Source of the DNA: Neoconidiobolus thromboides FSU 785
Lineage: Eukaryota > Fungi > Entomophthoromycota
Length of the DNA: 64,000 nt
Direction of reading: 5' to 3'
NCBI GenBank assembly: GCA_025603075.1
Contig: MU626348.1
Coordinates: 1-64,000, forward strand
Shown: positions 1 through 64,000 of the stretch, piece after piece
How positions within the stretch are numbered: position 1 is the stretch's first letter
How the letters are laid out: the number at the start of each line of letters is the position of its first letter
Notes under the pieces: model-generated
What the model saw: only the letters and a program-made list of their open reading frames with translations
Database searches by the model: none
Told to the model about the DNA's origin: nothing
Program-made: the position numbers and the translations under genes

Positions 1-111
1 TGTAAAACTAACACTTTAGAAGATCCTAATTGTTCTTTATCTAATGAACCTTTCTTACTTATTTCCGACCACTTACTTTACTATAATGGTATATTTGGAG
101 GATTATGTTGA
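1..111 (+). CDS. 3' end of a class 3 (fungal triacylglycerol) lipase, truncated by the window edge
   Basis: Frame 1 reads CKTNTLEDPNCSLSNEPFLLISDHLLYYNGIFGGLC*, nearly identical to 2652-2762 and homologous to the C-termini of the lipases at 2825-3820 and 24345-25343. Confidence 0.85.
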   Translation, partial: CKTNTLEDPNCSLSNEPFLLISDHLLYYNGIFGGLC

Positions 112-523
112 TTTATACTAACTTGAACTAAAAACATTTATATTGCTATTTATAACTTTATAAACTCAGATTTGACTTATAGGATTACGTGTTATAAATA
201 CTGATTTTTAGCATAAATAGTTTATTTGACTGTAATTATGTTTCTGTTCCAAGTATAAATTTTTAAATTTTAAAAACTAATTAACATTGTATGTAATAAG
301 AATAAACTTTGTTTTTCGACTGTTTTTTTAAAATGCTAATTTTATTAAGCTTTAATATTAAACACTAAACTCAAAGTTGTTGTTACATTCAAGAAGATAT
401 AAATTAATTTTTAACTTATTACCTAATTAAAATATATTTATTTCAACAAGCTATAAATTTTTTAAAAATCGACCAAAATTTTAAAAGCTTATAACATGGT
501 TTTTCCTATAATTTATAAAATAT

Positions 524-619
524 GGGAATGTATTTTTGCATTTAAGAGTTTTACTAACAATTTTTCCACTCAAATAGTGCTTAAAAATGGAAAAAGCAAT
601 GAAGCCAAAAAACATCCCT
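524..619 (+). mobile_element. MITE family copy (orientation A)
   Basis: GGGAATGTATTTTTG...AAAAAACATCCCT with the family core; flanked by ATAT/ATAT. Confidence 0.9.
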
Positions 620-765
620 ATATAATTTTTTCATATTTGATTAGCCTTGTCTATCATTGCATTTTATTTTTTGACTTTAAAGCATCCAAATGTTATTGAC
701 ATTTAAATATTTTATAAATCATACATAGTTTTTCCAAAGTTCTGTTCTATCAAATGTAAATATAT

Positions 766-861
766 GGGAGTGTTTTTTTGACTTCATTATTTTTTCCATT
801 TTTAAGCGCTACTTAAGCGGAAAAATTGTTAATAAAATCCTTAAACACAAAATACATCCCC
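766..861 (-). mobile_element. MITE family copy (orientation B)
   Basis: GGGAGTGTTTTTTTG...CAAAATACATCCCC; ATAT/ATAT TSD. Confidence 0.9.
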
Positions 862-935
862 ATATCTTTATTGAATATAAACCTTTATTTTGAAAGTAGG
901 TTTGAGTGAATTTTATCAAAAAACAAACACTAGAT

Positions 936-1033
936 GTGAGTGTTTTTTTATTTTTATCACTTTTTTCATTTTTCAAGCGCTATTTAAGTAGAATAACCGT
1001 TAGTAAAGTTCTCGAACAAAAAGATATATCTTC
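936..1033 (-). mobile_element. Degenerate MITE copy
   Basis: Core TTTTCAAGCGCTATTTAAGTAGAA...GTTAGTAAAGTTCT is recognisable; termini are eroded. Confidence 0.75.
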
Positions 1034-1774
1034 AAATATTCTCAAGAGCTATATTAAAAATAGCAATTTCATATCAGAGAATTACCAGAAACTATATATA
1101 CTCAAAACCTTATTTTCATACATTTTTTAATTTATATAATAAAACATTAATAAACCAAGTTATTTAAGGATAAATTTCATTAATTAGTTAATTAATATTA
1201 GCAACCTTGTGGCCTTACAATCCAATGTAAACTCCATTATTGACTTATACAAAAATCCGATATTCTATTATATTTTTATATAGAACTGTTTCATTTTATT
1301 AAATTCAAATACTGCATGTGTGTCTAGATTATGGTATTGTATCCTAAAAATAAATCGTTGCTATATCAACTTTGATTAAAATTCCACAGTTATCCTAATT
1401 TATTTTGACTTATATGAGTCCTTAACCTTTGATATTAAAGCCTAACATTAATAATCAATGTTCACGTTATGCTTCAGATTAATGTTTAACTTTAACACCA
1501 GTTACATTGTTTGTGTTATTAATTTAACACGCGTGCATGTAATACACATCTTAGATGTCAAATCTACTTATTACTATTCTTTTGTTGAAACGGTTCACTC
1601 AAATATAGAAATTTCATTAAATTTTTTGAATAAATTAGTTAAAAAGGAACAGATGTCAGCACTAAATTTGGCAGGAAATACATTTGAATACAAAGAACAA
1701 AGAGAGAACAGCTATAGCGAGATTGATATAAATTAATTCAATAGACAAAAAAGAGTTCAAAAAACTTCCTCTAA

Positions 1775-2762
1775 ATGTTTAAATCAATTGGTATTTCATT
1801 ATTATTGATCCAGAGTTTGACTGGTCAAACTACAATCCAAGGCAATAATGATGAGCGCTTACCTGATGTTACAAATGATCCTAATTTAGCTGCAATGATT
1901 GCTGGGTTAAAAGAAATCAAAAACAATTACCTAGATAAAAAACCAACCAACTTTCGTGGTTTCACAGGGTCAAATTTAAAGTCTAGTACTCCAGAAGAAG
2001 CTCAAAGAGTTTCTAGTTTTGCTGGTGCAGCTTATTGCTCTACTCATACATTAACAAGTTGGAAGTGTAATCATTGTGAAAGAATAGGAGCAGGTATCCA
2101 AGTTAAACATATTTTTGAAGACCTTTTTACAGGAGGTAGAGGTTTCTTAGCTTTAGATGAAGCTAAGAAGCAGATTATTGTATCATTTAGAGGCAGTTAT
2201 AATATACAAAATTGGGTCGGCAATGCNNNNNNNNNNNNNNNNNNNNNNNNNNNNNNNNNNNNNNNNNNNNNNNNNNNNNNNNNNNNNNNNNNNNNNNNNN
2301 NNNNNNNNNNNNNNNNNNNNNNNNNNNNNNNNNNNNNNNNNNNNNNNNNNNNNNNNNNNNNNNNNNNNNNNNNNNNNNNNNNNNNNNNNNNNNNNNNNNN
2401 NNNNNNNNNNNNNNNNNNNNNNNNNNNNNNNNNNNNNNNNNNNNNNNNNNNNNNNNNNNNNNNNNNNNNNNNNNNNNNNNNNNNNNNNNNNNNNNNNNNN
2501 NNNNNNNNNNNNNNNNNNNNNNNNNNNNNNNNNNNNNNNNNNNNNNNNNNNNNNNNNNNNNNNNNNNNNNNNNNNNNNNNNNNNNNNNNNNNNNNNNNNN
2601 NNNNNNNNNNNNNNNNNNNNNNNNNNNNNNNNNNNNNNNNNNNNNNNNNNNTGTAAAACTAACACTTTAGAAGATCCTAATTGTTCTTTATCTAATGAAC
2701 CTTTCTTACTTATTTCCGACCACTTACTTTACTATAATGGTATATTAGGAGGATTGTGTTAG
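1775..2762 (+). CDS. Secreted class 3 lipase; catalytic middle hidden in the N gap
   Basis: Signal peptide, AAYC, IIVSFRGS and QNWVGN before the gap; CKTNTLEDPNC...DHLLYY...GGLC* after it. The distance from the Asn codon of GN to the Cys codon is 430 nt here and 429 nt in the intact paralog at 24345. Confidence 0.85.
2227..2651. other. Assembly gap (425 N)
   Basis: Run of n characters. Confidence 1.
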
Positions 2763-2824
2763 GCAAATAAACATTTTGAGATTTAAAAAAATCGTAATTT
2801 ATTAAAAAGTTTTTATTATTTATT

Positions 2825-3820
2825 TTAACAGCCAGAACCCATTTCATTTCCAAAATATTTCAAATGATCACCAGCAGATAAGAAAAATAACTGAGATACC
2901 GAACAACTTTTATCCTCAAGTTCATTTGTTTTACAGACAGTAATTTTATCATCCCATAAATAAATTTCGTTATTGATATGATGATATAATGTCGCCCTTG
3001 CTGGATTATGCGGAACGATATCTCTTTTATTCACTACTCTAGCAACGGTTAGCGTTTGAGTATCAAACCATTCGGCGAATTCTTTACTTCCAACTCTAGG
3101 CTGTCCATAAGTGTATAACTCTATATTATCCCAACTTAAATTAAATTTGTCACGTATTTCAATAGCAGCTAAGTTAGCAATGGCTCCGCCTAATGAATGT
3201 CCAGTGACAATAAGTTTATATTCTGGATGCGCATTTAATAATTTTTCAAGTTGGGGATTAAAAGAGTTTTGTAAAGCATGAAGAGCATCCAAAAAACCAC
3301 CATGGACATGAAATTTAACTGGCGAGCCTTGATTTGGAATACTATACTCTTGTTGAAATATACCGATATTACTAAGCCAATTTTGTATATTGGCTGAACC
3401 ACGAAACGATATAATAATTTGCTTTTTGAGATCATCTAGTGCCAAATAACCTCTCCCTCCTTTATCAGCTTCCTCAAAGATATGTACAAGCTTGACATCA
3501 CCACCTAATTTTTGACAATGGTTACATTTCCATTGACTTAGATTCTCATGAGAACAATAAGCAGCTCCAGCAAGTAGAGTTATCCTTTTTGCTTCTTCAA
3601 CGCTGGCAGCCTTTAAATTAGTGGTAACAGCAGAGCGAAAGCTTCTACTGATTGATTTATCAATAGGTTTATCTTTTAATTCCTCTAAACCTTGAACAAA
3701 ATTTGATAAATATTGGTCATTTTGAGTAGTTGGTAAATACTCAGAACCTTTTTTGCCTTGAGTATATTGACCAGCAATACATTGAAGTAATAAAAATGAT
3801 AAAGTAAGAAGTTTGTACAT
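2825..3820 (-). CDS. Secreted class 3 lipase (331 aa)
   Basis: Signal peptide; SFRGS, VHGGF, GHSLGG nucleophile elbow, YGQPRVG, DIVPH and C-terminal DHL; intronless. Confidence 0.95.
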   Translation of the reverse strand: MYKLLTLSFLLLQCIAGQYTQGKKGSEYLPTTQNDQYLSNFVQGLEELKDKPIDKSISRSFRSAVTTNLKAASVEEAKRITLLAGAAYCSHENLSQWKCNHCQKLGGDVKLVHIFEEADKGGRGYLALDDLKKQIIISFRGSANIQNWLSNIGIFQQEYSIPNQGSPVKFHVHGGFLDALHALQNSFNPQLEKLLNAHPEYKLIVTGHSLGGAIANLAAIEIRDKFNLSWDNIELYTYGQPRVGSKEFAEWFDTQTLTVARVVNKRDIVPHNPARATLYHHINNEIYLWDDKITVCKTNELEDKSCSVSQLFFLSAGDHLKYFGNEMGSGC

Positions 3821-4427
3821 TTTTTCAAAAAATATAGTTTAAGTGCTAATCAGTAAATCGCTTTCTTTTATAAAGTCGCTGTTCCAATTATGAAATATAT
3901 TAAAATTATTATATCGATGTTTTTAGAGTAACTTTACTTTTTTGAGCGTTTATATTATATTTGCTTTTAATTTTTCGTAGTATATTTATAACTGTAAATA
4001 CCATATTTGTATGTTATTTCATACATTTTTAATTAACTTCTTAACCAATAACTAAAACTTTTCTATAAAATAGGATTTATAAAATGAGTGAAAAAATTAA
4101 GAATGTTTAAATAGTTTAAAACTTTATCTTAACAAGCAGCTATTTATAATTCTTAGTTTATCTGATTATTAAATAAAAATTAACACTTTATTTCTTACAT
4201 GTGGTAATAAGAGAACAAACGATGTTAAAGTACTAGGACCAAGAAATGAAAAACTAATATTATTTTTGGTTTTTTATCTATTTTGATTTTTATAAATTAG
4301 TAAATTCAAAACAACTTAGTATTTCTAATATCAATTATCTTTGAAAATAAAACATCTAGTTAAGATTTCTATTTTAAAATTTCAAAACAATGAATTCAAC
4401 TTATCTCTAAACTAAACACAACGATAT

Positions 4428-4525
4428 GGGGATGTATTTTTTCGTTTAAGAATTTTACTAAGAATTTTTCTATTCAAATAGCGCTTAAAAAATGGAAAAG
4501 TAATGGAATCAAAAAAAACATCCCC
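4428..4525 (+). mobile_element. MITE family copy
   Basis: GGGGATGTATTTT...AAAACATCCCC; flanks ATAT/GTAT. Confidence 0.9.
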
Positions 4526-4662
4526 GTATAGTTAATTTGAAGCTAGAAAATTATATCAAATAACGTTTATTTGATATACTTAATAAAGAAAAGTAAGTAT
4601 TTTAGTTTATTAATTATTTTACTTAAAACCAAAGAAAATTTACAGAATCAAAAGCAATATAT

Positions 4663-4760
4663 GGGGATGTGTTTTTTTGTTTGAGAATTTTGCTAACAAT
4701 CTTTCCACTCAAATAGCACTTAAAAAGAGAAAAAGTAATGAAGTCAAAAAAAACATCCCT
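4663..4760 (+). mobile_element. MITE family copy
   Basis: GGGGATGTGTTTT...AAAACATCCCT; ATAT/ATAT. Confidence 0.9.
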
Positions 4761-5083
4761 ATATATTAGACTAAATTGTACTAATAATAGTATTGTGCTT
4801 AAAAATGGTAATTAGATACATGGTTAATAAATAATGTATTTAACTGGGATCTAAATATGCAATAAAAATTTTAATAAAACATTACATCTAATATATGTCC
4901 TATAGCTTATTGTATTAAATAAATTTATCAAAATATAACTTACTGATATATTAGATTAATGTAATCCGCTTAATCAAATAAAACATTCATATTGAAAACA
5001 CGATATCAAATAGTCTTTTATATCAACTATTTATTATAATTTAAAAAATAAGTAGAAACAAATTATCAATGAATAAACTAATA

Positions 5084-6621
5084 TCATCTTAGTTCCTCTG
5101 AAATAAGAGAATATTTTGCTAGTCTGTCATTGAGACTAATACTTTTGTCATCCATTGCTTTTAATTTCAATTGGATTTCTGCTATCTTATCATCAAAATT
5201 TTGAATTGAAGTTTGGTAAGGGAGAATACTATTTTCTAAATTGGACTTTTCAATTTCAAGTTGATCGCTTATATCATCTAAGCTTGGAATTGGCATTGCT
5301 TTAATATTATGTTGTTTAGATTTTAATTTTGCTTCTTGAATTTCTTTTAGTTTTTGTTTAATCTTTAAAAAATATAAATTTCTTGTTATTAATTTTATAA
5401 TATAATTTACCTTAGGATCTCCAATTGCTCGATTTAAATGCATCATTTCGAATTCTGTAAACTCCAAATCATCATTATCATTAAAATCCCTATAAAAATA
5501 TTACTTAATTGATAATGACGAGATATTTGAATTACATTTCTTGGATCGCCTGACTAATTTCCTTCTTTTCTTCTTTCAACAATGCTTCTTTCATGTCCCC
5601 TTTTCGAAGTTTAATATTTGGACCTAATATAGATTCCAATTCTATAATAAAATTAGAAATTATCTAAAACTTGTAGCTATAATACCTTCTGCTCCATCCC
5701 CAAATTCATCTTCCTCTCTTACTAATCCAGATTTTAGCTCTTTGTGAATATCATTATTATCCTTAAAAGTTATAGTTTAAACAAGTTAGGCATTTAAAAT
5801 ATTTACCTCCTCTAAACCTATAAATTCCTTAGTTAAAAATGGGTCCTCCTCTTCTTCGTCTATAACCTCTGTCCTTTTTTTTTCCCTTTGTCTCTTAGCT
5901 AATAACACTTCGTTTTGATCAGGTATAAAAGTTTCTAAAAAGATAAATAAAAGGATAATTTTAAATACTATTCAATTACCTTTAAATTCAGAGAAGTCTT
6001 CGAGTTCATTGATTCTATTTAAATTTTTAATTGCTTCGTTATTAAGTTCATTCTGTTCTTGTTTCAACTTTTCTAAGTTTTCAAGTGAGTAGCTATTTTC
6101 GACAATGTGATTATCAGCTTTGCTATTAAAAATTAAAATTTAGCTTAATTATTTTAAAAGAGGATTTACTCTTCCAATCCCTCTAATTGACCAAAGTAAA
6201 GTTTCTTTATATTTCTACTATTTTTGCTTTTCTTTTGTTGAAATTCTGGCTCTGCTGTTTCTTCCTAATAAAATTAATAAATTTACTTGATTCAACTAGA
6301 AAATTATTTTACATCTTCAAAACTAAAAACAGTCTTCGTTTTGTCTTTTTGTCTTTTTTTTGAATCTAAAATAATTAATCAATCTTTTATTAATAAAGTT
6401 AAATTACTGCTGTCAATTTGATCAATCTTTACATTATTGATTTCTATTGTTAAATCTTCAAATTTCTCCCTTGTGATTGCATCCTCTGCTTCTATTTCTA
6501 TATCATTTTTTGACTCTTTAATTTCATTTAGTTCACCATTAGATTCCTCTTTCTTTAGAGTATCTATGTCTACCGACTTTTTTCTTATATTCGTTCGATT
6601 TATTGCCCTTTTTTTAAACAT
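5084..6621 (-). CDS. NTR2: Multi-exon NTR2/GCFC-like spliceosome disassembly factor
   Basis: Basic N-terminus MFKKRAINRTNIRKK; exons encode IPDQNEVLLAKRQREKK and KSGLVREEDEFGDGAE, which resemble the NTR2-domain motifs IP..AEI..KK.RR and RLVREDDELGEG; coiled-coil C-terminus. Short GT-AG introns, e.g. an in-frame 48-nt intron at 5363-5410. Exon boundaries only partly traced. Confidence 0.65.
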
Positions 6622-6788
6622 GATGCTAAAAGTAAAATTGGATAGTTTTAGATATTAAGAAAAATTAAAAAAAGTTTTTAATTCGTTAAATACAACTATT
6701 TTGAAAACGTAGTTGCTTTATTTCAAATCAATTTATTTCATCTTTAGCCAAAAAATTTGTTGATTTGTCTTTAAGAGAATACGGCGTA
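6622..6788. promoter_or_regulatory. Probable bidirectional promoter
   Basis: Only 167 nt separate the divergent ATGs of the NTR2-like gene (6621) and MED27 (6789). Confidence 0.55.
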
Positions 6789-7583
6789 ATGGATATAGAT
6801 TTAAATAAACACCATGGTAGTGATAACGATGATGACAAAAAATCACACAATCAAGAAAATATGGATGATGATATAAAAATGGAACCTAAGCCTGTTAAGG
6901 TGATATCAGGTGCTGCTAAGCTATTAAGATTTAAACAAGTGTTTACAAAAGTAGGTTTATTTAAAAATTCGCTAATATCCAAATAATGATTTAAATTAAG
7001 TTACAACAAACACGTCAATCTTTCGCCAATTGTGTTGCAGCAGTTACGTCATTTGAAAACTCAAATAGAAATGGTAAACTTATAAACAATATTAACAAAT
7101 GGCTTATTATTTGATTAGATGCTAGAGATTTAAAATTAAAAGTTAGAGAGACCAAAGCCGATTTAAAAGAGTTTAAAAAATTATGTAAACAAAATTCAGG
7201 TAAAAAATTTATATTCTAAATATATCGATTTTAATATTATATAATAGAACTTGTTGCAGAAAGCGAGACGAATTATAACCCACATGGATCTTTATTTATC
7301 GGAATTAAGAGGAAGATGTAAGGATTCTTGCACACTTTTCACTTTGAAGTAATATTATTTTTAGACCTTCTCAAGATGAATTTTCCCAAGCTCCATTAAA
7401 AGTATATAGAGATGTAGATGAGATTCTAAAAGAAAGTGATAATAACCACTCTACATTGTAACTATATTAGTATAACTTTATATGTTTTTTTAAAGCTTTA
7501 GGGATACGACTTTAATGCACATTAAAGAAAAAGTAAAATTGGCTAAGATCCTTGAGAAAAGCGTGAAGGAGGAAAGAAAGTAT

Positions 7584-7646
<63 letters not shown>

Positions 7647-8344
7647 TTTGTTTATTTATTCAATTTTTACCAGGCCACTTTCCGATTTAAATAGAATTAT
7701 CGAATCATTTACTAGAAAACATCGAGACTTAGAAATCCCAGCTGGTGCTGTATTAGCTAGCGACAATATTTCACAAACTTACCAATCCATTGATGTAAAT
7801 AGTTTAAATAATTATATATATATTATAATCAAAAATTTTAGTTTACTATTATTGGAATATTAAAAGCAGTAATTTTATTAAAAGATGTTCCAGGCGTACG
7901 TCGCCAAATTTTAAAGATAACTTTCTTTAAACAATTCGAATCTGTAATCATTTTCGTATTAAATTTGTATCATATTAATTTTTTAGGCTGGGGAAGAAAA
8001 TGCTTCGGATATGCTACTGTTTCAACAAATGACTAGATTGGCTATTCACCAAGCTCCTTACCCTATTAACGTTCCCACCACATTTTCACCAGTTTATTCG
8101 GATCCATTACCCTATTTATTTGTATGTTTTTATTTTATTTTGTCTTATGCTAGATGGTAACTGAATTAATAATTAGGAATACCTCCGTAGCTTCTCTGAC
8201 CTTTATGAGGCTCCTTGTACTGAATGCAAAAAAGTTTTGAGATTTTTTCCAGGACCCCAGCCTTCCTTTTTCCCACCCTTCGTTAGGGTTTATAATAGAG
8301 AAGATGACATCTTCCTTCCTTATCATCCTGCTTGCTGCAAATAA
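6789..8344 (+). CDS. MED27: Mediator subunit 27, multi-exon
   Basis: The last exon encodes EYLRSFSDLYEAPCTECKKVL...PPFVR...YHPACCK*. This matches the metazoan MED27 C-terminal signature (WLRSYIKLFQAPCQRCGK...PPTWR...FHDTC) with its CxxC...HxxC motif. Upstream exons are bounded by GT-AG introns. Confidence 0.75.
7581..7660. repeat. (TTTA)n microsatellite, ~20 units, inside a MED27 intron
   Basis: tatttatttattt... run with one G interruption; the intron spans about 7580-7673 (GT...CAG). Confidence 0.95.
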
Positions 8345-8632
8345 TCTCCATTCTAGCCTCTAGTATTTTAGTTTGCATCAATGAAATATTTAATTTATCA
8401 AATTTTATAACTATTTTTATTTTGTAGATTATTGAAATCCTATATTTGCTAACAACAAAATTGACTATTATAAATTATCCTATCTTCAATCTAAATGCTT
8501 GTAAACTTGCTAATTAGCTAAAAATGGTAAATGAAAAAATCTGATCCAAAATCATACATAATCCCATAATAACAAGCCCTCAAATAGAGTAACTATTATA
8601 GAGCAGAAACAAAGTTATTCATAAAGTTTGAA

Positions 8633-10990
8633 ATGAGTGGACAAAACGTTCAAGTTCATCGCTGTCAGTTTACTGATTTAAAAAGTGGGAGTATATCAGC
8701 AATAGCTATTAACAATGAGCAAAAAAAGTTAGCTTGCGCGAGAGAAGATGGTAGTATAGAAATTTACAGTTTAGGCAAAAAGAATTATTTAGAAAAAGTA
8801 ATAATTTTTTTTAAGATTTGATATAGATTAATGTCTTATTAGAGGATACCTGGACAAAGTCAACACCCCATTACAAAATTAGAGTTTTATTTCGATGATG
8901 AATTAAGGTTAATCTCAACAACTTTAACTGGGTTAGTAGTAGAATATTCATTAAAAGAATTAAGAGTCAAAAGATACATTTATTCTGAAGGAAGCGCAGT
9001 TTGGTGCAGCAAAATATATAAAGAAAAAATGGCTATCGGATGTGAAGATGGGAGCATTAAAATTATTGACTTGGAAAATGGGTTAGAAATAGTGAAAAGT
9101 TTTCAGATAAGATTGCGTACTAAATTTATATTTTAAAATGAACACAAGTTTATTTATTTTTAGGTAGGATATTATCTATTGATTGGTCTAAAGATGGAAG
9201 CTTCTTGTTTGTGGGTAACGATGCTAACACAATTGAAAAAGTCGACTCAAATAACGGTAAATACCTTCTTTTTACCAATTGAAATATTATAACATTTGTA
9301 GGTAATATAATGTTAAGTATGAAGGTAGAAATAGGAATCAAATTTAAAGAAAGTTATGTTTGGTGTCTTTCAATGCTAAAGTAAAATATTGAACTTAAAT
9401 AATTAATGATTAAACTAATTATTTAGTGATAATATGCTAGCAAGTGGTGATTCTAAAGGGAATGTGACAATTTTTGAAACTGATTTTGGTACTGTTTTGA
9501 ATACTTTTCGTTGTCATGAATCTGATGTATTATGCTTAACTAGTAATAAAGTAAGTAGTAGATGCTCTAATTTAACCTCTATTAATGTTTTTAGAATGGA
9601 ACAGAGCTTTATTCAGCTGGTGTGGATTCTAAGATCAATAAATTTATTTGTAATAGAACGAACGGGTTAGCTAATTGGGAAATTCAATCTTATCGTAGAT
9701 TTCATGACCATGATACTAAGGCATTGGCCATATTTGAAAATGAACAATATCAGTTATTTTCAGGAGGTAAAAATGGTTCTAATTTAATACTATCATATAT
9801 TTAATTTTATAGGTTTGGATATGAAATTATCATACGTTAATTTAAATAGTTTTTCATTTACAAAATATCACTCATTTAATCATTTTTCATTCCCTGGCCC
9901 GATTCAATTAACTAAAAATGGATTAGTAGCATCAATGTACTCTGACCACATTAAAATTTGGAAATTAGGAAAAGGTATGGTTTAATTTAATGACATGTTA
10001 TTTTAATTTTAATATTTGTTTACAAAGCCAATAATAGTAATACCAATAATAAAGTGGTAGGCGAAGTATTACCACTAGAAGAAGATTATGAAGAGAAAGT
10101 TGACTTTTATGTTGAAGTAATATTATTAAATATAATTTAGGAATTTCTCATTTTTCTATAATTAGGGGTATCATAATATATTGACTTATGCTATATCAAA
10201 TAATGGTAAATATATAGCAATATCAGATGTTAGTAACATGAGATTATGTGAAATAGTTGAAGAAAACAACCAATTAAAAATTAATAAAGTAGAAGCTTTC
10301 CCACCAAAAGCATACTTTTCACAAGTCCAAAAAGGATATTCCAGCCCAAAATTGATGATATTGTCCAATAATGAACTTATATTATGCAATTTAAAAGACG
10401 AAATATTTTTATTTAGATTAAATAATCTAAATAAATTTATTAAAATCCCAAATAAGCAAACTAATATAACTCGTATGTTATTATCAGATAATAATAATTT
10501 ATTAGTTATAGTGAATGAAGATCGAAACATAAATGTTTATGATATTAATAAGAATGAATTGATTTTTACACATGAGGAAACAGACCCAATTAGTTCTCTA
10601 TTGTTTATAAATAATGAGCTTATCATATGTAGCCATAACTGGCAAACAAAAACAATTGATGTTAAACAAGGAGCATTATCCACTGAACAATATATTAATC
10701 CCAGCATTAGTATTGTTGGTCATAATGAACGATTAAATATACCTCAATTATCAAAATTACCTAATAACAAAGGTGTTTTAATTTATGACTCCAACAATTA
10801 TTGTACGTTATCGAAAAAGGATAATCCTAAACTCACTAGATTTAACTTTGAGCCATTAACCTTTGCAGGCTTCTTCAATAACCAATTAGTTGTTGTTGAA
10901 CCGATTTACAAAAATATATTCTCAAGCTTACCGCCAGCATTTAAATCTAAAGTTTATGCTGGAGATCAGAAAAAGAGAGTTAGAGTTTAA
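8633..10990 (+). CDS. UTP4: U3 snoRNP/SSU processome WD40 protein UTP4 (cirhin), multi-exon
   Basis: N-terminus VHRCQF.D...SI.AIA, WD repeats (LASGDSKGNVTIFE, HESDVLCL, RRFHDHDTKALA) and C-terminal LPPAFKSKVY, typical of Utp4. Split by about 10 short GT-AG introns. Confidence 0.9.
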
Positions 10991-11881
10991 ATTTAAAATA
11001 AATTTTATAGAGATAATTTTATATTTATTCTTTTTTTAATTTCGATCATTCATCAAATTTATTAAAGTAACTATGTATCTATTACTATTTTACTTAAATT
11101 TATAATATTAGTTGAATTTCTATAAAAATATGTACAATAAACAAATATTGTTAAATTAGATCAATTCCGAACCTTACTGTTTGAATTGAAAAACAAATTC
11201 AATTCCTATAAAACATTAATATTAATATGCTCCATTTAATTATCTATAAACTAATCAAGTCATTTGATTCTAGAATATATTAATGATTAAATTCAATATC
11301 AATTTACTGATAAAAAGAGTTGTTAATTTTTTATATAGAACTATTCTTAGCCTTATACTTTTCTCAAAATGGCAATGAGTTCTGAGATTTTGAAATGAAA
11401 TTTCATCAAATTTTTTTTCCTAAATAATTGTTTAATTTGTAAAAATGAATAAAAAACTCTGCTGCATTTATGAATTAGCATCGTCTAGAACCTAAAATAA
11501 TTAATAGGACTCTTCATATCAATTCCTCATACCATTAATAATAAAATTACAAAATATCAACTGGATTAATAAATAGATCTTAAGTATTCTATGTTTTCAT
11601 TTGATAACTTCTTATTCGCTATGAAGTTAATATGGAAATACTCTTTACTTTTAGGAATAAAAATTCAGTACTTATACCATTACAATATCCAGTTCATATG
11701 GTAATTTAGATTGTAGTATGTTAAACCTGTGTTGGTTTATATATGTTATAAGGATCTCAAATATTTTGAATTAGTCAATATTAGTTACATTTGGTATCTA
11801 AAGCTTTTATTTTACTTTTCCAAAACTCTTGATAACTTTATATTAGTTCAAGCTATCTACCACTCTTTTAGTTCAGAACAT

Positions 11882-11978
11882 GGGGATGTTTTTTTTGATT
11901 TTATTACTTTTCCATTTTCAAGCGCTATTTAAGTAGAAAGATTGTTAGTAAAATTCTTAAACAAAAAAATACGTCTCC
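11882..11978 (-). mobile_element. MITE family copy with ACAT TSD
   Basis: acat|GGGGATGTTTTT...ATACGTCTCC|acat. Confidence 0.9.
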
Positions 11979-12245
11979 ACATGTTTAAATAAGATTCAGG
12001 GAAGCTTTATAATTCGATACGAAAAAGACATAATCTTAAAAAATTCAAAGAATAACTAACAATAAAACCATTCCATTCTATAAAAAAGTAAAAGGAGATT
12101 GTAATATCAATAAAACGGCTAAAACGAAGTTTAAATTTTATAAAAAATATATATCAAAGTATAACTTAATATAAAAAGTAAAACGACAAATAAAAGTTAA
12201 ACTCTGGTATTAAATTGTAGATATATTAAATATAGAAAGATGATA

Positions 12246-13259
12246 TCAAGAAGCCAACCCAATACTTCTAAAAATCGAATTAATAAAATGAAAAAAGTAA
12301 GATCTGCAATGTTGGTGAGAAAATAAGACAAAAAACCCAGAAACAATACCAGACGAGCAAACCAAAGCATTAACCAAAATAGCTGGACCAACATCGTAAT
12401 CCGGTGCAATAGTAAGATCAAGAATAGTCAAAATAATATCTGGCATAAAACAAAGGACATAAGCAAAAGTAGCCCCAAGTAATTTAAAAGTGGTTAATGC
12501 ACGCTTGAGTTTAAATTTTTCCATAGCAGAAATTGAATCAGGCTCTGGTGAAGGTATTTGTACTGATTCACAACTTTTAGTTTCTAAATAAACGTTAGAT
12601 TCTACTCGATTTTGATGATCCATTGATATAGCAATGGATGTTTTCAAGGCTCGGCGATATGCAGTAGTGACTTTAATATAACAAAAAGTAATAATAACTA
12701 AAGATAACATTAATCGAGCTACATAAATAGCAAAGAAAGCATAATAATAAATTTGATTTTGTGGTCCTTCATTTTCATTATTCAATACTGGTAAACAAAA
12801 CATATCAGTGAATGACCATTTATATATACCATAATGTACATTTCCTAATGCTAATGAGATGGAAGCTATAACTGAAAAACATGCTAAACCATAATAAAAA
12901 TAAGGATTGATTTCTTTTTGTTTACATATTTTAATGTATCTCATTAAACTTAATATTGCAACCAATTCGACAGAAGAAGTAAGACATGCCATAGTAATAG
13001 TTTCATCTAATGGACACCACCAAATTGGTGCTGGATTCCAACTATCTTTATCCATTATAATTACACTGGTACTTGTTAATATAACTCTTAATATATTTGT
13101 AGTATATAAAACAATATCCACAACACATATTACTGCTATCAATATTAAATCACTGCTAATTAATCGAAGTCCAATACTAACTATACTTCCAACTGTTATA
13201 TTTAACATTAAACCTAGTAAGGATACTATTAGTAGTGTAATTTGACCAGAAGACAGCAT
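12246..13259 (-). CDS. Rhodopsin-like (class A-like) 7TM receptor, 337 aa
   Basis: Seven hydrophobic segments; TM1 Asn (LMLN), TM2 Asp (VVDI), Cys at the top of TM3 (WWCP), DRY-like LMRY, ECL2 FCLP and TM6 CFMP; intronless. Confidence 0.8.
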   Translation of the reverse strand: MLSSGQITLLIVSLLGLMLNITVGSIVSIGLRLISSDLILIAVICVVDIVLYTTNILRVILTSTSVIIMDKDSWNPAPIWWCPLDETITMACLTSSVELVAILSLMRYIKICKQKEINPYFYYGLACFSVIASISLALGNVHYGIYKWSFTDMFCLPVLNNENEGPQNQIYYYAFFAIYVARLMLSLVIITFCYIKVTTAYRRALKTSIAISMDHQNRVESNVYLETKSCESVQIPSPEPDSISAMEKFKLKRALTTFKLLGATFAYVLCFMPDIILTILDLTIAPDYDVGPAILVNALVCSSGIVSGFFVLFSHQHCRSYFFHFINSIFRSIGLAS

Positions 13260-15617
13260 ATTTTATTAGATATAAAATATTTAGTTAAAATAGAGTAAAA
13301 GGAAAAGAAAGAAAGAATTAAAATAACAATGATAGAGAATTAATTGTAACTAATAAATATGGCAACTCTTAAATAAATTTAATTAATGGTTTTAATTTGA
13401 TTAATATTTACTTATCTCTAAAAGGTACCTCTATCATTTATTCATCGAATAGTAATAAACTAGTTTTTAAAAATTAATACTCTACTGCTTGTTTGACTGT
13501 ATTTTTGGTCACTTGGCTATCTAGTTTTTCATCAATAAGTTCGAACATATCATGTGAACGTTGCTATGTTGTTTATGGAGTTATTCTTCTTTGTTACTAT
13601 TAAGGTGATTTTAATGTTGTATTAAATTCTTCTATAGTCACTCACATTTTATTTATTTTATTATGTTATTATAATAAATAATTCACAAGTTAAAGTATTT
13701 AAAACAGTTAATATTAATAACAGTAATAAAAGATTGTAATAAATATATTTTTTAAACAATTAGAATTAATTAAACGCTCATAATCTAGATTTTCTTTCAA
13801 CTTAATAAATACCATATTATAATTCATTATAAAAATAAATCAACAGCTGACCTTACCAATGTTAATTAAAGAATAGATTATTTAACTGAACCCAAATTTA
13901 TTTAAATGCATTATTTGATAACATTGTATTAATATTATTTCATAAACTAATAACTACACTATTTATTATTCTTTAGTATAAAATTTAGCTGAAGGATGGG
14001 TGTATTTATCATATACTATAATTTTACTATCTACAAAACTGGATATCCGTTAATAAAATACTTGAACTTTTTAAAAAAAATTCTGATCAATTTAAATTAG
14101 ACTTCAAATGTATATTTTATTCATTAGAAAAATGGCTACATTGCATAAAATATTGGAGGTTTTAAGCTCTGCTAGGTACCTTAAGCTTATACCATTTTAA
14201 GATAGGAGCTGGGACCAGGTGATCTTTTTAAAATTGACTTTCAAGCCTTTAGTATTTAAACTATACATTATTATAGATTTCTATACTATTGAAATGCTAT
14301 GTCAATTATTAAATTACAAATGCACTGTTATTTTTAAAAGCTTTTAGGTAAATATGATATATAAAAGCTATAAAACCACTGCTTTTAAAAATAGTAATTT
14401 TAGGCTGAAGTATATGTTCTAATTTTATATTACAAATGAGCCAGAAATCAACGCTTTTTTAAATAACATGCTTGTTTCTTTAATGCAATAGGTATCTTTA
14501 TTGGACACTAAACTTTGCACTATAGAACTCTGTTTTTTCAATTAATGCCTTTTACATATAAACCTTTATTAGCTAAATAGTACTATTACAATTTTATTGT
14601 GACCTAGTTTGCAATAGTTCTAGAGTCAATTATTTATTTAGTTTTTAAGACTCAATTCTTAAATTTTAGCTTAAGTTTCCATATATTTATTCATAAATGT
14701 ACAGCGATTTATGTCGCAATAGAGCTGGAGTAGTTGCAATGAAAATTTAATTTTCGCCTTTTAGCTAACTTAGGTAGAATGCTTTTACCCATTTTGGTTT
14801 GAGTGTTTTAAATTATACAGGTTGAAGAACAAGGCAGGTAGGCTAAGTAACAATATATTTTATTACAGTTTTATAATAGACTTTTATTAAGATTTGACTT
14901 TTAGCCTTTTCTCTAGAATTCAAAATAAAAGTATCATTTTAAAAAGTAAAGTCTTCGAACCATAAATATTGAGATTAAAGATATAATTTTAAATCATGCA
15001 TTGAAATCAAAAGCAATACCAAATTAAGAAAAACTTCTTTAATGCCCAATATTTTTTTAAAATTATATTAATATAATGTCACCTTTGGTCCTAATCATCT
15101 GCGATATTGATTTTTAACTATTGGTGAGTGATTCAATATCACGAGTTATATGAGTTATATAATATTAGACTTTAAATAGCTTATGGGTATTTTGACCAAC
15201 CTACTGGTAGAATTTTGTGACGATTTTTTAAGCCTTTGGATTCAAAGATGAACGTTCCTTTATAAAGCTAAAGGAGAAATTAGAATAAATAAAACTCATA
15301 TAAACTAATTTTACTTTTTATAATATTATTAATTTGTCCTAACCATCATATAAGATTAATTCGTCAATTTATTAAATAGTATCATATTACCATTATTATA
15401 CTAAAGCTTCCGAAATATTTCTGTCATCTACTTGAAGACCAAACGGAATATTTTCAATGTTTAACGATAGCTTTTAAATATGCATTATATAATGTATAAA
15501 CTAGCAAACCTTAACGTGATATTCACAAAAACCAAACAAAGTATTTGAAATGACAAGACTAGTACAAACGAATTAGACTTAGTTTTTTTCAAAACAACTA
15601 AATGATATTAAACATAT

Positions 15618-15715
15618 GGGGATCTATTTTCATGTTTGAGAATTTTACTAACAATCTTTCCACTCAAACATAGCACTTAAAGATGGAAAAGTAATGAAAT
15701 CAAAAAAACATCCTT
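15618..15715 (+). mobile_element. MITE family copy
   Basis: GGGGATCTATTTT...AAAACATCCTT; ATAT/ATAT. Confidence 0.9.
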
Positions 15716-16053
15716 ATATCGCTATAACTTTTTAAAAAAATACTAAATTTATTTATAAAGAATAAGTTATATTTAGCAAGAGTTTTTATGATCTGTTAAA
15801 AAAACAATTATAGTCATTTTTATATATATTAAAGATTGAATGACTATTGATAAAAATACGAACATTAATTTTTAATGTATTACCCAAAATTTTATATTGG
15901 CTTAAAATTTTTCAATATCTTTTGCAAAAAGTAATAACCTTTTCTCTTAACTTTTTTTGTTAAATGATAAAGTACAATATGCAAATAAACTATTGTAAGT
16001 ATTGAGCATTAAAAAAGGTTGAATCAGTTACAATATTTAAGTTTTTATCATAT

Positions 16054-16150
16054 AGGGATGTGTTTTTGCATTTAAGGATTTTACCAACAATTTTTCTGGT
16101 CAAATAGCATTTAAAAGATGGAAAAAGTAATGAAGCTAAAAAACATCCTC
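16054..16150 (+). mobile_element. MITE family copy
   Basis: AGGGATGTGTTTTTG...AAAACATCCTC; ATAT/ATAT. Confidence 0.9.
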
Positions 16151-16643
16151 ATATACCAGATTCAAGGTATTTTTTAGAAATATACAATCTTTAGCAAAAT
16201 AATATTGAAAATATTTCAAATACTTTTCTGCCTTTTTTAAACATAACAAAACTATTCAATTATATAACAAAGCAGTAACAATATTGATATCTTGCTTTTC
16301 TAGTTAAATTCAAAATAAAGTATTTTAGTTTGTTATTACAATCAAAGTAATAGGAATTTCAAATACTCATATTAGTATTTTTAAATTTATTAAAATCTTG
16401 ATATGTAACTACTTATTTCAAAGTTAAAAATATCAAATTATAATTTATTTCAATTATAAAGCTATTTATAAGCACTATATTATTTATTTTTAGATTTTTA
16501 CAAAATTCCTAGTTAGTAATCAAATTCTTAGGGTTCTAATTATATAGGTCTCCCCACTTAATTTGACTATTTATAAATTAGTATAAACTTAAATTACAAA
16601 ATTTACAAATACATGAAATTGATGTCAAATTTTAATGTTAAAA

Positions 16644-17807
16644 TTAATTATAATTAAGTAAAGCGGCCAATCCTAAAGGCAATAAGGAGTAAGATAGTGA
16701 TCTGGCACTGGAAGGAGCTTGACGACGAGAATCAATAACTTTGGTATTAGAACCTTCTTCTTTAGATGGATCTTTAGTATTATCAAACATATTCTCATCA
16801 CCTAATTCACCTCCACCTTGCATATCTTTTGAAGTTTTTGATTTTTCTTTATCACCTTTAGCAACTAAACCTAAATCTTTATCAACTTCAAAATCATCAT
16901 CTTTAGATAAAGGTTCTCCATAACATTCTACTTTGAAATTTCTTACGCGTACAGAATAGTAACCATCTTTCTTCATATCTTCTGATTCCCAATCAATGTA
17001 ACCACCAGCCCAGTCTCTAGTACCTTCAGCACCAGAACCACCATCCCAAATACCAAAAGAAAATTGAGCTGGCTCGGAAGGATATTCATCGCCAGATCTT
17101 TTAAATTCACGAATCATGGCACCATCCACATACCATTGAACTCTATCAGCATTAAAATCGATAGCATAATTATGGAAACCTTCGAAAGAGTTTTTGATCT
17201 TTTTACCTTCAAAGTGAGTTTGATCTTGTGGAGGAATAACACCTTTGTGGAACCAATTGGTTTGTACTTCTTCAAGCTTGTGACCAGTCCATTCAATATC
17301 GATTTCATCTTTACCTTTGGACATAGTAATAAAAGCGGAAACAACACCACCACCACGACTAGTCTTAATATCAGCAGAAATACGACCATAATTAACAAAA
17401 CGAGTAGATTGAAGTGTAGAACCTGAATTAGCTTTACTCATTTTTAATACAACTTCATTGCCTTGGACTTCATAATCACCAACAATAGTGAAATCATACT
17501 TGGTATATTCACCCTTATAATCGCTAAGTTTGATGATTTTATCCTTGCTGAAACTACTTTGCATGCTTTTACAAGCGGGTAATGGTAAACATTTTTTTCC
17601 TTTAGCATTACCACTTTCAATACATGTGGAACCACAATATTCAAATGTTTTACCACAGAAACCTTCCTTGTTACAACATGGATTATATTTATCGCAGAGT
17701 CCTTTAACGTCAAAACATTTTCCTTTTTGTTCATCTGAAAATACTGGGGATAAAATACTTAGTAGCATACATGCTATTGATAAAGTATTAAAATTAAGGT
17801 TAACCAT
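16644..17807 (-). CDS. GH16 chitin transglycosylase (Crh1/Utr2-like) with a Cys-rich chitin-binding module and probable GPI anchor
   Basis: Signal peptide; hevein/CBM18-like CC.K.GFCG.T.EYCG..C; catalytic DEIDIEW motif; GIWDGG; hydrophobic C-terminal tail after APSSA. Confidence 0.92.
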   Translation of the reverse strand: MVNLNFNTLSIACMLLSILSPVFSDEQKGKCFDVKGLCDKYNPCCNKEGFCGKTFEYCGSTCIESGNAKGKKCLPLPACKSMQSSFSKDKIIKLSDYKGEYTKYDFTIVGDYEVQGNEVVLKMSKANSGSTLQSTRFVNYGRISADIKTSRGGGVVSAFITMSKGKDEIDIEWTGHKLEEVQTNWFHKGVIPPQDQTHFEGKKIKNSFEGFHNYAIDFNADRVQWYVDGAMIREFKRSGDEYPSEPAQFSFGIWDGGSGAEGTRDWAGGYIDWESEDMKKDGYYSVRVRNFKVECYGEPLSKDDDFEVDKDLGLVAKGDKEKSKTSKDMQGGGELGDENMFDNTKDPSKEEGSNTKVIDSRRQAPSSARSLSYSLLPLGLAALLNYN

Positions 17808-18646
17808 TATGTATTATTTTATATAAAAAAAGTATAAACAGAATTAAGTAATTAAAAAAGATTAATTTATATATTCGCCCTTTTAACAAAGTTAAGAGAA
17901 GAAATAAAAGCTTTTATTTTGAAGTGTCCCTATTTATATAGAACCTGTGAAATAAAGTTACGGTGAAATAGATCATAGCCACTCTTATTCTATGTACCTT
18001 AGAATATTAATTGTTCTATGAAAGCTAACCAATAGGAGTAAAACTAAGGACCCATTACTTTAAATTTTCGAAATCCTTATGTTTTCCATAATATAAAATT
18101 TGAAGAATTGACCTAAAAGGGGTAAAAAGAAAGTAAATGAATTTCAGATATATGTTCAATTCTCTATTTTTAGCTCCTTATTAGTCACATTGAAATTTTA
18201 TTTTTAAATTTAACATTGTAGAAAAAATCAAACATAGCTAAAACTTTTGGAATTGATGCATTTTCATTTAATTGCTTACCGAATGTAAGAAAAATAACAG
18301 TAATTGAAAATTTAAAACAAAATAAATGGTAAATTAAAAAATTAACATATATTTAAACTGAATCAAAAAATCCTTTGATTTTTTCCAATTTTAATTTGCT
18401 CCACTTTCTAGTTCGGATTCACCTATCAAATTTGATGATTTAAATTAATATTAATTACACTGGTTATTAATTAATGTTTTAATTTTATAAATTAATATTT
18501 AATCACAAACTTTTGAAATTGAGATGTTTGAAATACCATATTTAACTCACTTTATAATACATAGTTAAATTACAGTTATCTTTTATAGTTCTAAAGCTGA
18601 TTAATAGTTGAATTTTTAGTTATACTTCAATCAAACTCAAATATAT

Positions 18647-18746
18647 GGGGGATACATTTTTGTGTTTAAGAATTTTGCTAATAAATTTTCCACTCAAATG
18701 GCGCTTAAAAGATGGAAAAAATGATGAAGCTAAAAAAATGCCCCTT
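18647..18746 (+). mobile_element. MITE family copy
   Basis: GGGGGATACATTTT...AAAATGCCCCTT with intact core; ATAT flanks. Confidence 0.85.
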
Positions 18747-19256
18747 ATATGTTCTATAACTAATGGAAAAGATTACTATTGAAAGTTTACATAATCTTGA
18801 TAGTAAAATGTATAATATTTTTAACTTTGTTTTATTTGCTAAGGTATATCCTTTTTATACTAAAGTATAAAATTTTGAATATTTGAAAGTACCTATATGT
18901 TTAGAATAATACTTATTCAATAAGATAAAAAATTCAAATACTATGGCTTTATCTATTTTAGTCTTATAGCAAATACAAAAATATTCCTCTAATGTTCATA
19001 TAAACTATTTTAATAAATTGATTGATATTATTTAATATATTTTAATTAATTGATCAATGTAATAAGAAGATAGTTGAATAGTTGAACCTAAAGTAATATA
19101 TTGACCATTATACCATTTATTTAATTGACTATCGAAATAAAATAATTTATTTTTAACTACTGTACATCCGTCATAAATAAGCCTTGGTAATATTTTTTTA
19201 AAATTATATATTTAAGACACTGCTTATAATAAAAAGAAAGTATGAAATAATCATAT

Positions 19257-19348
19257 AGGGATGTACTTTTTTGTTTAAGAACTTTACTAACAATCTTTCC
19301 ACTTAAATAGGGCTTAAGAATGGAAAAGTAATGAAATCAAAAATCCTC
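19257..19348 (+). mobile_element. MITE family copy (left arm of an inverted pair)
   Basis: AGGGATGTACTTTT...AAAATCCTC; ATAT/ATAT. Confidence 0.9.
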
Positions 19349-19412
19349 ATATTAAGAACATTATTAATTTATTAATTTTTTAATATAAAAAATAACTAAA
19401 AATTAACAATAT

Positions 19413-19509
19413 GGGGACGTTTTTTTTGGCTTCATTACTTTTCCATTCTTAAGCCCTATTTAAGTGGAAAGATTGTTAGTAAAGTTCTTAAACAAAAAAA
19501 CACATCCCC
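19413..19509 (-). mobile_element. MITE family copy (right arm of an inverted pair)
   Basis: GGGGACGTTTTT...CACATCCCC; ATAT/ATAT. Confidence 0.9.
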
Positions 19510-19842
19510 ATATCATTTATCTACTACACCTAAACTTTATATATTTAATAATCGATCTAAACAAAACAACCAAAATCCACTTAACAAAATGTTATTAAAT
19601 GTATTTTTATACTTTATTGGTAAACCAAACAAATTAATAGCTGCTTTATCTTAACAACAGTAAAAGTCAAATCCATTCTATCATTAATATCAATAAGCAT
19701 TGTTCTCAGTTTATAAATATTTAATCATTCAATAACACTTAATTTAAGTATATAAGTAGTTTCATTACCAGTAAAACTTGAATTGAGGATCAAACGAGAC
19801 AATAATATTTTTAAAAAAATATAAATAAGCAAAAATAAATAC

Positions 19843-19937
19843 GGGAGGTGTTTTTTTGGTCTCATCACTTTTTCCATTTTTAAGCACCATTTGAGCGGAA
19901 AGACTATCAGTAAAATTTTTAAACAAAACACACCTCC
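19843..19937 (-). mobile_element. MITE family copy
   Basis: GGGAGGTGTTTTT...CACACCTCC. Confidence 0.85.
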
Positions 19938-20133
19938 ATATTTAAATCTTAACCTGCTAAGTGTTCCTTTCCTTAATCAAAGTGCTAATTTTTCTGACAT
20001 CAGATTCCTTTTTTTGGCGGCTAGTTCATATAAATACCCAGGTTCTATGTTTTTTTGAGTTTTTTTAGAGTAGAAGCTTAGACTCTGCACAATTGCCTAA
20101 AGCCATCATTCTTTTTGTATATATATAGCATAT

Positions 20134-20231
20134 GGGGCTGTTTTTTTTAGTTTCATTATTTTTCCATTTTTTAAGCGCTATTCATGTGGAAAAATTGTCA
20201 GTAAAATTCTTAAATACAAAAATACATCCCC
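20134..20231 (-). mobile_element. MITE family copy (first unit of a tandem dimer)
   Basis: GGGGCTGTTTT...TACATCCCC followed by ATAT. Confidence 0.9.
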
Positions 20232-20235
20232 ATAT

Positions 20236-20329
20236 AGGGATTTTTTTCTGGCTTCATTACTTTTTATCTTAAGCACTCTTTGAGTGGAAAATTTGTTAGT
20301 AAAATTCTCAAACACAAAAATACATCCCC
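20236..20329 (-). mobile_element. MITE family copy (second unit of a tandem dimer)
   Basis: Starts right after the shared ATAT (20232-20235); ends TACATCCCC|ATAT. Confidence 0.9.
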
Positions 20330-21095
20330 ATATATTACTAAATTAATAAATAGCTCGATGGGAGGGAGTGGTTAGCCCCAAAACTATAATTAGACATCCT
20401 TATATAATACAAATAATATAATAATAGTTTCTACTTACTCTTTAACTATTTATTGACTTAGCTATTAATAATTTAGATAATGTTAAAATTCAACAACTAA
20501 TTTCTAACATTAATAAACTACTTGCTTAGTAAATGTTTAAATATTTGAATATTTAGATTTTTTGTTATTTGTGAAATCTAGTACTCAGTGGTTGGAGCCA
20601 GAAACAGCTATTGCCTGGTTGACTACACTATAAGTTAAAAAGTCTTAGTTTATGTGACTAAGATAGACTTGGAGTATGAAGAATAGCTCTTAATAGGCTA
20701 CAGACTATGTAAAACAAATAGAATAGACAATACTAATATAAAATCTACGTAAAATACTATTAAGAAAACTTAGTGGCTTTATTAAATGTTCGAGATATCA
20801 GGGAATAATTCAGTTAAAAAGCCTCAAATTACTATACTCTAAAATCTCTTTTGTACTTTGAAAAATATAAATATCAAAATGAGAAGATAATGTTCTTTTG
20901 AATGGAGCTAGAAATTCTCATAGCAAATCAAACTAAGAACATGGGATTGATTTTCTCTGAACTCGAGAACACAACAACTTAGGCGATTATTATGCTATAA
21001 TTAACTATGGGACTGACAAAGCAGTATTTCACAAAACTTAAATTTGGGTTAATTTTTAAGCTGATTCTGGAGCTGATTCAGACATTTCAATATAT

Positions 21096-21194
21096 GGGAG
21101 TGTTTTTTTTTGCTTCATTGCTTTTTACATTTTTTAAGCGCTATTTAAGCGGAAAATTTAGTAGTAAAATTCTCAAACATAAAAATACATCCCC
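21096..21194 (-). mobile_element. MITE family copy
   Basis: GGGAGTGTTTT...TACATCCCC; ATAT/ATAT. Confidence 0.9.
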
Positions 21195-21232
21195 ATATTA
21201 TTTTAAATATATTGGCATTAATATTAAGATAT

Positions 21233-21331
21233 GGGGATGTGTTTATATATTCAAGAATTTTAGTAATACTTTTTCCACTCAAATAGTGCTTAAAAGATGG
21301 AAAAAGTAATGAAGCCAAAAAAAACATTCCC
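21233..21331 (+). mobile_element. MITE family copy
   Basis: GGGGATGTGTTT...AAAACATTCCC. Confidence 0.88.
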
Positions 21332-21730
21332 TATTGATTACTTAAATTATTTATAAAATTAATTTAACTGTAATTTATATAACAAATTTAATTAGCTTTT
21401 GGTAACTTTGATATTAGAAATTATATTTTAAATTTAAATATAATTAATTTAAACCTTTTTATCTAAATATAGGAGAATTTTTATCAAATAAAGTATTAAC
21501 AGATAAATGAAAAAATTAAATTATTAAAACAAAAAATTGATCCACTTTATATATTTAATTTATTAAATGAAGATGTCAAACTCATATTTTTAAATGTACT
21601 AGATAAAAACAAAAAAATTAAAATATTTAAATTGAAAAAAAACTAATACTCTAATGGCCTTCTGTAAAATAAAGCTAATTTTGACTAATATTAATTTAAT
21701 ATTTAAAAACGATAAGTTTGTCAAAACAAT

Positions 21731-21828
21731 GGGAGTGTTTTTTTGACTTCATTATTTTTTCCATTTTTTAAGCGCTATTTGAGCGGAAAATTTGTTAGTA
21801 AAACTCTTAAACACAAAAATACATCCCC
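21731..21828 (-). mobile_element. MITE family copy
   Basis: GGGAGTGTTTTT...TACATCCCC. Confidence 0.9.
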
Positions 21829-22113
21829 AATACCAAAAAAATGGCTGAGAATAATCTGCCAAAATGGAAATGCTTAATAAAAATAGTTAAAAACTTAAAC
21901 CTTGTATTTACTTCAATCTTAAAATAAGACCAACACATTATAAGGTAAGTGAATTGTTTTGAATGGGCAAGGAGTTTGTCCAAATTGCTTGTAATGTACT
22001 AAATAACTAAAAAAATTATCAGTACTTTGGATTGACTCTCCGCTCATTTAAGATGATTCACTCTCTCCAAAGCACACTATGCTATATAAACAAGTAAAGG
22101 TTATTTTACTTGA

Positions 22114-23018
22114 TAGATCAAATTAATTTCAATATATATTTTTACTCCAATTTATTTAGCAGCTACTTGCATAACTTCAATATGCTTAATAACCAATTTA
22201 TTTTTAATTTACTTTGCAAGTAAATTATCATCAGAACAAATTGATATAAAATTAGTACTTATTTTGGTCTCTTTAGAGTTTTTAGCACCAAGTGTGGTTT
22301 TATCTGATATTATTTACTATTTTATTGATGGACAAAAAATAATTGAAAATCAATATGAATGCAACTTTTGTGAATTTGTTATAATATTTATTTATCATTA
22401 TGAAATGGTATTGAGTTCTTTATTATCAATGGAAAGATTATCAAAAATTAAAAAATCTTGTTTATTTAATTACGCTTATTATCCTACAATAATTAATTTA
22501 ATTGTCTTCACACTTTTATTGATTGCTTGCGCTGCTACAAATTCATTTGTAATTGCTTCAACAAAATTAACTTGTCAGTTCAATGTTTAAATAGTATATT
22601 AGCTTCGGTCACTTACCACTATTCTTTGTTAAGTGGCTTTGTCGGTGTTGGACTTTTAGTATACTCATATTACTGTTTGGTAAATAAAATTAATGATCAT
22701 AAAAACATTATGCTATTGGGAACAGAATCTACTATTAAAATATCTAGTAGTGTAAGATCTAAGTGTTTTAAAAAAGCATCAATTAAAGTAGATTTAATTT
22801 TAATTAGTTACACAGCATGAATGCTAAGCTCAATTATTACTTTATTTCTTGAATCAACATTGAAATATAAATATGATGATACTCTTAAATATGCCAGGGA
22901 TCTTAATGCAGCTGTTACACTTTTGCTTATTTTTGGTATTATCTTTAATACGTTGCTAATGCTTACTTTACATGCTGGAGTTGCAAAAGAAGGGAAAAAA
23001 GTAATCGAGTCAAACTAA
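22114..23018 (+). pseudogene. Disrupted rhodopsin-like 7TM receptor
   Basis: One frame from 22114 (ATC where ATG would be expected) gives IKLISIY...CLITNLFL (TM1), TM2, ECNF and LLSMERL (DRY-like). A frameshift follows near 22575-22590 and an in-frame TGA at 22818-22820 (ISYTA*MLSS); TM7 GIIFNTLLML ends at 23018. Confidence 0.75.
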
Positions 23019-24344
23019 ATTTTAGACCCCGAGGACCTAAAGTCTAAGTTAATCCAAATTTTAATAAGAACAAATAGACTTTGCACCTCAACAATCATTT
23101 TGATTGTAATGTAAATTTGATACCTGTAACTGTATCTTTTAACAAAATAAATAAAATTTTAAAATCACTATTTAAGGTACTTTGATTAATTTCTACAGCT
23201 CGAAAAAAAATCCTGACAATTTATAGTAAATAGTTTATTTGGAGCATTTAAAAATAAAAAAATACCATTTTACAGTAGTGAAAAAGTCATTTTAATAGCC
23301 ATTATATAATCTTGCAACTATTTGGCTTATAAATGTAGTAGTTTTAATCTAAAAGCTTACTGTTATATTAATACGTTGGCTTTTTGTATCCAAAGTTATA
23401 ACTCCATAAAAATATAAACGCGTCAAGACATACATCGTGAATGGGATATGAGAGTATGATTAGTCAGTTGTAAAACAAGGGGTTGTTTCGTAGTTCTAAT
23501 CCGTGGGAAATAGAGTTAATGATATATAGAGTATAATGAAAAATAACATATGAAAAATAAACTATGTCGCTTTTTTTGTCAAATTTATTTACATATTTAT
23601 TTATGAATAAATCAATGATTATAATATGGTTCTTGGTCCAGATACTTATTTAAGAATAAAATTGATAAAAAAATTAAACGCTTCTAATTTCTTTATAATG
23701 GGGAATATTTCAATTAAAACTGTCAATATTCTCATTTTACATCCCTTGATTTCTGCTTTATGTATTTGGTTTCATTTAATAACTAGACATTTAAAACTTT
23801 CTTTCTTTAATTAACTTTATTACGCTATTTACGTAATAGTTTCTTTATTATGCCAACTATTAACTTAATAATTTAATAAATAACCTATAGCAAATTAAGC
23901 GACTACCTTAGCTCATTAAAACAATATATTTTAAAACAATATATTTTAACATATAAAATGATGATGTTAAGAGAAAACTATTTATAACTCTGTATAAAAA
24001 ATACATTTGCCAGTTAAGGTTAATAAATGATCTGAGCTACCATATTTAAATAGAAAATTATGCTAGTGGAACATACTAAAGAATAGATTTTTAAGGGAGG
24101 AGTCGTGAGAGCTAATTTCTCCCTTCCTCGGTAGATAAACTTACTAAATAAAGTAAAAAAAGAATTCAATTACCAAGTTTCTCTCTTATATCTACTAAAT
24201 AGATAGCACAACCATTGTAAATGACCAATTGTATAAAAAAAGCATGATTTTTCGATTATTGTTCATTGTTATATTTGATGGAGTAGGACAGCTAATATAA
24301 AAAGGACTCAAATGTAAACTCAAAAATCATAACATTAAGTTAAT

Positions 24345-25343
24345 ATGTTTAGTATCAAATCCACTTTATTGAATTTCCTCGTTTATGGTAGTCTTGTTAG
24401 TAATGTCTTAAGCACTACCACCATTACTGAGGATGAAAAGCTCCCTGATACCTCCAACGATCCTTATTTGAGAGATTTAATTAATGGCTTGAAAGATATC
24501 AAATCCAACTTCTCTGATATTCCAGTTAGGAGTGGAAGGTCTTCCGTTATAGTCAATTTAAAAGTGAGCGATGAAGCTGAATCTAAGAGGATTTCAAAAT
24601 ATGCTGGTGCTGCTTACTGCCTCGATTTAACTTTGAAACCATGGACTTGTAATCATTGCAAAAAAATCGGTTCCAACATTGTTGTTCAAGATGTTTTTAC
24701 TGAATTTATTACTGGTGGTCGTGGATTCATTGCTACTGATGCTACTAAAAAGCAAATTATTCTTTCCTTCCGTGGTAGCTCCAATATTCAGAATTGGTTA
24801 GGAAATCTTAACTTAATATTTACCAATTATAATGTAAATAACGGTGGTAGTGATATTCAAGTACATGCTGGATTTAAAGATGGTATCAATGCCCTTTATC
24901 CAAAGTTCAGCCCACTTCTTAAAAGTTTAGTAGCTTCACATCCAGATTACAAACTTATTATTACTGGCCATTCTTTAGGTGGTGCTCTTGCTACTTTAGC
25001 ATCTATTGAAATTCAAAAGAACTTCAACTTATCGTGGGATAGAATGCAATTATTTACTTATGGTGAACCTCGTGTTGGAAATACTGCTTTTGTAGAATGG
25101 TTCAATAGACAAAGTTTAACCTTAACTCGTGTGGTTAACAACAAAGATATTGTTCCTCACGTACCACCACGTAAATTTGGCTATTCTCAACATCAAAGAG
25201 AAATGCATTTAAGGGATAATAAAGCTAAAGTTTGCTCCACCACTGTATTAGAAGATCCCACTTGTGCTTTATCTACTGAGCCTTTCTTATCCATTTTAGA
25301 TCATCTTACTTATTGGGATGGTTTCTTAGGTGGTGTTTGTTAA
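24345..25343 (+). CDS. Secreted class 3 lipase (332 aa)
   Basis: Signal peptide; SFRGS, VHAGF, GHSLGG, YGEPRVGN, DIVPHVPP and DHL; intronless. Confidence 0.95.
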   Translation: MFSIKSTLLNFLVYGSLVSNVLSTTTITEDEKLPDTSNDPYLRDLINGLKDIKSNFSDIPVRSGRSSVIVNLKVSDEAESKRISKYAGAAYCLDLTLKPWTCNHCKKIGSNIVVQDVFTEFITGGRGFIATDATKKQIILSFRGSSNIQNWLGNLNLIFTNYNVNNGGSDIQVHAGFKDGINALYPKFSPLLKSLVASHPDYKLIITGHSLGGALATLASIEIQKNFNLSWDRMQLFTYGEPRVGNTAFVEWFNRQSLTLTRVVNNKDIVPHVPPRKFGYSQHQREMHLRDNKAKVCSTTVLEDPTCALSTEPFLSILDHLTYWDGFLGGVC

Positions 25344-25892
25344 AGGCTTCATTGTTCAAATACTAATAAATGATTTTTTTTAAAACTATAAGTTTAATTT
25401 AACAATGATTTATTCTAATTTTTATTGTAATTATAATATCTTTAATAAGATTAGTCAATATAATAGGATACTAAGGCGACGGAAAATCTAGAAAGCTATG
25501 ACTCTCAAAAACGGGTTTGATTTAATTAAATTTATAAAACTTGAGAATGAATATTTCAGGTTAACCCTTTAAAATTCTTGTTATAATTCTTGTAAAATTT
25601 TTAGGACACAAAAGCATCTAAATGTTTTCTTAATATTGTAAAGGGATAAGAATGTTATTGGAATATTATAAGAGGAGGTATAATGTGAATTTTTAACTTT
25701 GAATCATAAACCAGTATGGTGCTTTATATGTTTTTTTAAGAATGTAAATAACTCCATAATTTTTCAAATGTTCTTATGTGAATTTTTAAAAAAATAGATA
25801 CAGTTTTACTTGGCTTATATTTACGTTTAGTGGTAAATTTCTTAACTATATTCAAAATGAAAGTTAGTTTTATGTAAATTAAATAAGTAAAT

Positions 25893-25989
25893 TGAGATGT
25901 ATTTTTGTATTTGAGAACTTTACTGACAATTTTTCCGCGCAAACAGCACTTAAAAGGTGTAAAAAGTAGAGGCCAAAAAAAACACCCCC
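25893..25989 (+). mobile_element. MITE family copy with AAAT TSD
   Basis: aaat|TGAGATGTATTTTTG...AACACCCCC|aaat. Confidence 0.85.
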
Positions 25990-27022
25990 AAATCTCTAAT
26001 AGCTTAATCAGATTAAGGTAGCTTTTATCTTGAGCCAAAAAAAAAAGATGTTTACCATAAAACGCAAATATTCACAAGCAAAGCTGTACTACTGGTACAA
26101 TTTATACATGAATTTTATTACATACAGCTGTTGTAGCTCTTTAATAGCTTTTCTACCAGTAATTTTTGTAGGTAAACTATTTGTATAATCTGTTTTTAAA
26201 GCCTGAGCATTATATCTCAACCAAGAACGATGTAACTTTTTCTTAAAAAATAATTAAATTGTAAAGACCTGTAGGAACTGTAATCTAATGGCTTCATAAA
26301 TTATATAAAAGTCACCTTTAAATTACATCAGCAATGGTCCAACAGATATACTACAAGCCCAATTCAAACGTAGATTGGGAATCTTTGCTTTTGTAGTAAG
26401 TGAATTTAATCATGTTAACTACTTCGATTTAAACTTGGTAAACGCATATCTAAAAACATCTAATTCAAGTTTAAATTGGACTAGTATAGGAATTATTGTC
26501 TATTTCAAAAATTTCATAAGATTCAATGATGTATTTTAAAATTATAATTACTATATAAAAAACAATCAGTATCTATCCAAGCTTTAACTTTTAATTAAAA
26601 ACTCAAGCATATTCGCAATTTGAGAGTCTTTGGTGAGGTTAAAACGGCGAACTTACCTGTTAAGTAATCAAAGTTAGTATTGTCTATTAAAGAACTTTTA
26701 AATCTTTTAAATTTTCATGTGTTCTTTAGAGTATGAATTTATCTAAAAAAAATTATTCATGCCCAATAATCGCCATTGCAGCATTAACTTAAGTTTGTAA
26801 ATTTCTACTCAATTGCTTTCAATATTAGCAACTGATACTTTTTGAACCCCTTTTCGCTTTTTTATTAATTTATCCAATAGGATGTTCCATTTTAGAAGTT
26901 TAATTTTGCCCAAATAAAAGTTAATGTTCTATAAACTAATTATGAACTTCAATTCTTCTTCTTTCTTACTAATCTCCATTTTGTTTCTATTTTCTTATTT
27001 CAAAAACCAACAGTATCTAACC

Positions 27023-27643
27023 ATGAGTAAAAAAATCAAGATTATTGAATACTCTATTATCGATAATAAAATTAAAAAAAAAAGAGACGAGCCAGAGGAA
27101 TTAAAACGGGCAAAAAAGTTAGAATTAGGGATAATTAAGCTTGAAGAGCAGATGAAAGAGACAATTCGATTATTAAAGAAATTGGAGTCAATTAATGTAA
27201 ATAAAGGGCTAAAGACAGATAAAGGACCAAAAAATTATAATAATCCAAACTTAGTTAGATTAAAAAGATATTTGAAATGGACAGCATCAAAGCTTAAGTC
27301 TATTGATAAAACGAATGAAATTGAGAGTATAAATAATATAATCAAAGAATATAATAATATTAAACCCGGGTTTCTATTTGAGCGGCATTATTCAAACACT
27401 CAAATATATATCAATTTCAATTCTACACCATTCGAGGAAAAATCGGAAGAAGGAGATATAGGAGTTGCTTTCACTCTATCCGAATACGACATTCAGTTCA
27501 ATAGCATTCTTAAGAGTTTTAATGGGTTTAATCGTATTTTCGAGTCCTTCATAAGTTATCATAGTACTTCTTTAATAAAGTATTTAATTTTAAAGTCTAT
27601 CGCAAAATTTTTACTTTTCCTTAAATATAGTAGTATTTCTTAA
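27023..27643 (+). pseudogene. Internally deleted, truncated paralog of the 648-aa gene at 57723-59669
   Basis: IIEYSIIDNKI..., LELGIIKLEEQMKETIRLLKKLES, LKRYLKW and IKPGF align with VINCSFVNNKI..., LKNGIKELGTQLCRIFKLIETL, LKVYLKW and IKPGF. About 100 aa between the last two blocks and the whole C-terminal half are missing. It could still be expressed as a short protein. Confidence 0.6.
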
Positions 27644-28462
27644 GGTAAATTGCAAGTACATAGTTGTTTTTTATAATGTTTTAAACTGTTAAGTCAACTT
27701 CATTTTAGATTAATTTAGATATTGAATATCTGATATTACATATATATTGATTTATATGATTAATTAATTAATTTTATTGAAATGTTGGGAGAAAAAACAA
27801 CACTTCAAATGTACATATTAAAATTTTATCTCTTTTATATAAATCAATAGATAACTATGTTTAACAATTATTAACATGTTAGCTATAACAATTAAACATC
27901 GGTACATTTGGTTATATATTTGGCACTATTACTGGTGTTATTATAGAAAATTTATATTATATATCAATATTAAATTTTAAAGGTTGGAAGCCACAATAAA
28001 TGGAAAAAAGTTCTCTACAAATAAATTGAGTATATCGAACATACCATTAAATTTAATCCTATGTAGAGATAGATTTTGCTTCCTGAATTGAGACTTAGTG
28101 GCTAAAGCTAATAGCTAAAACCATTGAGAATGCTTCTTTCCTGTATGGACTCTACAATTCAAGGTACTACTCCTTTACCTCTTTTAAAGTCTCATTCTTC
28201 TTAGCTAAGTCAAACCTTCAATAAAAATGCAAAACCAAAAAAAGGGTTAATCAATACTAATAATAATTAAGAGCATTATATATGTTAAATAATTCAATAT
28301 GAAATTTATCACTTAATTAAGAATTTTAACTAACTATAGTGTAGAAAGGAACACATTATTCTGTTAGCTTTTTAAATGCTATTGTTGATTATATTTATTT
28401 TTTAATTTTATAAAGTTAATGGACTGTTACCAAGGGTTTATCTTGGGGTATATGTAATAATT

Positions 28463-28560
28463 GGGGATGTTTTTTTGACTTCATTACTTTTTACATCTTT
28501 TAAGTGCTATTTGAGTAGAAAAATTGTTAGTAAAATTCTCAAATACAAAAATACACCCCC
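28463..28560 (-). mobile_element. MITE family copy with AATT TSD, inserted in the pseudogene
   Basis: aatt|GGGGATG...TACACCCCC|aatt. Removing the element and one AATT restores the frame V-I-I-D-D-E-L-H-Y-L. Confidence 0.95.
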
Positions 28561-29003
28561 AATTGATGACGAATTACATTATTTAGGTGGATGAACATTT
28601 TTACCAAATATAGAAGTCATTACGAAATAGAATTACGAGGTATTTAGATTAAATTTAAAAAAAGGTTGAAGTTATTGAGTAATATAGCTCCATAGGAAAG
28701 GAAGAACACAAGTAATCTGTTAATAAATCAATTACGACCAGGTTTTTTATATATAGGAAAGAAGGATAAACAAAGAAGATTGGTAAGTTTTTATGACAAG
28801 TTTAAATATTATAGCTTAAATACCAATTACTTTAATATCAAATTAAACAAATGGTATAAGAAAGAAACTGTTGAATGGAGTTAATATAGTAAATGTGGTC
28901 ACAGGGGGCTTCTTTTAAGTTTAATGTATATTATAAGATGAGGAAGATTTAGATTAATTTTATATATCTAGAGAGCTTTCATCTCATTCAAATGAGAATG
29001 TAT

Positions 29004-29102
29004 AGGGTTTTTTTTTTGGTTTTATCACTTTTTCCATTTTTTAAGCACTATTTAAACGAAAAGATTGTTGGGTAAAATTATTAAACAAGAAAATAGATCC
29101 TC
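29004..29102 (-). mobile_element. MITE family copy inside the Kelch-like pseudogene
   Basis: AGGGTTTTT...AATAGATCCTC; flanks GTAT/ATAT. Confidence 0.85.
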
Positions 29103-29644
29103 ATATCACACAATTAAACTTACTTAACATCAAAACAAGGTGGTTAAAAGTAATATATAAAATAATATACTTCCAATGTTTATATTGTTGAATATTTTTA
29201 CCATAAATTTATTCGGTTTTCAATTTAATGATGATTATAACCTTATTTCAAAAAGTTCAGATTATACATCAATATCAATATAATAAATTAAGAGACTATA
29301 GATAGTATACCTTGATTAATTAAAGTGGAAAGAATAGCATTAATATTAATAGTAATGTTAAAAAAGAAAATAATAGCAAGAATAACAAAAAATTAGATAG
29401 TAATAAGTTGTTAATATGAGGGATTATAAGTGGAATAAGCAGAGTTATTTTAATAACAGTAGTTATAATATTTGTATATTATAAATACAAAATGAAGAAA
29501 AAGCTAGCAAGCATGATTATTGAACCCATCCTTATTAAACTAATTGATACATTAGATCTTAATAATAATTACTATAATACTGAAGTATTTAGTTATTCTC
29601 ATGAAAGCGATGATAGTAGTACTATGTTATCTCTAAATATATAT

Positions 29645-29738
29645 GAGGATGTATTTTTTGCTCAAGAATTTTACTAACAATCTTTCTACTCAAATACTGC
29701 TTAAAAAATGGAAAAAGTGATAAAACCAAAAAATCACC
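29645..29738 (+). mobile_element. MITE family copy at the 3' end of the Kelch-like pseudogene
   Basis: GAGGATGTATTTT...AAAATCACC; ATAT/ATAT. Confidence 0.88.
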
Positions 29739-30582
29739 ATATATCAAGTCAAATAGACATAATACAATTGGTGAAAACAAACTTTAATAAAAATTATTAT
29801 TATAGATAAAACTAATAAGATTTATAATTTTATTTTGCAAAAATCAAATTTCGCTATAAAAAATCAACTATAAAAAGTATTTCTATAATAAAATTATTTA
29901 TTACAGTGATAAAAACTCCTTATTAATAATTATAATATTTTAATTGTCCAATAATATCATCTTTATATCTCTGATCTCTTTTTGTTGACTTTTTCCTTAC
30001 TTATTTAATATTAATAAATTGCTAGGAGCTTTACTTTATAGAAATAAGAAAACAGTTACAATTTCTTTCCTGTAACGTTAAACTAAATTAAATTAATTTT
30101 TATTTTTATATAACCTTATTGATGTTCAAATGCTTATTATTATAGATAATTTATTACTATTACTTTGCTTATATAATCAAAGACTGAGGAATTTACTTAT
30201 ATTCTCTTAATCTCGACATCGAATGATTAATAATTTAGAATAATAGACTCTGTCGAATCACTAAACGCCTTAACATTAAGATCACAAGGTATAGGTATAG
30301 ACCTTTTCTAAATGACCTAACTATATTAATTGTTTTATATCAAATAATAAAAGCTTATCTGCAAATGTCATAAAGTTTGAAATAAGTAATGTACAAAGCT
30401 GTCTTCTTCATTTTATATAATTTTTATAAATACTAAGTTTAATATTTTATAATCATGTTTCAACAACTTAACAATAAATACTAGAATGTAATACGATATT
30501 CAAAATAAGTTATAAAAAAATTAAAATTGATGATAAGTTTATTGAAATACTATAATGGAAAAAAGATGCTTCTTCAAAAGGT

Positions 30583-31044
30583 TTAATAGTCTTCATTATA
30601 ATAGTTTCTACTTCTACTATAGTCCTCCTTACCATAGCCACTATCATAATGATCATCATTGTATTCCTTTTTACTATATTTATTATGATATTTATCGTTA
30701 TATTCTTCATCTCTATTATATTTATCATATTTTTCCTTTTCCTCATAATTATTTTTTTTATCTTCTTTTTTATCTTCTTTTGTTGACTTATTTGTTTCTG
30801 GTATAAAAGTAAGATTTGGAATAGTAGCTGTATTTTCTACTTTTTTTGCTGAGTTTGAAGGTTTACTAATAGGGTCAAAGGACTGTGGCTTACCATCTAA
30901 TAAACTTGTAATATCAAGAGCATCAATAGGAATATTAGAATTATTATCTTCAGGCAATACGTTGGTATTTAATGCCTTTTTTGGACCTAAGACAGCACAG
31001 GATACTAAGGAAACAACGCTTAATGCAATGAGACTGGTTTTCAT
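30583..31044 (-). CDS. Secreted low-complexity protein with a Tyr/Asp/Lys-rich C-terminus (153 aa)
   Basis: ATG start, hydrophobic signal MKTSLIALSVVSLVSCA, Pro/Asn middle and tail such as YDKYNRDEEYNDKYHNKY. Confidence 0.8.
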   Translation of the reverse strand: MKTSLIALSVVSLVSCAVLGPKKALNTNVLPEDNNSNIPIDALDITSLLDGKPQSFDPISKPSNSAKKVENTATIPNLTFIPETNKSTKEDKKEDKKNNYEEKEKYDKYNRDEEYNDKYHNKYSKKEYNDDHYDSGYGKEDYSRSRNYYNEDY

Positions 31045-31887
31045 GGTTACTTGAAATAAAATAAAACAAAACTTATTCTTTTTATGTAATATGCTTTATA
31101 ATACTATATCTTTTTATACTCTATTAATAAGCTTCAGTTGAGTGCTACTATACTATTAGTGGCGATCTATTTATACTTTATAGTTATCAAAGGCTTTTAG
31201 TTTATGTAATTAGATGAAAATTTATAATTGTTTATTAAGTGAATTTAAGCTCAAAAGTAACTGTTTTGTTTTTAACTATTTTATTAATACTTCCGGTTTA
31301 ATTTAAACCAATCTGTTTTGTTGATTGTAAATGTTACTGTTAACTCCATTATTGAAATTATTTGAGTTTCCGTTGGATTAAATATTTTTTCCATAGTTAT
31401 TTAAATTTCAATGTGAACTGCTTAACTTATTTAATAATAAAGTTTAAGCACTAGATATTAAATTGGCGCATAACTACATACCACTACTAATTATAAAAAT
31501 TATCATTATTTATCACGCATTTGAACTTAATCAGGGATATTTATTATTATCAAATTTAATTCTGTCCTATTTCATGTATAAGCCTTGTTTATAAAATAAT
31601 ATTCAAAAAGTATTATTCTAAATTGCTTCTGCTAGTATGGAATATTAATTTAAAAGGAGTGTTATTAAAATTACTTTTATTCAAGTAAATAAAATAGGTT
31701 TGAAGTATAACGGCTAATACTTATATAAAATTTTTCAATCAAATCTTTAAAACCAAATTACAACTTAGTCTTTTTCTTTAAACTAATAAATAAGATAATG
31801 TTATATTAAATATTATGTTACTAGATTCATATTATTATAAAATGGCTATATTTATTTCTAAATGAACAAAAGATGCTACTTAAAACT

Positions 31888-32568
31888 CTAATACTCTTCA
31901 TAAGATCCATAGTTATCGTATTTACGATGACCATAGGAGTCCCCACCACGTCTGTAACCATCATAACCTTCTTTACCATGGTATTTACGACCACCATATT
32001 TGTCACCATGGTGCTTACGACCACCATAAGAATCATAATCATCATTATAATGCTTACGACCACCATAAGAATCATAATCATCATTATAATGCTTACGACT
32101 ACCATAAGAATCATAATCATCATTATAATGCTTACGACGACGACCATAATAACCCTCATCATCATCATCATCATAATGTTTACGACGACCATTGTATTTA
32201 TCTTCACCATCATAACGTTTCTTAGATCTTTCATACTTATCTTTAGGCTCAGGTTCCGAAGTTTTTGGTGGTGTTGGAATAACAAGCATTTTACCTTGAG
32301 GAGCAGCAGCAAGAGGCTGTGCTTGTGGTTCACTAGCTGGTTCTGGGATTTTATCAGCTTTAGGTTGAGCTTCGGCTTCAGGAGCTGGGACAGCTTCAGC
32401 TTTAGGTTGAGCTTCAGCTACTTTTTCAACGATTGGCTCTGGGATCTTATCAGCTTCAGCTTCAGCGTCAGGTAATAAATTACCAAGTAATGGAAGTTGC
32501 TTTAATGGGCTACTAGCTTTGGCAGTGATTACAGTAGCGAATAAAATAGCAATAAGAGTGGATTTCAT
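31888..32568 (-). CDS. Secreted repetitive protein: Pro/Ala/Glu/Lys N-half, Tyr/Gly/Asp/Arg/His C-half (226 aa)
   Basis: Signal peptide; AEAQPKA and ADKIPEP repeats; tandem YG(G/S)RKHYNDDYDS units. Confidence 0.88.
   Translation of the reverse strand: MKSTLIAILFATVITAKASSPLKQLPLLGNLLPDAEAEADKIPEPIVEKVAEAQPKAEAVPAPEAEAQPKADKIPEPASEPQAQPLAAAPQGKMLVIPTPPKTSEPEPKDKYERSKKRYDGEDKYNGRRKHYDDDDDEGYYGRRRKHYNDDYDSYGSRKHYNDDYDSYGGRKHYNDDYDSYGGRKHHGDKYGGRKYHGKEGYDGYRRGGDSYGHRKYDNYGSYEEY
32012..32128. repeat. 39-bp coding tandem repeat x3, with degenerate flanking units
   Basis: tgcttacgaccaccataagaatcataatcatcattataa at 32012, 32051 and 32090 (one mismatch). Confidence 0.95.
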
Positions 32569-33622
32569 CTTGTGTTTAGATTAATGTAGTTATGTTATTA
32601 TATGATATTAAATGGATTTTTAATGGTTGTTGTCAAGTACTTTTTGAATGTTTTTATACTCTTTTTTTATAGCGTTTCGTTAATTATATATATAAATTTC
32701 ACTGTTACCGCTGATCTTAAATTTTCGATGTAATTTATGCTATCATCTTTAAACTAACTGATGATTAATAACTAACTCCGAAATAGTAATCTAAACAGAA
32801 TTTATTTAAAATTACTTTATTATTTAAACATTAAAATTTTATTTAATGTTAAAAATTAATATAACTTAAATTTAATATCATTTGTTTCATTGATCTAATA
32901 TCTCCTAACGTATTCAACGGTATATGTTAATCAAATTGCTTTAGGAAATAGCCAAATCCTTATTTTAATTTGACTATAATAAATATATAAAACAGATAAT
33001 TAAAGTAAATACTGTTACTATTGTCAACTGCTTTGTAGTTTATCAAATTACATAAAAAATAGGTTACTTTATTCAAAAATAACACACTGCTTTAACAGCA
33101 GTTTATTAAATTTTTGAGTAGAACTAAATAGAGTACTAGTTAGGTATAATCTTAAGTTTAGCTAAAATTTGGAAGAAATTGTGACAACTCTAGTCAAACA
33201 AGTTTTCAAAACCGATTACTTTATTAGTGATAATGATCAATACTAATTCCTTGATTTTAATCCTAGTTCGAATGTTAGAGTGATGTATTTACACTATATT
33301 TCATCTATTAAAAGGATTTACAGTTATAAAATCAATATATATATTTATAACCAGAATCTTAATATTAGATTTATAGTGAAATAAAAAGTATAGTTGATAG
33401 TGTCATTCATTTTTACTCTACTACTTCAGTTGCTTACAGAATATAGAATCTTATTATATCTTTTTGCTATTAATTTAGATAAAAACTATTTATTTTAAAG
33501 CTAAAAACTAAAGTATTCTTTATAATTGAATTACAATAATATAACTAAGAAAATAATGTTTTCATACTAAGAGGCTAAATTGAGAATTTGGAATATTTAT
33601 AATTTATCAGCATAACATTTAT

Positions 33623-34267
33623 TTAAACAATCAATTTTTTCCTGTCAACGGTACTATAATATGCAACTAAATTAGTGAATAAAGAGGGATAGATGACCCA
33701 GGCAAGAGCAAGATTATGTAGAGAGAACCCTAATTCTAAACCAAAAAAGATATTGATTGTAAAGAGGCCAAGGATAGCATAGCCTGCTGTACGATGAATT
33801 CTAAAAATTTTAGTCAATGGTACCGAAAAATTAGATATTAATTTATAATGGTAAAGAGTAGCAACTAAACCAGCGGATAAAAATAGTATTAATATAGTTA
33901 AACCTAAGATGGCATGTGGGGATTGAAAGTGTGCTTCTCCCCAACTTGATTTTTGAGTATAAATAACAATAAATGAAGTGATGAAACTTAATCCAGCTAA
34001 CGTTTGAAATACTTGATGTAAACGCTTGGATTTTAAACTGGATTCAACTTTAAGCACTAATATAGCTTGACTTGTAAAATAAAAACATAATATCATTAAT
34101 GCAGGGTGTAAGTTAAAGGTATTATATCCATCTTTCCAAATTAAGTATTGAATAGAAGCTAATAAGATAGCTAAATTAATTTGAATGAAATAATAGGCTT
34201 TGCTTAACTTTAAACTATTTTGAGTAGCTTGTGTATTTAATAAGTTGCTTTCTTCGTTAACACTCAT
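33623..34267 (-). CDS. Cytochrome b561-domain protein (CYB561D-like), 214 aa
   Basis: Four spaced heme-ligand His residues: H54 (LHPALM), H84 (LHQVFQ), H118 (SPHAILG), H158 (IHRTAG); multiple TM segments. Confidence 0.88.
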   Translation of the reverse strand: MSVNEESNLLNTQATQNSLKLSKAYYFIQINLAILLASIQYLIWKDGYNTFNLHPALMILCFYFTSQAILVLKVESSLKSKRLHQVFQTLAGLSFITSFIVIYTQKSSWGEAHFQSPHAILGLTILILFLSAGLVATLYHYKLISNFSVPLTKIFRIHRTAGYAILGLFTINIFFGLELGFSLHNLALAWVIYPSLFTNLVAYYSTVDRKKLIV

Positions 34268-36057
34268 ATTCTTTTATTTAATAAAAATTAAATAAAATTA
34301 ATCAAATGTTCTTTTAGCTTGTTTTATATACTTTGATTTTTTCGATTTTTATCACTAATGGGATTGATTATGGTATCATCTCTGATCGTAATGAATCAAT
34401 CTAATCTACATCAATTATTTTTCGATTTTATTAAATAACTTAATATCTATTGGCCAATATAGATCATATGATTCAGTTCCGATTCATAGCAATTACTTTG
34501 AAACTAAGTTATAAAGCTTAAGCTATAGGATTCTTTGTATACACGTATTTATACATATTTTTACTACTTATACTGTAATACTCACCATAAGTTTAGCTTC
34601 TATATTTAATCATGTTAATGAAACAGCTATTAAAATACTATCATGTAGTAAGAGAATATAATGTTTAACTTTATTATTAGACCAATATCACTAAGTCTCA
34701 ATTTTGATTTATAATTTTGAAATTATTTCATTCAATTAATCATCCAATATTATAAAGCATAGTTTTAGACCTTAGTACTTCGAACAAAAAATGAAAATCA
34801 TAAGACAATAAAAGATGTCTACTTATAGTAACTCCTGGTTTTATTTCATTTTATAACAGCTTTAAACTAAATACTATTAAAAGCGTATTTAGATAAAACT
34901 TGAAAAATAAAAAGCAATAAATTCAAAATTTCAAGTCCTCGTGTAGTTAGCTATTAATTTTTATAAGTTGAAAGTGAGCTTTCAGCAGCTTAAAGAAAAC
35001 TTTTCAATTTTAATTATTAACACAACTTTAATTTAGAATTATAACTTCTATTTATTTTATAAACTTTGAAAATCCCAATTTTAATCTATTGGTTAAAATA
35101 ATATAAGGAATTATATAAAAAGACTAATGACTAATGTAATTAAGCAAGCCTATTCTAAAAACAGAGTAATACAATAATAAAGATTTAATGTGATATAATA
35201 GAGAGTAAATAAAAATTATACTATAGATTTAAAAATAAGTGATATAAAGAAAAGCACGGATTATAAAGCATCAAAAAGGTATCTATGATGGTCATATTAA
35301 TCCATAGCATTAGGAAGGACCAAAATGGATAATACGGAGTGGTAAAGTATAATAACAATAAATGGGATGTAGATCATAATATGTATGGAATTAAAGAAAT
35401 ATAAGGTAAAGTGATAAAATAAGTATTATTTATATATAAATAAAGGCTATTTTAACTAAAAAGTATAGTATTTTACATTGTTTTTATACTTCTTTTTACT
35501 TAGTTATCTTTAGCATTTTGTTTAGCCTAATTTACTATAAATTTTTTATTAATAAAATATTATTACTCATACATGCTTATATTCAATTCTATTATATAGC
35601 TTCTAAGTGATTTAATAATTGTATTAATCTAACACTATATCATTTTATATAAATTCATTGACTGGCTAAGGATACCATTGTTTATATTTATTTTTGAATA
35701 TAAACTTTTTGTTAAAGAATTAATTTTATATAAAGAAAACTATTGAAAAAAACAAATTATTTTAGGTTCTAATCTTAAAAAGTCTAATTTTAGCATCATG
35801 ATGATCTAAAGTCTAATTAAAATTTTTATTATGAGGTGTGTAATTAGGAAAAAAACGTAAACTGTAAAATTAGTAGAAAAAGTAAAGGCAACATAAATTG
35901 ATAAAACAAATCATAAATAAAATAAACCAACTGTAAAATGAAGATCTGTAAATAAACAGTTTATTACCTAAACCATAAACACAAACTATTATATAAAAAC
36001 ATAAACATATATAAGGGAAGAACTCTACTTAAAAAATATTATTAAACCATCACTTCG

Positions 36058-37272
36058 ATGAAATACCTTTTAGTTCTAGCATTATTAGTATTATATGAAT
36101 CTGTCCCATTAACGGGTACCAGTAGCTCAAACAGCCAGGGTGGTGGTGAGCAGCTCTTACTTGGACAGAATAAGTTTCCAGTAGTAAATTTTGGAGGAAG
36201 TTTATTGAGGGGTGGTAAAGGTGATAAAGGCGGTAATTTAGGGCTCAATAAACTCAATGGTGCTAGTCCAAATGGAAATTTAGGAATAAATAAAATTGAT
36301 GGTAATGGAGATGATCTACTTGATATTGATGTTTCTATTCCAAAAACTGTTAATCGTAAGATAAGATACAAAAAAGGCAGTTCTAGACCAAGAATTATCG
36401 AAGATATTGAAGTGGATGCTGCTAAGGATAGAAAGGGACCTACTGAGGAATTGGATGATTTTATACTTCCAGACGAGCTCGAACTACCTTTGTCTGATTT
36501 AATGCCTGAGGATAAGGAGAAGAAACCAGAGGAAGAAGACTCAAATATGGATATTATCAAAGAGCCACTACGTCCAATTAGGGACAACGAAAATATAAAA
36601 CCTGTTAAAGATTTGGTTGAAAACCCTTCTCCAATGCCAGAAGCTGTTGACATTAAACAAAAATTCCCAAATCCTATACTCGTGTCTGAAGATAGGAGTC
36701 CAGATCCTAAACCAAAAGAGGATAAGCCAAAAGAAGATAAACCAAAAGAGGAGGACAAGTCAAAGGAGGAAGATTCAACCATAGATCTTATTAAAGAACC
36801 ATCAGCTCCAATTAAGGACAGCGAAACTTTAAAGCCGGTTAAAGATTTAATTGAAGATCCTTCTCCAATCCCAGAAATTATCAACATCAAACAAAGGTTC
36901 CCAGATCCTGTACTTATGTCTGAAGATATGAATTCAGAAAACAAACCAAAGTCCGAAACCCCTCCACCTGCTCCTCAAAACATTGATACTCCACAAAATA
37001 CTGATACCCCACCTATTCCTCAGGATAAAAAATCAAGCTCCACTTTGGAAAATAGTAATCCAAGTTCTCAAGATTCTTCTTTGATTCCTCCACTACCTAT
37101 CCTTGAAAAAACTAGAGATACTTCATTGATACCACCATTTAGTAAAACTTTAGAGCCTGAGACTAAACCAAAGGAAGACAAACCAAAAGATCGTAAACTA
37201 GACAAGCCTAAGGGCAAGAGTTATAGAGATGAAGATAATTATTATTATGAAGAAGATGATTATTATAACTAA
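36058..37272 (+). CDS. Secreted Pro/Glu/Lys/Asp-rich protein with a duplicated 54-aa module and Tyr/Asp tail (404 aa)
   Basis: Signal peptide; Gly-rich N-region; two EEDS...KEP..PI.D.E..KPVKDL.E.PSP.PE...IKQ.FP.P.L.SED units; ends YRDEDNYYYEEDDYYN. Confidence 0.88.
   Translation: MKYLLVLALLVLYESVPLTGTSSSNSQGGGEQLLLGQNKFPVVNFGGSLLRGGKGDKGGNLGLNKLNGASPNGNLGINKIDGNGDDLLDIDVSIPKTVNRKIRYKKGSSRPRIIEDIEVDAAKDRKGPTEELDDFILPDELELPLSDLMPEDKEKKPEEEDSNMDIIKEPLRPIRDNENIKPVKDLVENPSPMPEAVDIKQKFPNPILVSEDRSPDPKPKEDKPKEDKPKEEDKSKEEDSTIDLIKEPSAPIKDSETLKPVKDLIEDPSPIPEIINIKQRFPDPVLMSEDMNSENKPKSETPPPAPQNIDTPQNTDTPPIPQDKKSSSTLENSNPSSQDSSLIPPLPILEKTRDTSLIPPFSKTLEPETKPKEDKPKDRKLDKPKGKSYRDEDNYYYEEDDYYN
36532..36927 (+). 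repeat. Two 162-nt coding repeat units (36532-36693 and 36766-36927) separated by KPKEDK repeats
   Basis: Direct alignment of the two translated units without gaps. Confidence 0.9.
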
Positions 37273-37901
37273 AAGATGATCATTAGAGTTTTAATTAATA
37301 AAATGCATTTATTTTTCATAGTTTTTTTTATTCATTTGGTCGCTTTTCTTGTTAATAAGAGTATTACTAATATTTTCATTATTTAATACTATATCCTAAT
37401 AATTATTTATTATTAAATACTGACATTACCTTGAATACGCTACATCTTTAGAAAAATAATGTTACAATTAAGCTTCAAACTTTAATAGCCAAATATCCTT
37501 ATCAAATATAAGGATAAATTAATAACCTTTAACTTGACAAAAATTAAGTTTTCTCCACATAGGCTTGTTAATTAAACTTTTATTTAAATTGCAACCAATA
37601 ATAAAACAAAAAAATTGTTTTAGCCAATGATTTTCTAGGCTTAGCTTCCATCCCTGCTTTTTTAATGAGCTAGTTGATTAGATCAAAATTCTATATTTGA
37701 TGAGATTCATCTTGATTGATGATAATCAAAATACCAAAAAGTAAAATACACGTCATAAAATATTCCTATTGACAATAACACAACTAGGAATTAGGTATAA
37801 ATAGAAAAGTAAAATAAGTTAAAATTTCGAGTTGAACATCTTTTAACTTTTAATTATAAATTCATCTCATTTATAACAATACCATTATTCAAAAATAAAA
37901 A

Positions 37902-38447
37902 ATGATACAAGTAACATCTGGTTTATTTTTAGTAGCAAGTCAATATCTCTTATTCACTAAAGGGTTTGTTAACTACTATTACTTAAGCCTCCAACTTTTA
38001 ACTTACTTCTTAATCACTCAAGGTATCCTCGCATTGAAATTTACCCCAAACAAAAAGAAATCCACCCCAACCCATCAACTATTTCAAGTACTATCTATTG
38101 TAAGCTATATTATTAGTAATTATCTCAATGATAAGCCCCTTAACTCCAGCTACCCTGACTACAGTAAAACTATTTTATATAGTATGATTGGAGCTGCTGT
38201 CGCAGCTAACTTAAACATGTATGTCTTATCTACTTTCATGAAAGATACGAAACTTGCTTGGAAAGGACATGGATTCTTTGGTTATTTAGTTTATGTGGCA
38301 GTTTCAATTAATACCATCTTAGGCCTTGAAGCTAATTTTGGTTTGACCCAATCATTTTTAGGTTGGTTTGTTGGTGCCACCTGGGCTGTTTCGTTAGCAC
38401 TTACTGTCAACCCATTTAGTGGGGCAGTAAAAAGTAAGAGTAAATAA
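37902..38447 (+). CDS. Divergent cytochrome b561-like membrane protein (181 aa) with only two His
   Basis: Aligns with 33623-34267 (IQ...QYL, TQGILALK, HQLFQ, HGFFGY, INTILGLE); only H58 and H123 are present. Confidence 0.8.
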   Translation: MIQVTSGLFLVASQYLLFTKGFVNYYYLSLQLLTYFLITQGILALKFTPNKKKSTPTHQLFQVLSIVSYIISNYLNDKPLNSSYPDYSKTILYSMIGAAVAANLNMYVLSTFMKDTKLAWKGHGFFGYLVYVAVSINTILGLEANFGLTQSFLGWFVGATWAVSLALTVNPFSGAVKSKSK

Positions 38448-38773
38448 AAAGAATTTGACTTTTGATTTTATGATGTTTTTTGCTAGTCTGTATGAATTTA
38501 AAACTCATAATATTATAAGACAAAAAATACTAATAATGATGCTATTAAATAACAAAATTAAGCTTCATTAATATACTAATTATAAAATATTCTTTAAAGC
38601 AATTAGAATAGCTAATACCATTATTTAGATAAAAAATTAACAATCTCCGTAATGTCAAATAAAGATATAATATTTTTGAATTTACATTTTTATAACTTGT
38701 GATTCTATTGATATTTTATCATATTTTGATAATTATTTACTACAGTGCCTGTTGATTTCAAAAACTATTATAT

Positions 38774-38870
38774 GGGGATGTCTTTTTTGGCTTCATCACT
38801 TTTTCCATCTTTTGAGCACTACTTAAGCGGAAAATTTATTAGTAAAATTCTTGAACACAAATACATCCCC
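38774..38870 (-). mobile_element. MITE family copy
   Basis: GGGGATGTCTTTT...ATACATCCCC; ATAT/ATAT. Confidence 0.9.
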
Positions 38871-39215
38871 ATATATTATTAGAACTTGTATATCGAATTT
38901 TATAATAGTTAGTGCTATCTCTTGTATTTTGTATTGTTATGATAAATATAACAAGTGTTTTTTCCAGCTATCTACTATCAATCCTAAAATAATTAACACA
39001 TCTAATTTATCGTTGAGTGTTCTCAATTAATATGGATAACATAGATCATAAACTGGTTTTAATATATGACTTAGCTAATAATTTTAAATCTTTTTTTCGG
39101 TTTTATTACATATTTTATAAACTGTAAGCAACTACAGTACTACTTGTAGGCATGTATTTTCTGAAAACCTTTTACACTTCAATTCAAAATAAAAGCTACT
39201 TGTTTGCAAAATTAG

Positions 39216-39309
39216 TACAATGTATTTTTTTTAGAAATTCTACTAGCAATTTTTTCACCTCAAATAGTGCTTTAAAATGGAAAAAGTGATAAACTCAAAA
39301 ATACATACT
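39216..39309 (+). mobile_element. Degenerate MITE copy
   Basis: Core CCTCAAATAGTGCTTTAAAATGGAAAAAGTGAT retained; termini eroded. Confidence 0.7.
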
Positions 39310-39641
39310 ATACAAATAGTACTGCCTACTATAGTGGTAAAAGTCATCTTTATTTTGAATTAAATTTAAAAAAATTACTTTGTTACTCAATTTAGTAATT
39401 AAACATTCTAATTTGTCTTAAATAAAACTGAAAATAACGTTATATAATTTTAACTTATGTAAAAAGCTAATTTAAACAAGTAGATATCGTTTATTTATTT
39501 TTATGAATTGGATAGTGACAGAAATAATATAGAAATTTAAGTGGAGAACAATTCTCTGTACTATCAACTCATTTTTTAATCAGGAACAAACTCTATTAAT
39601 ATAATTTAATAACATAAATATTTAAAATTCTAAATTGATAT

Positions 39642-39738
39642 GAGGATGTATTTCTGTGTTTTGAATTTTATTATTAATTTTTCCGCTCAAATAGCGCTTA
39701 AAAGATGGAAAAAGTGATGAAGCTAAAAAAATACCCCC
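39642..39738 (+). mobile_element. MITE family copy
   Basis: GAGGATGTATTT...AAATACCCCC; ATAT/ATAT. Confidence 0.9.
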
Positions 39739-40199
39739 ATATGCTTACTTTGGTACTAGCCTAGCACTTTGTTTAAATTCTAAGCTTAAAAAGTAAACAG
39801 TGGATAGAAAAATTAAATAAAAAGAAACTTCTACATAAAATATCAATACTAGTTAAGTACTTAAAAAGGATAACTACAGGATTATATTGATATGTCGTTG
39901 ATAAGCATAATGAAGAAGATAGTTAGATATGAAGAATACGTTTTAATGAAATAGCTCATCCACTATTAATTACTAATACTAATAAAAATCAAATTTCCTA
40001 AAAATCCCGTCAATCTCAGTTACTTAAAATTTTGCTTCATTTTACATATCAGTTTTGATTAGCTAAAAGACTAAAAAGAGCAATCAAAAATATTTATACG
40101 TTATGAAATTAAAATCAACTATCAACAAAGGCAATCAAATAAATAGGCATAAAATCGAATCAAAGTCTCTCTTAAATATTATCTTTCCAATTATCAAAA

Positions 40200-40415
40200 A
40201 TGCAACTCCTTATCCCTATCTGTTTACTCTTATCTACTATCACGGCGGTACCTTATGGTCTAGCTATCAACAGCCTTGCCGATTCTATTTTGCAAGGGAA
40301 TAATGAGGCACAGAATGCTCGTGTGGTAAAAGCACAAGCTATTGATAACTCACCCGCCCCAAGGGTCTGTAATGGTGGTGATCGTGCCTTCGGATTCTGT
40401 ACACCCGATAGCTAA
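40200..40415 (+). CDS. Small secreted protein (71 aa) with a C-terminal two-Cys loop
   Basis: ATG, hydrophobic signal MQLLIPICLLLSTITA, GC-richer than its flanks, ends VCNGGDRAFGFCTPDS; AT-rich 3' flank. Confidence 0.7.
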   Translation: MQLLIPICLLLSTITAVPYGLAINSLADSILQGNNEAQNARVVKAQAIDNSPAPRVCNGGDRAFGFCTPDS

Positions 40416-40860
40416 GAGTCAAAATGATTTCGTATTTTATTTATTCAGCATCTATTATTTATCATAATATAAGTATTCGTTAATTCTTTACTTTATATAT
40501 TTTTTATTATTTTTGATTTTTGATTTCATTTGTAACAATATTTACCCTAACTAATTTTCTATTTCAAGACTTAAAAATTAAATAAATTATTAGTTTAAAT
40601 GATAATTCAAAAAGACACCTGTATAAAAAAATAAAGCCCTATTGTTTTACAAATAAAATATATAATGTAAATCAATCGTATAACTGTATGTTAGGGAAGT
40701 AGTTAGAAATTATCGCTGGAAGTCATCTAAGTTTAAACCGAGATTACTACAAAGATTATTAACCTTAGACTAGCGTTTTAATACTTAAAAATAATTTTCT
40801 AAGATATAAGCTCATTGCTACTGATGATTAAAATTCTGTAAGAAATGCTCTGTTATTAAT

Positions 40861-41892
40861 TTAAATACAGGTGTACCGCTCCACATTTTCCCAAACTGGG
40901 TACTCTTCTGGCTTTAACTTAGGAAACATGGCATAAGGTAGAGAAGTACTATTCTCCTTACAACTAAGTTGATTTTCAAAGGTTGACCCCTTAAATAAAT
41001 TTGGCTCAATGTTCAGTCCGGATACTTTAACAAATCCAATCCTATTAGCAAACGAAACAATCTCTTCGAAAAGCTTTATTGTATGCTTTGATGTAGAGTT
41101 GCGAAGTATCATAATTTCCTTATCTTCAATCTTATAGTTCAAAATAATAAACTCGTCTTCATATTTTAAGCCATAGGTGTCAAACTTGGGTAACTTGAAA
41201 TTTTCAAAAAATGCTTCACTCACAATCCAAAATCTTTGATATGTACAAAAGTTTGGCTCGATAACAAATAGACCAGTAGATGGAATCTTAGATAATTCCT
41301 TATTACTCAACTCTTTCTTCAAATTATCACAATCCCACGTACTAAGCTTTTGAATATCTTCCTTTTTCAGATAACTTACTTCTCCATCTTTTTCTTTAGC
41401 CTTCCCTTGCACATGAATCTCTAACTTAAAAGGTGCATACAATTTATATCCAAATCTTTCATAGTAACTCCCAACCGTCGAGAACAAGGCTGTTGCTACA
41501 AGCCCATTCTCGTTACTCATCCTATCCATAAGTTTTCTAAACATAGCATCTGCATACCCTTTCCTCCTTTTCGCTTCTGGAGTATATACTGCACTGACCG
41601 AGCGCACCTTAATTGTATTAAAACCTGAAGTGGGACTCAGATAATAACCTGTACGCGTTATCGTTTCTAAGTGAGATAAAATGTTAACAGACTCTTTCTC
41701 GTCTTGATTGATCAAAACCCAGGGTTCGATGTGTTGAAGGTTTTGAGGCAGTTGGGTCGTCTTTTTATAGATATCCAGGTAAAAGGCTGGGTCATTTACC
41801 TTTACCCAATGATAGTGGCGGTCAAGTAACATCTGATTTAATTGTTCGGTGTTCGCTTTCTTTAATATTTGGCTACTATTGGTTAGAAGCAT
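40861..41892 (-). CDS. GNAT-family N-acetyltransferase (fungal Lyc1-like), 343 aa
   Basis: Acetyl-CoA motif A (VSAVYTPEAKRRKGYADAM) and motif B (ALFSTVGSYYERFGY); intronless, ATG at 41890-41892. Confidence 0.8.
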   Translation of the reverse strand: MLLTNSSQILKKANTEQLNQMLLDRHYHWVKVNDPAFYLDIYKKTTQLPQNLQHIEPWVLINQDEKESVNILSHLETITRTGYYLSPTSGFNTIKVRSVSAVYTPEAKRRKGYADAMFRKLMDRMSNENGLVATALFSTVGSYYERFGYKLYAPFKLEIHVQGKAKEKDGEVSYLKKEDIQKLSTWDCDNLKKELSNKELSKIPSTGLFVIEPNFCTYQRFWIVSEAFFENFKLPKFDTYGLKYEDEFIILNYKIEDKEIMILRNSTSKHTIKLFEEIVSFANRIGFVKVSGLNIEPNLFKGSTFENQLSCKENSTSLPYAMFPKLKPEEYPVWENVERYTCI

Positions 41893-42875
41893 TGTTTGAG
41901 TGTAGAGCTGGCTTTTATAGTGATTTTTTGAAAGTTGTTGGTTTTTAGTTAAGGGTTTATATACTTTTTATGATTTCTAAATAGTTCATGAATATAAATG
42001 AAAAAGGACTGGATCAACTGATTTAATTCTTGGTTATCTTGTGATAGTGTTCTTAAATAATTAATTGCTGTAGAACGCTATAATCTCTATTTATACCTTC
42101 AGAATTTAAATTTGGAACTTACTATTTGCCTTGAGTAAAATTTTTGCTGTATATATTAATTAAAGCTATTATAACTCTTTTAAGATTTTTTTGCATAGGT
42201 TTTTGTAGTTGAATTATTTTTATAATAGATTACGAAGCTTAGTTTCTATATTATTTGAATTTTAACAGGATTTTGTCTCTTATGTAATCAGTTAGTAGGC
42301 CATAAAAGAGTTGCAACAGTTATAAAAATATTTTTTGCCTACAGAAGCAATAAAACATAATTTTCAAAATCACTCTATTTAGAAATGTTTCTTTCAAAGA
42401 TAACTTAATTAGCTATTGAACTATTGGCTGTCTTAATTAAATAGCTGGTACTGTTATAGTAAAGAAATGAGAATTTGTTGATTCAAAAACAATTGTATGA
42501 ATAGAGGATATTAAGAATTCAAGGTTTATAGTAAGTTAAAGGGGTATATGATCCTGTCTATAGTTATAATTAGTCTTTGAAAATTGAAATTTATGATTCA
42601 AAGCAAATTGTAAAGTTGAGGCTTTTTACTATTGTTAATAAAATAAATGACAAAGTGATCGGTTAAAAAAATAAATCAAGGGTTTCATTACAGCCAATGA
42701 AATAACTAGATTTTAAAAATTTGAGGTTAAGTACTAATAAAATTAAGTAGTTGGCAACTCCTTTTTTTTTCAAGTATTTGGCATTAGGAAAAAGGGACTT
42801 GAATTTTTTTTTAAAAATTGGCAATCACTAGTAACATCATTTAATACGAAAACTCACTACTTGAGAAAACAAAAA

Positions 42876-45669
42876 ATGAGCGCAAATAGTTCAGAAGATG
42901 ATCTGCCTTTGAGTGCTAGATTACTAAAAAGGCCGGCAGTAGCAAAACAGATAACTAATAGTAAGTATTTTATACTTGTTGTTGAAATAGTTCCTAAATA
43001 GCATGCAGGTATAAACAATCAACCAATAGATAATGGAAACTCTAGTGATTCGGATATACCATTGTCTAAAAAAATATTAAAAAAGAATGCTCAGGTAAAC
43101 TAAAATACTATATTAAAAGAAACTTTACTTAAAAAAGAAGAATGGTATTAAAAAAGAGAAACCCAATCCAGTTCCAAAACCAAAAGTTAAAAACGAAGCT
43201 ACTTCTCCAAAGATAAAGAGAGAACCGACCACTCAAAAAATTAAAGTCGAAGCGGATACTCCAAAGAGGAAACCCATCAATGGTGTAGAGTCTGGGAATA
43301 ATAAAAGAGCAAAAGATGTTAAACCTATCAAAGGAGAAGTTAAAGATGAAGATGAAGATGAAGATGAAGAATATCAGTGGTGGCTCCAAGAAGGTGATGG
43401 TGATAAGTCAGTGAAATGGAATACCCTTGAACATAATGGGGTATATTTTCCACCACCTTATGAGCCACATAATGTTAAAATGTTATATGACGGTATAATA
43501 ATTAATAGTAAAAAATCAATAAAATTTATGTTATTTAGGGAAACCAATTACCTTGCCGCCGGAAGCTGAAGAAGTAGCTAGTTTCTTTGCTGCTTTGATA
43601 GAGTCGGACTATGCAAGAAATCCAGTATTTGTTAGGAATTTTTTCAAAGATTTCAAAGATGTTTTAAAAGAGTGCAAAGCAGTAAGAATTTAATTTAATT
43701 TTCCTTTGCTTTATTTATTTGTTTTAAAAAGGATACGGATATTAAAGAATTTAAAAAATGTGACTTTACACCAATTTTTAACTATTTACAAGCCCTTAAA
43801 GAGCAAAAGAAATCTAAAACTAAGGAAGAAAAACTTGTACTTTTTTCTTTATCTGATTTTTCACATATACTTACTTTTTTAAAAGCAAGATAAAAAGGAT
43901 AAAGAGGTTATTGATGAACATTATGGCTATGCCATCCTTAATGGACGTAAAGAAAAGTTGGGTAACTTTCGTATTGAACCTCCAGGCTTATTTAGAGGCC
44001 GTGGAGATCATCCTAAAACTGGATGCTTGAAGGTGATCTAGCTTTTTATATAACTATTATTATATATCTAACTTATATTAATAGAGAAGAGTATCACCAG
44101 AACAAATTACTATCAATATTGGCAAGGAGGCCAAAGTGCCTACCCCACCACCAGGCCATAAATGGGGTAAAGTAATACATGATAACACTGTTGCTTGGTT
44201 AGCTACTTGGAAAGAAAATATCAATGGGTTATTTAAATATGTCCTTTTTGGTGCTACTAGTTCCTTAAAGGGACAGAGTGATATGAAGAAGTTTGAAAAG
44301 GCTAGGGAGTTGAAGGGATGTATCGATGATATCCGTAGTACTTATATGGAGGAGCTTAAAGATAAAGTAGCTTCTACACGTCAAAGAGCTACTGCGTTGT
44401 ACCTTATCGATCGCCTTGCACTCAGAGCTGGTAATGAAAAAGGAGAGGATGAAGCTGATACCGTTGGTTGTTGTTCCCTTAGATATGAGCATGTCACATT
44501 GGTACCTCCAAATACTTTAAAGTTCGATTTTTTGGGTAAGGATAGTATCAGATATCAAAATGAAGTCCAAGTTATTGAGCAGGTTTACAAGAATATCGCT
44601 ATCTTTAAAAAATCACCAAAGAAAGAAGGAGATATGATCTTTGACCGTTTAAATGTAAGTTTGTTTTAATTTTTGTGTGTCGAATTTTAATGTTATTAGA
44701 CTGGTACACTTAATCGCCATCTTGCTAGTTTACTTCCAGGTCTCTCTGCTAAAGTTTTCCGTACTTATAATGCCTCATTTACTTTCCAAAATCAGCTCAA
44801 AAGCACCCCAGAAGATGGCACTATTCATGAAAAATTACTTGCTTATAACCGTGCTAATCGTCAAGTTGCCATTCTCTGTAACCATCAACGTTCAGTAAGT
44901 AAAGGTTTTGAAACTCAGATGGAGCGTATCGATGACAAGGTAAGGTTTTATGGTGGTATTTTAATAAATAGTAAGTTAACTGAACACTAGCTTAAAACTA
45001 TGCAATTCCAAAGACATCGCCTCAAGCTAGAAATCTTAAGCCTTGATCCAAAGGCGGGTAAAAGGTACCCTGAACTTCTTGTTAAGGATGAAAATCATGA
45101 TGAGTTTTGGTGTACTGAACATGTCGATCTGCTTATGGAAAAGGAAAGGGAAAAAGCAAGGTTAAAGTTTGAAAAGACAAATGTTGTCCTAAAAGAGAAA
45201 GGAGAAAAAGTGCAAGGAGAAAGTGTCTTGAAAGAAAAGTTAGATGAGCTTGATGCTGAACACAAAATCTTGCTGAAGGAGGTTAAGAACAACAAAGTTA
45301 GCGATTCCAAAAAGGTCAACACGGTAGAAAAGTTGATGGATAAGCTTGATAAACTTAACGCCCGTATCAGTGCAGCTAATACTTCAAAGATTGATAAGGT
45401 AAATTTATCGTGTCTACTCCAGCATGATATTTAATTTATTTAGGATGAAAATAAAACTACGGCCCTTGGAACATCTAAGATCAATTATATTGATCCTAGA
45501 ATTTCAGTCGCTTGGTGTGCCAAGTATAAAGTACCTTTAGATAAAATTTTCAATCGTACTTTACGTGATAAGTTTAAGTGGGCAACCATTGTAGATGAGA
45601 ATTATGTAAGATTTGTTTTTTGTTTTTTGTTTCTTTTATCGAAAACTAATTACGATTTAGGAATTTTAA
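42876..45669 (+). CDS. TOP1: DNA topoisomerase I (type IB), multi-exon
   Basis: [84 protein letters not shown] and catalytic [12 protein letters not shown]. The final exon is only GAA TTT TAA (45661-45669). Confidence 0.97.
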
Positions 45670-45959
45670 AAATCAAACTGTTTTTATGTCTAGGTGTTAA
45701 AAAAATCCATATCGAGTATTAGATCCTTTTTAGCATCCAACACTTTAACTTCTTATTGAGTGTATTTTACTTTTTTGAATAAAACCAATTAGATATAATT
45801 GTTTGGTCTTTATAGTTTGATAGGTGATGTAAAATTTATTAGTATAGAATTTTAAGATAAATTAAATTCGACTTTGTATTGTGAAATTATAAATAACATT
45901 TTAACTTGACAACTATTTGAAAATAACGATTTTCTTTATGAATAGAAAAAGCATCATAT

Positions 45960-46051
45960 GGGGATGTGTTTTTTTATTTAAGAATTTTACCAATAATCTT
46001 TCCACTTAAAAAGTGCTTAAAAAATGGAAAAGTAATGAAAAAAACACCTCC
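45960..46051 (+). mobile_element. MITE family copy
   Basis: GGGGATGTGTTTT...AAACACCTCC; flanks ATAT/GTAT. Confidence 0.88.
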
Positions 46052-46232
46052 GTATACAGTTGATACATAAATTGAAGCTATTATAATGATTGTTTAAATA
46101 ACATAAGTCCTATTAAAATAAATACTTAATGAAACAATGACAAAATAACTTAAATTCAAATATACGATTTTTATGCAAGCGAAAAATATTTTTATTTCAG
46201 CAATAATAAAACAACATGGCCCCTTTAACATC

Positions 46233-46655
46233 TTATTCGGTTTTGATAGCAGCTTGGTTCTCATTACGTAAAGTACCAACAGCAATATTGTGAGAAGGAG
46301 ATGCGACTTTTCCAGTAAGAGGGGTGTAATATTCTGGATTAAAACCACCATAAGGAAGGTAGTAGACGTTAGGAAGATAGCCACCATAAGTATTGATTGG
46401 GATAAAGGCTCTGCGCTCAACTTGTTGAATTACTTGTTTCTCTGGGAGGATGGTTTCAACGGTTCTGTAAAGGCCATGGTGTTTATGATGATGGTGACCA
46501 AAAACCTCATTATGTTTTTGGTATTGGAATTGGCCGAGATTGATGTAGGAATCTGGGGAAGCGAGCTCAGATTGTTGGTCACCAGCAAAATCTTTGATGA
46601 GTTTAGAGCTGGTAAGGCTAGCGAGGAATAAAGCACTGATGTAGTTGAATTTCAT
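46233..46655 (-). CDS. Small secreted protein (140 aa), family member 1
   Basis: Signal peptide; shares QQSE.ASPDS.INLGQ.Q.QKHNEV and VASPSH.I.VG.L with 47716-48114. Confidence 0.88.
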   Translation of the reverse strand: MKFNYISALFLASLTSSKLIKDFAGDQQSELASPDSYINLGQFQYQKHNEVFGHHHHKHHGLYRTVETILPEKQVIQQVERRAFIPINTYGGYLPNVYYLPYGGFNPEYYTPLTGKVASPSHNIAVGTLRNENQAAIKTE

Positions 46656-47715
46656 TTTAGTGTAAGAATAATGATAAGTTTTTCATTCCTTTTATACTAG
46701 TCCTTGGAGGAGTTTTATCAGCTTGGCCCTGTGTTAATTAGTTTAAGCAATTTTATATTAATATAATTATTGCTTTTTAGTTGGGTTTAAGCTAATTGAA
46801 TAATATCGGTATGTGATATAGCTTTAATTATGACTTATTATGGTCATTGTGTTATCAAATCATTTTGTAATTAACTATTATACCTTGTATGATAATATTT
46901 TATAGTTTAAATTATTTTAACTGAATATTTCTAATCAGTATAAATTACTTTAATTTTATGAATGAAACGATGTTTAAACTATTATACTTGGCTATTTGAA
47001 TACATCACTATTTAAAGTTTAGTGAATTTTACAAAACTTAGTACCTTAGTTTAGAATAATCCTAAATTTAATAATAACACAAAACAATATAATTAAATAA
47101 ATTAGTGTTTATTAAACTTTGAGCTTAGAGCTATTCTTATACTAAAATAACTTTATAAGCCATATGAAAATGCCTGTAACCTACGAAATAAAACAGTTAA
47201 TGATATAGCTCATCTAATTTGAATATTTATATATTTGTAATGACAAACTTTAATCAACAAACACTTACATTAACTTTATTAAAAAATATATTAAAGGATA
47301 TACATATCATCTAAAGTTGATTCTTATAGTCATTGAAAACTTATTTTAAAAAGACTAGTATAAAATACAATATCTAATTGATTACAATTAAATATTAACT
47401 GAAAAACTTGAATAAATGAATATACTTATTTCAAAGCTCATGTTTATATTTATATATCTTTATATTAGGATTATTTTCCACCTAACATCAGACATAATCT
47501 TATTTGCTTAAATACAAATAAAGGAATTTTTAAAAATTATTCGAAAATTATTCAAAAATTATAAAGTTTATAAGATTTTAATGATCTTTTAATTATAGCT
47601 ATAATTAAATACACTTATATTAACAATTTAACAAAAATATCAAACAAGTCAATTTGCTTAAAATATAAGTACGCAATGCAAGTAATTTTATTTCAAGTTA
47701 ACAATAGCTATTGGC

Positions 47716-48114
47716 TTATTCCTTAGAAATAGCACCTTGATTGTTATTGAATAAAGAGCCAACGGAAATAGTATGGGAAGGAGAAGCAACAGTACCAGCA
47801 ATTGGGGAGTAAAGTTTGGTATGATGACCCTTGTAACCTGGTAATACGTTGTAACCACCAAAACGTTCAAAGCCACCGTGATAGACGGGTACTACGTTAA
47901 AGGTATTGAAACGGGTAAGTGGAACTTGAGGTAAGTAGTAAAGAGCTCCAGATGGGAAACCACGAACTTCATTGTGTTTTTGGATTTGGAGTTGCCCAAG
48001 ATTGATTTTAGAATCTGGGGAAGCAATCTCAGATTGTTGCTCACCTGAAAAACCGGTGATAGCGTGGGAGCTATAAAGACTGATGAATGATACGGCAGGG
48101 ATAAAGAACTTCAT
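47716..48114 (-). CDS. Small secreted protein (132 aa), family member 2
   Basis: Tandem paralog of 46233-46655; conserved termini, variable Tyr/Gly/Pro centre. Confidence 0.88.
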   Translation of the reverse strand: MKFFIPAVSFISLYSSHAITGFSGEQQSEIASPDSKINLGQLQIQKHNEVRGFPSGALYYLPQVPLTRFNTFNVVPVYHGGFERFGGYNVLPGYKGHHTKLYSPIAGTVASPSHTISVGSLFNNNQGAISKE

Positions 48115-49915
48115 TTTGATAAGTTGAGAATGGTGAGGAAGTAGCTACTTTTATACCTTCTTCTACAAGGTCAACATACTGTTTATTTGATTGCTTGATT
48201 AAATTTTTTTAACTTTATTGTTATAATACTCAATTGATTTCTATTTGTTTGGTCTGGTGTTTATTGTTTGTAGCTAAACAATGAGGATAACAAATATCTT
48301 ATATCAATTAATTATTAATGTAATTTAAAGTATTAACTTAACTTAATAAAACTGTATTAATACACAAAACTGTTTTGACATAAGGAATAAATAAAAAAAT
48401 TAATAAAGTTAAATTTAACAAATAATTTATTGTTTTAAATAAGTTAGCGTATTAATAATAATAGTATGGCAGGGATATCTATAATGAAATGATTAGATTT
48501 CTATTGAATTAATATGTAATTATAATAAAAAAATCAGTGTGTGAATACAAAACTTCATGAGAAAGTTATTTTTATAACTCAGAATTAGCATGATAAAAGC
48601 ATCATTTTAAATAAAGTATAAAAAATTAAAATACTTACCGATTAGAAGAATACCACTTTAAATGAAGGGTTTCAATTAATTAGTTTTAGAGCCTAATAAA
48701 ATTAGATTAGAATGATTGTTATTAGAATATCAATTAAACTATATAGTTTATCAGAAACTGCGGCTAAGCAGGGCTTTTTGTCAACAAAAGTTCTTCGTTA
48801 ATTTCAGCCTGGGGCGACAAAGCGTTCATCATGATAGTATGATTTTAAATAATGATGAGACTTACCTTATGAGACTTAATTCCTTAGGCAACTATCATTA
48901 TTATAATAAATAAGATCTAAACTGAACAAACGATTAATTACTGTTTTTATCGTAAAATAGTTAAAATGATTCAATAATAATATCAGAAACTTTTTCACAG
49001 CATTATAAGTTACCACTCAGACAGGGATAACTGTTATTGAATAAATATTTCATCATTATATAAATCATTAATTGATATTGAAAGCTTACCTAGTAACTGA
49101 TCAAAGTTAACTTTATCGAGATAAAAGATGTTAAGTTTAGTTTCCAAATTATTTATACTTTTTCAATCCATGTGAAAAAATTTTCGTTGGATTTGAACAA
49201 CTTATGCAATTTTTAAAAAATGAAAAGTTTTAAACCAATTAAATGAAGTCAAAAAAGCTGCATATTTTTTAAGATGCAAAATAGTAAATAAAATACTCAA
49301 AAATTTCGAGTCAAAAATATACCTGCTAACTGAGGGAAGAATGTAAACAAATTGTTGATGAGCTAGGTCATGATAGTATTGATCAAAATAATAGCTATTC
49401 CTCGCTTGAGTAAAGAACAAGAATATTTAAAACCTAACTTTATTTCACTAAGTGATGTGATTAGTGTTATTACATAAAATACCATGAAATCAAGATACTT
49501 AACGACCTGAAGACGTTTTTGTTCAATTTTAAAGAAAAGATAATAGCATATATCCTTTCAAATGAGGATGGTTTAATCACACCTCAAGAAAAGCGTATAA
49601 CATGATTAAAACATCTATTAAAAAATGACGATTTATGTATTAAAAGTGGTCATTTTAAAGACATAGTAAGAGTTTATATATATTATCTATAAGGAGCATG
49701 ATTAGATGGTATTTTGAAGTTTTAAGTCCATCATGTTTGTGTAACATCTCATTTACAAAATATTGTAATAGACTCATGTAAAACATTTTCATTATTAAAA
49801 CACCTATTATATTTAATTTAAATAATCAATCATCAAGTGTGCCAAAGAAGCGTGAGATAACCTCATGCTGTTTGTCTTAGTGTATGGTAAGGATACAGAA
49901 ATCATATTATCCTAT

Positions 49916-50014
49916 GGGGACGTTTTTTTCAGCCTCATCACTTTTTCCATCATTTAAGTGTTATTTGAGTGGAAAAATCGTTAGTAAAATTTTTACATAT
50001 GAAAATACATCTAC
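49916..50014 (-). mobile_element. MITE family copy with CTAT TSD
   Basis: ctat|GGGGACGTTTT...TACATCTAC|ctat. Confidence 0.85.
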
Positions 50015-50222
50015 CTATGTTCAATATCAAAAAAGTTTAAAGATTCAATTGTTTATAATGTATCATTTGTTTTTATATTTTATATATTTTGTATTTTATA
50101 TTTTATTTAGTATAAATTTCAAGTATTGCTATTGCTAATGATACAATGCAAAATATTTTGTGATTGATATTATTAAATGAGTGCCTATTAAACATTTTAT
50201 AAATGTATTTTTCTGATTATGT

Positions 50223-50319
50223 GGAGATGTTTTTTTAGTTTCATTACTTTTTCCATCTTTAAGCCCTGTTTGAGCAAAAAGGTTGCTAATAAAATTCTTA
50301 AACAAAGAAATACATTCCC
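50223..50319 (-). mobile_element. MITE family copy
   Basis: GGAGATGTTTTT...TACATTCCC. Confidence 0.85.
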
Positions 50320-50577
50320 ATATTTTGAAAGCTCTTTATATGTGTTATTTGTAGTACTAACAAGTTTAAGTCATAGTAGAAAAGTTCTGATATCAGCTAT
50401 TCAACTACAGTAATTTTTTAGGTATTGCATTTAAAAGATACTATACAGTGTTGATCGTCTTCAAAGTCTAAAATTTTTTTATCAAAGGTTTAAATAAAAT
50501 AAATACTAAATTATTGGCAGACAATTACCTTTATTTATTGTTTGAAATGTCACTTTAATCTAAATTTTGTATAATAT

Positions 50578-50675
50578 GGGGCTGTTTTTTTTAGTTTCAT
50601 TATTTTTTCATTTTTTAAGCACTATTTAAGCGGAAATTTTGTTAGTAAGATTCTTAAGTACAAAAATACATCCCC
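50578..50675 (-). mobile_element. MITE family copy
   Basis: GGGGCTGTTTT...TACATCCCC; ATAT/ATAT. Confidence 0.9.
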
Positions 50676-52093
50676 ATATTTTATTTATAAAAAATTCATA
50701 ATACTTTTAAAGTATATAATTAATATAAATGGTAAATTTTCAATATCATAGTAAGTGGATATATCAAAATAACTAAATAGTTTTATGACCATAAAAAACA
50801 GTAATTTGTTCTATTTAAGGATAGTTAATAACTATTAAAGCTAGCATCACAAAGCACTTATATTAAACTAACTTATTAAGTATTAAACAATAGACAATAT
50901 AAAACCCCTTTTTAAAAATTAGAGGCTAAAAGCTTATTTAAATAAACATGCATTTAATATAACAAAGTAATGACACTGGTAACATAGAGTTTTAAAAACC
51001 GTTCCTAGGAGGTATTTCTTATCTAGAAGCATCTCCTTAAATATATGTTTTATTAAATAACGCTATTTAATAAGACATATATTTAATGTTTCAAGTTATT
51101 GTCATTTTTAAAGGATCCAATACATTATAATCTTTTTATTATTCATTTTTTTAGTCATTTTGATCTATCAATATTTTAAGATAAAGACATAGTCGTATTA
51201 ATGCCATATCAAAATAGATTATGTAAACATTGGAACGTTTTTAATAACTATAACATGTACTTAAGGATAGAACACTATTTAATAAATTTAGTCATTGATT
51301 AGACAATAATAATGATATATAGATAAAAAAGAAGATAGAGAATCTTCTTAATTAAAGAGTTCATATAATTGGATAAAATAAGATGAAATTTTATCAACTT
51401 TTTAAAACAAAAATCCCTCACTTTTTTTTCTTACTTTTTAGTCGAAGTTACAATTACGCTGTAATTTTGTTAATTGAATTGCTTTATTAAGCAAAAATAA
51501 TTAATTTAAATAAAAAAGGTCATAGCAACATCAATACGAATAAAAGTATTATAAAAATTCATTAAACAGCAATCAAATATAGCTAAACTAGGTTAAGGGT
51601 ATGAGATGTTTATTAATAAGTGCAACTGATACTACTCTATTTATAAATTTGAGTTATTTTTAATATATTTTTAATTTTAAGTTAAATTTCGATTTTTCAA
51701 ATTTTTACAGACTTAAATTGTTTTTACCCCAGTTTGACTACAGTGATTTGATAAGGGTTTAATAAAAAGAAAGGTAGAATTAACGGATAAAAAAGTAGTG
51801 AAATCAAAATCAACCAATTAAATGTACTCTTTTCATGCAATTTATTAACCTAATTTATCTTTTAATGTTCTAAAAAAGCTATATGAAGTAATGATAGGAA
51901 ATGGATTAGTACCCAGAATAAATGAAGGTTAATAGAATAAGAATAAAAGATATAAATAAGCATAGAATTTCAGTTACTTTTGTCATATTTTCTTTGTTTA
52001 TACGAGATAATAACAGTATATATAAATAATAATTTACAAAGCTAGTCTTTTATTTTTTTATTAATTCCATAATTCAAATCAATTGTATCTAAT

Positions 52094-53032
52094 ATGAAAC
52101 TAAATACATCAACTATTTTATTAAGCTCAACTTTACTTTCTTCAGTATTATCCCATTCATGGATGGATTGTATTGGGGATGGAAATCAAAAGTATACTGG
52201 GCCAAATCAATATTTCAGTGATGATTTCCATGAGTTTTGTATAGGTTTTGGACGTGGTTATCCAGGTAGAATGAATAGATGGATCAATGATATATATACT
52301 GTATTAGTTGAAAACCGAGGTGGAGCTAATCCAGCTGATTATAATGTTTGTAAAAAAACCCAAGTCTCTCAAAATTATACTAGTGAATTCCCAATGACTA
52401 AGACAAAGCCAGGTGCTAAACTTAAGATTTGGTATGAATTAGATAATCATTATACCAAAAATCCAACTTATGTATATCTTTGGGGTTATGGCCAACCTGG
52501 TAAAGACATTAGTAAATACTCAGAACAAGTCGAAAGTAACTTAATTATGAAGCATGTATTTGCTTTACCTGATAATCAGAATTGTATGGACATTCATAAT
52601 GCTAATTCCCTTTGTTGGTTCTATTGGACTGTTCCAGAAACTTATACAAATGGCATTTACTCCTTTATTTGGAACTGGAGATGGGATCAAAACCCAACTG
52701 GTGAAGAATATAATACTTGTTTTGATATTGAAATTCAAGGTGGTGATGATAAGAAGCCTGAACAAAGCACTTCCACTTATTCAACTAGTTCTGTAAATGT
52801 CCCAACTTCAGCTTCTTCAACTTCTGAACAAACATCAGCTTCTTCAACTTCTGAACAAACATCAGTTTATTCAACTTCTGAGGAAACTCAAGTTACTACC
52901 CCAACCCCAGTTTATGAAATCCAACCTGAATACCCTATCCAAGAGCATAATTATTTTAAGCCAAAACCAGCTAAACTAGTACAAGGTGGTAGTAAAGAAC
53001 CAACTAAGAAAAAATGCCATCAAAAATATTAA
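52094..53032 (+). CDS. Secreted protein with N-terminal His, putative LPMO-like copper protein, plus a Ser/Thr/Pro-rich tail (312 aa)
   Basis: Signal peptide ending V-L-S followed directly by His21; second His119 (DNHY) and EEYNTCFDIEI (Tyr206); six Cys in the ~200-aa domain. Confidence 0.7.
   Translation: MKLNTSTILLSSTLLSSVLSHSWMDCIGDGNQKYTGPNQYFSDDFHEFCIGFGRGYPGRMNRWINDIYTVLVENRGGANPADYNVCKKTQVSQNYTSEFPMTKTKPGAKLKIWYELDNHYTKNPTYVYLWGYGQPGKDISKYSEQVESNLIMKHVFALPDNQNCMDIHNANSLCWFYWTVPETYTNGIYSFIWNWRWDQNPTGEEYNTCFDIEIQGGDDKKPEQSTSTYSTSSVNVPTSASSTSEQTSASSTSEQTSVYSTSEETQVTTPTPVYEIQPEYPIQEHNYFKPKPAKLVQGGSKEPTKKKCHQKY
52805..52885 (+). repeat. 27-bp coding tandem repeat x3 (TSASSTSEQ)
   Basis: ac(t/a)tcagcttcttcaacttctgaacaa units at 52805 and 52832, and a more diverged unit at 52859. 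Confidence 0.9.
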
Positions 53033-53940
53033 CTAGTTTAAAAAATCGAGCCTTGTATTGTACTCATGATAATTAATAAAAGCTTTTTATTAAAGTACTT
53101 TACTACCAAGTTATTTTTGAATTTCTATTTTTATTTTTATTTTATTTTTTCTATTAAATTTTGTTATCTCAGAAATTTTCTTTATTAAACCCACCCATAA
53201 ATTTTTGTTCCCATTTTATCCATATCAACATGCTTTTGAACGTTTCGAAGTTCCAAATATTTGATTTAACTACTAATTGGAACCACCTCTCCATCCACCA
53301 ATTTCATTTCACCACAATTAACTAATAATAGTAATTTTGAATATGAAAAATAAATTAATTTTTAATTAAATACAATAATATTAAAAACTTAATATTACTT
53401 CTCTTAAGAAGAATAATAGGTACTTAAACTTACTTTAGATATAAAAAATAATAGCTTCTAAATTCCCATTTTCTTATCTGAGTAATAATTTTTAAGCTGG
53501 GCTTTATTTTACCTCAATATCAGCTCCAGACTTAATAACTCAAAAACTTGGCATTATTTTTTATCTTGTGATTTAATTACAGTGGTTGCTTCTATTCATT
53601 AAATTTCACTATCTTATTTTCATTCTACCGCTCAAGCTTACCATCATCATTCAATAGTTATTTCTGTATTAAATAGCTGTCCTTAAAAAGCTTGTTATTT
53701 TCAGTTCCATCGACCAAATATGTTTTTGGACTTTTATATTAATATGATCTAAATGAGATCATTTAAAGCAGTTCAAAGTTATGGCTCTTTTCATTAAATT
53801 AGATCATACTTTAATGTATTATAACTAAATGTATTACAATAAGGCTTGTTGGTTTAATTATTGTTACTGTGTCTTTGAGAAGAAATCAAATTAAAATCTA
53901 TATTATTTTTAAAAATTTTATTACAAATTAGTTTTATAAT

Positions 53941-54034
53941 GGGGATGTACTTTTTTAACAATTTTATTAACAATTTTTCATTTAAATAGCATTTAAAAAG
54001 CAAAAAAGTGATGAAGTCAAAAAAGACGCCCCCC
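53941..54034 (+). mobile_element. MITE family copy with TAAT TSD
   Basis: taat|GGGGATGTACTTT...GACGCCCCCC|taat. Confidence 0.85.
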
Positions 54035-55011
54035 TAATTATGTTAAATTTTATTAGCTGACGAATTTTTAGAAATTTTATCGAAATTATATTTAAGGTTA
54101 TCAACTTCATTAACACTAACTAAATGTTTAGTTAAATAAAGTTTAAGATGAAAATAGTATCACATTTTAATTGTTTACAGAATCATCTCTAATCATCTAC
54201 TTATTTTTCTATGTGAAGGTGCTCAAAGCTTATTATTTTTAAAAATAAGTTTAAGAGACTAAAGGGCATTTAGAGAGGACTTTAATGGAATAAATATTGT
54301 TACCTAATTGCTCATCTTTTCAGAAAAGATTTCCTTCCATGAAATACACCATTTAATGCATAAAGAAAAGCCTTTTTTAAATGCTTCAAAGCTTGTGCCA
54401 AAGCACTTCATTAATCAGTATTCTTGTTTAACTTGTATAGGCTTTTTATTTTGTTTGATAACTACTTTTTTTAAAAAAATCCAGAATTCTTTGAATTCTG
54501 TGCTTTCATTTGTGATAAAATAAGAGAGGGATTATGGAAAATTCAGGGATAGCCTAGGGCGATTTTTAAGGAAAGAGTCACAATCTGCAATAAAACTACT
54601 AATGGCTACTAGTAATACTTGACAATCACTCTTAGCATTGTTACCAAAAGATAGTTTTCATACTAGCCAAATTTTCACTTGAGCTATGCCAAAGGAGCTG
54701 CAACTAACCAATTTAATTCAATGCCTTCTTAAGATTTATTTGGTTAGCTGAAGCTAGCTGTATGCCAGAAATTTATACTAACCGTAACTTTGAAAAATAT
54801 ATTAATACGTTTCCCGACAATAATGTGTTAATTTGCAGATGTTGCAATAACATAGGGAAAATAAAAGTACTTTTTACATAAGTTGACTTTTAATGGCTTT
54901 TTAATATTATTTGATATTTACATAATTCAATTTCCTATTATCGCTTATATATTTTTTAAAAGTTTGTTAAAATTAAATAGTATTTATAGAATATTGAATG
55001 AGCTATTATAT

Positions 55012-55109
55012 GGGGACGTATTTTTGTATTTAAGAATTTTACTACCAAATTTTCCGCTTAAATAGCGCTTAAAAAATGGTAAAAATAATGAAGTTAAAAA
55101 AACAGTCTC
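55012..55109 (+). mobile_element. MITE family copy
   Basis: GGGGACGTATTTTTG...AAACAGTCTC; ATAT/ATAT. Confidence 0.88.
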
Positions 55110-55452
55110 ATATTGTAGATTTATTTGCATCAGAAAATAACTAAATATAATATTGAACTTAAATTTTATCAATATTTATTTTTGATACCATAAAAGATAA
55201 CATAATTTATTTGTATAAAATTTCATAGAAATCAAGATAAGATTGTGAAGAGAAAAACCAAGAGATATAATAATAATAATTATTGTTCATACAAAAGGTA
55301 TGACTTATTAAAGTCAATTAAATTCATGAAAGTAAAGAATAGAGGGTATACTTATATTGGGCTTAAGGTTGATAAATACTATCAATTTTAAAAATACTAT
55401 GTATAATAATCCAAGCACCATAAGTGGTCAAACTGAAAAGAATCTTATTGAT

Positions 55453-56907
55453 TTATGTAAAGTTGTCTTTATTTGATTTAATACATGTTTTTAGAGGCAA
55501 CATAGTAGTATTGTTATCAATTTCATGATAATGATTAAACATTTCAGCATTGTAATAGCCAGTATTAATATCTAATGGATTAGTTGGTTTAATAAGGATA
55601 GGTTCAATAATCATGCTTACTGGCCTTTCTTCCTTCATTTTGTATTTATATAAAAATATTATAACTGCTGTTATTAGAATAATTCCGCTTATTCCACCTA
55701 TAATTCCTCCTATTAATAACTTATTGTTATCTAAATTCTTATTATAATTAGTGTTGTTTTCTTCATTACTGCCATTAGTAATATTGATACTCTCTTCTTT
55801 TTCTTCGATTAATGGAAGTAAACCATCAGTAGTTTCCCAGGTTTTTGTATCTAATATTAACATTTTATCTGTACTTTCACCAGTACCTGGAGTTATACTA
55901 CCAAATTGATGACCAAATGAATTTATAATATAATTATTATAACTAGTAAAGCATCCCCAATGATTAAATGGGTTAATTTGTTTATTAATTTTTTTAAATG
56001 AAAATGTATTAAATTTAAACTCATAGACGTCTATTATTCTTTTGTTCATATCTTTTAATCCTATAAAATATATTAATTGGTTAACTTTTACAAACGTTGA
56101 ATCAAAATACATTAAACTATTATTTAAATTATACGATTTCATATTATTTGATTTTAAATCTAATTCATATAAAATTTTATCAGCATATATCAATCCCCGG
56201 TGATCGTTTTTTGTTGTCATTTCAAAGTAGTATAGCTTATTATTTAAAACAAACTTTAACTCAAAATAAACTTTCTTGCTTGTTTTATATATTGTTTTTA
56301 ATTCCTTTGTTTTAATATTAAATGAATTCAATTGAAGTGATGTGTCTTCTTTTGAGTTGTTGTATTGAAAGCTTCCAGATATATAAAATTGATTCAAATC
56401 TTTCTCATCTTGTAATACATAATATCTTTGAAAAGCACTACTTATGTTTATGTTTGATACATTAACTTTTGAATACAGTTTATTAACAATATCATTTTTA
56501 TACCATCTATTGGATTCAATATCAAAATAATTTGTAATTAGACCTAACCTATTAGGCTCATGATGAAAACTTACAATTGTCTTCTGTTTTTCCTCGTTTC
56601 CAATATAAAAGAAACTTGGATCTAATTGACTTTTCGGTGAATTGATTGTATTATTTCTTTCCCATGGTGCTACATTCACGACTAATTTAAATCCTTTTTT
56701 TAAATTTAATGTAAATACTTCATGATTTTCTTTTAAAAAGTAATCAGTTCTTGGTGAATAGGTATTTCCGCATAGATAGTATAGCTTATCTTCAATTATC
56801 GTACATCCACCATAATCAACCCTTGGCAATAAAGCATTTAATTTATAAAATAAGAAATTAATTGAAATTAAGAGTAATAGCATTCTAAAATGTATAAAAT
56901 ATAACAT
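55453..56907 (-). CDS. Type I membrane protein with a Kelch-like/beta-propeller ectodomain (likely start at the second Met, ~56883)
   Basis: Signal peptide; KLYYLCG, FYISG, KLYYF and LIYFIG blade-like motifs; single TM LLIGGIIGGISGIILITAVIIFLY. The pseudogene paralog begins at the equivalent of the second Met. Confidence 0.75.
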   Translation of the reverse strand: MLYFIHFRMLLLLISINFLFYKLNALLPRVDYGGCTIIEDKLYYLCGNTYSPRTDYFLKENHEVFTLNLKKGFKLVVNVAPWERNNTINSPKSQLDPSFFYIGNEEKQKTIVSFHHEPNRLGLITNYFDIESNRWYKNDIVNKLYSKVNVSNINISSAFQRYYVLQDEKDLNQFYISGSFQYNNSKEDTSLQLNSFNIKTKELKTIYKTSKKVYFELKFVLNNKLYYFEMTTKNDHRGLIYADKILYELDLKSNNMKSYNLNNSLMYFDSTFVKVNQLIYFIGLKDMNKRIIDVYEFKFNTFSFKKINKQINPFNHWGCFTSYNNYIINSFGHQFGSITPGTGESTDKMLILDTKTWETTDGLLPLIEEKEESINITNGSNEENNTNYNKNLDNNKLLIGGIIGGISGIILITAVIIFLYKYKMKEERPVSMIIEPILIKPTNPLDINTGYYNAEMFNHYHEIDNNTTMLPLKTCIKSNKDNFT

Positions 56908-57654
56908 TGGTGCTTTTTATATCGTTGTCACCTGGGATCATTAAGTAGACCAATAATGTTGTATTTACTTATTTAATATATTGTATACATTACTTATTCT
57001 TAATATTACTTAAATTATCAATTCCACTTTATTATTAAATTTTGTTAAAGTAACAATTTTTAAAATTTTATGAAAATAATTACTTATCATGGCTAACACA
57101 GTTCTATATGAACAGAAATACTTATATCCTTGAGATAGCTATAACTATTGTTGATACAAAGACTATAGTCATAACACCAATCAAATATTTGAAAGATTAG
57201 TTAGTTAGTAAAGAGAAATTTCAAGTCAAATAGTAGTTTATTGATTATATCAAATGCCTATTAAAATATGCTTTTATATAATTCTGAATTCATTTGATGC
57301 TTAGATTTAAACGTTGACCAAAGTACTGACCCTAAATCAGATATATAGGATATGTACTCAACATTACCTTGTTATCCTAAGGACACTTAATTAAAAAATG
57401 ATACCTAGTATAAAGCGTTGTTATAACGGATTCTAATAAAACCACAAGGTTTAGGTTATAATATCAGTAAAAAAAGCTGCTTATGAAAAAACAACTCATG
57501 TTTAATTTTGACTAGATTTTATATTAAAGCAGTGTAAGCAATTAAACACTTGGATTTATTTATAGTGTATGATAACAATAAAAAGTAAGTTGTATCTAAA
57601 AATTTAATTTTAACACAACTATCATCAATAATCAAATCTTTATTTTCAAGAATC

Positions 57655-57700
57655 AATATAAATATAAATATAAATATAAATATAAATATAAATATAAATA
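57655..57700. repeat. (AATATA)n simple repeat, ~7 units
   Basis: aatataaatataaatata... just downstream of the 57723 stop. Confidence 0.85.
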
Positions 57701-57722
57701 ATAAGATATAGTACTTGTGACC

Positions 57723-59669
57723 TTAACAAAGTATATTACTAAATGTGGTCTTGAGTTTTGAGGGCAATTGAAGAGAATTAATAGCTGATTTTACTTTATT
57801 TACAGTGAACTCTATATCCATCCTATCTTTATCTTTAGTAAGGCTCATCCCTAATTTATAAATTTGGAGCAATTCTATGATATTTATTTCAATTATATTG
57901 ATAGCTTCATTGCCAATTAAACCTGAGGTAGGGATAGACGGAGAAGAAAGTATTTGTAATAAAGCATAAAACGAAAACAGTGGATACCTAAATTCCAAAT
58001 TATACATTATTATTAAACAATCATAGGTATTATAATTAATAACATGATGAGGTTGACTTTCGATATAGTCAGAAATTATCTTATATGTTTTTTCGTTTTG
58101 CAAGTTATCTATGTTCATTTTCTTAAATATATCCTTAAAATAAACAAAAGCTAAAGCCCTATATATAAATAATGTCCTTAATGAAGTCTCTAATAAAGTT
58201 GGTATATATGTTAATGGAATATCTAGTTGAATTGGTGTTTTATACATAGTTGGATATATTAAAAATAATTGGTGAAAATAAATTGATAGGCTTTTTCTAA
58301 TTTCATGAACTGTTTTGAATATACATGAATAATTACTAGAAAAGAGACATAAATAATTATCTATATTTATAGGCTCATTCCTATTTGTAATAATATTATT
58401 TAATGATTTAATTGAGCTCTTATAATATTTGTTAATATAATTTTGAACAAGATTAAATTTATCAAATGGCAAAATGAGTTTTGAATATGGTATATCATTT
58501 ATATTCTTAACTCCTTTGAGATTTTTCTCACGATGATCAAATATTAATGCATGTACTATAATCATTTGATTCTTATATAAACCGAGGGCTTTTTTACAAC
58601 CATTTTTTTCATGATTAGTTTCTTTAAGTTGTCTCGCAGTTAAATGATAAATAAATTCAAATCCAGAAAGATCAAATTCTTTAATAAGTGGAAAATCACC
58701 ATAAAACTCTTCACTAACTTTAGCTGAAAGTGCAATCCATGCCCATAATTTTTTCAAATCAACTAGGTATTTGATTTCCTTTTCACTTTTATTATATATT
58801 TCGTGATTAATTGAGTCTAGTTTATCGATCCCTAATATATATGACATCCTTACAAGTGAGCCTAAAATTTGATAAGATAGTTGATAATTGCTTTGAACCA
58901 GAAAAATATCGTATAGTACACCTAATGCCTTAAGGCTCTCAAAACTAGAATTATAGCAAGATTGAGAAATCAGAGGAAGTACACTATTTAAACAATTATG
59001 ATAAATCTCACCAAAATTGTTTCCTGGTAAGATTGTGTACTCAAAGCTCAATGATGTTATTATTGCTCTTGACATAAATCCTGGCTTTATTTGCTTTATG
59101 TACGAGACCAATTCTTTAGGCTCAAAATAAAAACCTGTTCCATAAACAAAGCAATCATGGTAATGTATACTAGTTTCTAAAAATGATCCATAGTCAAATG
59201 AATTTGGGGAATTTCCCACATGTTCAGTCCCTCTTCCAGCTCGGTTCCTTAAAGCTATATAATTAGAAGATGAAGAAAATTGATCACTTAAAGTTTCCTC
59301 AATTAAATAAAGTTTTCTTTTTAATGTTATCCCCTGATCACTCAAGTAGCTATCATCCTTCATATCATCTATGTTTTTATGTTTAAGCGTTTCTAGTACC
59401 CATTTCAAATATACCTTTAGTTCCAAAGCTGCATTTTGACTATAAAAAAGAGATTGTGGATACGAAAGAGGAAAATCATCATCACTAAATGAATCCAAAG
59501 TTTCAATCAATTTAAATATTCTACATAGCTGAGTCCCAAGCTCCTTTATTCCATTTTTCAAATCTTCCTCTCTTTGTTTTTGTTGAATTCTATCCTTCTG
59601 TCTCTTTTTACTTTTTACGATCTTGTTATTTACAAATGAACAGTTGATTACTCTAAATTCTTTTAACAT
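57723..59669 (-). CDS. 648-aa protein with a fungal transcription-factor middle-homology-region (Fungal_trans)-like segment; no Zn2Cys6 domain visible
   Basis: Long intronless ORF; SYQILGSLVRMSYILGIDKL...DLKKLWAWI resembles the MHR consensus A..Y.G.A.RMA..LGLH...RRRLWW; basic coiled N-terminus. Confidence 0.55.
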   Translation of the reverse strand: MLKEFRVINCSFVNNKIVKSKKRQKDRIQQKQREEDLKNGIKELGTQLCRIFKLIETLDSFSDDDFPLSYPQSLFYSQNAALELKVYLKWVLETLKHKNIDDMKDDSYLSDQGITLKRKLYLIEETLSDQFSSSSNYIALRNRAGRGTEHVGNSPNSFDYGSFLETSIHYHDCFVYGTGFYFEPKELVSYIKQIKPGFMSRAIITSLSFEYTILPGNNFGEIYHNCLNSVLPLISQSCYNSSFESLKALGVLYDIFLVQSNYQLSYQILGSLVRMSYILGIDKLDSINHEIYNKSEKEIKYLVDLKKLWAWIALSAKVSEEFYGDFPLIKEFDLSGFEFIYHLTARQLKETNHEKNGCKKALGLYKNQMIIVHALIFDHREKNLKGVKNINDIPYSKLILPFDKFNLVQNYINKYYKSSIKSLNNIITNRNEPINIDNYLCLFSSNYSCIFKTVHEIRKSLSIYFHQLFLIYPTMYKTPIQLDIPLTYIPTLLETSLRTLFIYRALAFVYFKDIFKKMNIDNLQNEKTYKIISDYIESQPHHVINYNTYDCLIIMYNLEFRYPLFSFYALLQILSSPSIPTSGLIGNEAINIIEINIIELLQIYKLGMSLTKDKDRMDIEFTVNKVKSAINSLQLPSKLKTTFSNILC

Positions 59670-59845
59670 TGTTGGTAATCTAATTTAACTCTTAAGTACT
59701 ATTGGGGTATTAATTTACTCTAAATATTTTCAAAAAGGCTTTAATAACTGATTTGATATCAACAATATCAAAAGATTATATTTGTTACAATTGCCTTGTA
59801 TCAAATTTATTATATATTCTTATTGGTTGGTAAATTTTAAAAAAT

Positions 59846-59942
59846 GGTGATGTATTTTGTATTTAAGGATTTTACTAACAAATGTTCTACTCAAATAGCG
59901 TTTAAAAGATGAAAAAAGTAATGAAGCCAAAAAAACATCTCC
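59846..59942 (+). mobile_element. MITE family copy with AAAT TSD
   Basis: aaat|GGTGATGTATTTTG...AAACATCTCC|aaat. Confidence 0.9.
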
Positions 59943-60569
59943 AAATAGTTTTACCAAACATTTGTTCAGATTGTTCCTAAAAGCTGATTTAATAAATCAG
60001 CTACTGACAATTTCTTGACTACTCAATTGTATGTCTTAAAGCAAACCTCAAATAAAAAACTGTAAAAAAAGTTTTTTTGAATAAGACACTAGAGATAATA
60101 AACTAAGTCGCTGATTTTCAGGCTCTTCCAAACTCATAGCCTAAGATGCCATTGGATTAATCAATCATCTAAGGTTTTTATATTTTTATTTGATTTGCAA
60201 GATGTTTGGATTCTTCAATGGCAAAAATGATACGTATTTATTTAATAAAAACAATTGATATTCATATAAGGCTATGGATATACCATTGCTCTTATTTAAT
60301 TCTATCCGTTGTTACTCTTTGACTTAAACAAACTTTAGTGCTTTTAAGTACTATGTTTCTATATAATAACAGTACATCAATATGTCAATATTTTATCTTA
60401 CGAACATAATTATAGTTATGTGACTATAAAGAATATCTAACATTCACAATAAATTGACAGAATGGATAAATAATTTTAAAAGTATGATACGTTATAATGC
60501 TTCTATAACTCTAATTACTTTAATTCTCAGTGAGATAAGATACAAAGTACCAAAATCAGATCATGATTT

Positions 60570-60668
60570 GGGGATGTATTTTTGTATTTAAGAATTTTAC
60601 TAACAAACTTTCCACTTAAATAGCACTTAAAAAATGGAAAAAATAATGAAGTAAAAAAAAACACTCCC
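60570..60668 (+). mobile_element. MITE family copy with ATTT TSD
   Basis: attt|GGGGATGTATTTTTG...ACACTCCC|attt. Confidence 0.92.
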
Positions 60669-60720
60669 ATTTGATAACTATAACATTTAGTATTCAAATT
60701 TATAAAATTTTATTTAAAAT

Positions 60721-61911
60721 TCAAGTAGCTCCATTAAATGCAATACGGTTTGGAGTTTGGTTTCCAGGGTTAGTGACCAAGCCTGTAGTTGCCAAAGTCA
60801 AGATTTTTTTGGTTACAGTGTCTGGATTTAAAGATTCATTTGAATAAAAGTAAGCAGCAAGCCCAGCAACATGTGGGGAAGCAAAAGCGGAGCCAGTTAA
60901 AGTTTTTAATCCACCATCATTCCATGTAGAAATAACGTTTTGTCAAGGGGCATATAAGTCGACACAAGTACCATAGTTAGATGAAAGGGACCCAGAGTCA
61001 TTCATATTCAAAGCTGCAACGTTGATGGCTTCTGGAGTAGACCCAGGCGAAAAATTGCATGCATCGCTATTACTATTTCCAACCGCAGTTACTATACTAA
61101 CGCCATTCAGATGTGCTGATTTTACAGCGCTATTTAAAGCCTGTGATAAACTACCACCGATTGAAAGATTGATAACGTTTCCTCTTTTCCCTCTTTTATC
61201 TTTTACCACCCAATTAATACCAGCTATTACATTTGATGTAGCGCCTGCACCTGTGGAATCTAAAACTTTCACAGCTATAAGTTGCGCCTTTTTAGCTACA
61301 CCATAAGTTTTAGCTCCAACAATACCAGCAACAAAGGTGCCTTGTCCATGGTTATCATTGTTGCTTGGGTCTGATGAAAATTTGGCACCAAAGATAGCAC
61401 GGCCTTCAAATTCTGGATGAGAAGTGTATATCCCTGTGTCAGCAATATAAACTGAAACTCCAGAACCATCCCCGAAATAAGTGTAATCATCAGTTAACAA
61501 AACTTTTTGCGAAATTCTTGCTAAATTCCAAGGAGCATGTGGTTGAATTGAACTAATACTCATAGTGTCAGTTTTTTCATTAGATTTGACTTTTACAATA
61601 CTATCGTTTTCAACATAAGAAACTTCTGGTAAGGAACGAACTTGAGCAACCACTTCATTAGAAAGCTGTGCTGAATAGAAATTGCCCAAAGAGTTATATA
61701 TATAGTTGATTTTATTCTGTCCAGAACGATTTTTGAATAATGAACGGACACTATTTAAATGAGAATCAAGAGTAATACGATTACTATCCTTAAGCTTAAT
61801 GATATAACTTCCTTCAATTATTCCATTCTCAGAAGCTATCAATGAATCAAAAGCTGAAACAGAAGATAGGAGGAGGAAGTTTGAAATATGAACAGAGATA
61901 AAAAATTTCAT
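60721..61911 (-). pseudogene. Proteinase K-like S8 subtilisin with I9 propeptide; catalytic His and Ser substituted, and an in-frame TGA at 60943-60945
   Basis: Signal peptide, I9 (YIIKLK...VSYVEND), DTG, DNHGQGTFVAG, INLSIGG, GN, VDLYAP*QNVIST..., TLTGSAFASPHVAG; the frame continues to RIAFNGAT* at 60721. Confidence 0.85.
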
Positions 61912-64000
61912 TTTAATATACTTAAACTTTTTTTTTGCATATTGCTCGTATTTATAGTTTGTTTATATGATGACGCTCATGGCCTGTAAATGTTGTAATT
62001 CAAGATGTCAACCATAAACCATTTATGCGAAAAAGCGTTATTTTTTATGTTGTGTTATCATTATTTAATATTACTTGTCTCTCAGATCAGCAGGAAATGT
62101 AAAACATTTTTATATATAATTAGCAAGCAAACTTCTATTATTAGCAAATCTAATAATTAGACCGCTATTTCAGATCCTTCTTAACCCGGCTGTATATTCA
62201 TTTTTGGATTTTTACATTAAGTCACACGGTAAATCAATTTCTAGATACTTTAGTTTCTGTAAGAATTCTCTACATCCAATGAATATTCTGAGTGCAGCTA
62301 TATACCAAACATAAACAACTTACACAATAAACCATTAATTTTAATCTAATATTGCCTGTCTCAGAAATCAGTAGGAAATACAGTGTTCTTCATTCCATTC
62401 AGCAAGAAAAGTTTCAGCAAAAGTATTAAATGTGTAGCTACTTTTTCGGGGGTTTAGGTTTAAAATAACTATTGAATATTTTTAGGAGGAAGTTTGTACA
62501 GAATTAAACATATAGCAAGGATTTCAATGCAAAATATTCAACCAGTTTGAAAAAGATTTTAAGCTTATTATTAGTGGGTAATAAAAGAGTAATCCTCATT
62601 CAGTTAACTTCTAAATCCAAAATAATATGGAAATAAAAATCAAACACATAACTATCAAAAAAAGGAAAACCGAACTCCTAAGACTAAGAAACTAAGGACT
62701 AAATCTACAAAGAGATCATCTTAATCCATAATTGAATCTACGCTTAAAAGTCCATGTAAAAAAATCTCGATAATGAGTTGTATTTCTACAGCCTATTAAC
62801 AAATCAACTAATTTAATAAATAAATCAATATATTTCATTAATATTTCCGAGGAATTTCCATAGAGCTTTAAAATTTGAAAAGACTGAATCTTTCTTTAGT
62901 GCTTAAACTCCGTAGTATTTCTTTTTATTACCCAGAGTTTTATTAATATCTGGGTATTGCTTTTTATTCAAAATTTTTGCCTTATTTTTCTTGTGGGACA
63001 TTATATTTTACCTATTATTAAATTCAAATCATAAATTCAGGAGCGAATTTGAAAAATAATTTCGTTCCCAGCCAATTAACATGGACTAAAGTAATCCAGC
63101 TTAAAATAATTGGATAGATCATAGATTAAGTGTCTATTTTATTGATCAGCCTACAAAATAAAAGTAAAAATTAAGCTAATTTTAATTTAAAAATTGATCA
63201 TCCAAATAAACTTTAATAATAAGAATTTAAGCCACATTCACTATTTTATTAAAACTTATCGAAATATTATTACAATTTCTTTTTTTATTTTATTCACTTA
63301 TGTCTAATAAAGAAGCTACCTTTTTACCTTTACAACAGAGAGTTGTTGTCTTAATTAAAGTAACCAATTTCTATTACTATTTTATTATTTTTTGTTAACA
63401 ACTATTAAAATAGAAACTCGATGGTCTTTGGTTTTTATTAAATATAACGGGGCTCACATTTAGCTTAATATATACGCTATTGCCAATATTATTTGACAAA
63501 GACAAATTATTATTAATATATAAGTCTATCTTTTTAATATCTTTATTATCGGATAGTTTGATATTCCTTAAATATTTTGGTGTAAGTACTATCATTTTAT
63601 TTATTACTTATAACTTACTCTGTTTATAGTTAAAAGGTTTTAAGTTTGGCTTCAAACCTTTACTATCTTTACTTAACTGGGAGCCTTTTTGTTACTTAGT
63701 CTATTCAGCTATATTTTTAAATTTAAGTTTTACCTATGGTAATACAGCTTTATGATATAATAATGACACTTATTAAATTAATTAGGATCAACATTACCAA
63801 TTAGTATAAGATATTTGAAAAATAGCATAAACTTTATAAGAAAAGATATATTAATATTAATTGAGCCAGCAATACAAAAGGAATTAATAAGATATAAATT
63901 AAATCCTGATCAAAAATTAGATATAAAATTATCTAACATTTATTTGAAGCTACAATCTATTATTTTAACTTTGACCCCAATTTTATTAAAGTTAAACATA

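What the first reader, a model, noticed from the sequence alone, without database searches (positions are those of the whole stretch)
52094..53032. Candidate unclassified LPMO-like copper enzyme (His1...His99...Tyr186 of the mature protein)
The predicted signal peptide ends V-L-S, exposing His as residue 1 (HSWMDC), which is the hallmark of histidine-brace lytic polysaccharide monooxygenases. A second His sits in DNHY after a PG...I.W strand, and the domain ends with W.W.W...EEYNTCFDIEI, like the terminal (E/Q)x(Y/F)xxCxD(I/V)x(I/V) strand carrying the axial aromatic in AA9/AA10/AA11/AA15. The spacing is LPMO-like, but HSWxxC and GxGRGYPGR do not match the N-terminal signatures I know for AA9-AA17 (HG..., HT..., HY...). 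An S/T/P-rich tail suggests wall or substrate tethering. In a probable insect-associated fungus it could attack chitin/cuticle or remodel the fungal wall (inference).
Basis: partly seen in the sequence, partly recalled or inferred. Interest (0 to 1): 0.8.

Follow-up and report, generated by a model that had tools for sequence, protein, structure and literature searches.

The report
Uncharacterised LPMO-fold copper protein (DUF7492)
This is a real, transcribed gene for a secreted protein with the fold and conserved His/His/Tyr residues of copper-dependent polysaccharide-cleaving enzymes (LPMOs), but it belongs to a widespread family (Pfam DUF7492) that I found no study of.

Summary
Window 52094-53032 (+) is an intronless 312-codon gene, and RNA-library contigs cover it.

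- **N-terminal His.** A 20-residue signal peptide ends V-L-S directly before His21. In 105 of 105 complete relatives the residues at -1 and -3 before this His obey the signal-peptidase rule.
- **Family.** The protein passes the Pfam threshold only for DUF7492 (PF24320). 83 of 84 aligned relatives match the same family.
- **Conservation.** The only invariant columns are His1, Trp3, Cys66 and His99 (mature numbering). Tyr186 is kept in 75 of 82 sequences.
- **Structure.** An AlphaFold model (pLDDT 92.9) matches only LPMOs in the top ranks: AA10, AA15, AA13, AA11, AA9 and X325, at Z 9-11.4. Model residue 1 lies on their N-terminal His.
- **Nearest sequence relative.** AA11 is closest, but only over the last ~50 residues (E about 1e-5). 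There E184-x-Y186 aligns with AoAA11 Glu138-x-Tyr140.
- **Family range.** It spans zygomycete fungi, chytrids, Ascomycota and oomycetes. Some members carry CBM1, CBM18 or CBM96 modules or a GH5 domain.

No paper mentions DUF7492. The same stretch was noted once before in this scan, as another reading of the same DNA.

The parts
51962..52093 (+). 5' untranslated part of the transcript (minimum extent)
   Evidence: RNA-library contigs start at 51962 (X1) and 51987 (X2) and run into the ORF without joints.
52094..53032 (+). Complete intronless coding sequence, 312 aa plus stop
   Evidence: ORF list. The public gene model is identical. It aligns end to end with its homologues.
52094..52153 (+). 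Signal peptide (residues 1-20, ending V-L-S)
   Evidence: The hydrophobic core scores 2.17 (Kyte-Doolittle, best 8-residue window). Val is at -3 and Ser at -1. 105 of 105 relatives have A/S/G/T/C at -1 before the conserved His.
52154..52741 (+). LPMO-fold catalytic-type domain (residues 21-216; Pfam DUF7492)
   Evidence: Pfam DUF7492, 39 bits against a cut-off of 27. AF2 model pLDDT 92.9, pTM 0.90. LPMO matches at Z 9-11.4.
52154..52156 (+). Codon of His21, the predicted mature N-terminal His1 (first His of the putative histidine brace)
   Evidence: Invariant in 84 of 84. Structurally aligned with His1 of the AA9/10/11/13/15 structures.
52448..52450 (+). Codon of His119 (mature His99), the putative second histidine of the brace
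   Evidence: Invariant in 84 of 84. It lies in a conserved N/D-G/N-H motif just after strand 89-95 of the model.
52703..52711 (+). Codons of Glu204-Glu205-Tyr206 (mature E184-E185-Y186): putative second-sphere Glu and axial Tyr
   Evidence: Tyr is kept in 75 of 82 sequences. Position 184 is Glu in 45 and Gln in 7. The family-profile alignment places E184 on Glu138 and Y186 on Tyr140 of AoAA11, PDB 4mah.
52742..52987 (+). Low-complexity, Ser/Thr/Pro-rich linker (residues 217-298), including a 27-bp tandem repeat at 52804-52881
   Evidence: Tail composition. Tandem repeat of period 27, 2.9 copies, 94% matches.
52988..53029 (+). Basic C-terminal end GSKEPTKKKCHQKY with a single Cys-His; no hydrophobic GPI-type signal
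   Evidence: A similar basic Cys-containing end is found in C. coronatus (KKKCHRK) and in P0004 (RCRNRRH). Mean hydropathy of the last 20 residues is -1.5.
53033..53081 (+). 3' untranslated part (approximate end of RNA coverage)
   Evidence: Contigs reach 53047 (X2) and 53055 (X10). Depth falls to 0 after bin 53001-53081.

Best explanation
The gene encodes a secreted, transcribed protein of the LPMO structural superfamily. It belongs to the uncharacterised family Pfam DUF7492.

**Shown**
- It is a genuine monoexonic gene with RNA coverage.
- A canonical signal peptide ends directly before a family-invariant His.
- A second His is invariant, and the C-terminal strand carries a conserved E-x-Y-x-x-C motif.
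- There are six conserved Cys.
- The confident predicted fold matches only LPMOs and LPMO-like proteins in the top ranks.

**Inferred**
- After signal-peptide removal, the amino group and side chain of His1, together with His99, bind one copper ion in a histidine brace. Tyr186 sits axially and Glu184 lies in the second sphere, as in AA11.
- The reduced copper uses H2O2 or O2 to oxidise and cut a polysaccharide chain.
- Chitin, from insect cuticle or the fungus's own wall, is the best single guess for the substrate (about 35-40%).
- The Ser/Thr-rich, probably O-glycosylated tail with a basic Cys/His end acts as a spacer or surface-association segment. It is not a GPI anchor.
For: - **Gene and expression:**
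- **Cleavage site:** Val at -3 and Ser at -1 here, and 105 of 105 relatives obey the rule, with a median pre-His length of 20 residues.
- **Family:** DUF7492 at 39 bits against a cut-off of 27. 83 of 84 relatives match it. There are 236 cluster representatives at E<=1e-3.
- **N-terminal motif:** 91 of 151 listed proteins match a strict H-[STAGM]-W-x-x-x pattern, mostly H-[ST]-W-x-[DE]-C. Many of the other 60 start with looser HS..C variants.
- **Conservation:** H1, W3, C66 and H99 are invariant. C6, C29, C144, C154, C189, W173 and W175 are kept in at least 90%. Y186 is kept in 75 of 82.
- **Fold:** AF2 pLDDT 92.9. All 50 Foldseek PDB rows listed are LPMO-family proteins. VIA-align gives Z 9-11.4 with residue 1 on LPMO His1. 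In the Foldseek-independent search of 48,161 chains, the top 23 are all LPMO or LPMO-like, followed by generic Ig-like folds at Z<=7.5.
- **Active-site register:** the family-profile alignment to AoAA11 maps E184-x-Y186 onto Glu138-x-Tyr140. AfAA11A uses His1/His71/Tyr133, and the AA11 second-sphere Glu governs copper reactivity.
- **Carbohydrate context in the family:** CBM96 in three members, CBM1 and CBM18 in one each, and an N-terminal LPMO-like domain fused to GH5 in P0098.
- **Not X325-like:** no BIM1-like Pfam hit in 84 members and no C-terminal hydrophobic GPI signal.
Against: - No experiment bears on copper binding or activity.
- The His1-His99-Tyr186 geometry was not measured, because the tools return no coordinates.
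- Glu184 is only moderately conserved (45 Glu, 7 Gln, 14 Ala, 6 Asp).
- The residue two before the second His is Asn or Asp, not the Ala of AA10 and AA11.
- This protein has no CBM, and the appended modules in relatives point to several different substrates (alginate, cellulose, chitin), so the substrate guess is weak.
- A histidine brace does not guarantee polysaccharide oxidation. X325 proteins have one yet lack that activity (review text), and LaX325 matches the model at Z 9.0.
- The Pfam match covers only profile positions 23-100 of 265.
Confidence: 0.6

Rival explanations
1. It is an LPMO-like copper-binding protein that does not cleave polysaccharides. It would work like X325/Bim1 proteins, capturing or handling copper at the cell surface or remodelling the wall indirectly. 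Alternatively it would act mainly as an oxidase that generates H2O2.
For: - The fold and brace residues are shared with X325 (LaX325 6ibh, Z 9.0).
- X325 shows that a brace does not imply LPMO activity.
- This protein lacks a CBM.
- Asp5 in the H-S-W-x-D-C motif is strongly conserved (Asp in 68 of 84 sequences, Glu in 10) and could be an extra metal ligand.
- The C-terminal Cys-His basic end recalls a report that an LPMO C-terminal disordered region binds copper (bioRxiv 10.1101/2025.11.04.686606, listed).
- RNA coverage comes from what appear to be ordinary culture libraries.
Against: - No BIM1-like (PF20238) match in any of 84 members.
- No GPI signal.
- The axial Tyr and the E/Q-x-Y second-sphere motif typical of active LPMOs are kept.
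- Several relatives carry CBMs or a GH5 domain.
- AA10, AA15, AA13, AA11 and AA9 structures score higher than X325.
Confidence: 0.22
2. It is a very divergent member of an already defined CAZy family (AA11, or AA9), so it is classified after all. The mechanism would be as in the best explanation, and only the family label differs.
For: - The C. coronatus homologues (51% identical) pass the Pfam AA9 threshold, at 32.6 and 33.9 bits against 27.8. UniRef names one of them (P0002) 'AA9 family LPMO'.
- AA11 is the closest solved family by sequence.
- CAZy and dbCAN surveys report AA11 expansions in C. coronatus, E. muscae, Dimargaris and zygomycete secretomes, the same lineages that hold this family.
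Against: - The window protein has no AA9, LPMO_10 or AA14 Pfam hit even at E<=10.
- Only 1 of 84 relatives hits AA9 and 5 of 84 hit LPMO_10 weakly, against 83 of 84 for DUF7492.
- Similarity to AA11 is confined to about 50 C-terminal residues (E=0.16 for the single sequence). The Dimargaris member has no PDB sequence hit at all.
- Structurally, DUF7492-type AlphaFold clusters match at TM 0.65-0.78. Reviewed AA9 proteins match at about 0.45, and no AA11 appears among the top 30 Swiss-Prot hits.
- Z scores to AA9, AA10, AA11, AA13 and AA15 are all about equal.
- The N-terminal motif H-S-W-x-D-C is family-specific.
Confidence: 0.13
3. It is a secreted Ig-like structural or adhesion protein that binds no metal. 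The LPMO resemblance would reflect only a common beta-sandwich fold.
For: - Generic Ig-like folds (RhoGDI, complement and macroglobulin domains) also match the model at Z 6-7.5.
- Some relatives carry PAN and TSP1 adhesion modules.
Against: - The only four invariant columns include exactly the two brace histidines.
- The His always directly follows the signal peptide.
- The top 23 unbiased structural matches are all LPMO or LPMO-like and are anchored at residue 1.
- The Tyr strand has significant sequence similarity to AA11.
Confidence: 0.03

Closest known systems
AA11 LPMOs (AoAA11 4mah/4mai, AfAA11A 7p3u, AfAA11B 9exj/9hdg)
   Same: - It is the closest characterised family by sequence. The family profile matches at E 4e-6 to 1.4e-5, with G-E-x-Y-x-x-C aligned to AoAA11 R-E138-M-Y140-M-N-C143.
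- The fold is the same (Z 9.4-9.9, rmsd 2.8-3.3 Å over 134-143 residues, residue 1 on His1).
- Both are fungal and secreted, and both have a Glu-x-Tyr second-sphere and axial motif.
   Different: - Similarity covers only the last ~50 residues. The single-sequence E-value is 0.16.
- The N-terminus is H-S-W-x-D-C.
- The region between His1 and the second His is about 40 residues longer (98 residues against 59 in AoAA11).
- Asn or Asp replaces Ala two residues before the second His.
- This family has its own Pfam model, DUF7492.
AA10 / AA15 LPMOs (ScLPMO10C 4oy7; Thermobia domestica AA15 5msz)
   Same: They give the highest structural scores (Z 11.4 and 10.8, 150-156 aligned residues, model residue 1 on the N-terminal His). 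Some relatives carry the automatic name 'Chitin-binding type-4 domain'.
   Different: Identity is 13-15%. The window protein has no PF03067 hit even at E<=10, and only 5 of 84 relatives hit it weakly. The axial residue is Tyr; by my recollection chitin-active AA10s typically have Phe there.
AA9 LPMOs (Pfam PF03443)
   Same: The His1/His/Tyr spacing is comparable: 98 and 87 residues here against 85 and 89 in TaAA9A (the latter from memory). The C. coronatus homologues and a few peripheral members pass the AA9 Pfam threshold marginally. Structures match at Z 8.6-10.1 with residue 1 on His1.
   Different: The window protein does not hit PF03443 at all. It has E-x-Y rather than the Q-x-Y of AA9 (the AA9 motif is from memory). 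TM is only about 0.45. It comes from a non-lignocellulolytic, insect-associated lineage.
X325 / Bim1-like copper proteins (LaX325 6ibh; Pfam PF20238)
   Same: Both have the LPMO-like fold (Z 9.0). Both are secreted fungal proteins with an N-terminal His.
   Different: No PF20238 hit in 84 members. No GPI-anchor signal. The domain is larger, 199 residues against about 136 aligned residues in 6ibh. The Tyr and Glu motif is retained, and some relatives carry CBMs.
Pfam DUF7492 (PF24320)
   Same: The protein passes the curated threshold (39 against 27 bits), as do 83 of 84 aligned relatives. AlphaFold clusters named DUF7492 match at TM up to 0.74 by query.
   Different: The Pfam match is partial (profile positions 23-100 of 265), so the entomophthoralean clade is a divergent edge of the family. 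No function is attached to the family and no paper mentions it.

Membership tests
LPMO superfamily (histidine-brace copper monooxygenases, CAZy AA9-11 and AA13-17) | A signal peptide is cleaved so that His becomes residue 1 of the mature protein | tested here: met
   Val at -3 and Ser at -1 before His21. 105 of 105 complete relatives have A/S/G/T/C at -1 and a small or aliphatic residue at -3, with a median leader of 20 aa. This is a prediction; the mature N-terminus has not been sequenced.
LPMO superfamily (histidine-brace copper monooxygenases, CAZy AA9-11 and AA13-17) | A second conserved His completes the brace | tested here: met
   His99 (mature) is invariant in 84 of 84 sequences whose mean column identity is only 22%.
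LPMO superfamily (histidine-brace copper monooxygenases, CAZy AA9-11 and AA13-17) | An axial Tyr or Phe on a C-terminal strand, with a Glu or Gln two residues before it | tested here: met
   Y186 is Tyr in 75 of 82. Position 184 is Glu in 45 and Gln in 7. Both align to AoAA11 Tyr140 and Glu138.
LPMO superfamily (histidine-brace copper monooxygenases, CAZy AA9-11 and AA13-17) | Immunoglobulin-like beta-sandwich LPMO fold | tested here: met
   AF2 pLDDT 92.9, pTM 0.90. Z 9-11.4 to AA10/15/13/11/9. The top 23 of 48,161 chains are all LPMO or LPMO-like.
LPMO superfamily (histidine-brace copper monooxygenases, CAZy AA9-11 and AA13-17) | His1 and the second His close together on a flat, solvent-exposed face (T-shaped copper site) | tested here: inconclusive
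   Only indirect evidence. Model residue 1 is superposed on His1 of all LPMO hits, and the alignments span residues 1-197. The tools return no coordinates, so no distance was measured.
LPMO superfamily (histidine-brace copper monooxygenases, CAZy AA9-11 and AA13-17) | Copper binding and oxidative cleavage of a polysaccharide | not testable with these tools
   Needs protein biochemistry.
Pfam DUF7492 (PF24320) | Whole-protein score above the curated gathering threshold | tested here: met
   39 bits against 27, E 6.8e-10. 83 of 84 relatives match, best E 8e-22. The match is partial for this protein.
AA9 (Pfam PF03443) | Score above the AA9 gathering threshold | tested here: not met
   The window protein has no hit at E<=10. 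Its C. coronatus homologues pass marginally, at 32.6 and 33.9 against 27.8. Only 1 of 84 relatives hits at E<=0.01.
AA11 | Sequence similarity over the whole catalytic domain to characterised AA11s (CAZy/dbCAN family model) | tested here: inconclusive
   The solved AA11s are matched only over about 50 C-terminal residues (profile E about 1e-5, single sequence E=0.16). The dbCAN AA11 model was not available. By the usual dbCAN thresholds, as I recall them (E<1e-15, coverage >0.35), such a match would fail; that is an inference.
AA10 / AA15 (Pfam PF03067 LPMO_10) | Score above the LPMO_10 threshold | tested here: not met
   The window protein has no hit at E<=10. 5 of 84 relatives hit weakly, best E 5e-4.
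X325 / Bim1-like (Pfam PF20238) | A BIM1-like domain match and a C-terminal GPI-anchor signal | tested here: not met
   No PF20238 hit in 84 members at E<=0.01. The C-terminus is basic and hydrophilic, with a mean hydropathy of -1.5 over the last 20 residues.

The most novel reading that the evidence does not exclude
DUF7492 is a genuine, catalytically active LPMO family distinct from AA9-AA17, which would make it a new CAZy AA family. It would be spread across early-diverging fungi, Ascomycota, oomycetes and probably dictyostelids, with its own N-terminal H-S-W-x-D-C signature. Its substrate range would not be covered by the known families. For the entomophthoralean clade that could be the chitin-protein matrix of insect cuticle or the fungus's own wall; for members carrying CBM96 it could be alginate or other algal polymers.
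Probability: 0.45. Interest if true: 0.75.

Novelty: new variant of a known kind. Interest (0 to 1): 0.6.

Why it matters
Each new LPMO family (AA11, AA13, AA14, AA15, AA16, AA17) has widened the known substrates and biological roles of copper-dependent polysaccharide oxidation.

This family is widespread: 236 cluster representatives at 50% identity, in fungi from chytrids to Ascomycota and in oomycetes. It keeps the complete His/His/Tyr(/Glu) set. Some members are fused to CBMs or to a GH5 domain. I found no paper about it.

The window gene is a convenient entry point. It is short, has no intron, is transcribed, and comes from a culturable relative of insect pathogens. A positive activity test would define a new auxiliary-activity family. 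It could also bear on how entomophthoralean fungi breach or remodel chitinous barriers. A negative test with intact copper binding would add a second large class of non-catalytic histidine-brace proteins beside X325.

Tried and rejected
- **Single-sequence AlphaFold** gave an unusable model (pLDDT 35). It was replaced by a run on the 84-sequence alignment.
- **Scan of genome contigs** for relatives found nothing. That collection holds only bacteria and archaea, so the blank says little.
- **Literature.** 'DUF7492' appears in no paper. 'AA18' turned out to be CelOCE, a metagenome-derived cellulose-oxidising enzyme described apart from LPMOs and not relevant here. Searches for new LPMO-like families, for Foldseek-based brace mining and for oomycete or Dictyostelium LPMOs found nothing on this family.
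- **Is the 'AA11' expansion in Dimargaris cristalligena this family?** CAZy counts 15 AA11 genes there. The D. cristalligena member P0023 has no PDB sequence hit and no close paralogues in the word-indexed search. The link is therefore unsupported, but the search has limited sensitivity.
- **Synteny with the C. coronatus homologue.** Only the gene itself matches and the neighbours differ. Orthologue and paralogue cannot be told apart.
- **Functional neighbours.** Topoisomerase I, a small secreted protein, a kelch-type protein and a subtilisin lie nearby. Cytochrome b561 genes lie 14-18 kb away. Nothing links them to this gene, so an operon-like redox-partner idea was dropped.
- **AA17 and AA14 identity.** This was considered because oomycete members exist. 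AA14 (5no7) scores only Z 7.9, no AA17 structure appears among the listed matches, and there are no AA14 Pfam hits.
Full report
**Observation**

It is the only ORF of 150 codons or more between 44.7 and 55.4 kb. Its GC content is 0.30-0.35, against about 0.22 in the flanks. At the window's base composition (26.5% GC) a 312-codon open frame has a chance probability of about 6e-13 (my arithmetic). The public gene model on the source contig (GCA_025603075.1, MU626348.1) is the same 312-aa product.

**Transcription**

Many RNA-labelled public runs hold the sequence. I laid four of them on 51300-53700.
- Contigs cover about 51962-53055 without any joint, so there is no intron.
- Word depth is 8572 in X1 and 904 in X2, against 0-5 on both flanks. 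That contrast is not what genomic DNA would give, so the gene is transcribed as a monoexonic mRNA.
- Two runs whose records say RNA-seq (X10, a fish-gut metatranscriptome, and X15) hold variants about 95-99% identical.
- I do not rank expression from these depths.

**Signal peptide and N-terminal His**

No SignalP was available, so I used the (-3,-1) rule and comparison with relatives.
- The leader MKLNTSTILLSSTLLSSVLS has a hydrophobic core, with Val at -3 and Ser at -1.
- In 105 complete family members, the residue before the conserved His is A, S, G, T or C in all 105.
- The -3 residue is V, A, S, I, T, C, G or L in all 105, and the median leader length is 20 residues.
- A His fixed directly behind the cleavage site across a family this divergent is the LPMO hallmark.

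**Family**

- Pfam gives one hit, DUF7492 (PF24320), at 39 bits against a cut-off of 27. It is partial, covering profile positions 23-100 of 265.
- The two nearest proteins are a Conidiobolus coronatus protein and a near-copy of it (50-51% identity). They instead pass the AA9 model marginally, at 32.6 and 33.9 bits against 27.8, and UniRef names P0002 an 'AA9 family LPMO'.
- An exhaustive HMMER search of 1.84 billion representatives found 236 proteins at E<=1e-3 and 75 at E<=1e-10.
- 91 of the 151 listed proteins match a strict H-[STAGM]-W-x-x-x pattern behind a leader, mostly as H-[ST]-W-x-[DE]-C. Many of the rest start with looser HS..C variants or are N-terminally truncated gene models.
- In an alignment of 84 mature domains (mean column identity 22%) the only invariant columns are His1, Trp3, Cys66 and His99.
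- Six Cys, Trp173, Trp175, Gly87, Pro161 and Gly167 are kept in at least 90%. Tyr186 is Tyr in 75 of 82 sequences. Position 184 is Glu in 45 and Gln in 7.
- 83 of the 84 match DUF7492, 5 match LPMO_10 weakly and 1 matches AA9. None matches the BIM1-like or AA14 models.

**Structure**

- The single-sequence prediction failed (pLDDT 35). With the 84-sequence alignment the model reached pLDDT 92.9 and pTM 0.90.
- All 50 Foldseek rows listed against the PDB are LPMO-family proteins: AA10, AA9, AA16 and entomopoxvirus fusolin.
- VIA-align gives Z 9-11.4 to AA10, AA15, AA13, AA9 and AA11 structures. In every case model residue 1 lies on the N-terminal His of the chain, for example 4oy7 residue 35, 5msz residue 1 and 4mah residue 1.
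- Reviewed AA9 models likewise align from query residue 1 to their first mature residue.
- The Foldseek-independent search of 48,161 chains puts 23 LPMO or LPMO-like chains first (AA10, AA15, AA13, AA11, AA9, X325 at Z 9.0, AA14 at 7.9, AA16 at 7.7). Generic Ig-like folds follow from Z 7.5 downward.
- AlphaFold cluster representatives named DUF7492, 'Chitin-binding type-4 domain' or left unnamed match much better, at TM 0.65-0.78. The family is thus a structural group of its own, roughly equidistant from the characterised LPMO families.
- I could not measure the His1-His99 distance because no coordinates are returned. This is the main gap in the structural argument.

**Relation to known families**

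By sequence the nearest solved proteins are AA11 LPMOs (7p3u, 4mah, 9exj; profile E 4e-6 to 1.4e-5). The match covers only the last ~50 residues. There G-E184-x-Y186-x-x-C189 aligns with R-E138-M-Y140-M-N-C143 of AoAA11. The AfAA11A paper describes His1/His71/Tyr133 with Ala69 on the other axial side. The AfAA11B paper describes the second-sphere Glu as a determinant of copper reactivity. This family differs from AA11 in several ways:
- It has the H-S-W-x-D-C start.
- The stretch between the two His residues is about 40 residues longer than in AoAA11.
- It has Asn or Asp instead of Ala two residues before the second His.

The window protein itself hits 4mah only at E=0.16, and the Dimargaris member hits nothing in the PDB. 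CAZy-based surveys report AA11 expansions in C. coronatus, E. muscae, Dimargaris and zygomycete secretomes. Pfam-based work reports LPMO_10 enrichment in Zoopagomycota. Those may well be other genes: a C. coronatus 'Chitin-binding type-4' cluster matches this model only at TM 0.44, and P0023 has no close paralogues in the word-indexed search. I could not run dbCAN, so whether CAZy pipelines label this protein AA11 stays open.

**Distribution and descent**

Named members come from:
- Entomophthoromycotina: Entomophthora muscae and Conidiobolus coronatus. Two of the four E. muscae copies have adjacent locus tags.
- Kickxellomycotina: Ramicandelaber, Spiromyces, Coemansia and Dimargaris.
- Mortierellomycota: Haplosporangium and Entomortierella.
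- The chytrid Rhizophlyctis.
- Ascomycota: Venturia and Microthyrium.
- The oomycetes Pythium insidiosum and Lagenidium giganteum, and the stramenopile alga Phaeothamnion.

In a maximum-likelihood tree the window protein sits in a clade with the C. coronatus and E. muscae proteins and two unnamed sequences (support 100/98). That clade is sister to a Kickxellomycotina clade and next to a Mortierellomycota clade. This pattern fits vertical descent.

**Function**

Everything about function is inference. A secreted protein with a His1/His99 brace, an axial Tyr and a second-sphere Glu on an LPMO fold most likely binds one copper ion. It would then oxidise a glycan with H2O2 or O2.

Carbohydrate involvement in the family is supported by appended modules. 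CBM96 occurs in three members, and the founding CBM96 is alginate-specific (PMC9971899). CBM1 and CBM18 occur in one member each. P0098 has an N-terminal LPMO-like domain fused to GH5. Fusions to TGT and PPR domains place the LPMO-like domain internally and look like merged gene models.

The window protein has no CBM. Chitin is the best single guess, given AA11 as the nearest family, the CBM18 member and the host lineage, but it is a weak one.

The tail is a Ser/Thr-rich low-complexity linker with a 27-bp repeat in 2.9 copies. It ends in a basic Cys/His segment, KKKCHQKY, which recurs as KKKCHRK in C. coronatus and RCRNRRH in P0004. There is no hydrophobic GPI signal. C-terminal disordered extensions occur across LPMO families (PMC8615602, listed).

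**Novelty**

The kind of protein (LPMO) is known, and the family is catalogued as a DUF. Automatic names already hint at LPMO for some members. I found no paper on the family and no solved structure of a member. I class it as a new variant of a known kind.

Noticed in passing
window 52804-52881: A 27-bp tandem repeat (2.9 copies, 94% matches) encodes the repeated peptide (T)SASSTSEQ in the linker. RNA contig depth rises several-fold over it, probably because short repeat contigs pile up there.
   Followed up: partly
window 52988-53029: The basic C-terminal end with a single Cys-His (KKKCHQKY) recurs in C. coronatus (KKKCHRK) and in an unnamed relative (RCRNRRH). Short-tailed family members lack it. 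It may be a metal-binding or wall-association motif.
   Followed up: partly
window 33623-34267 (-) and 37902-38447 (+): There is one clear cytochrome b561 gene (Pfam E 6e-12) and one weak one (E 0.006, below the cut-off), 14-18 kb upstream. They are separated from the LPMO-like gene by a GNAT acetyltransferase and topoisomerase I. I found no evidence of a functional link.
   Followed up: partly
window 47716-48114 (-): A 132-aa ORF begins with a signal-peptide-like stretch and has no Pfam match. It is the nearest upstream gene model.
   Followed up: no
window 52094-53032, runs X1-X20: Near-identical copies (up to 85% of sampled words) turn up in RNA-type runs filed under at least eight different organism labels, including a fish-gut metatranscriptome. 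This fungus or close strains appear in many unrelated samples.
   Followed up: no
relatives P0005, P0153-P0155 (Entomophthora muscae): Four copies at least 90% identical exist in E. muscae. Two have adjacent locus tags (DSO57_1003890 and DSO57_1003891) on one contig, which suggests recent tandem duplication.
   Followed up: no
relative P0098 (578 aa): It has a signal peptide, an N-terminal HSWLHC LPMO-like domain (residues 12-207) and then a full GH5 cellulase domain (251-494). It would be a natural LPMO-like plus glycoside-hydrolase fusion if the gene model is right.
   Followed up: partly
L001 (C. coronatus KQ964502.1) against the window: The C. coronatus homologue shares no neighbouring genes with the window locus. 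Only the gene itself matches by blastn and tblastx.
   Followed up: yes
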